Assembly (NCBI GenBank): GCA_040285855.1
Contig: JAUFOQ010000003.1
Coordinates: 2,108,001-2,172,000, forward strand
Reading direction: 5' to 3'
DNA length: 64,000 nt
Source: Eukaryota sp. GEM-RC1
Taxonomy: Eukaryota
Of this stretch, positions 1-64,000 are shown in pieces. The position numbers and the translations under genes were made by a program. How positions within the stretch are numbered: the stretch's first letter is position 1; the number at the start of each line of letters is the position of its first letter. The notes below the pieces were generated by a model that was not told the origin of the DNA, searched no databases, and saw nothing but the letters and a program-made list of their open reading frames with translations.

Positions 1-284
1 TCTTTGTCACTTCCAATACAAACATCAAGGGTGCATTGCGGCGCTGCATTTCTCTCTTTGATAAAGGCTTCACTTCCGTAAAAATTCATGGACTTGGACT
101 TTCGGTTTTCAAGGCAGTGGAAATCGCCAATCAAGTCAAACACACATACCATCTTCCAATAAAGATTGATTTTTCAACACATTCACTAGAAGTTTTCGAT
201 GAACAACAAGTAAGTGTTGACACTCTTCCTGTCGTTTCATCCAAACAACGTTCTGGGGTAAAACTCGTACTCTCCACTAAGTGA
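1..284 (+). CDS. Rpp20/Pop7-like (Alba-fold) RNase P/MRP subunit, 5' end outside window
   Basis: Frame is open from the window start: FVTSNTNIKGALRRCISLFDKGFTSVKIHGLGLSVFKAVEIA. This matches the Rpp20/Alba pattern (IHGLGxAIxKAV). Confidence 0.7.
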   Translation, partial: FVTSNTNIKGALRRCISLFDKGFTSVKIHGLGLSVFKAVEIANQVKHTYHLPIKIDFSTHSLEVFDEQQVSVDTLPVVSSKQRSGVKLVLSTK

Positions 285-696
285 TTACTGTTCCTGGGGA
301 GTAGTTGTCTTCTTTTCCCTCAGTCTTCTTTGGTTGAGGAGCCTCTTTTGTTTGGTTTTTCTAGTAGTTTCTTTAGGTGTTTTGTTTCATATCCTTATTC
401 CGTTAGTAGTACTCACTGCTCTCAATTTCTTACAGGTCCTTCATTTGACTCTATAAGTGACTAATTCGTCTATCAAAAGTTCAATTTATTGTCATAAGGA
501 TTATAAAAATATCACATACAATATAAACGTACATGTATCTGGATCATCATCTTTGTAAGTTCGTGTTCATCAAACAAAGATTAAGATACAGCTTTGAGCT
601 AGACATTTGGCCTGACATAACTTGTCAATGTAGATGTAGACACAGACAATAACAGAGACAACGTCAAAAATCGATTAAGATCAACTTTTTCTCACC

Positions 697-1959
697 ATGG
701 ATTCTCGCCCTCCTCATCAGTCTCAACGAGCCCCCCAGCGTTCTCGCTTCAACAACATCCCTTCTGACCTTGTCCAACCCAAGAAGCCCAGTAGGGCATC
801 CTATGATAAGGATGTCAAGCAAGTCGAAGAAGAGCTTCAACCTCAGTTCGACAGACTAAATGAGATCATTGAGATGTTAAAAACACCCCTCAGTACTCCT
901 GAACTTGATGAACTAATGAACGAACAACGAACCCTTCGTACACAACTAAGAGAAATGAAAGACAGTATCAATGTTGACAAAGAAACTTTTGGTGACGAAA
1001 AACGTGCTCTTATTGAAAGAAAGAAAGCTCTAACTGAACAACTCCGCGGCTACCCCCACAAGGACGTTGAGTCTGTGACTAGAGCCCTCCAACAATCCGA
1101 GTACGAACTAGCCACCGCCGCTCTCACCTCCGACGATAGAAAACGACTGATGAGAGAGATTGACCAACTGAAAATAGCTAAACGTCATGTACCTGAGCTT
1201 GCCGCTGAGTTGGAAGCTGTGAATGCTCAACTTGATGTCGTTTCCAAACAATTGGATGCACTAAAACCTAAAAAGACTGTCCAAGAGGATGTTTGGCAGC
1301 AACTCAAGGCTGTTAGTGATAAGATTGATACTCTTCGTCAAGAGCAAAAGGACAAATCTACTGTGATCACAGAGCTCAAAACTGAACGTGATCAGATCCG
1401 TGCCCAAATCGCTGAGTTAAAGGCCAAAAAACAGCAATTGTTTGAATCCTGGAAGGAGCAGAACAATGAGTTTAAAAAGGAAAATGACGAGTATCAACGA
1501 TTACGCAAGATAGAGGTTGCTCAGTTCGAAAAGGAACGTAAAAAGGAAGCCTACCTTCGTGATGCCAAGAGATTAGCTGAAGAACCCCCATTCTACGAGG
1601 AACTGATGGTTTGTGATACCCTTCTGTCTTATCTAAATGAATTGAAAGGAGGTTTAGCTCCCCCAACTGGTGATCAGACTGGATCTAAGTCAAAGAAAAA
1701 GGGTAAGAAGTCTAAGAAGCTTAGCATTGATTTTGAGTCGTTGAGTTTGTTTTCTCAATTGAAAGTAGCTCCTCCTCTTTCTTTTGATGCTGTTGACACG
1801 TGTCTTGCTGATGTTGAACGTATTAAGTCTGAGTTGAGCTCCAAGATTGAAGTTGTAAAGACTGAGCGTATGGCTAAGTACCAGGAATTATTGAAGAAAT
1901 TTGAAGAGGAACAGCAAGTAGCAGCACCAGTAGAAACCCCTAGTGAAGTTACTGCGTAG
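697..1959 (+). CDS. Bfr1 / proton-pump-interactor-like coiled-coil protein (420 aa)
   Basis: Long coiled coil, then PFYEELMVCDTLLSYL, a K-rich linker and FSQLKVAPPLS. This is the typical Bfr1/PPI C-terminal pattern. Confidence 0.65.
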   Translation: MDSRPPHQSQRAPQRSRFNNIPSDLVQPKKPSRASYDKDVKQVEEELQPQFDRLNEIIEMLKTPLSTPELDELMNEQRTLRTQLREMKDSINVDKETFGDEKRALIERKKALTEQLRGYPHKDVESVTRALQQSEYELATAALTSDDRKRLMREIDQLKIAKRHVPELAAELEAVNAQLDVVSKQLDALKPKKTVQEDVWQQLKAVSDKIDTLRQEQKDKSTVITELKTERDQIRAQIAELKAKKQQLFESWKEQNNEFKKENDEYQRLRKIEVAQFEKERKKEAYLRDAKRLAEEPPFYEELMVCDTLLSYLNELKGGLAPPTGDQTGSKSKKKGKKSKKLSIDFESLSLFSQLKVAPPLSFDAVDTCLADVERIKSELSSKIEVVKTERMAKYQELLKKFEEEQQVAAPVETPSEVTA

Positions 1960-2392
1960 ATTTATAAAGATTTTTCCTAGTCTTTTTTTACACGAAAAAC
2001 CCTCAGAGGAAAATTAAACATGGTATGCTTAACCTACAGTATCATTATTTGTAGAGGTATTTGTATCTCATTTGTTAATATTGATGATAGTTTGCATTTG
2101 TAAGCGTATATAAAAGGCGTTTTTATAAGTCTCATAGTGAGAGGAAAATGATGACGCAAGCAGCAAATAAGAATTCATACATATGTCTTCTAGTTTATTT
2201 CCATCATGTAATACAGTATGCTATATTACATAACCATATTAAACATCAAGCTACACTTCAATGCAAGTACAGTACAGTATGTGATAAATATACTAATTAA
2301 ATCAGAACCGGAAAACAAAGATCAATCAGTGTGACTAATCGAACAAATGAATGAACACGAATGTTCCCTTCATCATACTAAACACTCTACAA

Positions 2393-3727
2393 CTATGAGA
2401 AGGAATCAGAAACGTCATCAACATCTTGATCAGCAATCAACCCCTCATGTTTCGATGTCAAGAGTTGCAAATCCTTGACATTGGTTAAATATCGCCAATA
2501 GTTAATCAAAATTAAATCTACGAACAAACAGTGAACAATCCAATTTTCGAACAATGATAGTAAAACAAATCTAGAGATTAAAAAAGAAGGTACGTGAAAC
2601 ATTAGAAGTCCCATCAACAGATTCAGCCAGGGTCTCTTGAATTCTTGAGACCCGAAGAGTACGGCTTCAGCAAAGAAAGAAAGACAATTGATGTAAAGTC
2701 CAATGGTAAAAATAATAGAAAGAATTAAGACAAACAGAAAGGATTCAGTCTGGACTGTCGATGCGATGAAGAAATTGAGAAGGAGAATTAATGGAAATCC
2801 AAATATTGTGGAATATTTGGAAATTGTCAGTGAACAAGTGGTGAATGAACTAAACTGGAATTGACTAGCAGTCATTGAAATGAAGACAGAAGCGATTCCA
2901 TCGACGTAATTACAAATAAAAACCCAAAAATTTAAAAAAAGCTGGTAAACAATGAAAACATTTGGCGAATCTTTTGATAATAGTAATCCATTTGACAAAT
3001 AAAGTAGATCAATCAGCGAGCTTTTCATTATTAAATGGAAAGAGTTCTTGGTGAACACTGACAAGAGAATTTGTGGATTCTGAGAGGACAAAACCAGACC
3101 ATAAAGCCCAAAATGTTTGATAACAAAACGGACACCTATTACCAGAGCAACTATCACACCAATCAATTGTGATAGACCAATAAACCCGAGTTTTGAGTGC
3201 AATAATGACACTCCAAGAAAAGAAAGTAAAATCCAGGAAAAAGAGGATAAGACTTGAACAAACAGAACTGCCTTAAAGTCAGAGAACCCCTGTAAAATTC
3301 CGACAGTGGTTGACAGGAACAATGAAAAAGCCATCGAAAAAATTCTTAAGTAAAAGAAGATCTTACCAACATGGATCAATTCAGAAGAGTAGAGAACACG
3401 ATGAACAAGAAAGGGCGCGATAGAGATGAGGAGAAAGGACAAAATGAAGGAAAGAACATATGCGAGGTGACAAACTAGGGATATGCTAACGTGATCTTTC
3501 TTGGAAAGGAAATGTGCCACTTTTGATGTAAGAATTACAATCAAAACAGAAAAGAAGCACTTGATAGGATCAAGAAACAGACATGTGCGGCTGTATGCTT
3601 CGATATAAACATTGTCTATCAGAAAGCTTTTAATGAACAGTGGAACTAAAAAAGAAGCCAAGGGAGACAATAGATGTCTTACAATGGATGGAAGAGCAGC
3701 ATTGAACACAACAGATGCAGCGAACAT
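2393..3727 (-). CDS. MATE-family-like multi-pass transporter
   Basis: About 11-12 hydrophobic segments with GILQGFSD and YVDGIASV MATE-like motifs. First ATG is at 3727; the longer ORF in the track overlaps the tRNA. Confidence 0.7.
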   Translation of the reverse strand: MFAASVVFNAALPSIVRHLLSPLASFLVPLFIKSFLIDNVYIEAYSRTCLFLDPIKCFFSVLIVILTSKVAHFLSKKDHVSISLVCHLAYVLSFILSFLLISIAPFLVHRVLYSSELIHVGKIFFYLRIFSMAFSLFLSTTVGILQGFSDFKAVLFVQVLSSFSWILLSFLGVSLLHSKLGFIGLSQLIGVIVALVIGVRFVIKHFGLYGLVLSSQNPQILLSVFTKNSFHLIMKSSLIDLLYLSNGLLLSKDSPNVFIVYQLFLNFWVFICNYVDGIASVFISMTASQFQFSSFTTCSLTISKYSTIFGFPLILLLNFFIASTVQTESFLFVLILSIIFTIGLYINCLSFFAEAVLFGSQEFKRPWLNLLMGLLMFHVPSFLISRFVLLSLFENWIVHCLFVDLILINYWRYLTNVKDLQLLTSKHEGLIADQDVDDVSDSFS

Positions 3728-3770
3728 TCGCAGTTTAAAGAAAGCCTTCAAATTAAAATAAAAGACTGTG

Positions 3771-3843
3771 TTCTCCTGGTGGGGGTCGAACCCACGACCC
3801 TCGCTACATAAGAGCGATGCGCTAACCACTGCGCCACAGGAGA
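3771..3843 (-). tRNA. tRNA-Ile(UAU), intronless
   Basis: Cloverleaf: acceptor TCTCCTG/CAGGAGA, D arm GCGC-AGTGGTTA-GCGC, anticodon arm TCGCT-CTTATGT-AGCGA, T arm GTGGG-TTCGACC-CCCAC. A T-run follows downstream. Confidence 0.93.
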
Positions 3844-4574
3844 ATTATACTTCGCATGCTGCTGTACCCTTTGATTTCCTCCATGTAACAGGAGATGGGA
3901 ACTAGAATATAGACTAAAATCACAATTCGATTCAAATTGATTTTCATTCAATGCTCATTGATGAAATGTAAGGAAGTTTATGAGTGCAGATTTGCAAATA
4001 CAAACCAATAATACGGGATATATCGATATGTGTTCATATACGTAATATCGACTAACTGGGTTGGGTTTTGAAAATATTGCCAATGCACCATACGTATATT
4101 CGCGCCATGCGTCCGAAGTAACGACTTGCTGAGATTTATGAATCTCCATTTGATGTCATTGGTGGGTTTCTGTTTCTTTTAAAGTTGCCCATGGACTCGA
4201 ATGAATGCCTACTCAAGTTTTACTGGACCAGTCGAGTATATGTCGAGTCTTTTATATGTTTTAAACGACATAAAACTGTAGATTTTGCAATATCGAGCAT
4301 CACAATTTCTCATGTGTTCTTTTTTTGTGATTGAAACCATACCCGGACAATACACTTTTTAGTATATTCTGCATTTTTCATTTTTCAGTATTAAAATTCT
4401 GTATTTTTTACGAATAAGTTTCTGAAACTTACTTACCTGTAAAAGTACATATTTAGGATGTCTTTTATCTCCAATTTCTTTTCATGGGATTTAATGAAGG
4501 ATCTAAAAACATGATATCAATCAAGACACAAAACGAAGTAGTTGTAATAGTTTATCAACACTAAAACAGAGAAC

Positions 4575-4790
4575 AATTTTTATTGACAACAACACTACAG
4601 TGTACATACCCAAAACAGAAGACAGATGAACAAAGTAGTCTACTGTGAAAAGGTCGAGGAATAATTGGAGGAAGATTTGCTCCTTGGTGGGGTTTCTCCA
4701 AAAGGAGGACACAAAATAGGTACCAACCAACAAAAAAGAAAAGCAGAAGTGAGTCTGACTAGGAGTGAGAGACAATTGACCAGTCTCTAT
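4575..4790 (-). repeat. Possible short non-autonomous retroelement ending in a shared retroelement 3' tail
   Basis: Ends in GTATGTACACTGTAGTGTTGTTGTCAATAAAAAT, also present at ~41217-41250. The core also occurs in the 3' UTR of the non-LTR copy at ~19138-19155. The 5' boundary is approximate. Confidence 0.35.
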
Positions 4791-5039
4791 TTACTCAAGG
4801 AATTATAGTATTAATAGAAACTATTCTAAATACATGTACATGTAGTCGATCATTGTTGTCTTTGTCCATTATTAAAATTACAGATAATACAACATCATTG
4901 CCTTTGTATTTTTGTATTTTACTGTGTATCTGTATTTTTTCAACCCTTGTATTTTCCAGGTATGATTGAAACGCAACATGTGATCCGGCGACGACCTCTT
5001 CACAGCAAAATAATTGTACATTCATCATTGACCAACACT

Positions 5040-5100
5040 TCTACCTAATTCCGAAAAGTAGTTGCCTCCAAACAACTTGTACAAAATAAAATCAACATAT
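5040..5100 (-). repeat. 3'-end fragment of REL non-LTR retroelement (family C)
   Basis: ctacctaattccgaaaagtagttgcctccaaacaactt is near-identical to ~28677-28715. Confidence 0.7.
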
Positions 5101-5924
5101 GGAAGTTAGAATTGTTGGTAATAATGTAAACTCAACAGCATTAGCGATGTTGATTTCTAGCTCTGATTCGTATTTCAGTTCTACTCTTCATTCTATAGTG
5201 GTGGATCTTATGGAATCAACGATGGAAAAACAAAAGTGACATCATCCGAGAACTATGTCAAAATATAATTTCAGAGTACCCTGCAAACAATTATTTTGAA
5301 TCATGTTCCGATGTTCAAGAGTTATCAGGATTTAGTGCATTTCATAGATTGTAGGCTGAAAATTAGCAGGAAAATTTATTTACAAAAATTTATTTGTCAA
5401 CCAAACTTTGTTTATTAGGTTTAGAATTGATTGTAAAGTTAATAGACTATACAACTAAAATTTGATATCATTAAAACAACACCCATCGTTATCAAATCTT
5501 AGAACAGCTTTGTCCTCATAAAAGGAACTCACAGCTAATAAAGCTTTGGAGTTGATTAGGGGATTTGTGTTAAAAATATTTTAAAGAAATCAACCAAACT
5601 GTAATAATTCTTAAAAAACAACCTCAAATCACTTCTGAACTTCCTGAAAAGAGATTATTACTATATGGTTTTCAACATTAACTAAAACGAACAACTTGTA
5701 GAGCATATTTCTATCACAATTCTATGAATGTAAAATACACAATTTATACACATGCTGAATTGCATTTAATAAATGAATGGTGGTATGTACAAGTAACCAC
5801 TAATACAGTACCCAGTTGTTAAGAAACATCAAATTGACAAAAATATAAACCGCAAACGAGAAAAAATTATGCTCTCTGGTAGCACGTAAATATTTTCTGT
5901 AAACATTTTCAAAAACTGGTCAAA

Positions 5925-8900
5925 CTAATCTAAATATTCATCCCAATGAAGCAGCTTCGTCATACTCCGAGTCTTAGTTAACATTGAATCAGTCCTATAG
6001 AGAGTCTTTTCTTGACCAGCATTCAAATGAGACATAGACACGGCTCTTTTGAGGAGAGAATCTGATTTAGGAGGAGAAATAACAGTGGGGTTTTCAGAGT
6101 TGGATGGCGAATCAACTTCAAAGAAACTACTAACTTGACGGGGGGAAAATGCCATAGAAGAAGCACGGGACATGGAAGAGGTAAGAGCAATAGGTGGAAG
6201 ATCATCTGGAAGGAAAACTTCAGGTCCTTGTTTTACTTTTTCGATATCCCACACTTTTTGCCACATTTCAGGATGGCTCAGAAGTGAAAGATAATTATGG
6301 AAATAAGGTACCTTTAAGTGGGGGTCTTCAGCTGTGGGCATTCTTTTTTTAGGAAGATACTCAAATAAATTATAAAGCATGGCGAAGACTCTAAACATCA
6401 ATAACATCAACCGATAAAAGGGAAAAAGAAGGACAACAATGAAAGGACTTTGCAGATCCTTTCTCCGACGTAACTTAATATAATTGAATGTAAAAATAAA
6501 AACATTTTGAATCAAAATAACTCGGTAATACACTAAACCTAACAGAGCGTAATCTTGAAGCATAATAAAATATAGAATAATTAAAATGTGAAAATAATCT
6601 CGAATAATTGTTGCAACTTCATAAAGATAAAAAAACTTCAAAATAAAAGTATCAGATGACCAAAATCTGAGAATGTGTTCGCAATATTTAAAAAAGAATC
6701 TGTGAGCACACGCGTCCCAAGACTTAACACGTTGAGCAAATAAACTCTTGTCATCGACAACATGATCTCCTAAGGTAAACTTTTTGAAATATTTTGACAA
6801 ACCAAAGAAATCTTCACCAGCATGGAAAATGTCAGTAGGAGGGCTAGTAAGAGCCGGAGTAGCTGATAAAGTAATTAATCTAGGTGGATTTGCAAATTTT
6901 TCTCGTAAGAGAAAACCAATCTGTGTCTTGAATTAGCCAGCAAGAAACACAACAAACATCTTCTCCATGGAAAGCACTATTATGATGATCAAGCACTGTC
7001 ACTAGCAATTCTTTCTTCCAAATACTGATTGCACCCTAGAATAAGAAGAAAGTTGAGAAACAAACATGTGGATAAGCAGCAGATCCAAAGTTAGATTGGC
7101 AAAGCTTCATTAAACCTGACAACTGGAATTAGAAAGTAAAAGTGATTCAAACCATGTATTCCATATCTTGAAACCAAACAAGTAAAGAACGGCGTCTCCA
7201 AGAATGTTTCAGCTTTGGTTGGTTAATATCAGCACGAATTGTAATGACGGCACCAGCAACATCTGGTTCTTCCATTAAATGAGTTTGCCAACTCATATCT
7301 GATGGGATTTGCACGTCATCATCCATAATCACGACATGAGTGATTTCTGGTCGATATGCTAGGATGTTCTTGGCTACATACTGTAAGCAAAAGTTTTGTT
7401 ACCAGTAGGTATATACACGTAATTTACTTGTCTACCCCACTTTTTAAGCCTTTTAATTACAGAAATTGTTTTGTCATTAGGGTAAGGTTCTTTCATATTA
7501 GCATTATGACAAACATACACGTTCCCATCGGCTTGAGTTAAAATTTAAAATATTTGTAAAACATACCACAACTAGAAGAAGCAAGACGCAAAGTTCTTTC
7601 AAAGTCATCACACTTCCCCTCACGAATTTCCTCAAGATCCTCTCTAGACGGTGGTCTAAAGAAATTCTTTGTGGAATTTTTCAAAATTAAATCAGGATCA
7701 CGACCTGCAGAGATATGACTGGCAATCAAAATCGCAACGTGATTATTTTGAGCGTTGTAACCCTTAACCAACCGATGTTCTGGCCAACTAACTGAAACGA
7801 AAGCAAGAAGTAACAGGAGATATTCTAATCCCAATATAAACATTGTTACATATATTGATTGAAAAGAATGGAAGAGCTTATTGGCAACAATGAAATCTCT
7901 GTAGAACAAAAAAACAATCAATAATAGCAATAAGGCAAAAACAACACAGAAGAAAATTTCTACAAAATCTCGAGTTCCAGGATGGAAATTCTTCTTCAAA
8001 TCTTCAAAATGTTCAAGCATCGACACCCAAGTCTCATTATTAAAAACTTGATTAGGACACTGTGGGGCAGGTTCTTCGTTCCTTTCTTCCGTAGTAATCC
8101 AATCTTTAGGTAAGGAGTGATACATTTCATAGGAAGTATTGGGCGCTGTTTTAAAAGAAGGTTTGAAATGTTCAAAAGCTAAGGCAAGAATTAAAAACAA
8201 GAAGAACAGTAATAGTAGAAAGTAGTCAACAGCATCAAATACATCAAAATCTTCATCAAAAGCAAGATAATTGAAGGAAATTGAAGTAATTGTAGATCCT
8301 TCTAAAGAAAGCACGAAAAATTCAAATCCAGAATAATCCACAGATTTAATTTCAATTGAATATTTTAAAGCAGTTTCACCACAGTCATACTCCAAAAGAA
8401 ACAAAACTACATCTGGAATTCGGTTAAAATCTGAGGAAAACTCAGCTCTAATTGAGAGATATGAATAATCGGAATCATCAAGATTGTAATCAACATGAGA
8501 GTCTGAGCTCAACCTGATGACATCATAGACAAAATTGTTATAAACAACAAAGTCTTTCTCAAACATGACAAAGTTATACCGAGCATCTTCTAAAAGTCCC
8601 TTACTTCGAATACCATGATAGAAATACACAAGATCGTCAGACCCAGACGAATTCACTAATTGAAAAGAATTGTAAATATTTAAATTATTAAAATTAGTTT
8701 CTGGACTGAAACGAAGCGCTGATATCGAATAAAAGTAGACCAAAGATGAGTTTAAACTTTCGAAGCTACCAATTTCCAACGGTAAGGGTTGATGACCGTC
8801 CCAAAAAGTCACGTGATCAATCATCTGAGATTCAATTGGGTCCTCTTCTTCAGGAATTTGCTGTAAAGTAGGAGCTCCTCGGAAGTCAACAGACCTCACG

Positions 8901-11209
8901 TCATCAATACAATTCTGACCGACTGCTATCCACGTGACTGTGAGTTCATTAATATAAGCTGGTAGAAATCTCGTAATTCTAATTTCAAAATGAGACGTGC
9001 TTCGAAGTGTCAATACCACGTCAACACTTGCCGGATGAGACGATTCTATAGATCCAATTGCAATAAAAACATTCGGCTCTGAAGTAAACTCTTGGTTAAA
9101 GTATATCTCACCAATAAACACAGTTCCGCTGCCTCCTTGATGAAGCGACCATTCCAAATCACGACTAAGACGATACTGGACAGTACCAGCATCAAGGACC
9201 AAGGATTGTGGGCAGATGACGTCACCAAAGATATCTGATAGAGATGGAAAGGAAAAACCAAGGAATATCAACATGAAAAAGAGAATAATTGAGGAATAAA
9301 CAACAATGGCTTTAAGTTTCTTCCAGGAAAACAATCTTGCATACTCAGGAACAACGCGTTCCTTCTTAATTTCAGGAGTAACTACCTCGGAAAGTGAAGC
9401 TTCAGTATCAATAGATCGATAACCAAGACTTTCCTCTTCTGAAGTACTGACCTGGAAACCATCCTCAACTTTAATGGAAACTTCACTCACGTGACGACAG
9501 TCAGGATCAATAAGTGATGTGCTATCATCACCAGAAGGGAGCTCACCACATAACGATTCCCTATCATCTTCATTAGAATCAGTAGAATGATAAGTTACCT
9601 CGTTATCAATAACATTTTCTAACATTGAAGTAAACTTTGTCTTGCCACTACTTTCAGACTTATGACTAGTAGTACTAGAAGTGAAATGATGAACTTTAGA
9701 AGAAGACTGAGATTGGTCAAAGAGAGATTCTTGATGTTCAGAGAGCTTGGAGTCTTGGTCTTGTGTAGACTTTTTAAATAAATCTAAAGAATTTTGAGCT
9801 AAAGGCGGTCGAGCAATCGATCCACGACGAGCCATTACCTGCTCTCCTTCTAGAATCTTTTCCATTTTAGGTTTATTTCCTTGATGTTTAAGTCCCTTGA
9901 CTAGACCTATCCTACGAAAGAACAAACACGTGGACAAAGACTCTGACACAGCACCAGGATCAAGATCAAGAGAAGCAATCATGATTAATCTTGGGGAATA
10001 GGACATATAAAAACGAAGAACTGAAGTTAATGGACAGTTTCTGTAGGGAACGTGTTTCTTTTGATTTGTTACAGCAGACAGGACACCTTCCAAAAAGAAA
10101 AGGGATTGATTGATTTTGACAGATCTTCTTATAAAAGAACTTTGATTAATTGGTATATCAGTAACTTTAATGGGAGCAGCAAGATCAACAAAACATAATT
10201 TACTATGAGTTTGTTGAACCTTCGAGACCAAATGAATTGATAAAACAACGTGTGACCTTGTTGACACGGCATTCCATTTAGTTCTTTCAACTCTCCTCAA
10301 GTCATTTGCATTGGATAGCATGACTAGAGCTTCACGTAATTTTGATACTTTATTCTGAGAAAGTCCTGGAATAGACGTGACCATTGGATTGCTACTTGCA
10401 CTGCAAATAATTGAGGAATTTAGCATACGAGGCGATTTCTTCCCATGTTCATCAGATGACGTTTGCAGAAGGTCATAAACCTCGTCATCTTTTAACTCCA
10501 CAAAGGAAAGCAAAACTTCCTGATCATCAGTAAGTCTTCGAAAGATGGAATGAAGAGATAAAGGAATCAGACCAATAGACTCTTGGGAAACACAAGTAGG
10601 AGAACCAAAGAGAGTGTAAGTCTTACCACTAGCTATCCCTCCGTAAACAAAGAAGGTAGATGAAACGTTTTGGAAGAGACCTAGAACAGCAGGGGAAGCG
10701 ATTTCCTTATAAACATCAAAGTTATCATCAGCAAGAATTGAAGTGAAAGGAAACGACCATAGCTCTTTGGTGTTGTTGACTGTGGTATCAGTAGAGTTCT
10801 TAGGCACACGAATAGAAATCGAGTTATCGGTAGGTTGATCTAAAAGAAGGTTCTTAGATTTGGTAGGTTTAAGCCGACAGTAAGCAGCAAGTGGAGCAGC
10901 TTTGCGAGCAACAGAGGATCTGGGAGTAAACGGTTCAAATGAAGAATCATTGAGAAGGAAACGGTTCACAAAGGGATGAAAGACTTCTGGCTCGTCTGAT
11001 GTGTTCAAAGCATGTTTAATGTTGGTAGTATCACTGTGAGAAATAGTAGGGGAAGTGTTAATAGTACGAGACCTGATGTTGAGTCGATTCTTGTTTTTGA
11101 CGTTAGTTGGTGGTGAAGATCTAGAAGCAGTAGAATTTTTAGCTGACCTGGCCTCACTGTTTGAATCGGTGTTGGAAAGCAGCTGAGATAGATGTGAGCC
11201 AGTAAACAA
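5925..11209 (-). CDS. Kinesin motor - H-type lectin - processive GT2 (chitin/hyaluronan synthase-like) fusion, ~1,720 aa. Exons 11209-7567, 7531-7153 (one base missing at ~7385), 7122-7066, 7035-6958, 6926-5925. Start codon unresolved.
   Basis: Kinesin motifs: YCRLKP, GGIASGKTYT, VYDLL, NAVSTRSH, VDLAAP, INQSLFFLE, HVPYRN. Four TM segments precede the catalytic part. After splicing, GT2 motifs appear in order: YIPTGNKTFA, IMDDDV, FQDMEY, HGAISIW, FHGED, LFAQRVKSW, then C-terminal TMs. Confidence 0.8.
6927..6957 (-). other. Intron 4 (31 nt, phase 0)
   Basis: GTTTGT...CTAATTCAAG. Removal gives FHGED-TQIGFLL, in frame with the 5925-6800 ORF. Confidence 0.85.
7036..7065 (-). other. Intron 3 (30 nt, phase 0)
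   Basis: GTTTGT...CTTATTCTAG. Removal gives AYPH-GAISIWKK. Confidence 0.85.
7123..7152 (-). other. Intron 2 (30 nt, phase 0)
   Basis: GTTTGA...CTAATTCCAG. Contains an in-frame stop; removal gives FQDMEYM-LSGLMK. Confidence 0.85.
7532..7566 (-). other. Spliceosomal intron 1 of kinesin-GT2 gene (35 nt, phase 1)
   Basis: GTATGT...TTAACTCAAG. Removal joins the 1223-aa ORF to the GT2 frame (SSSC-ADGNVYVCHN). Confidence 0.8.
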
Positions 11210-11265
11210 GTGAGTTGGTGGAGAACTTGTGAGAAGAATCTACGACACCCGAATGTGATTAGGAT

Positions 11266-11842
11266 CATGAAACGCAAATGTTCCCTACTGAGGCTATTTT
11301 ATGCGTACCGTACCATACGTACGTACGGTGCATGTACCGGTACTGTCCTTTTACCGACTAAAATAGATTAATACTTTTTTGAACTTGATAATACAATTTG
11401 AGATTTTAACAGTTACCAACGTTATACATTCTACCGTTAAATAAAGATCATGGTATCAAGATCACGATTGTCATTCTTATTCAAATTTCGGGTACATCAT
11501 CTGTTGACCACAACTGTCCCAAAGTGACAATGTTATATACATATCTCAGTTGCATGAAACCAACAATAGTAGCGCCTTCGTCTCACAATGCATGTAATGA
11601 GTGACTGATACGAGATATAACAATGATAAAGGGCACAAAAACCAAAGAGTGCATTTCTAAGCGATTAGAAGATGTAGAAGTGATTTGTAATAATATAATG
11701 AATCGCCACTCCAAAAGTATTTTTAAATACTTGTAGTTCGTCTTAAACAGGGCTTTTCATAAGATCAAATAACATCGGTACGGATAAAACACATCGGTAG
11801 GTACCGATCCGTATGGGACGTACCAAAGATTTGCGCACATTG
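11266..11842. mobile_element. hAT-type MITE (577 bp)
   Basis: Perfect 8-bp TSD ATTAGGAT at 11258-11265 and 11843-11850. Imperfect TIRs CA.....CGCAAAT and GTAC/CGGTAC subterminal repeats. Confidence 0.65.
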
Positions 11843-11948
11843 ATTAGGATGAACGTGACTTTGGACACTTCTTATGTCATACATTATTTGTAAATCTTCT
11901 TAATATACCGATTTTAAGTTAATAGTTTTCACTCGAAATCATAGTAAC

Positions 11949-12050
11949 TGTTGGCCACAGGTGTTATGATGTGGCAGTGTTGAAGTATGGTGTTGCCATT
12001 TATAAATTATATTATCCTTTCCCCTTGCATGTCTACCTTTACAGGTATCA
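11949..12050 (+). repeat. 5' LTR (102 bp)
   Basis: TGTTGGCCACAGG...TTTACAGGTATCA, identical to 18588-18689. Confidence 0.95.
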
Positions 12051-12100
12051 ATAATTATTGTCCTTCTCGTGGTAGAAGCGACGAAGATTCGACAGCTCGT

Positions 12101-15100
12101 ATGAGTCCTCGAACTGAAGATCCCTCGACAGCTTCTAGAAGCCCTCGAGATGAAGGAGAAGCGACAACCATGTTTGGTCCTCGCATTCGAAGTCCTTCTG
12201 GTTCCCCACCTGGTTCCAGAGGAGATGAAGCTCCATTGAAAGATTCCCAGACAACCAATCCTGGTCCTCTGGATGATTCCCAGACAACCTCTCAAGGTCC
12301 TCTGGATGTTCCCCAGACAACTGGTCAAAGTCCTCTGGAAGATTCCCAGACAACCTCTCAAGGTCCTCTGGATGATTCCCAGACAACCTCTCAAGGTCCT
12401 CTGGATGGTTATATTTCCCAAACAACCCCTCAAGGTGCTTTGGACGAATCAACTCCCCAAACAACCCCTCAAGGTGCTTTTGGATGTCGCTGCAAACCAG
12501 ACAACCTCTCACGGTCCTCTGGCTGGTTCCTCTGTCGTATCCCATGACGTCGTTCAAATTGAAGATTTGTCACGGGAGGAAGAACGTGAGTTCCATAAAC
12601 TACGTCTCGAAGCAACGCAGAAAGAACTAAAAGCTGCAGCCGACAAGGTCAACACGTTGTTATATGCCAAACCTACTCATGGTTGGGCTATTCAGTCCCA
12701 TAAACATATGACCGACGAGGAGCGCAGGAGATATAACAATGCAGAGAAGGCAAAGCTAGTCCAACGCCAGTTCCCCGAGTCATCTCGAAACCCGCAAAAT
12801 TGGCACAGAGCAGCGATACCGAATGAGCTCATTCCGTTCGCCAGTAGCCAGGACTCGCTCATTGGAATTGACGATCGCCAACTGTGGCAAATGGCCAAGT
12901 TCGATCCCTTCAATGTGCTCCTTCGTCAAAGATTGAAGGAAGCCAAGCACTTCCTAATCAGAAATGTACCTCCTATGACTCCCCCAGAAGTAATCACTCG
13001 TTACCTTGCAGGTAAGTTTGACCCACGTCGCGGGGACACATATAGATTTCCCGTTAGTGAATCCTGGGATCCAGCTCATGGAATCTCAGTCGAACCACTG
13101 ATGGAAACGGTTCATCCATCCGGACAGAGTTTGGTATATGAGTACCCAGCATGGTACCAATACAGCTTGTCCACTAAGAAAGCTGCATGCAGAGATGTTG
13201 CAATAAGCACAGCGTGGCTTCCCGAAACCCCCGTATACGACAACTTACCTCCTGGCAAATCGTCGGAGCAAGTTTATAGCATTATGCCCCCCACTAGATA
13301 TGGAACAATCGTCCCTTTCGGAATGAGAGGTGACCAATTGATCGATCCTACTGAGGGTTCTAATAAAAGGGAACGGCAAATCCATGCTGCCCTGCATGAT
13401 GACCGCGAACTTCTTGATTCAACGAAACTTCCGTCTCAAGAAGAATATCCAGGTCAAAGCAAACGCCCTGAAACAGTGATCGTTTACAAAATTCTGGACC
13501 GAACCTTGGGTACAACTGAGGAAATCGAGAAGTCCGAATTCGACGAACCCACTCGTCAGGAAAGTAGTGCTTCTTCGAGAGATCCCTTGACAACAAGTCA
13601 ACTGGAGAAAACTCCAAGAGTGAAACAAAAGAAAAGAACTACTGTTCTACGTTCACCGTCACTATCACCGACACCACCCGGATACAGACCTCCAGTGTAT
13701 AGTCCTAGTCCTGCTTCAGCACGAAAAGAATTCGAACGCCAACAAGAAGAATGGAAACGCCGAGAAGAGAGTCGTCGAGAGCCATCCCCATCTGAACCCG
13801 AGGAACCAAGCTCCTCCGAAGAAGACCAAGGAACATCTCATCTGACCTCCTCTGCTATCTCTGGTCGTGGTCACCCCAAAACGTCTAAATCGACTTTAAA
13901 ATCTAAAAACAAATTCCGTCCAAAAACTCTAGACAGTGAGGACCCGAAGAAAATTTTAAATTTTATCTTAGATTTCACGTACTGGTCAAAAGAAATTCGC
14001 GGTCAAGGTGATGGCCCCTATTCTACTGAGTTAGGTGAACCTGTACATGGCTTCGACCTAGTACGCACTTCTCTCAAGGAAGTAGACCCATCTGAATGTT
14101 CTAAGTTTATTAGCACAGAACTGGTTTACTCCTGGAGAATGCTGAATGAATTGGAGATGGAAGGTACGAGTGATGAGAAACTTTGGTTATACATCCTTCT
14201 ACTGACTCAATTTCCATCCTCTTCGACGGCTATCCAGGCCCTCAAGAGAGTTCAGTGCACTCTTAGCCAAGAGCCCACTCAAGCAATCAATGCCTATTTG
14301 AAAGGTGTGATTACAATCATTCAACGGTCAACTGCTGTTCCCACAGTCCACCAACACGAACGCAAACATGTCCCCGCAAACCTAATTGCCGACGTCATGT
14401 TAAAGAAGTTAGATCCCCAAGGTGAATCATCCCTATTAACGGATCTGAAAATTCATTGGGTTGATCGTCTCACTTCTAGAGACAATCAGTACGAATTGCC
14501 TCAGTTCATTAATGAACTCAAGGCCGCGTACATTGATTGGAAACGCTCTTCCGCTACTGTTAGCACGTCTCGCCCAACTGAAAAGCCCGCCGAAAGACGA
14601 CAACACAGAGGCTCCAAGAAAAGAGATCAATCTCAGGACCAAAGAAGAGGTCCCAGAGACGAAGTCGTTTGTTACAATTGTAACAAGAAGGGTCATCTTG
14701 CCAAAAACTGCCGCTCAAAGAAAGCAGAGCAACCCCAACGACAACACAAACGTAGAGCTGGTGACGATAGAAGTTCAAAAAAATCAAATAAAGATAGTAA
14801 CTACATTTTTCAACTTAACAAAATCGACAACACCCCTCTAGAATATTCAAACCCCATAGCGTCCTTAGACTCACTGGGTAGTGGTAACAAAATAAACAGC
14901 TTACAGAACCTAGGGGTCGATGATAGTGGAAAAGGGTCCCTATCTTTTCGACTGTTGATCAACAATGTGCCAGTAACCGGCGAATTTGACACAGCTGCAA
15001 CATGCTCTGTCATTACACAAGATTTAGCCCGTCTCTGTGAATGGATATGATCGATGACAGCATCGATTACCTTTCAGCGAATAATATTCGTGCAACATCC

Positions 15101-18100
15101 CTGGGGAGTGCAATTGGTACACTGACGTTCAACGTCGGGAGTCTGGCCAACAACGTTCACATGAAGCACTGTCTTCCTATAATTCCTGGTACCGGAATAT
15201 TTTTAATAGGACGTGACCTGCTTAACGAACTTGGACTCCTGACGGATGATGGTTTAGTCATTCAACTAGACAAAGAGCACCGCACTATCCTGAACGCAGA
15301 GAGTGAATTTGACGCAAGGATGATAACTCCTCCAAATTCCATCGGGAATCAATCAATTTTGAATGTTTCTAACGATGTGAACGGCGACTCTCAATCAAAT
15401 CCAAACTCAGGTTCCGATTTTGAACGATTCATAGATGATTCTGGCTGTATCATTCGTCTTGACGACACCACTCGAAGAGAGACATTGCTGAAAACACTAA
15501 GTGAGTACGCAGACGTTTTTTCAGAAGACATTGACCCCGATGGCATAGACTGCTCTCCGATGTCAATCCCCTTCTATGACGAAAACGTCACTGTCTTTCG
15601 TCCTCCCCGGAAGCTAAATCCCACAAAACAACGGGTAGCCGAGGAGATTTTTAATGAATTAATACGTAAAGGATGGGCCGTACCATCAAACGGAAAGTTC
15701 AGCAGTCCCATAGTCTTGGTCGTCTACAATGACCACCGCAAGCCTCGTTTAACTGGAGATTACAGTGGACTTGATGGGATCAATGCTAATACCAAACCTG
15801 TGAAGCCGAACCTTCCAAGGATTTGCGATACCCTGGAGTTCCTATCGAAAGCAAATTTCATAGGAACACTCGACCTCCCAAAAGCCTTCTGGCAGCTAAA
15901 AGTAGCTGACGAGGACGTCGATAAGACCACTCTGTCTATTCCAGGTATGTCAATTAGCTTCAAACGAGCATGTTTTGGTTTAAAGAATGTACCTGCAATC
16001 TTCCAAAACATCATGATGGAAATCTTCAGTTGTGAAGGTGTGTTCATTTATATCGACGATATAATTGTCATTGGCAACACCTTCGAAGAGCTTCTTTCAA
16101 GAATCGCAAACGTACTTGAACGCGCCAGACGCTACCGAGTACGGTTTGGCTTAAAGAAGTGTCATTTCACGACTTCAAGTCATAAAATAAAGATTCTAGG
16201 CAGCGACTTTGTGAACAAAACCCGTCACATTGACGAGAGTAGGGTCTCGGCTTTAAAGAGTCTACCGTCCCCCAAGACACTTCCTGAGGTTCGAAGTCTC
16301 ATTGGCGCGTTGAATTACATCCGTGATTGGATTCCGAATTTCTCGGACCTGATGTCACCGATTATTAAACTAACCAGAGACAAACCAAAGAAGATTTACT
16401 GGACAGACGAACATGAAAACTTATTAAGCGAAATAAAACGGTTGATAATCAATAACATGGCTCTAGACTTACCTGACGAAGATAAGAACATTATCATATC
16501 GACAGACGCATCGGACATCGCCGTAGGAGGAGTCATCTGGCAGGAAGAAAACCCCCCAGCTCCACCCGGCACTCCACTGAAGGATCGCAAGGTAAAACCG
16601 GTATCCTTCTATAGCCGACTCCTTAACGACAGTCAGCAAAATTGGTCAGCTATCCAGAAAGAGCTGTACGCAATCTTGTTGATTCTGACTGAATCAAACC
16701 TAGAAAGCTTCCTCATAAGTAGACACTTGGTGATCTTCACTGATCACAGGAACCTTTCCTTTCTCATATCCGCCCCAGAAAAGAATAGGATCGTAAAACG
16801 TTGGATCCCCATCTTATCCGAGTTTAGTTTTGAGATTGAACACGTTGCAGGAGAAGACAACCACTGGGCTGACATGCTCTCTCGCGTTATTGACCGCAAT
16901 CCAGTGGAAACAATCAAATCAGTAAATCTGATTGAACGCCACACCGAGGATCACATCACACTCAATCGTAATGATTTGAGACATGATGAAGCCAACTACA
17001 TCGAGTCTCAACCACATGACAACTCAGTTTATGTAATTAGCAACCTCCGTGAACTTTCAACAGATGGCAAGTTGCCCCTGTTCAACTCATGGCTATCAAC
17101 CATCAGAGCTGAGCAGCTAACGGCAATAAAAGCAAAAGACACTTTATTCACAAAAGCTAACCTTTGTCCTAAGAGCAAGACTTACGTTAACAGCAAGAAT
17201 AAGATACTGATACCGTCGAGCTTACGTAAGAAAGTCCTCTACATGCTCCACGGACTCGTCCAGTCTGGTCACCCTAACTTGAAAAATAGTTTGGAAAAGC
17301 TGTTCAATAGTGGCTACTTTTGGCCTAGCATGAAGGTTGACATGATCAACCACGTGAATCGATGTCCATCCTGTCAGAAAACGGCACCTGTCCGTAAACT
17401 GGCAATTGAGCCGACGGGTTCTCTCTGGGCTAATCGACCTTTTGCAAGACTTAACGTCGACACAATAGGACCTCTGCCAAAGGATCAAAATGGAAACCAG
17501 TTTCTACTGGTATTTGTTGACTCGTTCAGCAGATACACCATTTTAAGCCCCCTCGAGGATCTGAATAGCACTGAAGTAGCATATCGCCTGGTTTGGGATG
17601 TAATAGCTATTTTTGGTATACCGTTCTGTATCCATAGTGATAACGGCAAGGAGTTTGCTAACGCTACATTCGAGGCAGTTTGCAACCTACTGGCCATTGA
17701 AGTCAGTCGATCGATTCCTCATTTCTCTCAGAGTAATGGTCTGGTGGAACGACGACATAGAGACGTGCTGCAAAGTCTACGCCGTCTTCTTGTAGATTTC
17801 AATGATTACGACAATTGGTCAACATACATTCCTTCGGTTCAGCTCCAAATCAATTCAACTAAGAGTAGTGTAACGGGACATTCCCCCCTACGAGTTGATG
17901 TTTGGTAGCGACATAAGCCCAGGTGCAGACCCCGGTACTATGTTAAAAGCGATCGAATGTTCCACTTCGGAAATTTCGTTCATCGACGACATGGCTCTGA
18001 AACTGAAACGCCTTAAAGAAAAGAGAGAAAAGGCAGGGGCTCGACAATCGAGTAAGGCTCCTTCTAAGAAATCTCAACCTAATCCCTTTAAGGCAGGGGA

Positions 18101-18587
18101 CCTTGTGCTCAAGGCAACTAAGTCATCCAAGCTACATGGTAGTTATTGTGGACCATTCTTAGTAATGTCAATTGATTCCAATACTTCCATGTCTATCAAG
18201 AATTTGATCACTGGTCACGTTGGTAAAGCAAGCATCCATCAATGCAAGATCTATCAGACAGATTTACCCAATGATGATGAGCTTCACAAGGCTGTTGCTT
18301 CGGGTGATACTGAAGAACATATCTTGGTCAAAGTCCTTGATCGATATGATACCCCTGAAGGCGAGTATTGCACAGTAGTCTGGTTTGGTGGCGAACACTC
18401 AGCAGTTTCCCTAAAAGACATCACGAATACGAAAGCATACTCAGAGTTTATTAAATTAAATAGTAATAGTTGTAATGACTCCACTGTCCACAGGCCTAAG
18501 AAGAAAAGAGTATCCAGCGAGCAATCTCAGAAAGCTAAGTCACCTGTAGCCAAGAGAACAAGGAACTCGAAAAGAGAGAAGAGGTAG
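12101..18587 (+). CDS. Gag-Pol polyprotein, probably one ORF split by single-base indels at ~12480, ~15040 and ~17885
   Basis: Zn knuckle CYNCNKKGHLAKNC; protease FDTAA; RT LDLPKAFWQ and YIDD; RNase H STDASD; integrase HHCC plus D,D(35)E (VDT, HSDNG, VERR); C-terminal chromodomain-like segment. All frame breaks lie in short homopolymers. Confidence 0.88.
12225..12522 (+). repeat. 33-bp (partly 36-bp) coding tandem repeat, ~8 copies, in the Gag N-terminus
   Basis: Unit GGTCCTCTGGATGATTCCCAGACAACCTCTCAA encodes GPLDDSQTTSQ. Confidence 0.9.
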
Positions 18588-18689
18588 TGTTGGCCACAGG
18601 TGTTATGATGTGGCAGTGTTGAAGTATGGTGTTGCCATTTATAAATTATATTATCCTTTCCCCTTGCATGTCTACCTTTACAGGTATCA
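18588..18689 (+). repeat. 3' LTR (102 bp)
   Basis: Identical to the 5' LTR. Preceded by AAAAGAGAGAAGAGGTAG and followed by TSD TAAC. Confidence 0.95.
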
Positions 18690-19137
18690 TAACTCAAGAC
18701 TACACATACATCTTCAAAACAGAAACAATCTGAGTGTAGCTCCTCTTATCAAGTTTGTGAATCTGTAACACTGACTATCAGTAGTGAAACTAGATGTAGA
18801 TGGCACATCTTCACATGGTTTGGTATTTCAGCAAATGCATTTCTATTATTAACAATGAACACTGTTAAGCGTTTCTAAATTTTTGTCATTTGACTTTCAT
18901 AGGTGTTTTACTTTGTAGTCATCTAGTATACGGGCTGACGTACTGTCATGAAAGGTTTGGAAAATTGCGTAGAAAATTGCATATTTTACAAGTAGCAATT
19001 ATTATGATATGTATTTTTGTACCCTTCATCAATAAACTGTCTTCTACAAGTTTTTACAATAGTAGATGAGCCAATAATACTAAACATTGGTTTAATTTTT
19101 TTTAACGAGAATTATTTATTCTAAAAGTAATAGACAC

Positions 19138-20407
19138 CACTACAGTGTACATACATTTAATAATCAATATCCTCAAAGTCCAGATTGCCTAACTGGAAAT
19201 TTTCACCTACCTTATCTTCATAATGTCTGCCAAGAGATAATAAACCGCTAGATACAGAAGTCACCATACCTTTAAAGATAGCAAACACGATTCGATTTTT
19301 CCAAAATCTAAGATCAAAAGTCCTAGATGTTTTTTCTTTTACAATCTTCACAAAGATTGCAAGTAATGGTGTTGCAGATTCACCTAAAGAACCGTACAGT
19401 GAAAATACAAAAGGGTACAACAAGTAATTCGAGTGTGAAGCTGAATTAAATAATTTCAATTTAGCACAATATTTTTGCATTTTAAATTTTTGACCAATCA
19501 ACAAGGGGTTTTGAGCATTAGATTTAGCAAGTTTCTTGTTGGAATCATTACAAACATCGATAGACATAACATCAGCAATAATGAAAGATCCATCGAGACC
19601 AGGAAATATGACATCACCACGGCTATTTCCAAACGATTTGTCAACATCTGAATAATCAAACAAACCAGCGAGACCTGGTTCTAAAAAGGAAACTATTCCA
19701 TAAGACTTACACATACAATATAATTGATCCCTTACTGAATCATGAACCTTACTTCTAAAAGAAATAAAACGGTTACAATTCAATAGATGTGTAGGTGTTA
19801 CAGATTGCCCACATTGGCATTTCAAATTATGTGGAAGGTTATCAGGCCAAATAAATGACCGTAAACGCATGTTTAATGACCAAGAGTTATCATCAAGAAA
19901 AAGACCGTAAACTTGAGGGATTTGAGTAATCAGACATGAAGCAGAGCTATTAGGAACATCCGTTAAGAAATTTGCAAAAGCGGGATTTTTTTCCTTGGCC
20001 ATGCCAAGTCGAACATTATAATCCAAGCTTTCAAAAATATTTGTAAGTTTTTGTTGTAATTTTTTCAGACAGAACTGAAGATTAGTTAACCATCTTTCAG
20101 GAATTTCAAACACACATTCTGGGAAACACTGAGGACCAAACGTCAAAAGGTAATTTGATTAACGCTTCGTTTAAGTGAAATAAATATTTACATGAATTGG
20201 GGTTAATAAGGGAAATTTCATTAGGAAATCGATTAACAAATTCAAAGATGAAATTTTTTCCACCGCCTAAAAAAGCAGATTTGCAAAGAATTGATGATTT
20301 GGTAAAACCAATACCACCAAAATGCGCAGAAGTAAATAAATGACTTCTAAGTAACGTTGAATCAACTTCTAACAATGAAGCAAAAAATTTAATCCTCAAC
20401 TCGTTAA
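19138..20407 (-). mobile_element. 5'-truncated non-LTR retrotransposon with restriction-like endonuclease (CRE/R2-type), family A
   Basis: GGIGF RT-thumb end, CQCG...HLLNC Zn motif, KVHDSVRD, RGDV, IIADV, KMQKY, YPFVFSLYGSLG. Confidence 0.88.
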
Positions 20408-20566
20408 AAGATAATTATTTGATTTAATTGATCAGAAAGATACGATGTCGAGTGTTTCTCTCATTTTCATCAATTGAAGGCATTGTTGGGCTGATGAAAA
20501 AATACAAATACAAATACCCTTTAGTGTTTATGTATCGATATTTGTTGTCAATTTCCTCAACCAAAA

Positions 20567-22064
20567 ATGGTTTCCACCAAATTACCCCATTCATCCTCGT
20601 TTCGAAGCATCAGCTCCTTTGTCGATTTCATTGGACCTACTCGACGTTTTTCAGTTTCCTCAGCAGCTATAACTGAAGAGTTAGATCCCAATCAACTTGG
20701 CCTTTCCCTCAAACCTCTTCCTGAAGAGGATATCAGTGAACTAGAATGGGATTTAACTGATGAAATCAGTGATCTACCAATGGTTGAAGTCTATGAACGC
20801 TTGGACGAATACCTGGGCAATGAACATGACTACAACATATCCTCATCCACACTAGAAGTGGACTTTCTACTGAAACTTGCCTTTGCCCTAACTATCAACG
20901 GAATGCCTAGTACTGCCGTAGAATCTCACATCATTAAAATTGCCAAACGTCTAGGCTTCACAGCTTCCGTTTGCTTGTCCCCTCGTCAAATCTCTCTTTG
21001 CTTTACACCACTTGATTCCACCCACTCTTCCTCTAGAACTCGTACCTTCATCATCCACTGTGATGACGTTGGTTCAGTCTCCAACGTAGCTTCTCTGTCA
21101 CTGCTTTACAATCTAGCGGAGGCAATCTCTGAAGGTACTCTTTCTCTTGAATCAGCTTTCAAGGGTCTCCTGGATATTCTACAAAACCCCCAGAGTATTC
21201 CAAGAAGAGTAGAATTCTAGCTGGAGGGTTTGCAAGTGCAGGACTCGTAGCCCTGTTTTTGACTCGTCACTTGTTGCTATAACGGTGGCATTCATTGGTG
21301 GATTTGTTGAACAATTAGTTGAGTTTTTTGTTTGTCAACGTTATCCTGGATATGCCAAGATTCACACCTTTGTCACTCCTCTTTTATTGACCCTCTTGAT
21401 CTCTTCTTTCCACATGCTCTTTCCCCAGGCTCAATTCGATCTGCTGTCAGTATTACTAATGTCTTCAATGTGGATTCTGCCTGGTATGTCTTTAGCTTCT
21501 TCTTTAAGTGAGTTAGCTAGGAGAAACATGTCAATAGGTTCATCTAGGTTGTTTTACGCCTTCATGGTGGCAATTCTAGTATCGTATGCTATTCAAATAG
21601 GTTTCTTTATCATTGGAGCTTTCAAAAGTGATTTCCCCCCAGAGATTACTGGATCAGTTGACTGGGGTTTACCAATGTTAAGTTTTTGGTTCCTCTTAAC
21701 TTCCCTTTCTTTCTGCGTGCTGATACATACTCCAGTTAATCTATGGTTTCCAGTGATATCAGCAAGTTGTATTGCTTTTGTTACATACCGAACCTTAATT
21801 ATGTCATCAACCTACACTAACTTTGCTACCCTGGGTGCTGCTCTACTAGGTGGGTTGTGGTCTAGGTTGTGGAGTGCGGCTACTGGAAAGACACTGTTAA
21901 TTCCTCTTACTGGTGCAATCATTTTGCTAGTTCCTGGATCGTTGTCAGTCAGAAGTTTCCTTTCAATGTTTTCTGATAAGGAAATGGGTCCTGACATTGC
22001 GAGTCAAATGATTCAGACCTCTGTTTCTTTAGCTATTGGAGTTGTTATTAGTACAAGTAAGTAA
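20567..22064 (+). CDS. ThrE-family (threonine/serine exporter, Prm10-like) membrane protein; two single-base deletions near 21215-21260
   Basis: NGMPSTAVE...LSPRQI ThrE N-domain, ILPGMSLASSLSEL and LLVPGS. The linker EILAGGFASAGLVALFFD is restored by adding one base in each of two homopolymers. Confidence 0.85.
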
Positions 22065-25000
22065 GGATTGCTTATTTTCTTTTTGTTTGTTTTTGTATTG
22101 TAATTTGTTCCATCATTTAAATTATTCATTTTGTAGTTAGATAACTGTGTTAATAAATACTTGTTGATTACCGTCACTTGTTTTTTTATTGCACGAAGTT
22201 TTTAACAAACTAGAAGTGGTGGATGTTATTTAGAAGAGTAACACAACAACAACTCGATCTGCAACTAGATGCACTGCAGATTGTATGCAAATTTTAATTC
22301 GAGATTACATTTCGTTTTGGTAGTCCACTGACTGACAACATCGATTAGTACACTAAATTGCATGATATATAACAACAGAAATTTTATCGAGCAACTAATA
22401 ATACATGAAAATGATCACCATAGTTGGGAAAACCACAACGTAGGAAATAGCATATAAACTACAGAAAAAGAGCAATTTCTATCACTTTGACCTTGTTCGT
22501 TTGGAGTTAAAATTTGGCCGCCTTTCATTGTGTTTTGGTCATGATTCAACCAGATACCTTTTGAAACAAACCCCACGTTACTTCGTAGGAGCAAGACAAA
22601 CATACTAGACATAATAGAATCTGTTACACAAAACAAATAAAAACTGGTGTTTGTTATGGTTTCACATTTGATTAGTTATTTTGATTTATTACGGATATTC
22701 TGAGGAGATTGTGATCCTTGAATAAAGCCAAATGACCTTCCTCAAATAAATACAAATAATACAAAGTCAAAATTTATAAGGAGTTTAGAAAGAACAGAAA
22801 AGCACATGAAATACAAAAAATAGGAAAAACACCAATAAAGATTATTTCCCGACTATGATCTGAGACATGGTTCGTCCATACACTCATAGACATTATGGAA
22901 AAACACCGGAAACCTCTGATGATCAACCTTTTCTTCTACTGGAAGCAACACCCGAAGGGGTCTTTAAACGCTTCTTTAGACCATTTGATCCTATGATCCA
23001 GTGGTTCTGCATTCTGTTAACCAGTTATCTTCTTAGATGGATGTCGAAGAGAAGTACCGAATACGAACTGTCCTTGAATAGCTACCAAGAGAAGAAATCT
23101 AATTGTATGTATCGATAAATAAGAAGTGCCATTTAATAAGAGTATTTTTCTTTTTTAATATTTTGTTTCTGAAACCCTTATCCCAATGATCTCATTGTCT
23201 GCTAGCGAGGTGTTAATGAAGTTGAAATTTCCAAGAAGCTAGCTAAACGCTCTTTTATCAGTTACATTGTTCAACGAAAGGACGGTATGTACCTTGTTTG
23301 TACAAATTCCGTTTGCTTAGGTAAAAACACCGACCACAACGTCAGTTGAAAGACTTTAACAGTGTAATTAAGAAAAGCCTGTTGGTCATTATGCCTTTAG
23401 ACCACTGAAGGACGAGGAAGTATTTCTGTCATACGAATGGTACTTTCTAAAAGATAAGACAGCCATTCCTTGGTATCAGTAATTACGGACCCTAAAACTG
23501 TTCTTGAACTGTTCTTGAACATCAATGACTGGAAACATTCATGTGCTTTGAGTTCTTTTAGTTTTACAACTCAAACAGTTGAGTTACTCTATCTGTGATC
23601 ACAGTGAATATTAGTTGTTGAATTAAATTTTGTGATAATAAGTGGTCATTGGTAGATTTTGTTTTATCAGTCCTATGATGTCTGCCAACATCACTATTAG
23701 GACTGAACTCATAATTACATCTAACCCATCTAATGAAAATTCAAATACAAGTTCAATCACAATAATTTGGTAGACTTTTATGTTGCTATCCAATATAACA
23801 GAGAATGTTCCATTCACAAGGATTCACAAGTCGTACTGAAATACATAAACGTCATAGATATCAATAATAATATGGTTTGAAGATATGATGAATGAAATTC
23901 TGCGTGTAAGAAAATGCTTCTTCCACGAAACAGAACCACTTGAAACTAAGGAAAAAATGAAAAAAGAAACTAAAGGAAGACATACCACAAGCCTGATGTG
24001 GCCAAGCAATCAAATTTGATTGAAAGTGAAATTACGGGTTTCGTAGAAGCGTCCATCGGTTTTTTGTCCCATCAGTTGAATTTCTATTCTAAATGTGATG
24101 ATGACGTGTAATTGTGTGGTCACACATGAATTAGTTAGAAGTTTCGAGGTGGCTGACAGAGTCTAGAATGATACTTCAAGAGTAAATGGATGATGATAAC
24201 TATAGTAAGCAACCCTACCAAAACAGTTACAAAGAGGATCTCTTGTTCACATAGTTAATAACCCTTGTAAAGTGAAGTCATACAAAAGGAGACCAAATGT
24301 CAAGTGACAGTAAGACATAGTGGGAAACACACGAAGAAGTTGTTGTGCAAAACAAGTTCTTGTAAGAGAAGTAACTGCTGCCCGCCCTTTTCACGCATTC
24401 TCCTACATCTTTACTCTCCTCTTTGCTTAATAGAATCTCTCAACGTCCCCTCTCTAGATCACGAGATCCCTCTAAGTCTGACTGATTTGTATTTCTACAC
24501 TTTTAAACATTCGCCCCTACTTACTTGGAATAGATATTTATAAGTCCAACTTTCCTTTGAAAGGAGAGTGGGGATAGTCTCCAACCATTAGAATCTGTAA
24601 ATGTTTGCAAAAAGACATCCTTAAAGAATGCTTACTCTGAAACTTTCTCTTTAGACATTTCTGAACAAGCCAAACAGGATAAGTACAAGAAACCATAGAT
24701 GGCTCTAAAACATGTAAAACATGTTGAGTACGAATTATGCCCTTTGCTGTTTAAACTTACGGACGTTTAGGAAAAAGTACATTGGGAACCGTACCAATAT
24801 ACCTGGCGTCCCAATATTGAACCGTATAAAGAAGCACCATTGGGAAACATATTGGACTGGCTGCTGCTGAATGTGAACTAGTACACTGTATATACTAGTA
24901 TTGTCCACAACATAGACTGACCTACTTATTACAGTATTACACATTCACATAACATTGACATTGTAAACTCTTTGAGTTAAACTTGTCAAATAACTCAGTG

Positions 25001-25159
25001 TGTCATAACACAACCATGTCACATCGACTAGATCGCATTTGCATTTGTTCCAAGCCGTCGATTTTGTCTGCTGCAATAGAAGTGATGCCTTAATTAATGT
25101 CCTGACAATAAGTGCAGCAAACTGCTCAGGCCTAAACAAATGTCAGAGGTGTACATGTA

Positions 25160-25754
25160 CACCGATTGTTTCAATTAGTCTCACTGAGACTAATACCGAA
25201 CGTCATATTCACTGGTCACTTATCGGAATTAGTCTCACTGAGACTAATTTCTAGTGAGAGTAATTGCAAATAGTCTCACGGAGACTAAGTATTTCGCACT
25301 TGAATTAGTCTCACTAAATTATTATAAACATGACATCATTTTTCTTTCAAACACTTCCCCTAATTCAAGTAACCACGCTCTTTAACAAATACACTCTACC
25401 CTTGATCTATCTGTGTTTCTTCACGATTTCTTGAAGATCAACGGTCTACTTATATTCATGCCAAACTACAGTTTCATCTCCAGTTGGATCTTGGAAGATA
25501 CTCTGAGCCTGGTAGCTACGAATGAAGCTATAAAAAGTGATTTAGATTGGTGAGAGGGGAATCATATGGTTAAGTAGGTTTTTTGATCCTATCAGTATAA
25601 AAGTTGTCATTCAATTCAATCATTTGTATTTTTGTTGCATCTTTCTCGTTAAAAACTACAAAAGTATTATTTGGGAGGTCAAAAATGAAACTCTCATATC
25701 TGAATTAGTCTCACTGAGACTATTTTCTAGTGAGACTAATTGAAACAATCGGTG
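25160..25754. mobile_element. MITE (595 bp), Tc1/mariner-like
   Basis: 26-bp perfect TIR CACCGATTGTTTCAATTAGTCTCACT; TA on the left flank; internal TAGTCTCACTGAGACTA palindromes. Confidence 0.85.
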
Positions 25755-25844
25755 TTGTGTAGTTATTTCCATAAATCACAGCAATTTCAAATAAACATCC
25801 AGAAATAATAATATTATTCAAATTAAAACACAAAAAAACTAAGT

Positions 25845-26862
25845 CTATGAAGATTCTTCTTCTTCGTCATCGCTAGCAACCTCAGCAGTCTGTAGCCAGT
25901 CCATAAACGGCTGCACTGCCTTCCCTCAATGGCCTCTCTGGTTTCTGGTCATGCCAGGCTACTATCACGTCTTCATCAAGGAAATCTTCCTCATACAGGA
26001 AATGAAATACCTGCATTGCAAAAGCGTCCCGAACTGCTGAGAATATCGTGAAAAACTTTCCCAGTAGCTTCAGAAACAATACCTGTCCCTTCATCTCAGT
26101 AAAACCAGCTTTGATCACTTCCAAGTTGTTCTGCACACTTGTTAAAGGATCGTCCCCTTCAGAAGTTAGCAGAGTAAAGAACATGAGACTGTAGCGTTGT
26201 GTATCATCGTACTCAGCAGCAACTGAAATAAGTCTGATATGTTCAAGAATCTCCTCAGTAGTATGGTCTTCTTTAAGGAAGTTATGGATTTTTTCCACGT
26301 TATCCTCCAAAAACTCGGCTTCAGACTTGATCCCAGATGATGGGACAACGGCTTCAGCGCTATCTAGACGAGCTTCGAGTTCTCTATCAAGTACTGGACC
26401 TTCGTCTTCTTCCGATTTGGCTGTAGTAGAGACAACTCTTCTCATGAAGGAAACAATCTTGTGTTTGTCGGAGCATTTGGCGTTCACACCACAAGCTTTA
26501 CAATCGAAGATCAAGTCTTTTTTAGTTGCTTTCATGACTGTTTCAGGAAGTTTGCAACGCGGGCAGAGGATGTATTTGTTGATGAACCCTTGTAAGGTTT
26601 GTTGCAGCCCATTAGCTTCGTGTGCACCATTAACAACGGCATGTTTGGATTCATCGTTCCAGCTGGATTGGGCACCAAGTTCCATTCCAAGCCACTTAAC
26701 GCAAAAGGCAGGATTGACGTGAAGAGAGCGAGCTACTGCATCCATGTTGGGGACCACAGTCTTGATACCATTTCCTCTACCCTCGATTTTTGATTCTATC
26801 GGGGGCATCCGGTATCTGTAAGCCAAGGTTTGAGATCCATCGATATTAATAAGATTGTCCAT
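25845..26862 (-). CDS. EIF5: Translation initiation factor eIF5 (one extra G at ~25924)
   Basis: YRYRMP...KIEGRGNGIKT, CPRCKLPET...CKACG Zn ribbon and W2 domain. The corrected end reads LRKAVQPFMDWLQTAEVASDDEEEESS*. Confidence 0.95.
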
Positions 26863-26937
26863 ATATGTAAGATGGTGTGGAGAGAGGGAATTTTCCTATA
26901 AAAGATCTAGATTCAACTTCAGGGCTAACTCCTACTA

Positions 26938-27885
26938 CAGTCAACCCTGTCTATAGCGTAACCCTCTATATAGCGTTATTTTTTTCACCCACACGACATT
27001 TTTTCCAGAACGACAATCTGTTTGTCTCTGTTACGAGTGGAGTATGAAGTGATAAAGTACCTCTAGCTAAACATTCCATTCTATTCATCATATCCAACAA
27101 CTTGATGATCCTTTGACAGCCGTTGTCTCACATCATTGTTCTGTTGTAGTTTCTCATCTTCCTTCAAGGTCTACATCGCCTTACGAAGCAACCCCAGTTC
27201 ACACACGTAGAAAACATTCTTCAACATCTACATTTCTCTAAATATAGACATCTCTTGTGAATAGAGTCAACAGAGTAAAGATAAAAACGTCGAAGGCGCA
27301 CCATTCTCAAAACGAAGGTGTTTAGATCTATCACCTCTCAGACTTGAAAGACTTCTTCCCTTGTATCGCCATCACCTCTCTGCTGAACCAATACTATAAC
27401 CTTAAGATACGAAGACGAAGAGTTTATCGTGCTGTAAGAACAAATACCAGCGTAGAAATGATAAAATGTGTACTATGTGACATAGGTATCCCACCTACAT
27501 GCAGAAGAAGACGGTAGAGGAAGGGCGGATCGAAGATAGATCATGATGTGAAGACAACATCATTCATCCTTCCTCCCATATACAAATATGGTTTATGTTA
27601 AGCTACAACACGAGAATGTCTGCAGTTGAACCTGACTCTTCGTTCAATTTCATTGGTCAAAATTTGACATAACCACATTTTGGTCTTGACCGCTGATCTC
27701 ATCATTGACATGGTTGTTGCATCTGCTTTGGCGATGAACGAATGGCCCACTCCTAGTTCTCTTCATTTGCTTTGTATATAAAGACTCAACTCAATTTGTA
27801 GAACTGCACAGGGTGTTTATTGGATATAACGTAAAACTGGTTATAGTGTAAGGACATATAGTGACGCTATAGACAGGGTTGACTG
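26938..27885. mobile_element. pogo/Tc1-mariner-type non-autonomous element (948 bp)
   Basis: 22-bp perfect TIR CAGTCAACCCTGTCTATAGCGT, flanked by TA on both sides. Confidence 0.9.
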
Positions 27886-28189
27886 TATTGTGAATTGCAT
27901 AACAACTGCATACCCCCAGTTCTGACATCGACTCATCACAGCTGTGAGAGGCATATAACGGCATCGTTAATTTATTGAAATGTGTTCACACCAATACTAA
28001 TTATACATTCTGTTCCATCAACCCAAAAACATCAAGAACATTTTAGAGCCTTTAATGATGAAATTGGAGTGGTTTAGATGACGTGATCTTTGTTAGGTAC
28101 TAGACTAGTTTTGTTTTAAATGAGTTTTATGAGTACATCTTTGCAGGAAAAGAAGAATTCACTGCAGATCTCCAACAACAAATATTTGA

Positions 28190-28500
28190 GCACAATTAGA
28201 AGACGTGATGATTTGATAGGTCCTTGGTTATCTTGTCAGGAAATTATCATGAAATTCACAAATGTTGATCCTTGTAATTCAAGGTCAATTTTCCCAAAAA
28301 ATTGATGAAGACTTTTCTGCTCTTGAAGTAGCTGAAAAGGGCAAATTACAAAATACTGCCATTTAATTAATGTATTGAATGTTGACAGGTACAATTCTTA
28401 TGTGTTTCAACCATTCGCGGTGCCGATATACGGTAATGTTGGACTAGCTGCACAAGGTTCTTTGACTTCTTTTGGTAAATTGTAAAGTGTTCAATCAAAA
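28190..28500 (+). mobile_element. Degraded REL non-LTR fragment
   Basis: Remnant reading: KFTNVDPCN...ALEVAEKGKLQKY...VFQPFAVPIYGNVG. Confidence 0.6.
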
Positions 28501-28599
28501 TATTTGGTTAAGTAGGTTAACGTTTGCGCCATTTCGTTCCCTGCTCAGATATTGTATTTCGAAGAATATGTTAACTACAATTACATAAAGTATAATACG

Positions 28600-29065
28600 G
28601 ATTTATGTGCGGAGAAAAACACATAATAAGATAAGTACAAATAAATACACACTATCAAAACAAATTATCAAACGAACTACCTAATTCCGAAAAGTAGTTG
28701 CCTCCAAACAACTTGGACAAAATGGAATCAACATATCTATACATAGACCTAAAAATCGAAAAAACAAATTTACTCTTCCAGTACGATCTGTTAAACTTCT
28801 TGCCAAATTCTGAACACAAATTTTCAAATAAACTTAAAAACTCCTTGGTAGAAGAACCGAAATTTCCATACAATGAAACTGCAAAAGGCTGAAAGACGAT
28901 ATTATTGTGTCTTCGTGAATTCAATGCAGCATCTTGATGTCCGTACTTAGACACTTTGGCGTTCTCAGCGTCTTTCAGTGGATCATTTGAAGTATTCAAA
29001 ATGTTGGCAATAGCTGAAGCTTTGCAAGGATCAACGGTCGTAAAATCAACAACAAAGTTGTCATT
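28600..29065 (-). mobile_element. 3' fragment of REL non-LTR retroelement (family C)
   Basis: VDFTTVDPC, AENAKVSKY, FQPFAVSLYGNFG, YWKSKFVFSIF. Confidence 0.8.
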
Positions 29066-29305
29066 GAATTGAGGTATTTCAGTCAGTCAAGTCAAACTCC
29101 TATATGATGTTAGTTTAGTCAAGAAAGGTGGCTCAATATTTGGGTTATAAAAGAAGGAGCAAAGACATTATGTTCAATTCAATTGAAAAATTCACGTGAT
29201 AAGTTAAATTTTTTCAGCATGTTATTCGCGAATTAAGTAATAAATGAAAAGAAAACTTTAATTCAATAAATTGACAGTAGACCTCAATATTTACAACAAA
29301 AACAA

Positions 29306-31407
29306 TTAAACTACTCTGGAATCCCTAACCTCATTAACTATATCATACGCCTTCCTCAATATCGACAGCCTATCATTTAGAGCCTTCCTTCTAGCTGCAA
29401 TATCAGGATCTTCTGCTAACAGCTGGTCAAATAAATCATCCTTGTACAAGTGTTGTACAAGTTCATTCTGCAACATTTCCTTTACCTTGTTCACTAAGAA
29501 GTGCATAATAGCCTTGGGAACCGTATCACGAACCTTCTTGGCAACCAACAAAAGTATGACTCTAAAAGCTTGGAGATGATCTCAGTGGCCATGTGCTCGT
29601 GTTCACCCAAAGGACCAGTCAGTTTCAAAGAGGCAGGTACCTCGTCATGATTGGAAGACTTTCGAGGACGACCAGATGCCGGTTGTGATGGAGGGGAAGT
29701 TTGTTTAGTAGCAAAGAACCCAAAGATTCCAGTTGATTGAGGGTCAGAAGGTGGAGGTTGCTTGGTGTCCTTGGGATTTTTAGAATCTTTCTTTGATGAC
29801 GTTGTTGATGACGAAGTACTTGCTTGTTCTGCTGATTGATTTTGACTCTCAACCCGCTGATCAACTAGCTTGTTGATTGCACCACTTGCTCCTAAGAAAT
29901 CAGGATGATTGGTATTAATATAGGCAAGCTCAATCGCAATCAAATCAACAATCATTTTCTTCGTTGGAGTCAAACACTTTCTCAAAAGTCCTGCCGCAAC
30001 ATCCAACACTTGCTCACAGAGATAAGAAAACCGTTTCAACTCCCCATTAGGACATTGTTGAGTAATCCTAACCAATTCATGATAAACAAGTTCAACTACC
30101 CTAATTGCAGGATTCTCTAGCCTTGAAATCTGTCTCTTGGCTAGAATCTCAAAAGACTCTTCTGGAATAAACAATGAAGTTCTAGGCCCAGTGGCGTTAC
30201 GAATGGCAGTCCTGATATCTTCTCTATTGAGCTCATCACTACTTGCAACCTTCTCAATCTGTCTAGCAAGGATGTCGTGGAAGACATAAGCAATACGAGC
30301 TCCACCGTACAACTCATTAGTAGAAACATCACTCAATTTACCATCAATTGAGTTGGAGAAGTCCTGGGCATAGTTAGTCAACAACTTCAACAACAAAGCT
30401 CCCTGATTAGAAGCTCCTAGTAGCTCATCTCCACCTAAACTCCGCAGTTCTTCACTTGTTGAAGTTAGAGAAGACCTAATCTTGTCCTTAATCTCGGGTA
30501 GGCAATGTTGGATGTGGTTCATTAGAACATAGTTAAGAGCTTTGGCTAAGAAAGGGGTTCCTAGTTTGTGGCAAATGGATTTGTACTTTGGATGAGCCTC
30601 GAAATACTTCTTCTCATCACGTAGAGCTTCAGAGATTGGCTTATCAGAGGAAATATCTGCTTGAGATCTGTTAACAACACCTACAAATCCCAATCTTAGA
30701 GGGACGACACGGCCAGTAAGGATGTCCAGGGCGTCCGTACCCTTGTCCATTAAGTCAAGCTTAGTAATGACACCTAGGGTTCTTTTACCTTCAGGATCTA
30801 CTAGTCTGGCTAATTGTAGGGCATCACTGTTGGCTAGATCTTGATTGGCAGCAGAGACAGCTAGAATGATCGCATTGGGTTTCTGGATGTAGTGGAGGAC
30901 CATGTTACGTAGCTGGACTTCAATGTCAGCGGGTTGGTCTTCAATGGCAATCTTTGTGACACCAGGGAGATCTACGAGGGTGAGAGGAACAACACGTGGT
31001 GAGAAGATCTTGAGGTTGATTGGAACTGAGCTAATGGCTTTTCCTTTGCCCAGTAGACGGTTGGTTTCAGCGGCTATTTCGTCTCTTATGGCGGCAAAGT
31101 CATGGTAAACTTGGTCTGAACGGTGAAGAAAGACACCAAACTCTTCATCCTTGTTTGGGATGAGTTGTAGAATTAAAGGACGGCGAGTACAGATACCACT
31201 ACCACGGGGAAGAAAAGAAGCTTGGCAAATGTTCTCAAGAACGGAACTTTTACCTGAAGATTGAGAACCTACAACAACAATTTGAGGAAGGTCAATCATG
31301 TTTTGTTCTCCGAGACGAGTGAAGACATCCTGCAGTTTATTGACTATAGGAATGAGTTTTTCCATGCCATTGAAGGACTTATCTCTGTATCTGTCATTTT
31401 GTGACAT
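29306..31407 (-). CDS. Dynamin-related GTPase (Drp1/Vps1-type, no PH/PRD); one T missing at ~29550
   Basis: LPQIVVVGSQSSGKSS, TRRP, DLPG, TKLD, middle domain and GED (DTVPKAIMHFLV). Confidence 0.95.
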
Positions 31408-31791
31408 GTGTTGGAGGAAAGAAAAAGTACCAACATTGTATTTGATTGATATCCTCAAATGCTCTTCTGTTCATGACGTGCCTTCGAAACATCAATTCTG
31501 TTCAGTTACAACATTGTTTATTAACTTAATCAGTCTATCATTGGTTAATCTTCTCTAAAAGTCTTCTCTTGAATCTGGACATTCCCATCCTATTCGATTT
31601 GTTCACTTCTTGGTGCGAGAATTGCACCCCTTGTTCAAACAAGTAGGTTATGTAAGTCAAAGCCTCTTTCAATCAGTTCTTGTTGCAGTAAAGGTGTTTT
31701 TGAAACCAACACATTTCCTATTGTTTCTTCAAGACTTCCACAACTTTCCTCAGTTGCTTCTTTCTTTGGAGCTGCGGTTAGATCTATTAGT

Positions 31792-32648
31792 TTGTATGAG
31801 GATGGGCCAGGGCACATTGATGATGTTTCCATCATCTCCTCTTTCACTTTCGATTTGGAGCTATGCAGATACTTTGAATTTCTTTTAGAATCTTCTCCAA
31901 TGTTCTGTAAGAATCTGAGAAGAATCCATGTTTATGTTTCAATCGGAACTCTATTTCCGTTGTTTTGTGATTCTCTTATGAGTAATTCTACTGTTGTTGA
32001 TTTACAGATTTGCTTTTCACAAGGGATGTCTACTATCCATATATGGAGTTTTTCCAAGGTGTTCCGGTTCAATACCACTTTAAAGAGTGTCAGACTGTCG
32101 TTTCAACCTGTTTACCGTATCTGTAATGATTTTCAAGTAGAAGGCGATGAGCTGCAGTTCCTTTTAAAACTCTTGCGGAGAATACTGTATTACAAAGACT
32201 CAATTTGACCTCTTTTCTTTCTAAAGGACCAAATGTAATCATTCCAATTTTTAAAAGTTCCAGTCTTAAAAGTTTAAAATTTCCGAGGTTTTTTCATGTT
32301 GATTCATCGATTTATTCTGCTCTTAGGGAGAACTATTCTCTACGAGAAATAAGTTTTAATCACAATCTTTTGAATTCTGAAAATCTTGCCGAAGTTTTGA
32401 AATTTAACTCGTCTTTAAAAAAAGTTGAGTTGCACTATTGTTCACTTATTTTGTCACCTCTTTTTAAATTTCTTGAATGTAACACATCTTTATTAGAATT
32501 AACAATTCACAGACCCAATTGTGAAGTTAGTGATGAGGATTCTCAACTGTTGGAGTTAATGTTACAAAGGAATTCCAGTTTGCTTGTTCTGAATCTTCCT
32601 GATTCATTACGTAATTTCAATCGTTGTAAGTATTTTAAGATTTATTAA
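31792..32648 (+). pseudogene. RNI-like LRR family gene, frameshifted or fragmentary; 5' end uncertain
   Basis: Repeating NSTV/NTTL/NYSL/NSSL/NTSL-xxLxL units across two adjacent frames. Confidence 0.55.
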
Positions 32649-32820
32649 ATAATGAATGCATGTCATATTGTTCAAAGTACTGTATTTGAATTGTTATGAA
32701 CATAAGATCCAGGCGAAGCTTAAATCAGAATTAGAGTGAAATCATTGAATATTTTCGTAAATAACTGTTTTGTTTTCTGTATACACATAAGCGAAGCCTG
32801 TGGGGGGGATTTTACTGAAA

Positions 32821-35800
32821 TTAATTTTTAATTTTTCGCTCAAATTCAGAAACCAATTTTTCCATTAACAAATCGTAAATATAATCTCCAACCAGTTGCT
32901 TGTACTTTGCAAGTAAAAACGTGATGTAATCAAATTTTGCCGGCAACTTTTCCACCGAGTCAACTGCATCAAAAAAGTCGAAATCTAACCGTCGCAAATC
33001 TATCAACGTGTTAAAAAACTCATAATGATAGTGATAGAAATCCCAATTATGAAGGAAACAATCTGGTAAATGACTAGCTAGGAGGAAACTACACGACAGG
33101 GGATTCTTACTTGCTAAATGGCGAACATAGCTTTTGTCTAAGAGAAACGGTGATTGTTCACGTGGCTTTTTTTGAATATTTGGGACGATTTACAGAGCCT
33201 AAAAGAGCGCAGACTGTCGTAAACATAAATTTAGAATTTTTGGTGAAAATTGAGTCGAAGCTTGGACAGAATCGTTGTAGTATTTCAGTGAAAAATGCAA
33301 TCAAAGCATCATCATAACGACTGACATCAAGGGACAGCCAGTAGACATTTTCTGGTAAGTGAATAGTACCATTATTGGTAGTGCTAAAATGACGACTACT
33401 TGGCTCATTGGGAGAAATGACAGTCAGCCGTTGGATTGATGACGTTTTTGATTGGATTTCTTCCTCCAAAAACCAATCAAAAGTACGATCACCAAAGAAG
33501 CCCAGCAATACACATATACAATTCTTCAAAACGAACTTGCAAAACTTGTTCAAAAATTCATGTTGACGTTGGGAATAATACAAAACTAGCGAATCTTCCT
33601 CATATACAACTCCATGTAAATGAAAGACTTCTGTTGACTTCCATGATGACGTGAGCTCTGAAATTGAGGCCAGCTTAGTGTTATGAAATGGATTTGAAGT
33701 ACAACAGCCGAGGGGAATTACAGTTTGAAAGTTTCTGTCAGGGTGAAAAAGGTTGAATATAGACTCTAGAACACAGTCGAAGTTTGTGGTAGCAAATCTA
33801 AACAAGTTGGAGTTGTACAAAGTCATGAGACATCCAAGGTAAGGGCTGTTCTCCTCTGACCAATAATTTAATTTTTGAATAAATTTGATGGGGTCATAAT
33901 CGTCTTCATAGCACTCACAACCATCTTTTTTGACTGTTGATTGAATAACTGAAAGAGTTTCCTTTGCGACATCTTCATAATCGAATATTCCTAAACTAAA
34001 GTCAATCATTGTGGTGCTGAACAGAATTGCAACAAAATCTCCAATAAAATTGTAAACGTTAACCTTTCCTTGACGAGAGCTATCCTGAATTCGATGTGAA
34101 ACAATGTGGTAGTTGACATCCATTGAAGAAGCTTCGTTCGTTTTATATAAGGAACTCCAATTTAGATCAATGAAATGAGTAGAATTTGAAAAGGCTTCAC
34201 CCCGTAATTTTTTAAATTTCGGATCATTAATGAAACTTTTGTAGAGGGAAATTCCATTATAGTCCACATTGTCGACAGAAAGTAACAATCCTACAGGAAA
34301 GCATTTTAGCCACATAATGATAATTATAAGAGATTTGTACGATAGAATTGACTTGTAGCTGGTAGAAGACAGCTTTAAGAAAGGGTATACATGATTCAGT
34401 AGATCAAAACGATTATGTCTGACGCTACGTATACAGAAGCAATCAAACAAATCAACTGACTCATGGATATCAGAAATAGTGACAGTTACATCAATCAAAT
34501 TTGATGAGGTTCCAGGTCGAGACTCAAAATGATACTCGGAAAAGCCATTTGTTTGCTTGTAAGGTTCTGGTAACTGTCGAAATATTCGAGAAAATTCTTG
34601 AAAAAGTAGAAGACAAACCAGCATTATTTTATCTGTATCAAGGGAATACTTCTTTAAAACCAAATTCTGTAATAATGATTGAAAGTGACGAGTGATCCCA
34701 TTTCCAATCAGAATATTGACAGGTTCACGAGAATTTGATTGTTGATTGTCTAGGACCCATTTGACTAGAGATTCTAAATGAGTAAAAGACACGTGGAACC
34801 TTTTACCAAATGCGGCAAGAAATTCATCCACTGATCCTTTATTAGCTTCAATGATTTCCTTAGCTTGATGAGAGATGGCAAATGCCTTTCCACGGAAGTC
34901 TGTTGATTTCTCTTGACTGATGACGAAGCACGAGGAGAGAGAATACTGAGAAATGACAGCTTGGACAATATCAACAAAGGGATAGGAATTCCAAGGAGTA
35001 GTTTGGATTAATTCCAAATAAAGCGTTAGAACAGATTGAAAATTTAAATAATCAAGGAATGGATCATTTTCTCCGATTGAAGAAGGGCAATGTAATACAA
35101 AAGAATCGTAAAGTGTTGGAACAGGAAATTGTGTGAAGCTTTTTAATTTAGGTGTAAATTTGAAAAAGGAAGAGCATCAACCAAACAGGAATCAGTTTCT
35201 ATTTCATAGAAATTTAAAAACTCTTCAAAACATCGAAGAAAATCAGTTGGTGATGTCGAATTACTGTCAATAACGAAAAGAAGGGGTATAAAACTAGTTT
35301 CAAAGAAAGTGAGGACGGGGTGGAAACATCCAAATTTGATATATATTTAAACATTTGAAATAGTGCAACATCAACGGGGTTCGAGCCACGATACTTCTGC
35401 ATTATTGAAGAAAAACTTTTAAATTTACGCCCTAAATTACAGAAGTAGCCACAATCGACTAAAAACTCATCAACAGATTTTGATTCTAAAGTATTTAAAT
35501 CCTTGCAAAACAGTGATCCTAACTGCTGACATGATTGTTCTGAAATTAAAGAACTAGAATTAAAGAAAAAGAGGGAGACATGGCTGAAGTCGGGAGAACA
35601 CCAAAAACAAAATCAGCTGAACATTTGAAATAAAGATAATATTTGGAGATTCGTTTAGGTCAATCAAACTGACAGTATTAAAATGATTGATGACGTGAGA
35701 ATAAAATACTTCAGACCAAGAAACTAGAGGACTTTGGGTCAGACTGCCATGGACTTGATTGAAAACGAATGGAAAAATTCCAATAATCCAGTTAGCAATG

Positions 35801-37109
35801 TTGTGATCAATTTGCGATTGAACAAAAACGATATCAGAATTTAAAAATTTGAGAGTTTGGAAAAGTAAGAGTGACCTGATAATGATGGACATTCAGACAA
35901 AACAGTGGTTAGAAATGCTATTAAAATGAACAGATTATCAAAGTGCATACAAGAAAACAAAGGTATAGCGATTATGTTGAGGTAAATTTGAAGAGACTTC
36001 AAGAATTCCGTAGTAATACTAAAGGTTTTTCCATATAACTCTACAACTTGAGGTGGCCCGAAGCTGTGAACACAAGCTGATGTCCCTGAGCATTTTAAAT
36101 AAGTTTTTACCAAATATTCAAATATGTCAGAGGACAGATCACAATTTTTAGCTAAGCCAAACCGAAACTCGATGAATGGTACAACATAGAACTGAAGAAA
36201 AAAAGTATCTTCGTCGTTATCGATATTCATCTGATTCAATTTTAAAAATTTACAATAAAAATTGAAATATCTATAAACACTTTCTCTAACTGATCCAAAT
36301 CCGCCATAAAATTGATCCAATACAGATCCTTGAGTAGTTAAAACTCTACAACAATGTGACATCAACAAAGAGGAATCAACAATCAAAAATGATTTAGAGT
36401 GACTGTTGTACTGACCGTATAGATTTTGAAAACAATTTTTAAATTTTGAAAATGTTAAGTCATCGGGAAGGCTAAAATTTGAAAATTCAGATGAAGAAAA
36501 AATTAAAACTCCAAAATTTACATAATGATAACATTCAGAAAGTTCAGATCCATAAGTAAAATGATTTAAAACAATTCGTGACCAAAAACTCAAAGCATTG
36601 TGTTTAACTGCTATAGATTTCAACTTCTTAGATTGCATCCAACAAGGCTTCAGGCTGTGAACAAGAGAAATTGCTTCAGATAGAAAATCAGGAAATACTG
36701 CAATAAGGAAAGAGAACGTCTTGCAATCAAGGATGACGTGAGATTCATCCATTGTAGATTGATAGCTGGTGAATAGGGCATGAGGGTTGATATGAGAGTC
36801 AGATGAGCAATCACATAGAAGAAGTTGTGTCAGAGAGTTTCTGTGAAGGAAGAGTAGACAAGAAGAAAGAGAGGTGTATGGGCAATGTTGAAAAACATGA
36901 AAGTTGGAAGCAATGACAGAAATTTGATATAGAAGTGAAACCTCAAACTTGACAATAGAGGCTTCATCTATAGCAAACATGTCAAATAGGCAAGAGAGAT
37001 TTCCAACAGAGGAATTGAGATCCACTTCATTGAAAGCATTTGATCCGAAGATGTGCCGAAGAACGTGACATGTTGAAGAATTAAGTCTACAAGAGTAATT
37101 GGAATGCAT
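32821..37109 (-). CDS. Large protein (~1,400 aa after correcting ~5 indels) with a SIR2_2-type domain
   Basis: ORFs 35841-37109, 35560-35892, 35214-35402, 33158-35017 and 32821-33006 join mostly through homopolymer frame breaks. Motifs NILIGNGI, FATTNFD, VFHLHG and CVLLGF. Confidence 0.6.
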
Positions 37110-37315
37110 GATGTTGTATGAGTAGAGACATTAAGATGTACTGTACTTCTTTTTGTATTTAGCCAAAAAAAGCGGGATTCAATGTTTCTGTTTCAATTTC
37201 TCTTGTTATAAGCGATCCCCTTATTACCGCAATAGTACTGGTCATTAGCTTTGATTACGTATATATAATTTCTACTTCCCTCAACAGGAAGACGAAGACA
37301 TTACCAATATCTGGC

Positions 37316-37784
37316 AGTTAAATCTGTGTTCCGTAAGTTGACAGTATTTAACAAGTTGTTACATGGTAATGAATCTAATCATCAATCTACAATAGGTAGA
37401 CATAAGTCTTTGAAAGCGGTAACTTTACATTCAAATTCAAATCTTTGTCAATTGTTGAATGCACATTGCAGATCTCTCAGCCTGACCCTGGGACTGATGA
37501 AATTGCGGGATTCAACAAAACTGCTGTTTGTAGAATTACTAGTACTACTAGTTAAATCTGTGTTCCGTAAGTTGACAGTATTTAACAAGTTGTTACATGG
37601 TAATGAATCTAATCATCAATCTACAATAGGTAGACATAAGTCTTTGAAAGCGGTAACTTTACATTCAAATTCAAATCTTTGTCAATTGTTGAATGCACAT
37701 TGCAGATCTCTCAGCCTGACCCTGGGACTGATGAAATTGCGGGATTCAACAAAACTGCTGTTTGTAGAATTACTAGTACTACTA
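37316..37784. repeat. Perfect tandem duplication, 2 x 234 bp
   Basis: Unit agttaaatctgtgttccg...ttactagtactact repeats exactly at 37316 and 37550. Confidence 0.92.
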
Positions 37785-37954
37785 AGAGCAGCATTGCTGG
37801 TGGAATTGTTGATAAAAATATGTGTTCCTTTAATTAGTATGAATTCGAAGATTCAATAATGCTACAGATTCATTGTAGCAAAAAGGCTATGACTATGACT
37901 ATAACATCACATACTGGCACATACATTCTCGCACCTTAACCACTGATACTAGAG

Positions 37955-38478
37955 TTGAACCAGTTTTGAAGCACCTTTCAGAAAATGAATTTACAGATCA
38001 CAACATAGGGGATCTCCATACTCAGTGGCTTAAATCGAGTCAATCATTAGTGGATTTTACTCACAGTAGATGTTTGTAACAAATCGTGTGTTAGTAGGAT
38101 ATTAGACGAAGTAGAAGAATTACATCGAAACTCATATTCCAAATTTTTGTTTCAACCTTTTGCTGTTTCTCTTTTTGGATCGATTAATACTGCTGATGGT
38201 CAATTTTTCAAGGATTGCGATGAACTGTGCAAAGAAAAGAAGCGGAAGTTTAGAATGGCTGAATGGAAAAACCGTACAGTGTTTTCCATATATCGGAATA
38301 TGCCTTTATTTCTCTCGATTAATTGAGAAATTGTACAAGTTTGGTGCGAAGGTTAATGTTGATAAACGTAATCTTTTACTGGGTGGTGATGAAGTAGTTT
38401 GGATTTCATCTTAGTATTGTTTGTTTGTTTTTACAATTTCATAGTTTTGTAGGAAGGTTACCTTATTGGGTACCGAAC
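37955..38478 (+). mobile_element. Degraded 3' fragment of REL non-LTR retroelement (family B)
   Basis: Matches the reverse complement of 41270-41855 (RGDLHT, DFTTVDVCNKSC, FQPFAVSLFG and the same 3' UTR). Confidence 0.8.
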
Positions 38479-38481
38479 ACA

Positions 38482-39080
38482 GTTGTAAACCGTTTAATTA
38501 GTCGGGGTTTAAAATTAGTCTGATCCAGACTAATATATATATCCATAATAAAAACTGTTCAATTCTATGAAATTTGGTCTGGATTTTGAACAACATCTCC
38601 AACAACATCAGTGATGGTGCGCCGTATCATTACTATTGAGTTGACATTATATTTGCCATCACATAATTCTCTATCTTAAATGGTTTCGCAAGAATTCGAT
38701 CGGAACAGCCTCAGTTTCAAGAGAAAGAAGACGTTATTGAACTTGACGAAGTGCCTGCCGTTCACCTTGTTGAAGCCTGAGCTACAGGAAATCGTTGCAA
38801 ACCATCAAGAACCATTTAATGGTAGAAAGCCTGATATTTGGCCCAAAGGTGATGTAGATAGTGATGCATAATGCTGAAGAATTGGAGTTTTCTAGTATGA
38901 TTATTGTCCAAAACCAAAATCCAGACTAATTTATATCATGATCTATTAGTCTGGTCCAAATACAAATATATGCAAATTAGTCGGGATTTTAATTGATCTG
39001 ACCCAGACTAATACATATTTTTTGAACATCAGAGCGACTATGAAAATTAGTTTGATACAGACTAATTAAACCGTTTACTG
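38482..39080. mobile_element. Degenerate MITE related to the AATTAGTC family
   Basis: GTAAACCGTTTAATTAGTC at the left end and GACTAATTAAACCGTTTACTG-TA at the right; internal ATTAGTC/GACTAAT repeats. The left end is imperfect. Confidence 0.6.
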
Positions 39081-39170
39081 TATCTGAGCTAAAAAACAAT
39101 GTATTTGAAAATCAGTGTATTCTCCATGAAACGGCACGTGATATTTTGCCATACAAGTAACACATCGATA

Positions 39171-39802
39171 TTAATAATTGATGCGGTCATCCCGAAGTTG
39201 ACGCATTCGTTGTTTAATTGTTTCATCTATAGGATTGCAGCTCAAGTCCAAAACCGCAATGGTGCTATTAACCTTCAAAGCCTCATCCAGAGCAAGGAAA
39301 CCTGGCCCTTCAATGTGATTACGTGACAGTAATAGAACTTTGAGATGAGAGTTCTTTTCAGGGCTTCAGCCAACGCTATTGAACCTTCATCTCCGATATT
39401 GACAGCACTTAGATATAGTTTTGTTAATGAAGTGTTAACTTTCAATGTCTCCGCCAATGCAATCGCTCCATCGTCACCAACAATGTTTGCTGAAAGACCT
39501 AATACAGCTATTGAAGAATTGATCATCAATGCTGATGCTAGAGCTTTGATTCCGAGTGGACCCATAGAGGCGTGGACGAGATTGACATCGACGACTGACA
39601 TATTGGTCTTCAATGAATCAGCTAGAAGTGAAGCACCCTCGTCTCCAACAACTACTGAACGTAGATCTATCGTAGTTACTTCGGACGTTTCAATTAAAGG
39701 AATATAGTGTTTCACATCGTGAAATGCCTTTTCATCATGACTTTCGTCTGGTCTTTCAACAGTTGGTGATGGTGATGGAGGTTTTGAGGCCTTAGAGCCC
39801 AT
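39171..39802 (-). CDS. Small RNI/NLRC3-like LRR protein with N-terminal MG motif; one A missing at ~39358
   Basis: MGSKASK, then 28-aa repeats (VGDEGASLLADSLKTNMSV, IGDEGSIALAEALK). The corrected frame continues with LRRs to TAA at 39171. Confidence 0.8.
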
Positions 39803-41259
39803 GATGTGTTGAGGCAAAGCCAATCAAAAATAGACTTTTGAAAGAAAATGATTAATCATCCTGAGGATGGGTGCAAAACTTGGGGTCCACATGGATGGTG
39901 GATCCCAAACATCATCCATGGATCCATCCACTCTTAAAAATGGTATACAGAACGTTAGCTGATATAGTAATGACCATTTATAACACTATCTTCATTGTCG
40001 TACTTTAAGTTCTTTGCGTATTATAGCTAATCATTAAACGATTTTGGACATGTCTACTTCTAATTGGGATATACAATTATCTTTGTACATTCTATGTACT
40101 AACTTCTCCGTCTCACAACAAAAAAACGTCAAAGGATATTTCAATACTCAATGATGGCAAGGTAATATGTAGCTTCTCAAATGATCAGACTTACGTGAAG
40201 TATGTCGATTAATAAAGATCTAGGACTTCTAACTGTTTTAGTAGATTTAGTGGTAGTTGTTATCTCTTACCAATTTGCCAAATGTTTTTCAATGTAGATG
40301 TGGAAAACATAGTTGCAAAATACAAAATACAGTTTTTCTTTGTATTCTGTATTTTTTCTGTATTATGTATTGTATTTTTTTCTGGAAAAGTGTATTTGTA
40401 TTTGTATTTTTAGTATTTTTTATCAGCCCTAAAATCCCGTTATTTGATGCAAATGACTGAAGTATATGAGAGAAACACTCGACAGCAGATCTTACTGTTC
40501 AATTATACTATTGTTTGGTACAATTGGGACATGTATTATTTTAACAACTTGCAGAAATACTAGTACAATTGTCTGCTGAATGTTCTAAACGTTCCAGTAC
40601 AGTACGTCAACGGCGTATGCTAGATGATTAAAACGTAAAACCCCGTTCAAAGCCAAATAACAAAAATTGCGAAACGCTTAATAATGTTCATTCTAAAGAA
40701 TTGAAAAATACCAAATCATGTGAGTTAGTGCAATCTAGCTTCACTACTGTCAGTCAGTGATGAAGATTCAAAGCCCAGATGAGACGTGCTGCACGACACT
40801 CAGTTTGATCCTGTTTTGAAGATGTACGGATAGTCTTTGGAGACTATGATTTCGAGTTTAAACTTTGTTACCTACAAGCAGTATATTACGACGATTTACA
40901 ACTAATGTACGAGACAAAAAGTGTCTAAAGTCACATTGTATAACTGTATAATTCCAAGTCAGTTCGTTCCGTTGACCAAATGAACATTTGGACCCTTGGT
41001 GCATTTTAGAATCGTAACAAAATTGGGTTGATAAATGAAAAGAAGTCTAAGAATGCGTACCGAAGAGGTGAACCATGATAACCCCGTTAACTCAATACAG
41101 TTAGTTTAATACTTGCAATTGCAAGAAAAAACACACACTTAATACAGTATTCTGTATTGTATTTGTATTCTGTATCTGTATTGTATTTTTGTATTCTGTA
41201 TTTATTTTAGTTTCCGATTTTTATTGACAACAACACTACAGTGTACATACATCAGAGAG

Positions 41260-41935
41260 ATGTTTATTCGGCACCCAATAAGGTAACCTTTCTACAAACT
41301 ATGAAATTGTAAAAACAAACAAATAATACTAAGATTAAATCCAAACGACTTCATCACCACCCGGTAAAAGATTACGTTTATCTACATGAACCTTCACACC
41401 TAACTTGTACAATTTCTCAATTAATCTAGAGAAATAGAAAGGCATATTCCGATATATGGAAAACACTATACGGTTTTTCCATTCAGCCATTCTAAACTTA
41501 CGCTTCTTTTTCTTTACACAATTTTTCGAAATCCTTGAAAAATTGATCACCAGCAGGACTAATAGATCCAAAAAGAGAAACAGCAAAAGGTTGAAACACA
41601 AATTTGGAATATGAGTTTCTATTTAATTCTTCTACTTGAGAGTCATACTTGGTGTGTTTGAGCTTTTCAGCTGCTGTTAATGGATTAAAAGAAGAATCTA
41701 ATATCCTACTAACACAAGATTTGTTACATACATCTACTGTAGTAAAATCCATTAATGCTTGACTCGATTTAAGCCACGGAGTATGTAGATCCCCTCGTTT
41801 TTGATCAGTAAATTCATTTTCTGAAAGATGATTCAAAACTGGTTCAACTTTAGAGTGAAAACCATGTGCTTTAAACATGGAATAACAAGAATCACGTACA
41901 CCATCATGAATTACTGCACGGAGATGAATAAAATA
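41260..41935 (-). mobile_element. 3' fragment of REL non-LTR retroelement (family B)
   Basis: IHDGVRD, VEP, KRGDL, MDFTTVD, AEKLKHTKY, FQPFAVSLFG. Confidence 0.85.
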
Positions 41936-41936
41936 A

Positions 41937-44130
41937 TACATCTAATAATCAATATCCTCAAAGTCCAGATTGCATTTCTGGAAATTCTCACCTACCTTAT
42001 CCTCATAATGTCTGCCAAGAGATAATAGGGCGCTAGATACAGAAGTCACCATACCTCTAAAGATAACAAACACAATTCGACTTTTCCATAATCTAAGATC
42101 AAAAGTCCTAGATGGTTTTTCTTTTACAATCTTCACAAAGATTTCAAGTAATGATGTTGCAGATTCACCTAAAGAACCATACAGTGAAAATACAAAAGGG
42201 TACAACAAGTAATTCGAGGTGTGAAGCCGAATTCAATAATTTCAATTTAGCACAATATTTTTTCTTTTTTAAATTTTTCACCAATCAACAGAGGGTTTTT
42301 AGCCTTATATTTAGCAAGTTTCTTGTTGGAATCATTACAAACATCGATAGACATAACATCAGCAATAATGAAAGATCCATCGAGACCAGGAAATATGACA
42401 TCACCACGGAAAATTTCCAAACGATTTGTCAACATCTGAATCATCAAACAAACCAGCCAGAACTGGTATTAAAAAGGAAACTATTCCATACGATTTACAT
42501 ATACAATATAATTGATCCCTTACTGAATCATGAACATTACTTATGAAAGAAATAAAACGGTTACAATTCAATAAATGTGTAGGTGTTACAGATTACCCAC
42601 ATTGGGATTTCAAATTATGTGAAAGGTTATCAGGCCAAATATATGACCGCAAACGCATGTTTAATGACCAAGAGTTATCATCAAGAAGAAGATCGTAAAC
42701 TTGAGGGATTTGAGTAATCAGACATAAATCGGAGCTATCAGAAACATCCATTAATAATTTGGCAAAAGTCGAACATTATAATCCAAGCTTTAAAAAAAAA
42801 TGTTTGTTTCTTGATAGTGTCATGACTCATCAGAACTTTACACCTAAATAAATTCACCTTTCATATGAGGAAAACCAACTATTTGTTGTAATTTATCAAA
42901 CGTCTTTCAGGTATTTCAGACACAAATTCTGGGAAACATTGAGACCAAACGTCAAAAGATAGTTTGATCTAGAGCTGGCATTCGACTAGACTAGTCTGCT
43001 GACTACGGAATAGACTAAGCTTTTAGTCTAAATCGTAGTCTACTCACTTAGTCTTAGTTTGGTCCGTAGTCTGTTCATTAAGTCCGTAGTCTAGTCCGTA
43101 GTCTACTTCTTTAGTCTTAGTCTAGTCTGTAGTCTGTTGATAACAAATAAGTGTAATCATTAGTCTACAATTTTTAACACAATGGCTGACCTCCTGAAAA
43201 ACTGCCCAGACTTTTGCTACAACCACTGTCTCCAAAACAGATATGTTGGAACGGTCATTCATTCTATGAGCAAGCAGCAAGTGGCAATCAGAAGCACTGC
43301 CTCCTTTGTGCGTTTGTTTGTTTAAAATCTTGGGTTGATGGTGCCTTCGATGTATTTGACTTCTGTTGTTTCAATAGAATTTTTTGTTATAAATTCATGT
43401 TTGGACAAAACTATTTAGTCTACTATTTAGTGTCTTTCTATCGTCTAAGTCTAGTCCGTAGTCTGTGCCCAGCTCTAGTTTGATCAACGCTTCGTTTTTT
43501 AATACTTTTTTCCGCCCCTTCAAAAAACATATTTGCAAAGTACTGACGATTTGGTATGCAAAAAATGAATCCTCAACTCGTTAAAAAAAGACCTACAAAA
43601 ATTCAGAGCGATCGAAAGAGCTGTAGTTCATAGTTCTCAACAGATGTGTGGTTTTTCCGCAATAGCAAATTTTTAAAATAAAAAACTTAATCTGTTTTTG
43701 CATGTCATGAAGATATTGTGTTGAGTTCTGAACCAGTATTTTCCAAACAATTAGTTAATTTTTGAAAAAAAATTAAGCAACATTCCCAAGCCAACATCCT
43801 AGAAAACGGAAAGTCTCTTCAACATAATTGATAAATGGAATCTGAACTCCATTAATAAATCATTCTTGTGTAGATCTACCAATTAAATTTTTTCCTTAGC
43901 CATGCCAAGTCGAACATTATAATCCAAGCTTTCAAAAATACTTGTGAGTTTCTGTTGTAATTTTTTCAGACATAACTGGAGATTAGTCAAACATCTTTCA
44001 GGTATTTCAGACACAGATTCTGGGAAACATTGAGACCAAACATCAAAAGGTAATTTGATTAACGCTTCGTTTAAGTCAAATAAAAATTTACATGAATTGG
44101 GGTCAATACTAGTAAGTGAAATATCATTAG
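41937..44130 (-). mobile_element. Degraded family A REL non-LTR copies (41937-43880, split by a MITE; second piece 43883-44130)
   Basis: High similarity to 19155-20407 (LYPFVFSLYGSLGESA...LDFEDIDY; EALIKLPFDVWSQCFPE). Confidence 0.85.
42970..43477. mobile_element. hAT-type MITE (508 bp) nested in a non-LTR copy
   Basis: TIR TAGAGCTGG/CCAGCTCTA; perfect 8-bp TSD GTTTGATC; TAGTC repeats. The flanks rejoin to match ~20140-20172. Confidence 0.9.
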
Positions 44131-44259
44131 ATTCTGTATTTTTGTATTCTATATTTTTTGTTTTCTGTATTGTATTATTTTTTTTGTCCGTGTATTTTGC
44201 AACTATGGTGGAAAACATTTGATCCTTTCTCCTTTGTGTTAATTCTAAAGAGTTTTGAA

Positions 44260-44810
44260 TTGGTTCAACAGAAGACTCAATTTTGCAGGACTTACACATA
44301 GCATGTATTTGGTCTCTTACAATATCATACATACACGTTCGACATGTTACGTAGCGGTTACAACTCAAAAGAGTAATGAAGAAAAACAGGACCAAGTTTG
44401 TTTTACGATTATAAAATTTATAAAACAGAAACAGTGAACAAATACTAGAACTCAATATCATTAAAACAATATTCATTGTCATTGAACCTTACAGAAGCTT
44501 TTTCTTCATAGAAAACACTAAGAGCTAAAAGAGCTTTCGAGATCATAACAGGAATTGTTTTAAAGACTGTAACAACAATACGACTCAGTAAAAACTTATC
44601 CTCAAACTTTTTGTTGATTCTGTTTTAACATCTTGCTCAAAATCAGCGAGGAAACAAAGAGCAACCATAAATTAAAATTGCGAAAGGACATAATTTGTAC
44701 TCAACGTGTTTTCAATGTTTGAACGTAGTCAAGGGAACGTCGTATTTTTCCTCTTAAATTGTTCTGGAATATCAAATGGACACTTCATTTTTAGCGTCTT
44801 ATAATGCACT
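44260..44810 (-). mobile_element. Degraded REL non-LTR fragments (family D)
   Basis: ~44430-44810 resembles ~47200-47600; nearby DIVRDQIHAMCKSCKIESSVEP. Confidence 0.65.
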
Positions 44811-45075
44811 TCTTCTAATCATCTCCAAAGCTTGACTAGCTATGAGTGCCGTTTTTGGGGACAAAGCAGTTGTAAGATTTGATAGTGACGGTTTTGTTTG
44901 TACGATATCAAATTAGGATGCATATGACGTTTATAAACACCGAAAAAAAGTCATTGAACTGAAATGCTATTGCATAAGTTTGTCCATATTCTTCAAATCA
45001 GTGTACAAATACAGCCTCCAAACACGTGCATTTTGAATTTGGAGAAAATCAAAGGAAACTGTAAAGACTTCACTA

Positions 45076-45694
45076 CACTGGGTTGTCTAATTAGTCTCAT
45101 CAGCTAATTAGTCTCATCAGCAATTTAGTCTCAGTGAGACTAATTCTAAAATTGACCTTTAAATTTTGTCAGTGAGACTATAATCCAAATAAACTCTGTG
45201 TATATTTCTATTATTGTTTGTTTTTTCCATGTCCTATCTTTGAGTACTACTCTCGTGTCTCTTCTTAACCAATAGCTTTCAGTGTCTGTTTCCGTTTCAG
45301 CACGCATCCCTCGACCTCACAACCCTGCTGTTAGTATTTTCGACGAAGATAATTGGAATTCTGATGGTATTACGGACTAAATAACCTGTAGTTAGACGTG
45401 GACTCAGTTTGAGCAATTAGGCATCACTCAATTGTGCCTTGTTTTTGAAGAACAAAATTGAAAATATTCGGAGTGTTTTTATGAGAATCATATTATCAAT
45501 GATCAATAGTTTTTCGTATTGAATAGTAATAAGCAATGGTAAAGTAATCTTGAAATTAGTCTCACCTTTTGAATTAGTCTCATCAGCAAATTAGTCTCAT
45601 CAGATAAATAGTCTCAGTGAGACTAATTCTAAAATTGATGATGAAAACTTTCCTTGCAAATTAGTCTCAGTGAGACTAATTAGACAAACCAGTG
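45076..45694. mobile_element. MITE (619 bp), Tc1/mariner-like
   Basis: 24-bp TIR CACTGG(G/T)TTGTCTAATTAGTCTCA with one mismatch; TA on both flanks; repeated ATTAGTCTCA and TAGTCTCAGTGAGACTA. Confidence 0.88.
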
Positions 45695-45716
45695 TACTAG
45701 TAGCCTAGGCAGTTTC

Positions 45717-46868
45717 ATGCACATTCTGTTCCTCCTTTCCCTTTTTGCTGTTCTTTCACTTGCTAATTATCGATGTCTAGGTATTGATGCTGAAAATACC
45801 TTTTTTGCCAATTCTACCATATCTCGGACCTCTGACTGGTCTTATTCTGTCTCTCGATCTGTCTGGAATGCTCCAGCACTCATTGCACTAGATCATCTCT
45901 ACTTTCTAACCAATCAGGGTCTGGTAAAGCTTGATTTGGCTTCTGGTAAAGTTCTTACGTCCAACACTGATCTTACCGGTCGTTCTGTTCCAATGGTTTC
46001 TTCTCCTCCAGGGCATCCTCTTCGCTTTGTTATTCTCAGTCAACAACCAAATCCTGCGCAGCTTTCTATTGCCGATGAAAACTTGAACTTGCTACACAGT
46101 TTTAATTACGCCTCTGTCTCCTCAATGGCAGTCAAGGGAGATTCATTCTCATTTGTCTACCACAGAATCATTTGGCAATACAGCTTTAATGGAATTCTTC
46201 GATTTAGACGGTCAATCTCTTCAAATGGAGATCTTTACCCTTCATCTCTTGGCTTTTATCTTCAATTCTCACATTCTGTGTTACTTTTACATGACGATTT
46301 TTCAACTATTTGGGAACATCGTATCCCTTATATCCGTGCGATTTCCTTCGATAACAAGCTTTCTCGTTTCTTCGTTGGACACTATCACCACACCCTACCA
46401 GATATTCACATGCTGTCCATCTACTCTGCCGTTGGACCCAGACTTATCCAGACCTACAACGTTAGCTCTAACCAATGGCCTGAGACTGTTCGCTTTACGG
46501 CAGTGTTGAAAGATGGTTCAATGTTGTTTGGATTGAGTGCAGGGAAACGTGACTCTGATTATCCTCTTAGAATAGGAGTGGTTCCATCAGTAGCGAGTGG
46601 ATATGGAGAAGTTCGTTTTATTTATTCTGTGGTTAATGCTATTTACCAAGGACACACTGTTCTTGATCACGATGTTATTGCCGTGTCTTATTTTTTAGTT
46701 GATACTTCTGAAACAGTTATTGTTGTCATTAGTGTATCTACTGAAGTGGCGTATGAAGTTTCTAGGCATTCTGGTTCTGGGGATTGGATTATTGGCTTTG
46801 GTGATCATTGTCTAGCTTATTCAATTCTACCTACTGTGCCCAACACTGTATATGTTAAGTGTTTTTAA
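45717..46868 (+). CDS. Secreted hypothetical protein, beta-rich (possible beta-propeller)
   Basis: 383-aa ORF with signal peptide MHILFLLSLFAVLSLA and N-glycosylation sequons. Confidence 0.7.
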   Translation: MHILFLLSLFAVLSLANYRCLGIDAENTFFANSTISRTSDWSYSVSRSVWNAPALIALDHLYFLTNQGLVKLDLASGKVLTSNTDLTGRSVPMVSSPPGHPLRFVILSQQPNPAQLSIADENLNLLHSFNYASVSSMAVKGDSFSFVYHRIIWQYSFNGILRFRRSISSNGDLYPSSLGFYLQFSHSVLLLHDDFSTIWEHRIPYIRAISFDNKLSRFFVGHYHHTLPDIHMLSIYSAVGPRLIQTYNVSSNQWPETVRFTAVLKDGSMLFGLSAGKRDSDYPLRIGVVPSVASGYGEVRFIYSVVNAIYQGHTVLDHDVIAVSYFLVDTSETVIVVISVSTEVAYEVSRHSGSGDWIIGFGDHCLAYSILPTVPNTVYVKCF

Positions 46869-47019
46869 ATTTTGTACATTTTTTAAAAAAGAAACTGGAT
46901 TATCCAGTTTCTCAATAAATTCTGGCTCACTTTATGTATCACTGTTGTGCCATTTCAACATAGCACGTACAATATTGGAGGAACTCTGTTAGATTGTTTG
47001 TTTAATCAAAAATCAAAAT

Positions 47020-47090
47020 TGCATCCGCCGGGAATCGAACCCGGGTCACATCGATGGCAACGACGTATTCTACCACTAAACCACGAACGC
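47020..47090 (-). tRNA. tRNA-Gly(GCC)
   Basis: GCGTTCG TG GTTT AGTGGT AGAAT ACGTCG TTGCCAT CGATG TGAC CCGGG TTCGATT CCCGG CGGATGC A. Confidence 0.95.
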
Positions 47091-47199
47091 CTTCTTAACT
47101 GGTTGCAGTTTTTGCCATCATTGTATATACAAATCTTGTGGATAAATTTCTATTTTTCATGAAGGAGGGTCTTGCTCTACTTTTTGTGATTTTTATCGT

Positions 47200-48000
47200 A
47201 CATAAACAGTGAACAAATACTATAACTCAACATTATTACATGAACATTCATTGTTATTGAACTTCAGAGAAGCTTTTTTCACCGAAAACACAAAGAGCTA
47301 AAAAAGCTTTCGAGATCAAAACAGGATTTTTATAAAGAATGTAAGAACTATACGATTCTACTAAAACTTAAGTTCAAACTTTTTGTTAAACCTATTCTTT
47401 ACAACTTATTCAAAAAATCAGAGAGAAAACAAAGGTCATGTCTTATCAAGTCGACCATAAATTGAAATTGCAAAAGGACATAATTTTTACTCAACGTGCT
47501 TAGTATTTTTGAGAGCAGTCAAGGGAACATCGTGTGTGTTTCTCAAAATTTGTTCTGGAAAATCAAGTGGAGACACTTCGTTTTTAGCATATATAAATGC
47601 ACGTTATTTACAAGCATCCACGGTAATCATTGACTGATAAAACGATGACATCAGCTCTTCTTTTACCAATAGTCTTATCAGAATCACCATTTTTAAAATT
47701 TTTTGATCTCAAATGATCTTAACTCAACGAAACAATTGATTTTGTAGGATTTAAGATTTACACATAGCACACATTTGATCTCTGACATCATCACGAACAC
47801 AAGTTCGATATGTGATGAAAGGGTCACAACTTAAAAGGTGAGAAAAAGTAACTATCCATAACTGTGGAATTTGGTTAATTAATGCAACTGAAGAACTGAC
47901 CTTTAAATCGAATAAAAATTTTGCAAACGCTGGATTTCTTTCTTTGTCCGAGCCAAGTCGAATTTTAAAATCTAAGACATTCATATGTTTTAAACGGTGT
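47200..48000 (-). mobile_element. Degraded REL non-LTR fragment (family D)
   Basis: NPAFAKFL...HLLSC...VRDDVRDQMCAMCKS, KRRADVIV; the 3' part matches ~44430-44810. Confidence 0.7.
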
Positions 48001-48465
48001 TTTTGGAGTTTTAAGAGCAAATTTCAGAGAAGTAACACATCGTTCCAGTTTCTGACAAATGTCAGCTGGGAAACAAAAATTGCCCCTAATCGTTTCCACT
48101 GTTTTTATTGCAGTGAGTTCCTTCCATGAGCTGAGCTCAAAGGATGTATGTTTCCTTGTACTTCAGTAACTTGATGCTTATCATCGTCCCCTAGATACCA
48201 CATTAGTAATTACCATGGGGAAACTATGCAATTACATACATGTTATGAAAACTACCGAAACTTTATTCAAAAATGTGAAAAAATTGAGTTTTCTTCGTCA
48301 TTACTATCTCAAATCTGGTAAAGGTAGCTAAATACCACAACAATCACATCCCAAAAATGCATGAAGTACAACAAAATTCAAAGTAATAAATAGTCAAACA
48401 CAGATTTATTGACACCAATCACTAGTCTCTCACAAAAAACGAAACTAAAACTGTAGGTTTTTCTT

Positions 48466-50409
48466 TTAAAATCTTTCTAGATTTTCCTCTAATCCATCCA
48501 AAAGAACTCGATCCCTGAAAGGAATTGAGTGATAGGCATCAAACGCTTTGATATCTTTGACTGGGAAAAAGTACCGAATACAGTTCTGCAATATAAGTTC
48601 AGAGTAGAAACCCCAAATGGATTGACCATCAAGACGTAACTGATTGGCACTTCCTAACTCCAATTGAATCACAGTCTTGTGACGTGGACGTTTTTGACCC
48701 ATGATTGCAATCATTCCGAGTTTGGTTTTCATAATCACATCATCACAATTGATTGAATCACCAACTATTTGAAAAAGCTTCGCTTCACGTGTATGCTGCC
48801 AATCATTCCTTGGTTCAGTTACTGTTAATTGATCCAAATAATTAATTGGAAAAAGAGCCGAATCCTTGTTTTCAAATCTTTTAAACCCAACCTCAGAAAA
48901 CTTTGGAAAAACTTCTCCAAAAAGATTAATCGTATATAACACATCACATTGACTAGGCATAATCCAAGAACTGAACGGAAACGACACCAAGCAAGACATT
49001 GGGAGATCCTTATCGAACACTGAACGTACATATGTTTGGGCCGTAGACTTGCCATCAGCAATGACGCTTTGAGTAAAAGAAGAGTAGGATCGTCCATGGA
49101 GGAGAGACAGTGATAAGGTGGAGACGATGAAGCCAGATACAATGAGAAGAACAAGTGTTCGTCCAACAAAACCTCCTAGAACTGGTCCCCGAAGTAAAAC
49201 ACTTGTTGATCTCGGAGGAAGGTATCCTGACTTGATCTTGATACTCTCAGCATTAGTGGGAGTGTGGTCAAGGTCTACAGTTTCAGGAGTGGGTGGGGTT
49301 TCAGGAGGACGGCAATAGGAAGAAGGAACTGTTACGAAACCACCAATTCTTGAGAGAGAAAGAGCGGCAAGTGTTGAGAGGAAGGGTAGAATGAAGGAGA
49401 ACACAGATGAGGTTGAAGCAGGTGTAAGATGAAGGAAACCACAAAAGCAAGCAAGACATAAGGTAAGAACACGCAAAGCTGGGGAGATCAACAATCCTAG
49501 GGTTCCAAAGACAAGAAGGAGTATTGTATTGTCTGATAGAAGGAGAGAAGCAAGGGAGAAGACTGAGGAATCATTGAAGGGATCACGAGTAATCAATCGA
49601 TTGACAATGGAGAAGGTGAAACGTTTGTACCAGCATAAATCGAAGAATCCAACAATTGTGAAAGAAATTATGCCAAAGACAGATGTCCAATAGACTAGGA
49701 AAGGGATCACAGATGATGGGGGGCAGACACGTGATTTAGAACAAGTTAGGATCTCTTCAATGAAGAAAGCTACAATTAGAAACACAAAACTTGAGGATAT
49801 CGTGGTCATAGCGCACAAAACAAACAGCATTCTGGTGGTGGAATCTCGTAACCAAAAGGCAAATCCTAATGAAAAAAGAGGAAGTAACCAATGTGTGGGG
49901 TTTAGAGAGCTACCATAGGAAACAGAATAGAAGTTGAATGAAAGAAGTAGAAACAAAACTCGACCACAAGATTTTCCAAAGCGATCACCAACTGATCGGG
50001 AAAGGAAGTAATGACTACCCAGAGAAAAGCTAATAACTAAACTCTTAATGAGACGAAATGTGATGTGCTTAGGAAACTGGAGAATTCGAAATACCAACCC
50101 CAATGGATAGAGGACCATTGTGAAGAAGGCTGAATTGAGGGCCATAGATGGATTCCATGAGTGATTCATTATTCCTTTCCCGTAGAGTAGATAATGCAAA
50201 GGCTCATGAGCATTACCAGCATCGTTCCAGTTCAAGGAAACAAAGGAGTTACTGGCAACATAAATGTACAAAAGAAACACAATGATGAAAAGATAATGAT
50301 CAATTGACATTCGTTTGATTATTCGATGATCAGTGACCATTGTAAAGACCCTGGAAGCTGGTCTGTACCGTCGCAGCATACTGGGTATCCCTATACGTGG
50401 GAGACGCAT
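48466..50409 (-). CDS. ALG9/GT22-like membrane mannosyltransferase, divergent
   Basis: EPLHYLLYGKG...W.P..ALNS resembles the ALG9 N-terminal loop; multiple TMs and a lumenal C-terminus. Confidence 0.7.
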   Translation of the reverse strand: MRLPRIGIPSMLRRYRPASRVFTMVTDHRIIKRMSIDHYLFIIVFLLYIYVASNSFVSLNWNDAGNAHEPLHYLLYGKGIMNHSWNPSMALNSAFFTMVLYPLGLVFRILQFPKHITFRLIKSLVISFSLGSHYFLSRSVGDRFGKSCGRVLFLLLSFNFYSVSYGSSLNPTHWLLPLFSLGFAFWLRDSTTRMLFVLCAMTTISSSFVFLIVAFFIEEILTCSKSRVCPPSSVIPFLVYWTSVFGIISFTIVGFFDLCWYKRFTFSIVNRLITRDPFNDSSVFSLASLLLSDNTILLLVFGTLGLLISPALRVLTLCLACFCGFLHLTPASTSSVFSFILPFLSTLAALSLSRIGGFVTVPSSYCRPPETPPTPETVDLDHTPTNAESIKIKSGYLPPRSTSVLLRGPVLGGFVGRTLVLLIVSGFIVSTLSLSLLHGRSYSSFTQSVIADGKSTAQTYVRSVFDKDLPMSCLVSFPFSSWIMPSQCDVLYTINLFGEVFPKFSEVGFKRFENKDSALFPINYLDQLTVTEPRNDWQHTREAKLFQIVGDSINCDDVIMKTKLGMIAIMGQKRPRHKTVIQLELGSANQLRLDGQSIWGFYSELILQNCIRYFFPVKDIKAFDAYHSIPFRDRVLLDGLEENLERF

Positions 50410-50596
50410 ACTCAGAGAAATTGATATTATCTACAGTTTAATGGTATCTTATCAGTTTGCACACCGTCATTTGTCTGTCGAATTAACACTATGAATCAAG
50501 TATTTATCGGTACAAACTTTTGTGACCATGTGAACCTTAGGCGATGAAGATGCAAAAATATTCCACTCAATTTCTTGTGTTCTCTCTCTGCTTCCA

Positions 50597-51042
50597 ATGA
50601 AGATAATCGAATTTGATTCTGAAACGATTCTCTATGGAATCCAGTGTACAACAACAATGGAAAAATTAAGGACACCTTTGGTGAAGTTGTTCCTCAACTA
50701 CTAGCCAAAGTCAATTACCAACCACGAGGATATATATGTGCTGTTTACAATGATGATATGATGGAGGATGGAAAGGAATTCTTGTGCTGGATTGCTTCAA
50801 ACGACGACCGTCTAAAGGACACATGCGAGGAAGTTGTTATCCCTAAGGGTAGATTTGTCACACACCTTCATATTGGGGATTACTCTGGGCTATCTCAAGC
50901 ATGGGAACAATGTGTTGAGTTTATGAACCAACACAATTTGACTTTTGCAGGTAAGTGTTTTGAGAAATATCTCAATGATCCTTCAAGTGTGAAGGCCTCT
51001 GAACTAGAAACCGAAATTTGTATTCCAGTCATTGACAAGTAA
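50597..51042 (+). CDS. GyrI-like small-molecule-binding domain protein; one A missing at ~50663
   Basis: IPKGRFVTHLHIGDYSGLSQAW and FEKYLNDP...LETEICIPV. ATG at 50597 gives MKIIEFDSETILYGIQCTTTMEKIKD. Confidence 0.85.
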
Positions 51043-51134
51043 GATTGTTCTACTACTTTATAAAAGTGTAAATAAAAAAGATATCTACTAGACCTAACAA
51101 TTAGTAGAAGATTTTGCTTCTTCAATAACTTTAA

Positions 51135-51434
51135 ATGCCACAAAAGGGAAAGAAGCCTCAAAGATTCGAAGAACCAGAAAGTCTTCCACACAAGACAAAG
51201 ATATACAGAGCAGGGATGCTAATACCCCAAACGGCAAGGGACGAATTACACACAGATCGAGTTCCCAAGGGAGAGAACCTGGTTATAGACTCAATAACAG
51301 GGCACGTAGTAGGACACATTCCAAGAGAAACGACGGGGAAGTTAGAAGCTAATACAAGAAAACCTAAGTATCAAACGCGTCAGAGTACTAAGAGAGCACC
51401 AGCATCGGGTGTAACGTCAGCAAAACCTCAATAA
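51135..51434 (+). CDS. Small basic hypothetical protein (99 aa)
   Basis: ATG-to-stop ORF filling the gap between two genes; no family recognised. Confidence 0.45.
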   Translation: MPQKGKKPQRFEEPESLPHKTKIYRAGMLIPQTARDELHTDRVPKGENLVIDSITGHVVGHIPRETTGKLEANTRKPKYQTRQSTKRAPASGVTSAKPQ

Positions 51435-51560
51435 AAAGTGAATATTATACAAGATAGATCAATACATGTCCAAATACAGATAGAATGTTGTGGAAAAAGC
51501 CAGAAGAGGAGGAAATGAAATGATGGAAGAAGAAGAACCCCTTTCTGCTTCATCTCTGCA

Positions 51561-52176
51561 ATGTCCGAATTAAAGTTATTTGGTCGCTGGTCTTTTGATG
51601 AGACTGACTTCGCTGATGTTGACATTGCTCTTCGTGTAGGTTCTACCAGATTTCTTATTTTAGGATTATATCAATGTCAACGGTACTGGTGATGCCCCCC
51701 TTGTTTTGCCCCATACTGCTGGTCGCTGGCAAGTCAGACGCTTCCGTAAGGCTCAATGCCCCATCGTTGAAAGACTTGTAAACTCTCTCATGATGCACGG
51801 ACGTAACAACGGTAAGAAGTTGCTTGCTATGAGAATCGTTAAGCACTGTTTCGAAATCATCAACTTGTCCACTGGTAAGAACCCTCTTCAGATTTTGGTC
51901 CAAGGAATTGTCAATGCTGGTCCCAGAGAAGATTCTACTCGTATCGGAACCGGAGGTACTGCCCGTCGTCAATCTGTTGATGTTGCTCCCCTCCGACGTG
52001 TCAATCAGGCTATCGCTCTCATGACCACTGGTGCCCGTGAGGCTTCTTTCAGAAATATCAAGACCATCCCTGAATGTTTAGCCGATGAAATTATTGCAGC
52101 TGCTAAGGGTTCAGCAAGTTCTTACGCCATCCGCAAGAAGGACGATATTGAACGTGTTGCTAAGTCTAACCGTTAA
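51561..52176 (+). CDS. RPS5: 40S ribosomal protein S5 (uS7); exons 51561-51635 and 51664-52176
   Basis: [11 protein letters not shown]...PHTAGRW...[10 protein letters not shown]...[11 protein letters not shown]...ERVAKSNR. 28-nt intron GTAGGT...CTTATTTTAG at 51636-51663. Confidence 0.97.
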
Positions 52177-52354
52177 TTCACTTGTTGTTCTAGTTTCTTT
52201 TTTCAGTCTTGTTTCATTACACTGTTGATTCGAATCAGTTTTTGGAATATAAAATTGGTCTATTATCAAACCTCAACTAAAGGACAAAACAGAAAATGCT
52301 ACAACAGTTTAACATCATACACAAAAATTGAAATAAATAACTACTATGTTACAT

Positions 52355-53710
52355 TTACAAAGAATCTAAATTCAAAGGTCTAACTTTTTTACTTCCTCTT
52401 GATGGTGAATATTTTGAATGAGTTATTGGACTATTTGACCGATTGAATTTTTTCGTAGTTTTCAGCATCTGACGCTTTTCATCATTGAAAGTGGAGATAT
52501 ACTCTGGAACTGTTGAAGTCTTTGGTGAAAAACTACATCTTTTCAATTCTATTTCCTCAGTAGTTGGAATAACAACAGGCCGTAGAGGTGACATATAACG
52601 TGGTGATTGCTCATCAACAACAGTTGGGGGCAAATTCCTAGAAATCCTGGGAGTAAACGTACATTGAGAAGCCTCCTCCTCTTCATACTTCTCTGACAAT
52701 TTCCTTAATCGTTCTTGCTTCTCTGAATGGTCTTTGTACAACTCAAAACTTCTTAACAATGGACTTTTTGGTCTTGATAGTCGTTTCTTGGTAAGAGAAT
52801 TAGTTAAAAGAGCTGTACGAGGGGAGAAGGTCATTTCCTGTAAATCAGCGACTGCCAAATGACGAGTTCCCATTGATTGATCAATCACGAACTCTTCTTC
52901 TTTCCTTGGGGTGAGTAGAATGGAATTAGATATTCCAAAAGCGTTTGACTTATGAAGACCTTCCAAAATGGCAGACGACAACTCGTCAACAGTCACAAAT
53001 GACGTGGATGATTCGACTAAGGGGCTAATCAACCCAATGATAAATTTACAATCGCCATCAATCAAACCCATATCATAATCGCCATCAATAAATGACTGCA
53101 GAGATTCAACCTCAATCATTCCAGAGTTTTCACTGTCAAAGAGACGAGAAAGCTCATGTGCCTTCTTCTCTCTCATTTTATTTACAAGGGTGCTGGATTG
53201 GGGAATGGCTTTAACGGCTGTAAGAGATCTATCAGCAAGTTCCTTGTCCAACCTGGCCCTAGCCTTTCGTTGACGTTGAAGTGAGTAGTATCGTTCACGA
53301 GAAAGACCACGAGGAGGAGAAGGGGGACTTCTGTTGGAGACAGGTTTGGTATACGATGAAGGCTTGGAGGGGGTGGATATTGAACGAGAGAACTTTTGGA
53401 AGACGTCTTCTTCAGCAATGAACTCAGCTCGACGCATGGGAGAAAGAGTGCGTGTGAGAAGATTTGAAGACGCAGGAGAGAGAGGACGAGACGATTGAGG
53501 TGAATTGATACGGAGGGGTTGGGAGAAAACATCGCCAAGGACTGACTGTCTTTTAGGAGCCGAAGGAGGCGATTTGGTAGGAGAGCGCATTGACAGTTCA
53601 GTAAGATTATCGGATGACTGAGAGAGTTTGACTAGACGAGTTTTGAAGGACTCGTAGTGACTGTCTGCAAAACGCTGAGAAGGAGACGCAGACATCGTAG
53701 AAGCAGGCAT
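52355..53710 (-). CDS. Hypothetical S/P-rich protein with repeated (C/M)TFxP motifs
   Basis: Long ORF with MTFSPR, CTFTPRI and CSFSPKT, and an EF-hand-like FDSENSGMIE. First ATG in frame is at 53710. Confidence 0.7.
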   Translation of the reverse strand: MPASTMSASPSQRFADSHYESFKTRLVKLSQSSDNLTELSMRSPTKSPPSAPKRQSVLGDVFSQPLRINSPQSSRPLSPASSNLLTRTLSPMRRAEFIAEEDVFQKFSRSISTPSKPSSYTKPVSNRSPPSPPRGLSRERYYSLQRQRKARARLDKELADRSLTAVKAIPQSSTLVNKMREKKAHELSRLFDSENSGMIEVESLQSFIDGDYDMGLIDGDCKFIIGLISPLVESSTSFVTVDELSSAILEGLHKSNAFGISNSILLTPRKEEEFVIDQSMGTRHLAVADLQEMTFSPRTALLTNSLTKKRLSRPKSPLLRSFELYKDHSEKQERLRKLSEKYEEEEASQCTFTPRISRNLPPTVVDEQSPRYMSPLRPVVIPTTEEIELKRCSFSPKTSTVPEYISTFNDEKRQMLKTTKKFNRSNSPITHSKYSPSRGSKKVRPLNLDSL

Positions 53711-55005
53711 ATTACCTTGGAGGCGCTTGAGCCATTTTTTCAATGGCTTCTTCTCTTGCTTCTGGCATGAGAAGACAAAATCCAGCGAAAAAAGTTGTTG
53801 ACAGTCACTTTTTGTTTGAGATCACTCTTTGAATTCATCATCGTTAACACCATTCATAGTTAAGCCCATCCATTTTGATTAGTGTTTCAATGTTGTGGGT
53901 TCTTTATATTATTGTTTTTCTCATAATAGGTTCTTTAGCCTGGAATGAATCTACTGGTTATCTAGTGAAGGTTGAACAGCGAATCGGATCCTATTCTACT
54001 TAAAAAAAGGTGTATTTGCCTTGAAACAACAGTAGGACAAACAATGAAATCAGTTTAGTTCATCAAAAGACTTGTGGTAGTCAGGTGTTACAAAATGTCT
54101 GTTTTTAATGTATAAATAGTTTATTGGTGGAGGGTACAAAAGTACATATACTGTATTGTTATTGTACTTCTTGCGCTATATTGCAATAATTTTTCTGATG
54201 CCTATTGCTAGTTCGGAAGTCAATTTATATTCACATATTTTTTTTGTGAATTTTATATTTCAATTTTCGGCAATTCAATACCAACAGGATTAGAGATTAT
54301 AATGATTTCGATATCAGGTCTGATGAAAAATAGTCTTGATTGATTAATCTACAAAGATCGTAGTCCATTTATGTTTTTGCCAATAAAAAAACACCTCAAT
54401 TAACACAGTTTCCAGGTCGAACACAATTAAGTATTTGAGTAGGAGATGAAGACTAAGGATTCCTGAAGTGGTTTGATTTTCTTCGTTTGTGAAATGAATT
54501 CAGTAAGAATGATTCTACAAAACAACATTTCAACAACAATTCTTCTTAGAACTGGTATGTGATTTGTTTGCAATTAGTACATTGCATTAATAGTGTCACT
54601 TAAATCCGAGGAGATCATGCCTGGTTATTCTTAGGAATAATATAACACGAAGAACTACGGTTATCATGAATAAACTGTACATCAACCAATTTTGAAGGGA
54701 AATCCAGTGTTTAAATGATAAAATTGTATTAACGTTACTTTAAGTTGTAAAGAAAGTAATAAACATTATAATTTAATTCGATTTCTTCAGACGAAGAAAA
54801 GATATATTAAAAAGATCCTAGACCGAACCTTAAACATCAACACTCACCAAACAACATGTCGGTATCGCAACCACCAGAAGCTCAGCAAGATGTTATTGAA
54901 TAAGGAAACAAGTGGTACACACAGCAGCAGTTAAAACAACAACTCCAACTGACTCATCTAACCTAATATCTAAACGTAATCACGTGATAGAAAAGAAGAA
55001 TCAAT

Positions 55006-57901
55006 CTAAGCCTCTTTTTTCATAAACTTATGCATTGAAGGAATCACTTTAACTTCTTTTTCCTCCACCTTAGACTTCTTCATTTCAGGTTTAATAATAT
55101 CCAAGAACTTACTACTCCTCTTCCTACTATTTGAATCAGCTCTATCAAGAACTTTCAGCAACTGCTCACTCCTCCTACTTATATCACCAACACTTCTACT
55201 CCTCAAAAACCAACTAAACCTAACTTCAGGTCTCGTTCGAACTTCGTCAGTAACATCCTCCCAGTTTCCATAGCCCTTGATTGCAGTGGCAACTACAATC
55301 AATCTATCTTCCCTCATCAGAAAACCTTGACTTGGAGTTTAGATCTCGAAGTTCACCACCTTTCCAATCGTATCCGTCTTTTTCAACAACTTCAGAAAGA
55401 AAATGTTCATAATTGAAAGCACGATCTCGCTTTTCAACAGCCTTATTAATTGACTTTTGAATTCTGAGACCATCCTGTAAATTTTTAAATTTCTTCCAAA
55501 AAGTCGTAAAATACCTCTCCACTTCTTCAGAATCTTTGTTAACAGACTCACAAATGGATGGTAGATGTTTGGTTTCATAGCCGAACTTCTCCAATGCTCT
55601 TATGAACTTGTTGTAATCAGTGCGACTCCAATCACCAAATCCTTGATTGAACAACTCTTGCCACTTTTGTTCATCTTCATCAGTCCACTTTGGAGGTTCT
55701 GTAGTTGATTCAATCAAATGATTAGCCAAATCGTGATCAAACTTCTTCCTTGCATTTCTTCTATTATCAATTTGCTGAAACTCGTCTGGGAAAAACTGAT
55801 AATCATACCTAACAGGAGCTACAAAGCCACTTCTTTTAGGTAAAACTATCTGCGTCCTCTTCTTTTCTAATTCTCTTCTTGACAGAAACTCATCACCACC
55901 TAAAGATTTCAACTCCTCTAAAAGCTTTTGTTCGTCAACTTCGTCATCTCCATCAATTTCATAAGTTAATTTTGAATTATGCTCCAGAGAGAAATCCATT
56001 GAGGAAAGAGTTTTCTGACAGTTTGTTTGGATTTTTGAGTATATTTCTGTGGACTTCTCTTGACTTTGGTTAAGTAGAGCATCAATATCAGCATCAGACA
56101 ACTGATTAGAATCTTGAGAGAAAATCCTATCAGCTCCAAACTTAATCATACTCATGAGTTCTTTTTTGTCAACAGAAGTCTGAAGACCATCACGTATTCT
56201 TCCCTGTTGAATAATCAGCGCATCCAACTGAAGCTTAAACATTGCCCTCTCAAGAATCTTTTCTTCAACAGTTCCTTCAGTAACCAATCTAAACACTCGT
56301 ACAGGTCTTTTTTGACCAATCCGATGAGCCCTATCAATCGCTTGAAGATCTGATTGAGGGTTCCAATCAGAATCAAACAAGACCACAGTATCAGCAGCCG
56401 TCAAGTTAATTCCCAACCCTCCTGCTCTAGTTGACAAAAGAAACACAAAAACATCACTACCATCCCGTTGAAACTCATCAACTGAAGCTTGCCGTTCAGC
56501 TGAATCAGTTTGACCGTCAAGTCGTCTAAAGGAGTATTGTCTAAGAGAACAATAGTCTTCGAGAATGTCCAAGACTCGCGTCATTTGAGAAAATATGAGA
56601 ACTTTAGAACCTTCTTCTTCCAATCGGGAAAGTAGTTTGTCAAGAACAGCTAGTTTCCCAGACGCTTTGATGATGTGATCACCTTCTATAAACGGAGGAC
56701 CAGGCTCAACACCCTCAAAAAGATACGGGTGATTGCATACCTTCCTCAATTGCATAACAACATTCAACAACGCAATTTTGTTTCTATTATTAGAAGCAAA
56801 GTCAACAGAAGTCAAGATATCAGGCAAATCTTTCTTCAAAACTCCCTTATAAACTTCCTTTTGTAATCCTGAAAGTTTAACGTGGACAATTGTCTCAGTC
56901 TTTGGAGGTAAGTCCTCGACATCTGATTTGACTCTTCTCAAAAAGAAAGGGGAAAGTATCGCGTGCATCATCGACATTGCCTTTTCCACTTCCTGTCTCT
57001 CTTCCCCTTGAACTTTAAACCAAGACTCGAACAAATCAGCATTAGGGAATATGTCTGATCTTAAGAAGTAGAGCAATGACCAGAGTTCTTTAATGTTGTT
57101 CTGAAGTGGAGTTCCAGTGAGTAGAAGACGTGTACGGGAAGTGAAGGATCGTAGGATGGTTGCAAGTTTAGAGGTGTGGCTCTTTAGTCGATGGCCTTCG
57201 TCAACTACCAGTAGGTACCAGGCGAACTTCTTAAAGAAGGACTTCTCAATTGAAACCAGCTCGTAGGTAGTGACAATGACATCAAAATCAGTATTAACAA
57301 GGTCCGAGAGTTGATCTTTACGCTCTTCTTTTCCTCCAATGATAGCCTCTACCTTAGTTGACGGAAGCCACTTATTGAACTCCTTAACCCAGTTAGGAAG
57401 GGTGCTCTTTGGAACAACAATCAAGTGAGGTGAAGAGACACCATGGAATTCTTTAAGGTAAGCAATGAGAGCAATGGTTTGGATGGTCTTCCCTAGACCC
57501 ATTTCATCAGCTAGGATGCCACAGAGACCACATTGGTGGAGTCTGGCCATCCAAGAGACTCCTTCGAGTTGGTATGAGCGGAGGGTACCTACTTTGAGGA
57601 GTTTGGGTTGGCTGTAGAGGTTGTAAGATGGAGTTTGTTGTTGAATGCTGGTGTCTTCGTCGGATAACATTCCTGAGATAAGTTCTGTTTCTTCAGCTAA
57701 TTTTTGCTTGCGACGGTGGCGTCGTGAGGATGCAGGAGGAGGAGAAAGAGGATGGTCATGCTCCGGAGTCGCTTCAGGTGCAGGAAGAGAAGTGATGTCA
57801 CTGAGAGGGGGAGGAGCTCGACCCATTCCACTTCTGATAAAGTGAGTGTAAGGCCGGAGAATGTCCAGCAGTTTTTGTAGTTCATCAGAGGGAGATGTCA
57901 T
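55006..57901 (-). CDS. ISWI: ISWI/SNF2-family chromatin remodeller; one extra G at ~55312
   Basis: ILADEMGLGKT, DEGH, LTGTPLQNN, QLRKVCNHPYLF, STRAGGLGINL, QAIDRAHRIGQ, followed by HAND-SANT-SLIDE (GFGDWSRTDY; FSDEEDRLIV; FSWFLRSRS). Confidence 0.95.
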
Positions 57902-58013
57902 GAGGAGGAAAAAGTTTAAAGAACCCCATTTTTCACTACCATAAATAGGGATTTAAATATTTACAATAAATAATGATATTGTGTTTATTTTTTCAAGTTG
58001 TGTTTCTCCATTA

Positions 58014-58636
58014 CAGGCCCTCTCATAAGATAATTTAAAATAATTTGAACATCTAAAAGTGCCAAAAATAAATGTGAAATAAATATAATTAAAACAAAAT
58101 AAAACCCAAATAAAAACAAAATATTTTATTATACATCTAATCTGAGTCACTATTGCTGAATACACCATCCATTTCATCATCCCTTTCTTGTCGAAATTGG
58201 TTAGTTGACTTTCTGCTTCGTACAATTGCTCTAACTGTGTCGTCATTCCATAGACATCTGTGGATCTTCAATATTAGTTCAATGTTCAGCATCGTAAATG
58301 ACCATGAGAAAAACGTTCAATGATCATATGCCCGGGTATAGTCATTGGATTGGCTTTACCTGTGTTGAAATGGCAAAGTATGAGGAAAAATGTCTCAACC
58401 CTAATTTTTGTCTGAGCTTGAGTATTTCACACATCATGTTTCAAGTCAATCAACAACCTTGAGCACTAAAATAAACTCATGTATTATATAGATCAATGAA
58501 GTTTACTTTCTGACATTTTATTTAAATTTATTTATATTTTGTTTTATTTTGTTTTATTTGCACGATCGCCAAAAAGGCTCAAAAATAAATATAAATAGAA
58601 ATAAATAGAATTTATATTTATTTATGAGGAGCCCTG
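58014..58636. mobile_element. hAT-type MITE (623 bp)
   Basis: Imperfect TIR CAGG....CTCATAA; perfect 8-bp TSD CTCCATTA (58006-58013, 58637-58644). Confidence 0.85.
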
Positions 58637-58788
58637 CTCCATTATTTATTTTATGAAAACAGAAAATAAAAAATTATTTTTGTATATATTTTTGCTCTCT
58701 CACCAGACAACTTATGAGAGTGAAAACTGCAACATGTTGCACTCCGTCACATTTGCAACTCAGTACGGTCTTCATCCTGTACTGAGAC

Positions 58789-59509
58789 TAGACCTTGGAA
58801 TCGGAATTTTTATCTCAAATACGATCCGATCCGAATCTGACTGATCGAAATCTGAATCCGATCCGGATCCTGGTGTTCAATATCCGAATCCGATCCGAAA
58901 GATCCGATCGGATTGACCTCTTTTATCTAAAACATTTCATTAATTCTGTTTTAGTTTTTGCAGTAAGATTACTGTTTTAGTTCGATAACAAAATTCTACA
59001 AAGTTTTATCAGTCAAAAAGTAACATTAATTGCAATCTCCTGGGAAAAGTCTATCATCAGCCATAAATCCAAGTTTTGTTCGTGAATTGAGTAAAACCAA
59101 AACTTGAACTGTGTCATAATTGAGAGATGTTCTTTTTCGGACACAATTAACCCAACACGGGAGGAGTCATGTTCAACAGTCAGACTTTCAAATCAATCGT
59201 TTTAAATAACTTGTAATATTAGTACAGAAACGGGGTTTACGATCAATACAGTGAAATTCAGTAATTACTTTTGTAAAAACAATAACTAAATGATACCAAC
59301 TAATGTATCTATATTAGTATTAGTAAAGTAATCAAATGTATTTTGGGTCCACAAGAATATCAAAATCATTAAAAATCCGATCGGATATTTCGGATCTGGT
59401 AGGATAAATCCGATCCGAATTCGAATCCGAGCAAAACCAAGAAAATCGCTCCGATCCGAGAAATCCGATCGGTGTATCCGATCCGAAGTTGATCCGATTC
59501 CAAGGTCTA
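58789..59509. mobile_element. hAT-type MITE (721 bp)
   Basis: 17-bp perfect TIR TAGACCTTGGAATCGGA; 8-bp TSD ACTGAGAC/ACTGACAC; dense ATCCG subterminal repeats. Confidence 0.88.
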
Positions 59510-60289
59510 ACTGACACTAGTACAGAACTCATTGCAGTAGAGAAGCGTACTCTTTCTACACTATTTTTGATTCGATTTTAAACTGCCTCTTTGAATTGAG
59601 TATGAATATAAAATGATGTAGTGGTCTTGGTAGCTCCTTTGTAAATATTGATGGTATTCTGTATTTGTAAGTGTAAATAATACAAGGCGTTTTTCCTTTC
59701 TGGGCTTGACAAAGTTCATTCCCCTATCGCAATAGAGCCAGACCAAACTGGTTTAAAAAGTTCTACTCTTCGTAACACAAAACCGCTAATCCCGTGGTAT
59801 TGATTGTATTCTTTCAACCCTGAAATTTTCGAAATATGTGAAATATGTGCTGTTGTTCGGTAACTGTTGGAAAACATCACGTTGGTTTGACCACATTCTC
59901 GTTGAATAGAACACCGTGTCTACATTAATATCACTCCTTCTTAACACTGAAACCGATCTGGGAAGTTATACGAACACACAGAACCTGGAGAGGTAGTAGT
60001 GTTCGTGTTAGACTAGGTTTGTGAAGTATTGCAGCATCCTTGTTCCCATTGAATAAATAATTTAAATAATTGCAATTATTTAGTGCCTTCATCTGCAATA
60101 ACTCATTTTTATTTATTCAAGAGAAAGTTTATCATATTTTATTTAAATATTTTTCCGTGGGCCCTGGGGCAACTTTTCAGACGGATCCGTAAAGTTTCCG
60201 TATTTTACAGAAAGTTATATTGTACGACAATAAGAAAACAACTGTATTATGTACCAAAAAAGCGTTACCTACGAAAATATATATTTTCA

Positions 60290-60505
60290 AAAACAAACAA
60301 ATAAAACTAAGACTAAATCCAAGCGACTTCATCCCTATCCGGTAAAAGATTCCGTTTTTCAACATTAAACCAAACGTGTACAATTTCTCAACTAATCGAG
60401 AGAAATAGAAAAGCATATTCCGAAAAACGGAAAACACAATGCGGTTTTTCCGTTTAGCCATCCTAAACTTACGCTTCTGTTCACTACAAAGTTCTTCAAA
60501 ATCCT
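60290..60505 (-). mobile_element. 3' fragment of family B REL retroelement
   Basis: KNRIVFSVFRNMLFYFSRLVEKLY matches ~41320-41540. Confidence 0.75.
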
Positions 60506-60779
60506 GAAAATCCTTATCTGTTCAAATGATACGTAATTGATTACATTTGAAAACGATATATTCTCGTCCTATCACATTATCACACCTATGTAAAAATTGA
60601 ATAGTGATCCTTGATATTAGTCACATTTGATTGTCACATTTGAGTACCTAAGGTTATTTAGTCCAAGGATTTATCCTTGTTCTGTTGGTGTTAATCTTGT
60701 TTACCTTGTTTCTCTCTTTCACGTTGATAATCATTCCATTGTTCGGAACAACAGTTGTGGTGATTAAATGGACCTTGAA

Positions 60780-61215
60780 GAAATTCCAAGAAATTGTACT
60801 GGACTTTACTATAGTTGATCTTTGTAATTCTACTTCTACCAAAAAAGTACTTAATAATAATCGGCCATTGACCATGATGAAGACAAGAAGGTTCTTCGAT
60901 ACATGGATTGTTTTGAAAAGTTAAACTCTCAAAGACACAATGCTTTTGTTTTTCAACCTTTTGGAATTTCAATATATGGAAATTTAGGTGCTGCAGCTAA
61001 TACTTCTTAGGTTCGTTTAAGGATTTGTCTAATGATTTGGATAAAAATTTCAACAGTGGTTTTTGGAGAGATCGTCTAGTTTTTGCTTTATTTCGTTCTA
61101 TGAACAATTACGTTGATGACATCTTGAAGAGTTTGTTTGGTGGTGGAGAAGATTGTGTGATGGCGTAGTTTTATCTGTCTATTTTATTTTCTTTAGTGTA
61201 AGTTTAGAGAATAAG
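60780..61215 (+). mobile_element. Degraded REL non-LTR 3' fragment
   Basis: VLDFTIVDLCN...FVFQPFGISIYGNLG...FWRDRLVFALF. Confidence 0.7.
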
Positions 61216-61733
61216 GCACTTTTTAGTACTACAGTGCATGTAGTAATTTGTACAGCGCTGACCTTAATTAATCTCACTTCGCAATTAACGTCAGTGACAT
61301 TAATTTGGAACATCTTTTAGTACATAATCTCTTGAACTCTAAATCTGCATTCAATTGTGCCATGATATCGGATACTATAATAAGCACTTTGATGACTGAT
61401 GTTTTCTTAATAAGTTGCTCGTCGAAAACAGAATTGATGCGACACAATCTTGTGACATTAATTAAGGTCAGCGGTGTAGTTCCTAAGTAATCGGATTTAT
61501 GTACTCAGAAAAACACACAACAAGAAAAAAGCAGATAGACAAATACTATTAAAACAAATTATCAAACGGTAGGTCTAGGTTGGATGATGCAATTTTCTAA
61601 ATCATCCGAGCTTTCTACATCAAAGAACAAGTTACATAACCAGAAAACACTATTCGAGCTATGAAAAATTGAAAAACCTAATTAAAACTATTTATAATAC
61701 ACTAAAACACAAACATATTGAAAAGTTCTCGAT

Positions 61734-64000
61734 TTAACTATTCATGACAAACTGCTGAATGATCAGATTAGAATCCACAACACTTTGAGGAATCATTGAA
61801 ATTAGCTGGGCACTGATTCCTTCTTCCTCACTTAAAGTATTCAACATCTTTCTAAAAAGAAATAAATGGATTAAAACTGAAATAAGAAAAACTAAAACCA
61901 TTGACAGAATAATTGAGATTCTATAGATCCTAATAGACATCTGAAGTTCCTCCTGCATAAGATCAAGAGAGTCAAGCGCAAGTGAAACTACATCATCACC
62001 AACTTGAATTGTTTCTTGAATATGTGATGACTCAACATCCCAAGAAACAGTTGTTTCCTGTAACATCAAGGGAGCAAGTAGAGAAACGAAGCGATGAAGC
62101 AGAAAGTTGAGACCAAACTGTTGCAAAACACTGGTATTGTAGCTCAAAATATTAAAATTTGTGTTAAACACAAGCTCATTTTGGGGGGCGAAGCGACCAG
62201 CTGTTGAATCTAAAAACGGAGAATTAGCACGATACAGTAATTCATTGTGTGCATTCATTAGAAATTCAGACCTAAGCCGTATTCTATTACAACTTTCTTC
62301 TCTAGTAGTTGGATTCATTGCAGCTTGTACCACTCTTCCAGTAATGAGATAGGGAAGTTTAGCACGATCTCCAGCTAATTGAAGTTGTCCAGTCCAAGGT
62401 TGGAGAGCAAACGTGGCATAAATAGCAATAATAAAGAATACAGCGATACCAATAGCCATGCAAAAAAGAGCTACAATCGATTGATTGTGGAACTTCTTAA
62501 CTAAAATAAGCTCAACAACTTGTTTAACATGAACTGCCATTTTTCTTTTGGGCGTGGTTACTACCATTAAAATATACAAAAACACGATCACAGTAAAACC
62601 CGTGGCAATCATCAGTGAAATCTGGCAAATAGTAAATAGAGTTGGATTTCTAAGTAATTCTAAGAACTCAACACTAGAAGCAACAAAGTCATTGATGGAA
62701 CCTCGTAAATAAAGATTCATAGCGTGGGCAGGTATTGGCAGGAAGTGTCTTCCCATAGTAGTATGTTGAGCAAGAAGAAGTTGGTCAGAAGAAGATCGAG
62801 ATAGGTCAAAGGTTTTGTTGGTATAGCGTTCAATCAGAGGCATTTTGCGTTGTTGAATAATTTTCTGATGACTGTTTTCCTCAGTGGCTATATCCCAGTC
62901 AATATCATCTAGTTCAGGAGTAAGAGAAGAAGGGACTTCGTAGTGGCTGCAGGCCAATACAAGGGCAATGTCTTGAACACGGAAAACCTTATCAAAATCA
63001 GCGAAAACATTGGTGAATGAATTTTGAAGTTTTGAAAGGGAACCTTCAAGTGGAGAATCGTCAAATTTAGAAAACATTGATACTAACTCTCCAAGTGAAT
63101 CAAGTAGTTGTTGTCTAGTATTTCTATACTCTCTATAAGTGTTGAAATTCCCTGATAAAATGAATCTATCACAGAAATACCTCAACTTAGCAAACAGAAA
63201 TTTACACGCAGAAACTTGAGATATGACATCATCAGTAATTGTATCAGTTTCATCCCAATTAGAAAGAACTTTTCTGCCATAAAGAGCGGAAAAGAAAATA
63301 ATCAACAATACAAGTACTGGTACTGCGAGTAAAACCAACAAGGAAATTTTGTTTGGGAACCGGTTCAAAAACTTTACTACAAGGATGCCTGTACAAGTCA
63401 AAAACATTACTGCAAGAATAGCAAATATGGTAAGTAGAAATCGTTGATTACTGAATAATCTCGCTGTTTCCTGTCTGGACTCAACATCAAATAACTGAGA
63501 AGTCTTATATAAAACATTGGCAATTGAATCAAGGTGATTGTGATACCTAGAAGAGCTCACAGTTTCCTTTGCGATAACATATTTTTCAGAAGAGGAAAGT
63601 GACGAATCGTGAGTGTGATTAGTATACCAATTAGAGTAACCGTCATATTCAACACGTTCATAATTGATAGATTGCTCACTTTGAATATCATATTGATAAT
63701 CATAAACATAAGACACGTCATCACGAGTGTGATTGAATACTTGACTGGCAAGTGATTGACTGACACGATGGTAATGAGATAAAATATCAAGGGATTCTTG
63801 TGGTGCAGCCAGTTGAGTCTTAATATCAGCTGAAACACGTGTGGAATAAAAAAAGTTATCAGCCAAGATTCTTCTTCTGTCCGATTCCACAAAGCCCCAG
63901 TAACTTTGATACCAAAAGAGATCACCAGTGGCAACAAAGGAAAATGTTCGAGAAGTGGACATGAAATCCATGACAATCAAATCGCCAGCCACGACATCAA
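61734..64000 (-). CDS. Large multi-pass membrane protein with repeated TM/helical-ectodomain modules (TmcB/C-like C-terminus); 5' end outside window
   Basis: ORF of at least 752 aa, open to the window edge. Paired TMs alternate with helical domains; ends LISMIPQSVV...IQQF. Confidence 0.65.
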   Translation of the reverse strand, partial: DVVAGDLIVMDFMSTSRTFSFVATGDLFWYQSYWGFVESDRRRILADNFFYSTRVSADIKTQLAAPQESLDILSHYHRVSQSLASQVFNHTRDDVSYVYDYQYDIQSEQSINYERVEYDGYSNWYTNHTHDSSLSSSEKYVIAKETVSSSRYHNHLDSIANVLYKTSQLFDVESRQETARLFSNQRFLLTIFAILAVMFLTCTGILVVKFLNRFPNKISLLVLLAVPVLVLLIIFFSALYGRKVLSNWDETDTITDDVISQVSACKFLFAKLRYFCDRFILSGNFNTYREYRNTRQQLLDSLGELVSMFSKFDDSPLEGSLSKLQNSFTNVFADFDKVFRVQDIALVLACSHYEVPSSLTPELDDIDWDIATEENSHQKIIQQRKMPLIERYTNKTFDLSRSSSDQLLLAQHTTMGRHFLPIPAHAMNLYLRGSINDFVASSVEFLELLRNPTLFTICQISLMIATGFTVIVFLYILMVVTTPKRKMAVHVKQVVELILVKKFHNQSIVALFCMAIGIAVFFIIAIYATFALQPWTGQLQLAGDRAKLPYLITGRVVQAAMNPTTREESCNRIRLRSEFLMNAHNELLYRANSPFLDSTAGRFAPQNELVFNTNFNILSYNTSVLQQFGLNFLLHRFVSLLAPLMLQETTVSWDVESSHIQETIQVGDDVVSLALDSLDLMQEELQMSIRIYRISIILSMVLVFLISVLIHLFLFRKMLNTLSEEEGISAQLISMIPQSVVDSNLIIQQFVMNS

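Follow-up and report, generated by a model that had tools for sequence, protein, structure and literature searches.

A predicted single protein of Skoliomonas joins a kinesin-9-derived head to H-type-lectin repeats and a putative GT2 polysaccharide synthase

A gene on the minus strand of the window, the whole stretch of 64,000 nt from Eukaryota sp. GEM-RC1 that was analysed, almost certainly encodes a kinesin motor domain, a lectin ectodomain and a GT2 enzyme as one protein. In the overall reading that we put forward, for which the balance is just favourable, a kinesin-9-derived head is combined with an H-type lectin and a GT2 synthase, and the head would grip microtubules without walking along them and so keep the enzyme at particular places on the cell. 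In the literature searched, we found no description of a kinesin-fused glycan synthase. If this reading is true, it would make this protein the first known case of a glycan synthase that bears its own kinesin.

Gene model and distribution of the fusion

The minus-strand frame at 7538..11239 runs without a stop for 1233 codons (1223 counted from 11209), a length with a chance probability of ~1e-33 given the base composition. It corresponds to the public NCBI record P0001 of Eukaryota sp. GEM-RC1 (Skoliomonas, anaerobic flagellates of the Metamonada with a free-living habit), and its long coding exon (7567..11239), which leads from the kinesin into the start of GT2, is 99.7% identical to residues 2-1211 of that record. 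Along the frame follow the kinesin motor, a linker, TM1, H-type-lectin repeats, TM2-4 and GT2. The first-pass annotation had proposed a single polypeptide with this domain order and had named the continuity from the kinesin through TM1 to intron 1 as a test. Results showed no stop in between in the window sequence, the Pfam domains lie in one frame and the order is repeated in orthologues. The expectation that ORF callers would split the gene into three unrelated pieces did not hold, since P0001 carries all domains.

The first ATG of the long frame is codon 272, within the motor, so that a short upstream first exon is required. Three short-intron candidates were found for its position, and the public model takes yet another junction. 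Downstream, the four small introns first annotated turned out to be five GT-AG introns of 30-35 nt, and the splice products match orthologues: intron 1 (7532..7566, 35 nt), intron 2 (7123..7152, 30 nt), intron 3 (7036..7065, 30 nt), intron 4 (6927..6957, 31 nt) and intron 5 (6770..6802, 33 nt). The last of these, which is in frame, had been overlooked and was accepted because the orthologue match requires its removal. The last exon (5925..6769) encodes three C-terminal TM helices (~6617-6375) and a low-complexity tail up to the stop. The missing base noted earlier lies in a T-run at 7389..7392, a place at which the orthologues stay in frame, as does P0002, a paralogue of nearly identical sequence; the one-base frame shift there may be an assembly error or a real lesion.

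Three candidate introns were considered around this gap, and none was accepted. Removal of a 22-nt GT-AG segment (7402-7381) still did not restore the frame, and a 38-nt one (7418-7381) restored it but lost the conserved GNKT motif. The 35-nt intron by which the public model P0001 spans the gap (7381-7347) deletes conserved residues that the orthologues keep.

The orthologue search suggested earlier showed that the kinesin-lectin-GT2 order is present in GEM-RC1 and in two other Skoliomonas genomes, with three further genes there. P0003 and P0032 (both TZLM1-RC) are full length with identical domain order, and P0004 (TZLM3-RCL) has the same order in a gene model that stops after QRVKS. The enzymes with a kinesin head fall into a single nested clade, and Barthelona (P0036) has the lectin-GT2 core without kinesin. 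Two other arrangements were found: the paralogue model P0074 has an HSP70-type ATPase domain where the kinesin head sits, and P0005 carries a head of this kind on an unrelated single-pass BspA-LRR protein. The GT2 family to which the present gene draws attention is widespread in protists and uncharacterised, and comprises 439 clusters at E 0.001. A metagenome scan returned 202 pattern matches, 0 of them confirmed.

It is hardly credible that separate genes were merged into this fusion by faulty assembly or annotation. The records are all gene predictions, but the frame leads from kinesin to GT2 free of stops and introns, the order recurs in three independently assembled species and in two TZLM1-RC paralogues, and these genes group together in both the GT2 tree and the kinesin tree. 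A rather unlikely alternative, compatible with the main explanation, is that the window's copy is a pseudogene or yields a GT2-truncated product and only its relatives are functional. This would fit the frameshift in the copy as sequenced, a young LTR element ~700 bp upstream of the gene, the finding that 8 of the 11 GEM-RC1 family models listed lack one or more of the motifs GNKT, DDD and QR.KS, and the paralogue P0002, which appears frameshifted at another place. Against it, a gap in a T-run is a typical long-read error, and the skoliomonad assemblies published so far are described as Nanopore-based (PMC11316075). Moreover, ~1700 codons contain no further stop or shift, the intron ends are intact in all five cases, and the GT2 branch in the tree is short.

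Membrane topology, lectin repeats and the GT2 enzyme

After the motor, an acidic Ser/Thr-rich linker of ~196 aa (9311..9904), with no coiled-coil signal by a crude heptad score, leads to TM1 (9248..9310), for which hydrophobicity and flanking charges predict an N-terminus inside. Four to six Lys/Arg precede TM1 and none follow it in all four kinesin-bearing proteins. The kinesin-free P0035, P0027 and Barthelona P0036 start at TM1, which agrees with TM1 as an N-in anchor. Beyond the ectodomain, the region 7790..8224 contains TM2 (8224-8174), a cytosolic loop, TM3 (7966-7901) and TM4 (7858-7790), giving four hydrophobic segments upstream of the GT2 start; seven TM helices are predicted in total. 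The head and GT2 are thus predicted to be cytosolic and the lectin repeats to lie outside the cell, and the TM1 charges and the P0032 model support the same-side placement of motor and catalytic domain in the first-pass annotation. Sequon counts in inside and outside segments gave no separation and were dropped.

In the ectodomain (8258..9214), two H-type-lectin repeats were detected and a degenerate middle one is likely. The H_lectin Pfam profile matched two stretches of the long frame (E 4.1e-18, 65.7 bits vs a cut-off of 24) and three in the kinesin-free P0027, and the model of the orthologue P0032 has three beta-strand blocks in this region. Among residues compared for Gal/GalNAc binding, a Thr-Trp motif, whose Trp we take to be a sugar contact in the H-type lectin, is common to Helix pomatia agglutinin and the kinesin-free P0035, P0027 and P0036, but every repeat detected in the kinesin-bearing P0001, P0003, P0004 and P0032 lacks it. 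That the repeats bind the polysaccharide, as proposed in the first-pass annotation, is for these copies a possibility. When the PDB was searched with the sequence of the lectin block, a single chance-level match came up, and a model of the block folded alone without an alignment (pLDDT 35.8) was set aside.

The GT2 motifs that had been read from the sequence were all recovered: DDD (7315..7323), for nucleotide-sugar/metal binding; FQDxEY, here FQDMEY (7156..7173); FHGED (6958..6972), which contains the predicted catalytic base Asp and aligns to EDR of the chitin synthase 7wjm; and QRVKSW (6717..6734), a family variant of QxxRW that is one residue longer than its chitin synthase counterpart. 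The GT2 motifs are near-invariant across 129 family members, whose set is GNKT, DDD, QDxEY, HGA, GED and QRVxSW. GED(A/T)Q and QRVKSW stand in place of EDR, as seen in 7wjm, and of QRRRW, the chitin-synthase signature. The Chitin_synth Pfam profile had no match in P0001, P0003 and P0004 at E 0.1. When compared with the PDB, a 7-sequence GT2 profile gave no match, and the family profile had chitin synthases as its sole matches at E below 0.01.

The model of P0032 from TM1 to the C-terminus (pLDDT 85.7, pTM 0.81) shows a GT-A fold that packs on the interface and TM helices. Its top fold match was the viral hyaluronan synthase 9kqc (Z 23.5, rmsd 3.2, 373 aligned), with cellulose and chitin synthases next. 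In fold searches of the larger model, the match lists were taken up by the GT2 part. On these predicted structures, the GT2 part is probably a polysaccharide synthase, with a surface polysaccharide as the likely product that the enzyme polymerises and exports. It seems improbable that it is a non-processive transferase working on a lipid or lectin-held acceptor, as might be supposed from a wide fold search in which PcManGT, presumably a non-processive mannosyltransferase, reached Z 21.0 vs 21.3 for hyaluronan synthase, from a ceramide-glucosyltransferase-named cluster among the atlas look-alikes and from the fact that no characterised family member was found. The top Foldseek E-values go to hyaluronan, cellulose and chitin synthases and the family profile points to the last of these, QR..W is retained along with five TM helices that flank the GT domain, and the lectin repeats point away from the active site, all of which argues for the synthase.

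The kinesin-9-derived head and its possible role

The motor domain (9905..10882) matched PF00225 (Kinesin) with 179 bits vs a cut-off of 29.3 (E 1.2e-52), and its best solved relatives are 7n61 and KIF9. In trees in which the head branch is long, it nests with 22 PF23735-bearing proteins (support 1.0) and groups with 17 RNSMMT-type kinesin-9 (UFBoot 97-100), which we take to be kinesin-9B. On the microtubule face, the HxPYR..TSVLR motif is the same as in the kinesin-9 relatives, and the helix 4, loop 12 and helix 5 motifs are conserved and match them. Long branch noted, the head is by sequence a descendant of ciliary kinesin-9. The precomputed domains include no kinesin-9 tail domain PF23735 in the six proteins that carry such a head. 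In the six linkers, which have a hydrophobic content of 21-28%, a crude heptad score of 2-5 of 8 gave no sign that a neck coiled coil follows the motor.

Inside the head, the P-loop GGIASGKT (10619..10642) retains GKT and has the canonical Gln-Thr altered; GK(T/S) is present in 6/6 heads and Gln-Thr in 0/6. Switch I, NAVSTRSH (10250..10273), is retained, with N..STR(S/G)H in five of the six. Switch II, DLAAPI (10169..10186), is degenerate compared with the canonical DLAGSE: Ala replaces Gly in every one of the six heads, a position that is Gly in 132/132 other kinesins, and the Glu present in all 132 is left in a single head (P0004). Identity between orthologues is ~50% in the motor, ~27% in the linker, 30% in the ectodomain and 71% in GT2, which indicates that the motor is conserved and not decaying. 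As far as sequence comparison goes, what is new is the kinesin-9 origin, the fixed switch II Ala, the mostly lost Glu and the missing neck coiled coil.

The substitution is of the G234A type. G234A kinesin is reported to neither hydrolyse ATP nor move while still attached to microtubules (PMC13016605) and to release ADP rapidly (bioRxiv 2024.09.19.613825), and KIF5B and KIF17 with this change are motor-dead; these effects come from kinesin-1 and kinesin-2 backgrounds, not from kinesin-9. One study found that microtubule binding of mammalian Kif9 was not obvious (PMC11334332). Since the head carries a change that leaves kinesin immobile on microtubules, anchoring is favoured over travelling. 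The idea that the protein travels on microtubules is likewise disfavoured by DLAA in all six members and by the absent post-motor coiled coil. By this analogy it is fairly likely that the head is a non-walking microtubule anchor. The P-loop is altered too, and microtubule binding is a prediction.

An anchor of this kind, with Gly changed to Ala in switch II, would have scant or no ATP turnover and bind microtubules stably. The flexible linker of ~200 residues would let the enzyme sit in the membrane above cortical, groove or flagellar microtubules or, alternatively, let enzyme-carrying vesicles be caught at microtubules. The glycan would be deposited in a microtubule-set pattern, most likely as a cyst wall or plug, else as a coat or adhesive patch. 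TZLM3-RCL forms cysts that are double-walled and plugged (PMC11603281), and the reports of cysts concern TZLM3-RCL only, not GEM-RC or TZLM1-RC. A wall or coat role is plausible; that the product is the cyst wall in particular falls slightly short of an even chance. If it is, these are candidate cyst-wall synthesis genes in the sister group of fornicates; in Giardia, the cyst wall synthase is an activity "tentatively called" CWS (PMC13315228). A tentative and less probable extension is that kinesin-9 became a natural, swappable rigor clamp, used in a microtubule-patterned wall synthase for the plugged cyst, its glycan undescribed, and in a BspA-type anchor. The head would be a natural, conserved form of a classic rigor mutation, testable from one expressed domain.

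Two other roles for the head were weighed, and we regard both as improbable. In one, which corresponds to the travelling proposed in the first-pass annotation, it still works as a motor, though a slow one, and enzyme oligomers creep along microtubules as they extrude glycan. In favour of this, GKT/S and switch I are retained, P0004 still has the switch II Glu, Kif6 offers the precedent of a slow processive motor (~23 nm/s; PMC11334332), and membrane oligomers could replace the neck coiled coil. This is opposed by the invariant Gly to Ala change, by the Glu missing from 5/6 heads, by the loss of motor activity that G234A causes in KIF5B and KIF17, and by the long acidic linker without a coiled coil. 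In the other, the head does not bind microtubules and is a protein scaffold or a nucleotide-sensing regulator of the enzyme. Its long branch and the changes in both P-loop and switch II are consistent with this, as is the HSP70-type ATPase at the equivalent position in P0074, which suggests that the slot may accept other heads. The microtubule-face motifs are nevertheless kept as in kinesin-9, and the BspA-LRR fusion of P0005 suits general anchoring better than enzyme regulation.

Comparison with known motor- and microtubule-linked systems

The head resembles kinesin-9B/KIF6-type ciliary kinesins, among whose PF23735-bearing members it nests and with which it shares the loop 12/helix 5 motif, but it is membrane-anchored, has a degenerate switch II and lacks the PF23735 tail and the coiled coil. 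In transmembrane kinesins such as Dictyostelium Kif9, the motor is directly membrane-anchored, whereas an enzyme and a lectin ectodomain are absent. The enzyme, in its predicted structure, best matches hyaluronan synthases (Chlorella virus, Xenopus) and BcsA/CesA over its GT2 domain and the helices on either side (Z 17-23.5), but differs from hyaluronan and cellulose synthases in its motif set and shares 11-15% identity with them. In the plant cellulose synthase complex, CSI1/POM2 links synthesis to cortical microtubules with no active motor; the linker there is a separate protein, whereas here it is built into the enzyme. Oomycete MIT-domain chitin synthases also join a GT2 synthase to an N-terminal domain with a microtubule-interaction name, and the title of one report gives phosphatidic acid binding for them (PMC8851075); MIT, in contrast, is not a motor fold.

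The closest parallel drawn in the first-pass annotation, with myosin-chitin synthases, holds: as in fungal class V/VII enzymes (PMC5122149), a cytoskeletal motor domain is N-terminal to a membrane GT2 synthase. The present protein differs in using kinesin and microtubules in place of myosin and actin, with no N-terminal myosin domain, in lacking EDR and QRRRW, and in its additional extracellular lectin block. In Ustilago Mcs1, the myosin-17 domain is described as a tether and not a walker, with no motility in vitro, yet Mcs1 function requires its ATPase (PMC3252574), whereas the Skoliomonas head looks ATPase-impaired, so that a dead head here would imply a different mechanism. The protein is likely a microtubule counterpart of the fungal myosin-chitin synthases that arose by convergence. 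If so, the fusion of a motor to a wall enzyme has evolved on microtubules too, and not only on actin.

Gene structure and orthologues of the fusion

On the minus strand, from 11239 to 7538 of the window, an open frame of 1233 codons runs without a stop, a length far above chance (log10 P about -33; about -5 for its 196-codon linker by itself). Pfam matches within this single frame are a kinesin motor, at E 1.2e-52, and H_lectin in two stretches, at E 4.1e-18; the predicted transmembrane helices TM2-4 come next, and then the initial strands of a glycosyltransferase family 2 (GT2) domain, the rest of which is spread over short exons. The first-pass annotation had proposed four introns and one missing base. 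The four introns are present, but a fifth, in-frame 33-nt intron had been overlooked; the five GT-AG introns measure 35, 30, 30, 31 and 33 nt, and the spliced product aligns with its orthologues without gaps there. A one-base shift persists after splicing in a T-run at 7392-7389, the place of the proposed missing base. No ATG lies upstream of the motor within the long frame, so a short first exon would be needed, for which there are three short-intron candidates. Over residues 2-1211 of NCBI record P0001, a hypothetical protein of Eukaryota sp. GEM-RC1, the frame shows 99.7% identity.

GEM-RC, TZLM1-RC and TZLM3-RCL are isolates of Skoliomonas, free-living anaerobic metamonads (PMC11603281). 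Two TZLM1-RC genes, P0003 and P0032, repeat the order kinesin, H_lectin, GT2 at full length and are unbroken where the window copy is frameshifted; P0004 of TZLM3-RCL has this order too, in a model that ends after QRVKS. The GEM-RC1 paralogue P0002 is 85% identical, and its model starts inside the last helix of the motor. An assembly or annotation artefact is very unlikely, judging from these sequences, because one layout occurs in three species and the kinesin-to-GT2 stretch requires no splicing. On this comparison the kinesin-GT2 fusion is real and conserved, and since the TZLM1-RC genes are intact, the family-level finding does not depend on the state of the window copy.

The frameshift itself may be a long-read homopolymer error, because the published skoliomonad assemblies derive from Nanopore reads, Illumina-corrected (PMC11316075), and the gene is otherwise clean. 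It is rather improbable that the window copy is truly broken, a reading prompted by the many partial family models in GEM-RC1 and by a young LTR element just upstream. This retrotransposon (11949-18689, plus strand, about 700 bp upstream of the fusion gene) is bounded by a pair of LTRs (TG...CA), each of 102 nt and identical to the other, with a target-site duplication of 4 nt, and carries a gag with a zinc knuckle and, in a different frame, a pol (RT, RNase H, integrase); a 33-nt tandem repeat in four copies occupies the start of its gag region (12232-12407). Other neighbours between 679 and 57952 are unrelated: a coiled-coil protein (679-1959), a MATE transporter (2393-3844), a ThrE exporter split over two frames (20525-22064), a SIR2_2-domain protein (33158-35176), eIF5, dynamin, an Alg9-like mannosyltransferase and an SNF2 helicase, with no glycan gene cluster among them.

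Kinesin head and predicted membrane topology

The closest solved relatives of the motor are 7n61 and KIF9, and its first 17 non-skoliomonad matches all carry the kinesin-9 domain PF23735. In trees, the six skoliomonad heads fall on a long branch within kinesin-9, adjoining the RNSMMT-type subgroup, which we take to be kinesin-9B/KIF6. Among 138 aligned motor domains, a sample drawn from homology-search matches and not from all kinesins, the switch II residue is Ala in 6/6 skoliomonad heads versus Gly in 132/132 others, and the Glu that follows is found in one of the six versus all 132. The skoliomonad P-loops keep GK(T/S), with the usual Gln-Thr in 0/6, while the switch I and helix 4/loop 12/helix 5 motifs are retained. 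In kinesin-1, G234A leaves a motor without ATP hydrolysis or motility that is stably attached to microtubules (PMC13016605) and releases ADP rapidly (bioRxiv 2024.09.19.613825); KIF17 is likewise inactivated by G234A (PMC4547097). A crude test gave no coiled-coil signal in the acidic linker, and between-species identity is about 50% in the motor and about 27% in the linker. A role as microtubule anchor fits these sequence features best, because the head is conserved, its switch is of the rigor type and a dimerising neck is absent. Counting against an anchor, mammalian Kif9 gave no obvious binding to microtubules in one study, in which Kif6 moved processively but slowly (PMC11334332).

In the GEM-RC1 protein P0005, a single gene model, this degenerate kinesin (66% identical) is joined to one TM helix, carboxypeptidase-regulatory-like repeats and BspA-type LRRs; by its domains, it is possibly a microtubule-anchored surface protein.

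In all four kinesin-bearing proteins, four to six basic residues of the Lys/Arg type precede TM1 and none follow it. Because these residues precede TM1 only, the head is predicted to lie inside and the lectin block outside, with GT2 inside after TM2-4, in agreement with the topology first proposed. GalNAc specificity predominates in H-type lectins, and Helix pomatia agglutinin is assembled from trimers (PMC8431231); by analogy with that trimer, three lectin repeats within a chain could form a pseudo-trimer. The Thr-Trp motif of this agglutinin is common to the kinesin-free paralogues but absent from the detected repeats of the kinesin-bearing proteins, whose ectodomains share about 30% identity between species.

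The GT2 enzyme and its family

Residue by residue across 129 aligned GT2-family domains, the DDD residues occur in 129, 121 and 129, those of Q..EY in 123, 128 and 124, the Asp of GED in 127 and those of QR...W in 128, 128 and 127; all are present in the window gene. Chitin synthases are matched by a profile of 89 GT2 sequences (E 3e-5), with GED opposite EDR and QRVxSW, one residue longer, opposite QRKRW, which argues for a relative of chitin synthase and not a chitin synthase itself. A high-confidence structure prediction for P0032, starting at TM1 (pLDDT 85.7, pTM 0.81), comprises in order TM1, three beta-strand blocks, TM2, an interface helix, TM3-4, a GT-A domain and three TM helices. Its best fold matches are hyaluronan synthases, then cellulose synthases, chitin synthases and PcManGT. 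The model suggests that the GT2 part is likely a processive exporter, though it may be a non-processive transferase.

Searched against 1.84 billion representatives, a profile of the GT2 part retrieved 439 clusters at E 0.001. Within the best 150 of the 439, three matched a local kinesin profile, all of them skoliomonad, and a Pfam scan of 84 revealed no other motor domains. Among 30 family members looked up by name, the named non-skoliomonads were Barthelona (2), Phalansterium, Stygiella and Telonema. Of 158 matched domains, 129 were complete enough for a FastTree tree; with midpoint rooting, the Skoliomonas and Barthelona enzymes that bear lectin repeats group in a single clade (support 1.0), in which the kinesin-bearing enzymes are a nested clade (support 1.0). 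The kinesin-free Barthelona P0036 and skoliomonad P0035 and P0027 begin directly at TM1. The simplest reading of these sequences is that Skoliomonas and Barthelona would have shared an ancestral lectin-GT2 enzyme, kinesin being gained once in Skoliomonas.

Other members differ in their N-terminal parts. The lectin-GT2 paralogues P0033 and P0034 (TZLM1-RC, TZLM3-RCL) have a signal peptide, an unassigned ectodomain and extra TM helices before TM1. In P0074, a single GEM-RC1 gene model that stops early in the GT2 domain, the position before TM1 and the H-lectin repeats is filled by a divergent HSP70 ATPase domain instead of kinesin. The GT2 family has expanded a second time in Skoliomonas and Barthelona (P0039, P0041, P0043-P0045, P0048, P0050), in proteins of up to about 2900 aa whose long N-terminal parts have no Pfam match.

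Proposed role and known motor-fused synthases

The protein would most likely be located in the plasma membrane or secretory vesicles and hold microtubules by its head without walking, so that the enzyme would lay down glycan along the paths of the gripped microtubules. The cysts of TZLM3-RCL have a double wall and a plug, and this isolate attaches by a posterior spike; no cysts are reported for the other Skoliomonas isolates (PMC11603281). As a guess, the product would be first a cyst wall and second a coat or adhesive.

The fusion is apparently undescribed. No kinesin-fused synthase appears in titles or opening abstract lines of the literature searched, which took in few subscription journals, and the words 'kinesin' and 'glycosyl' are absent from the main text of the skoliomonad genome paper. 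Neither lectins nor chitin synthases figure among the kinesin architectures listed by Wickstead et al., but 'KISc-Gly_t' is given there for one Phytophthora sojae kinesin-14A gene model (PMC2867816). The working analogy is the Ustilago myosin-chitin synthase Mcs1, whose motor tethers vesicles without motility, yet depends on its ATPase (PMC3252574); the skoliomonad enzymes would represent a motor-fused synthase design arrived at independently on microtubules.
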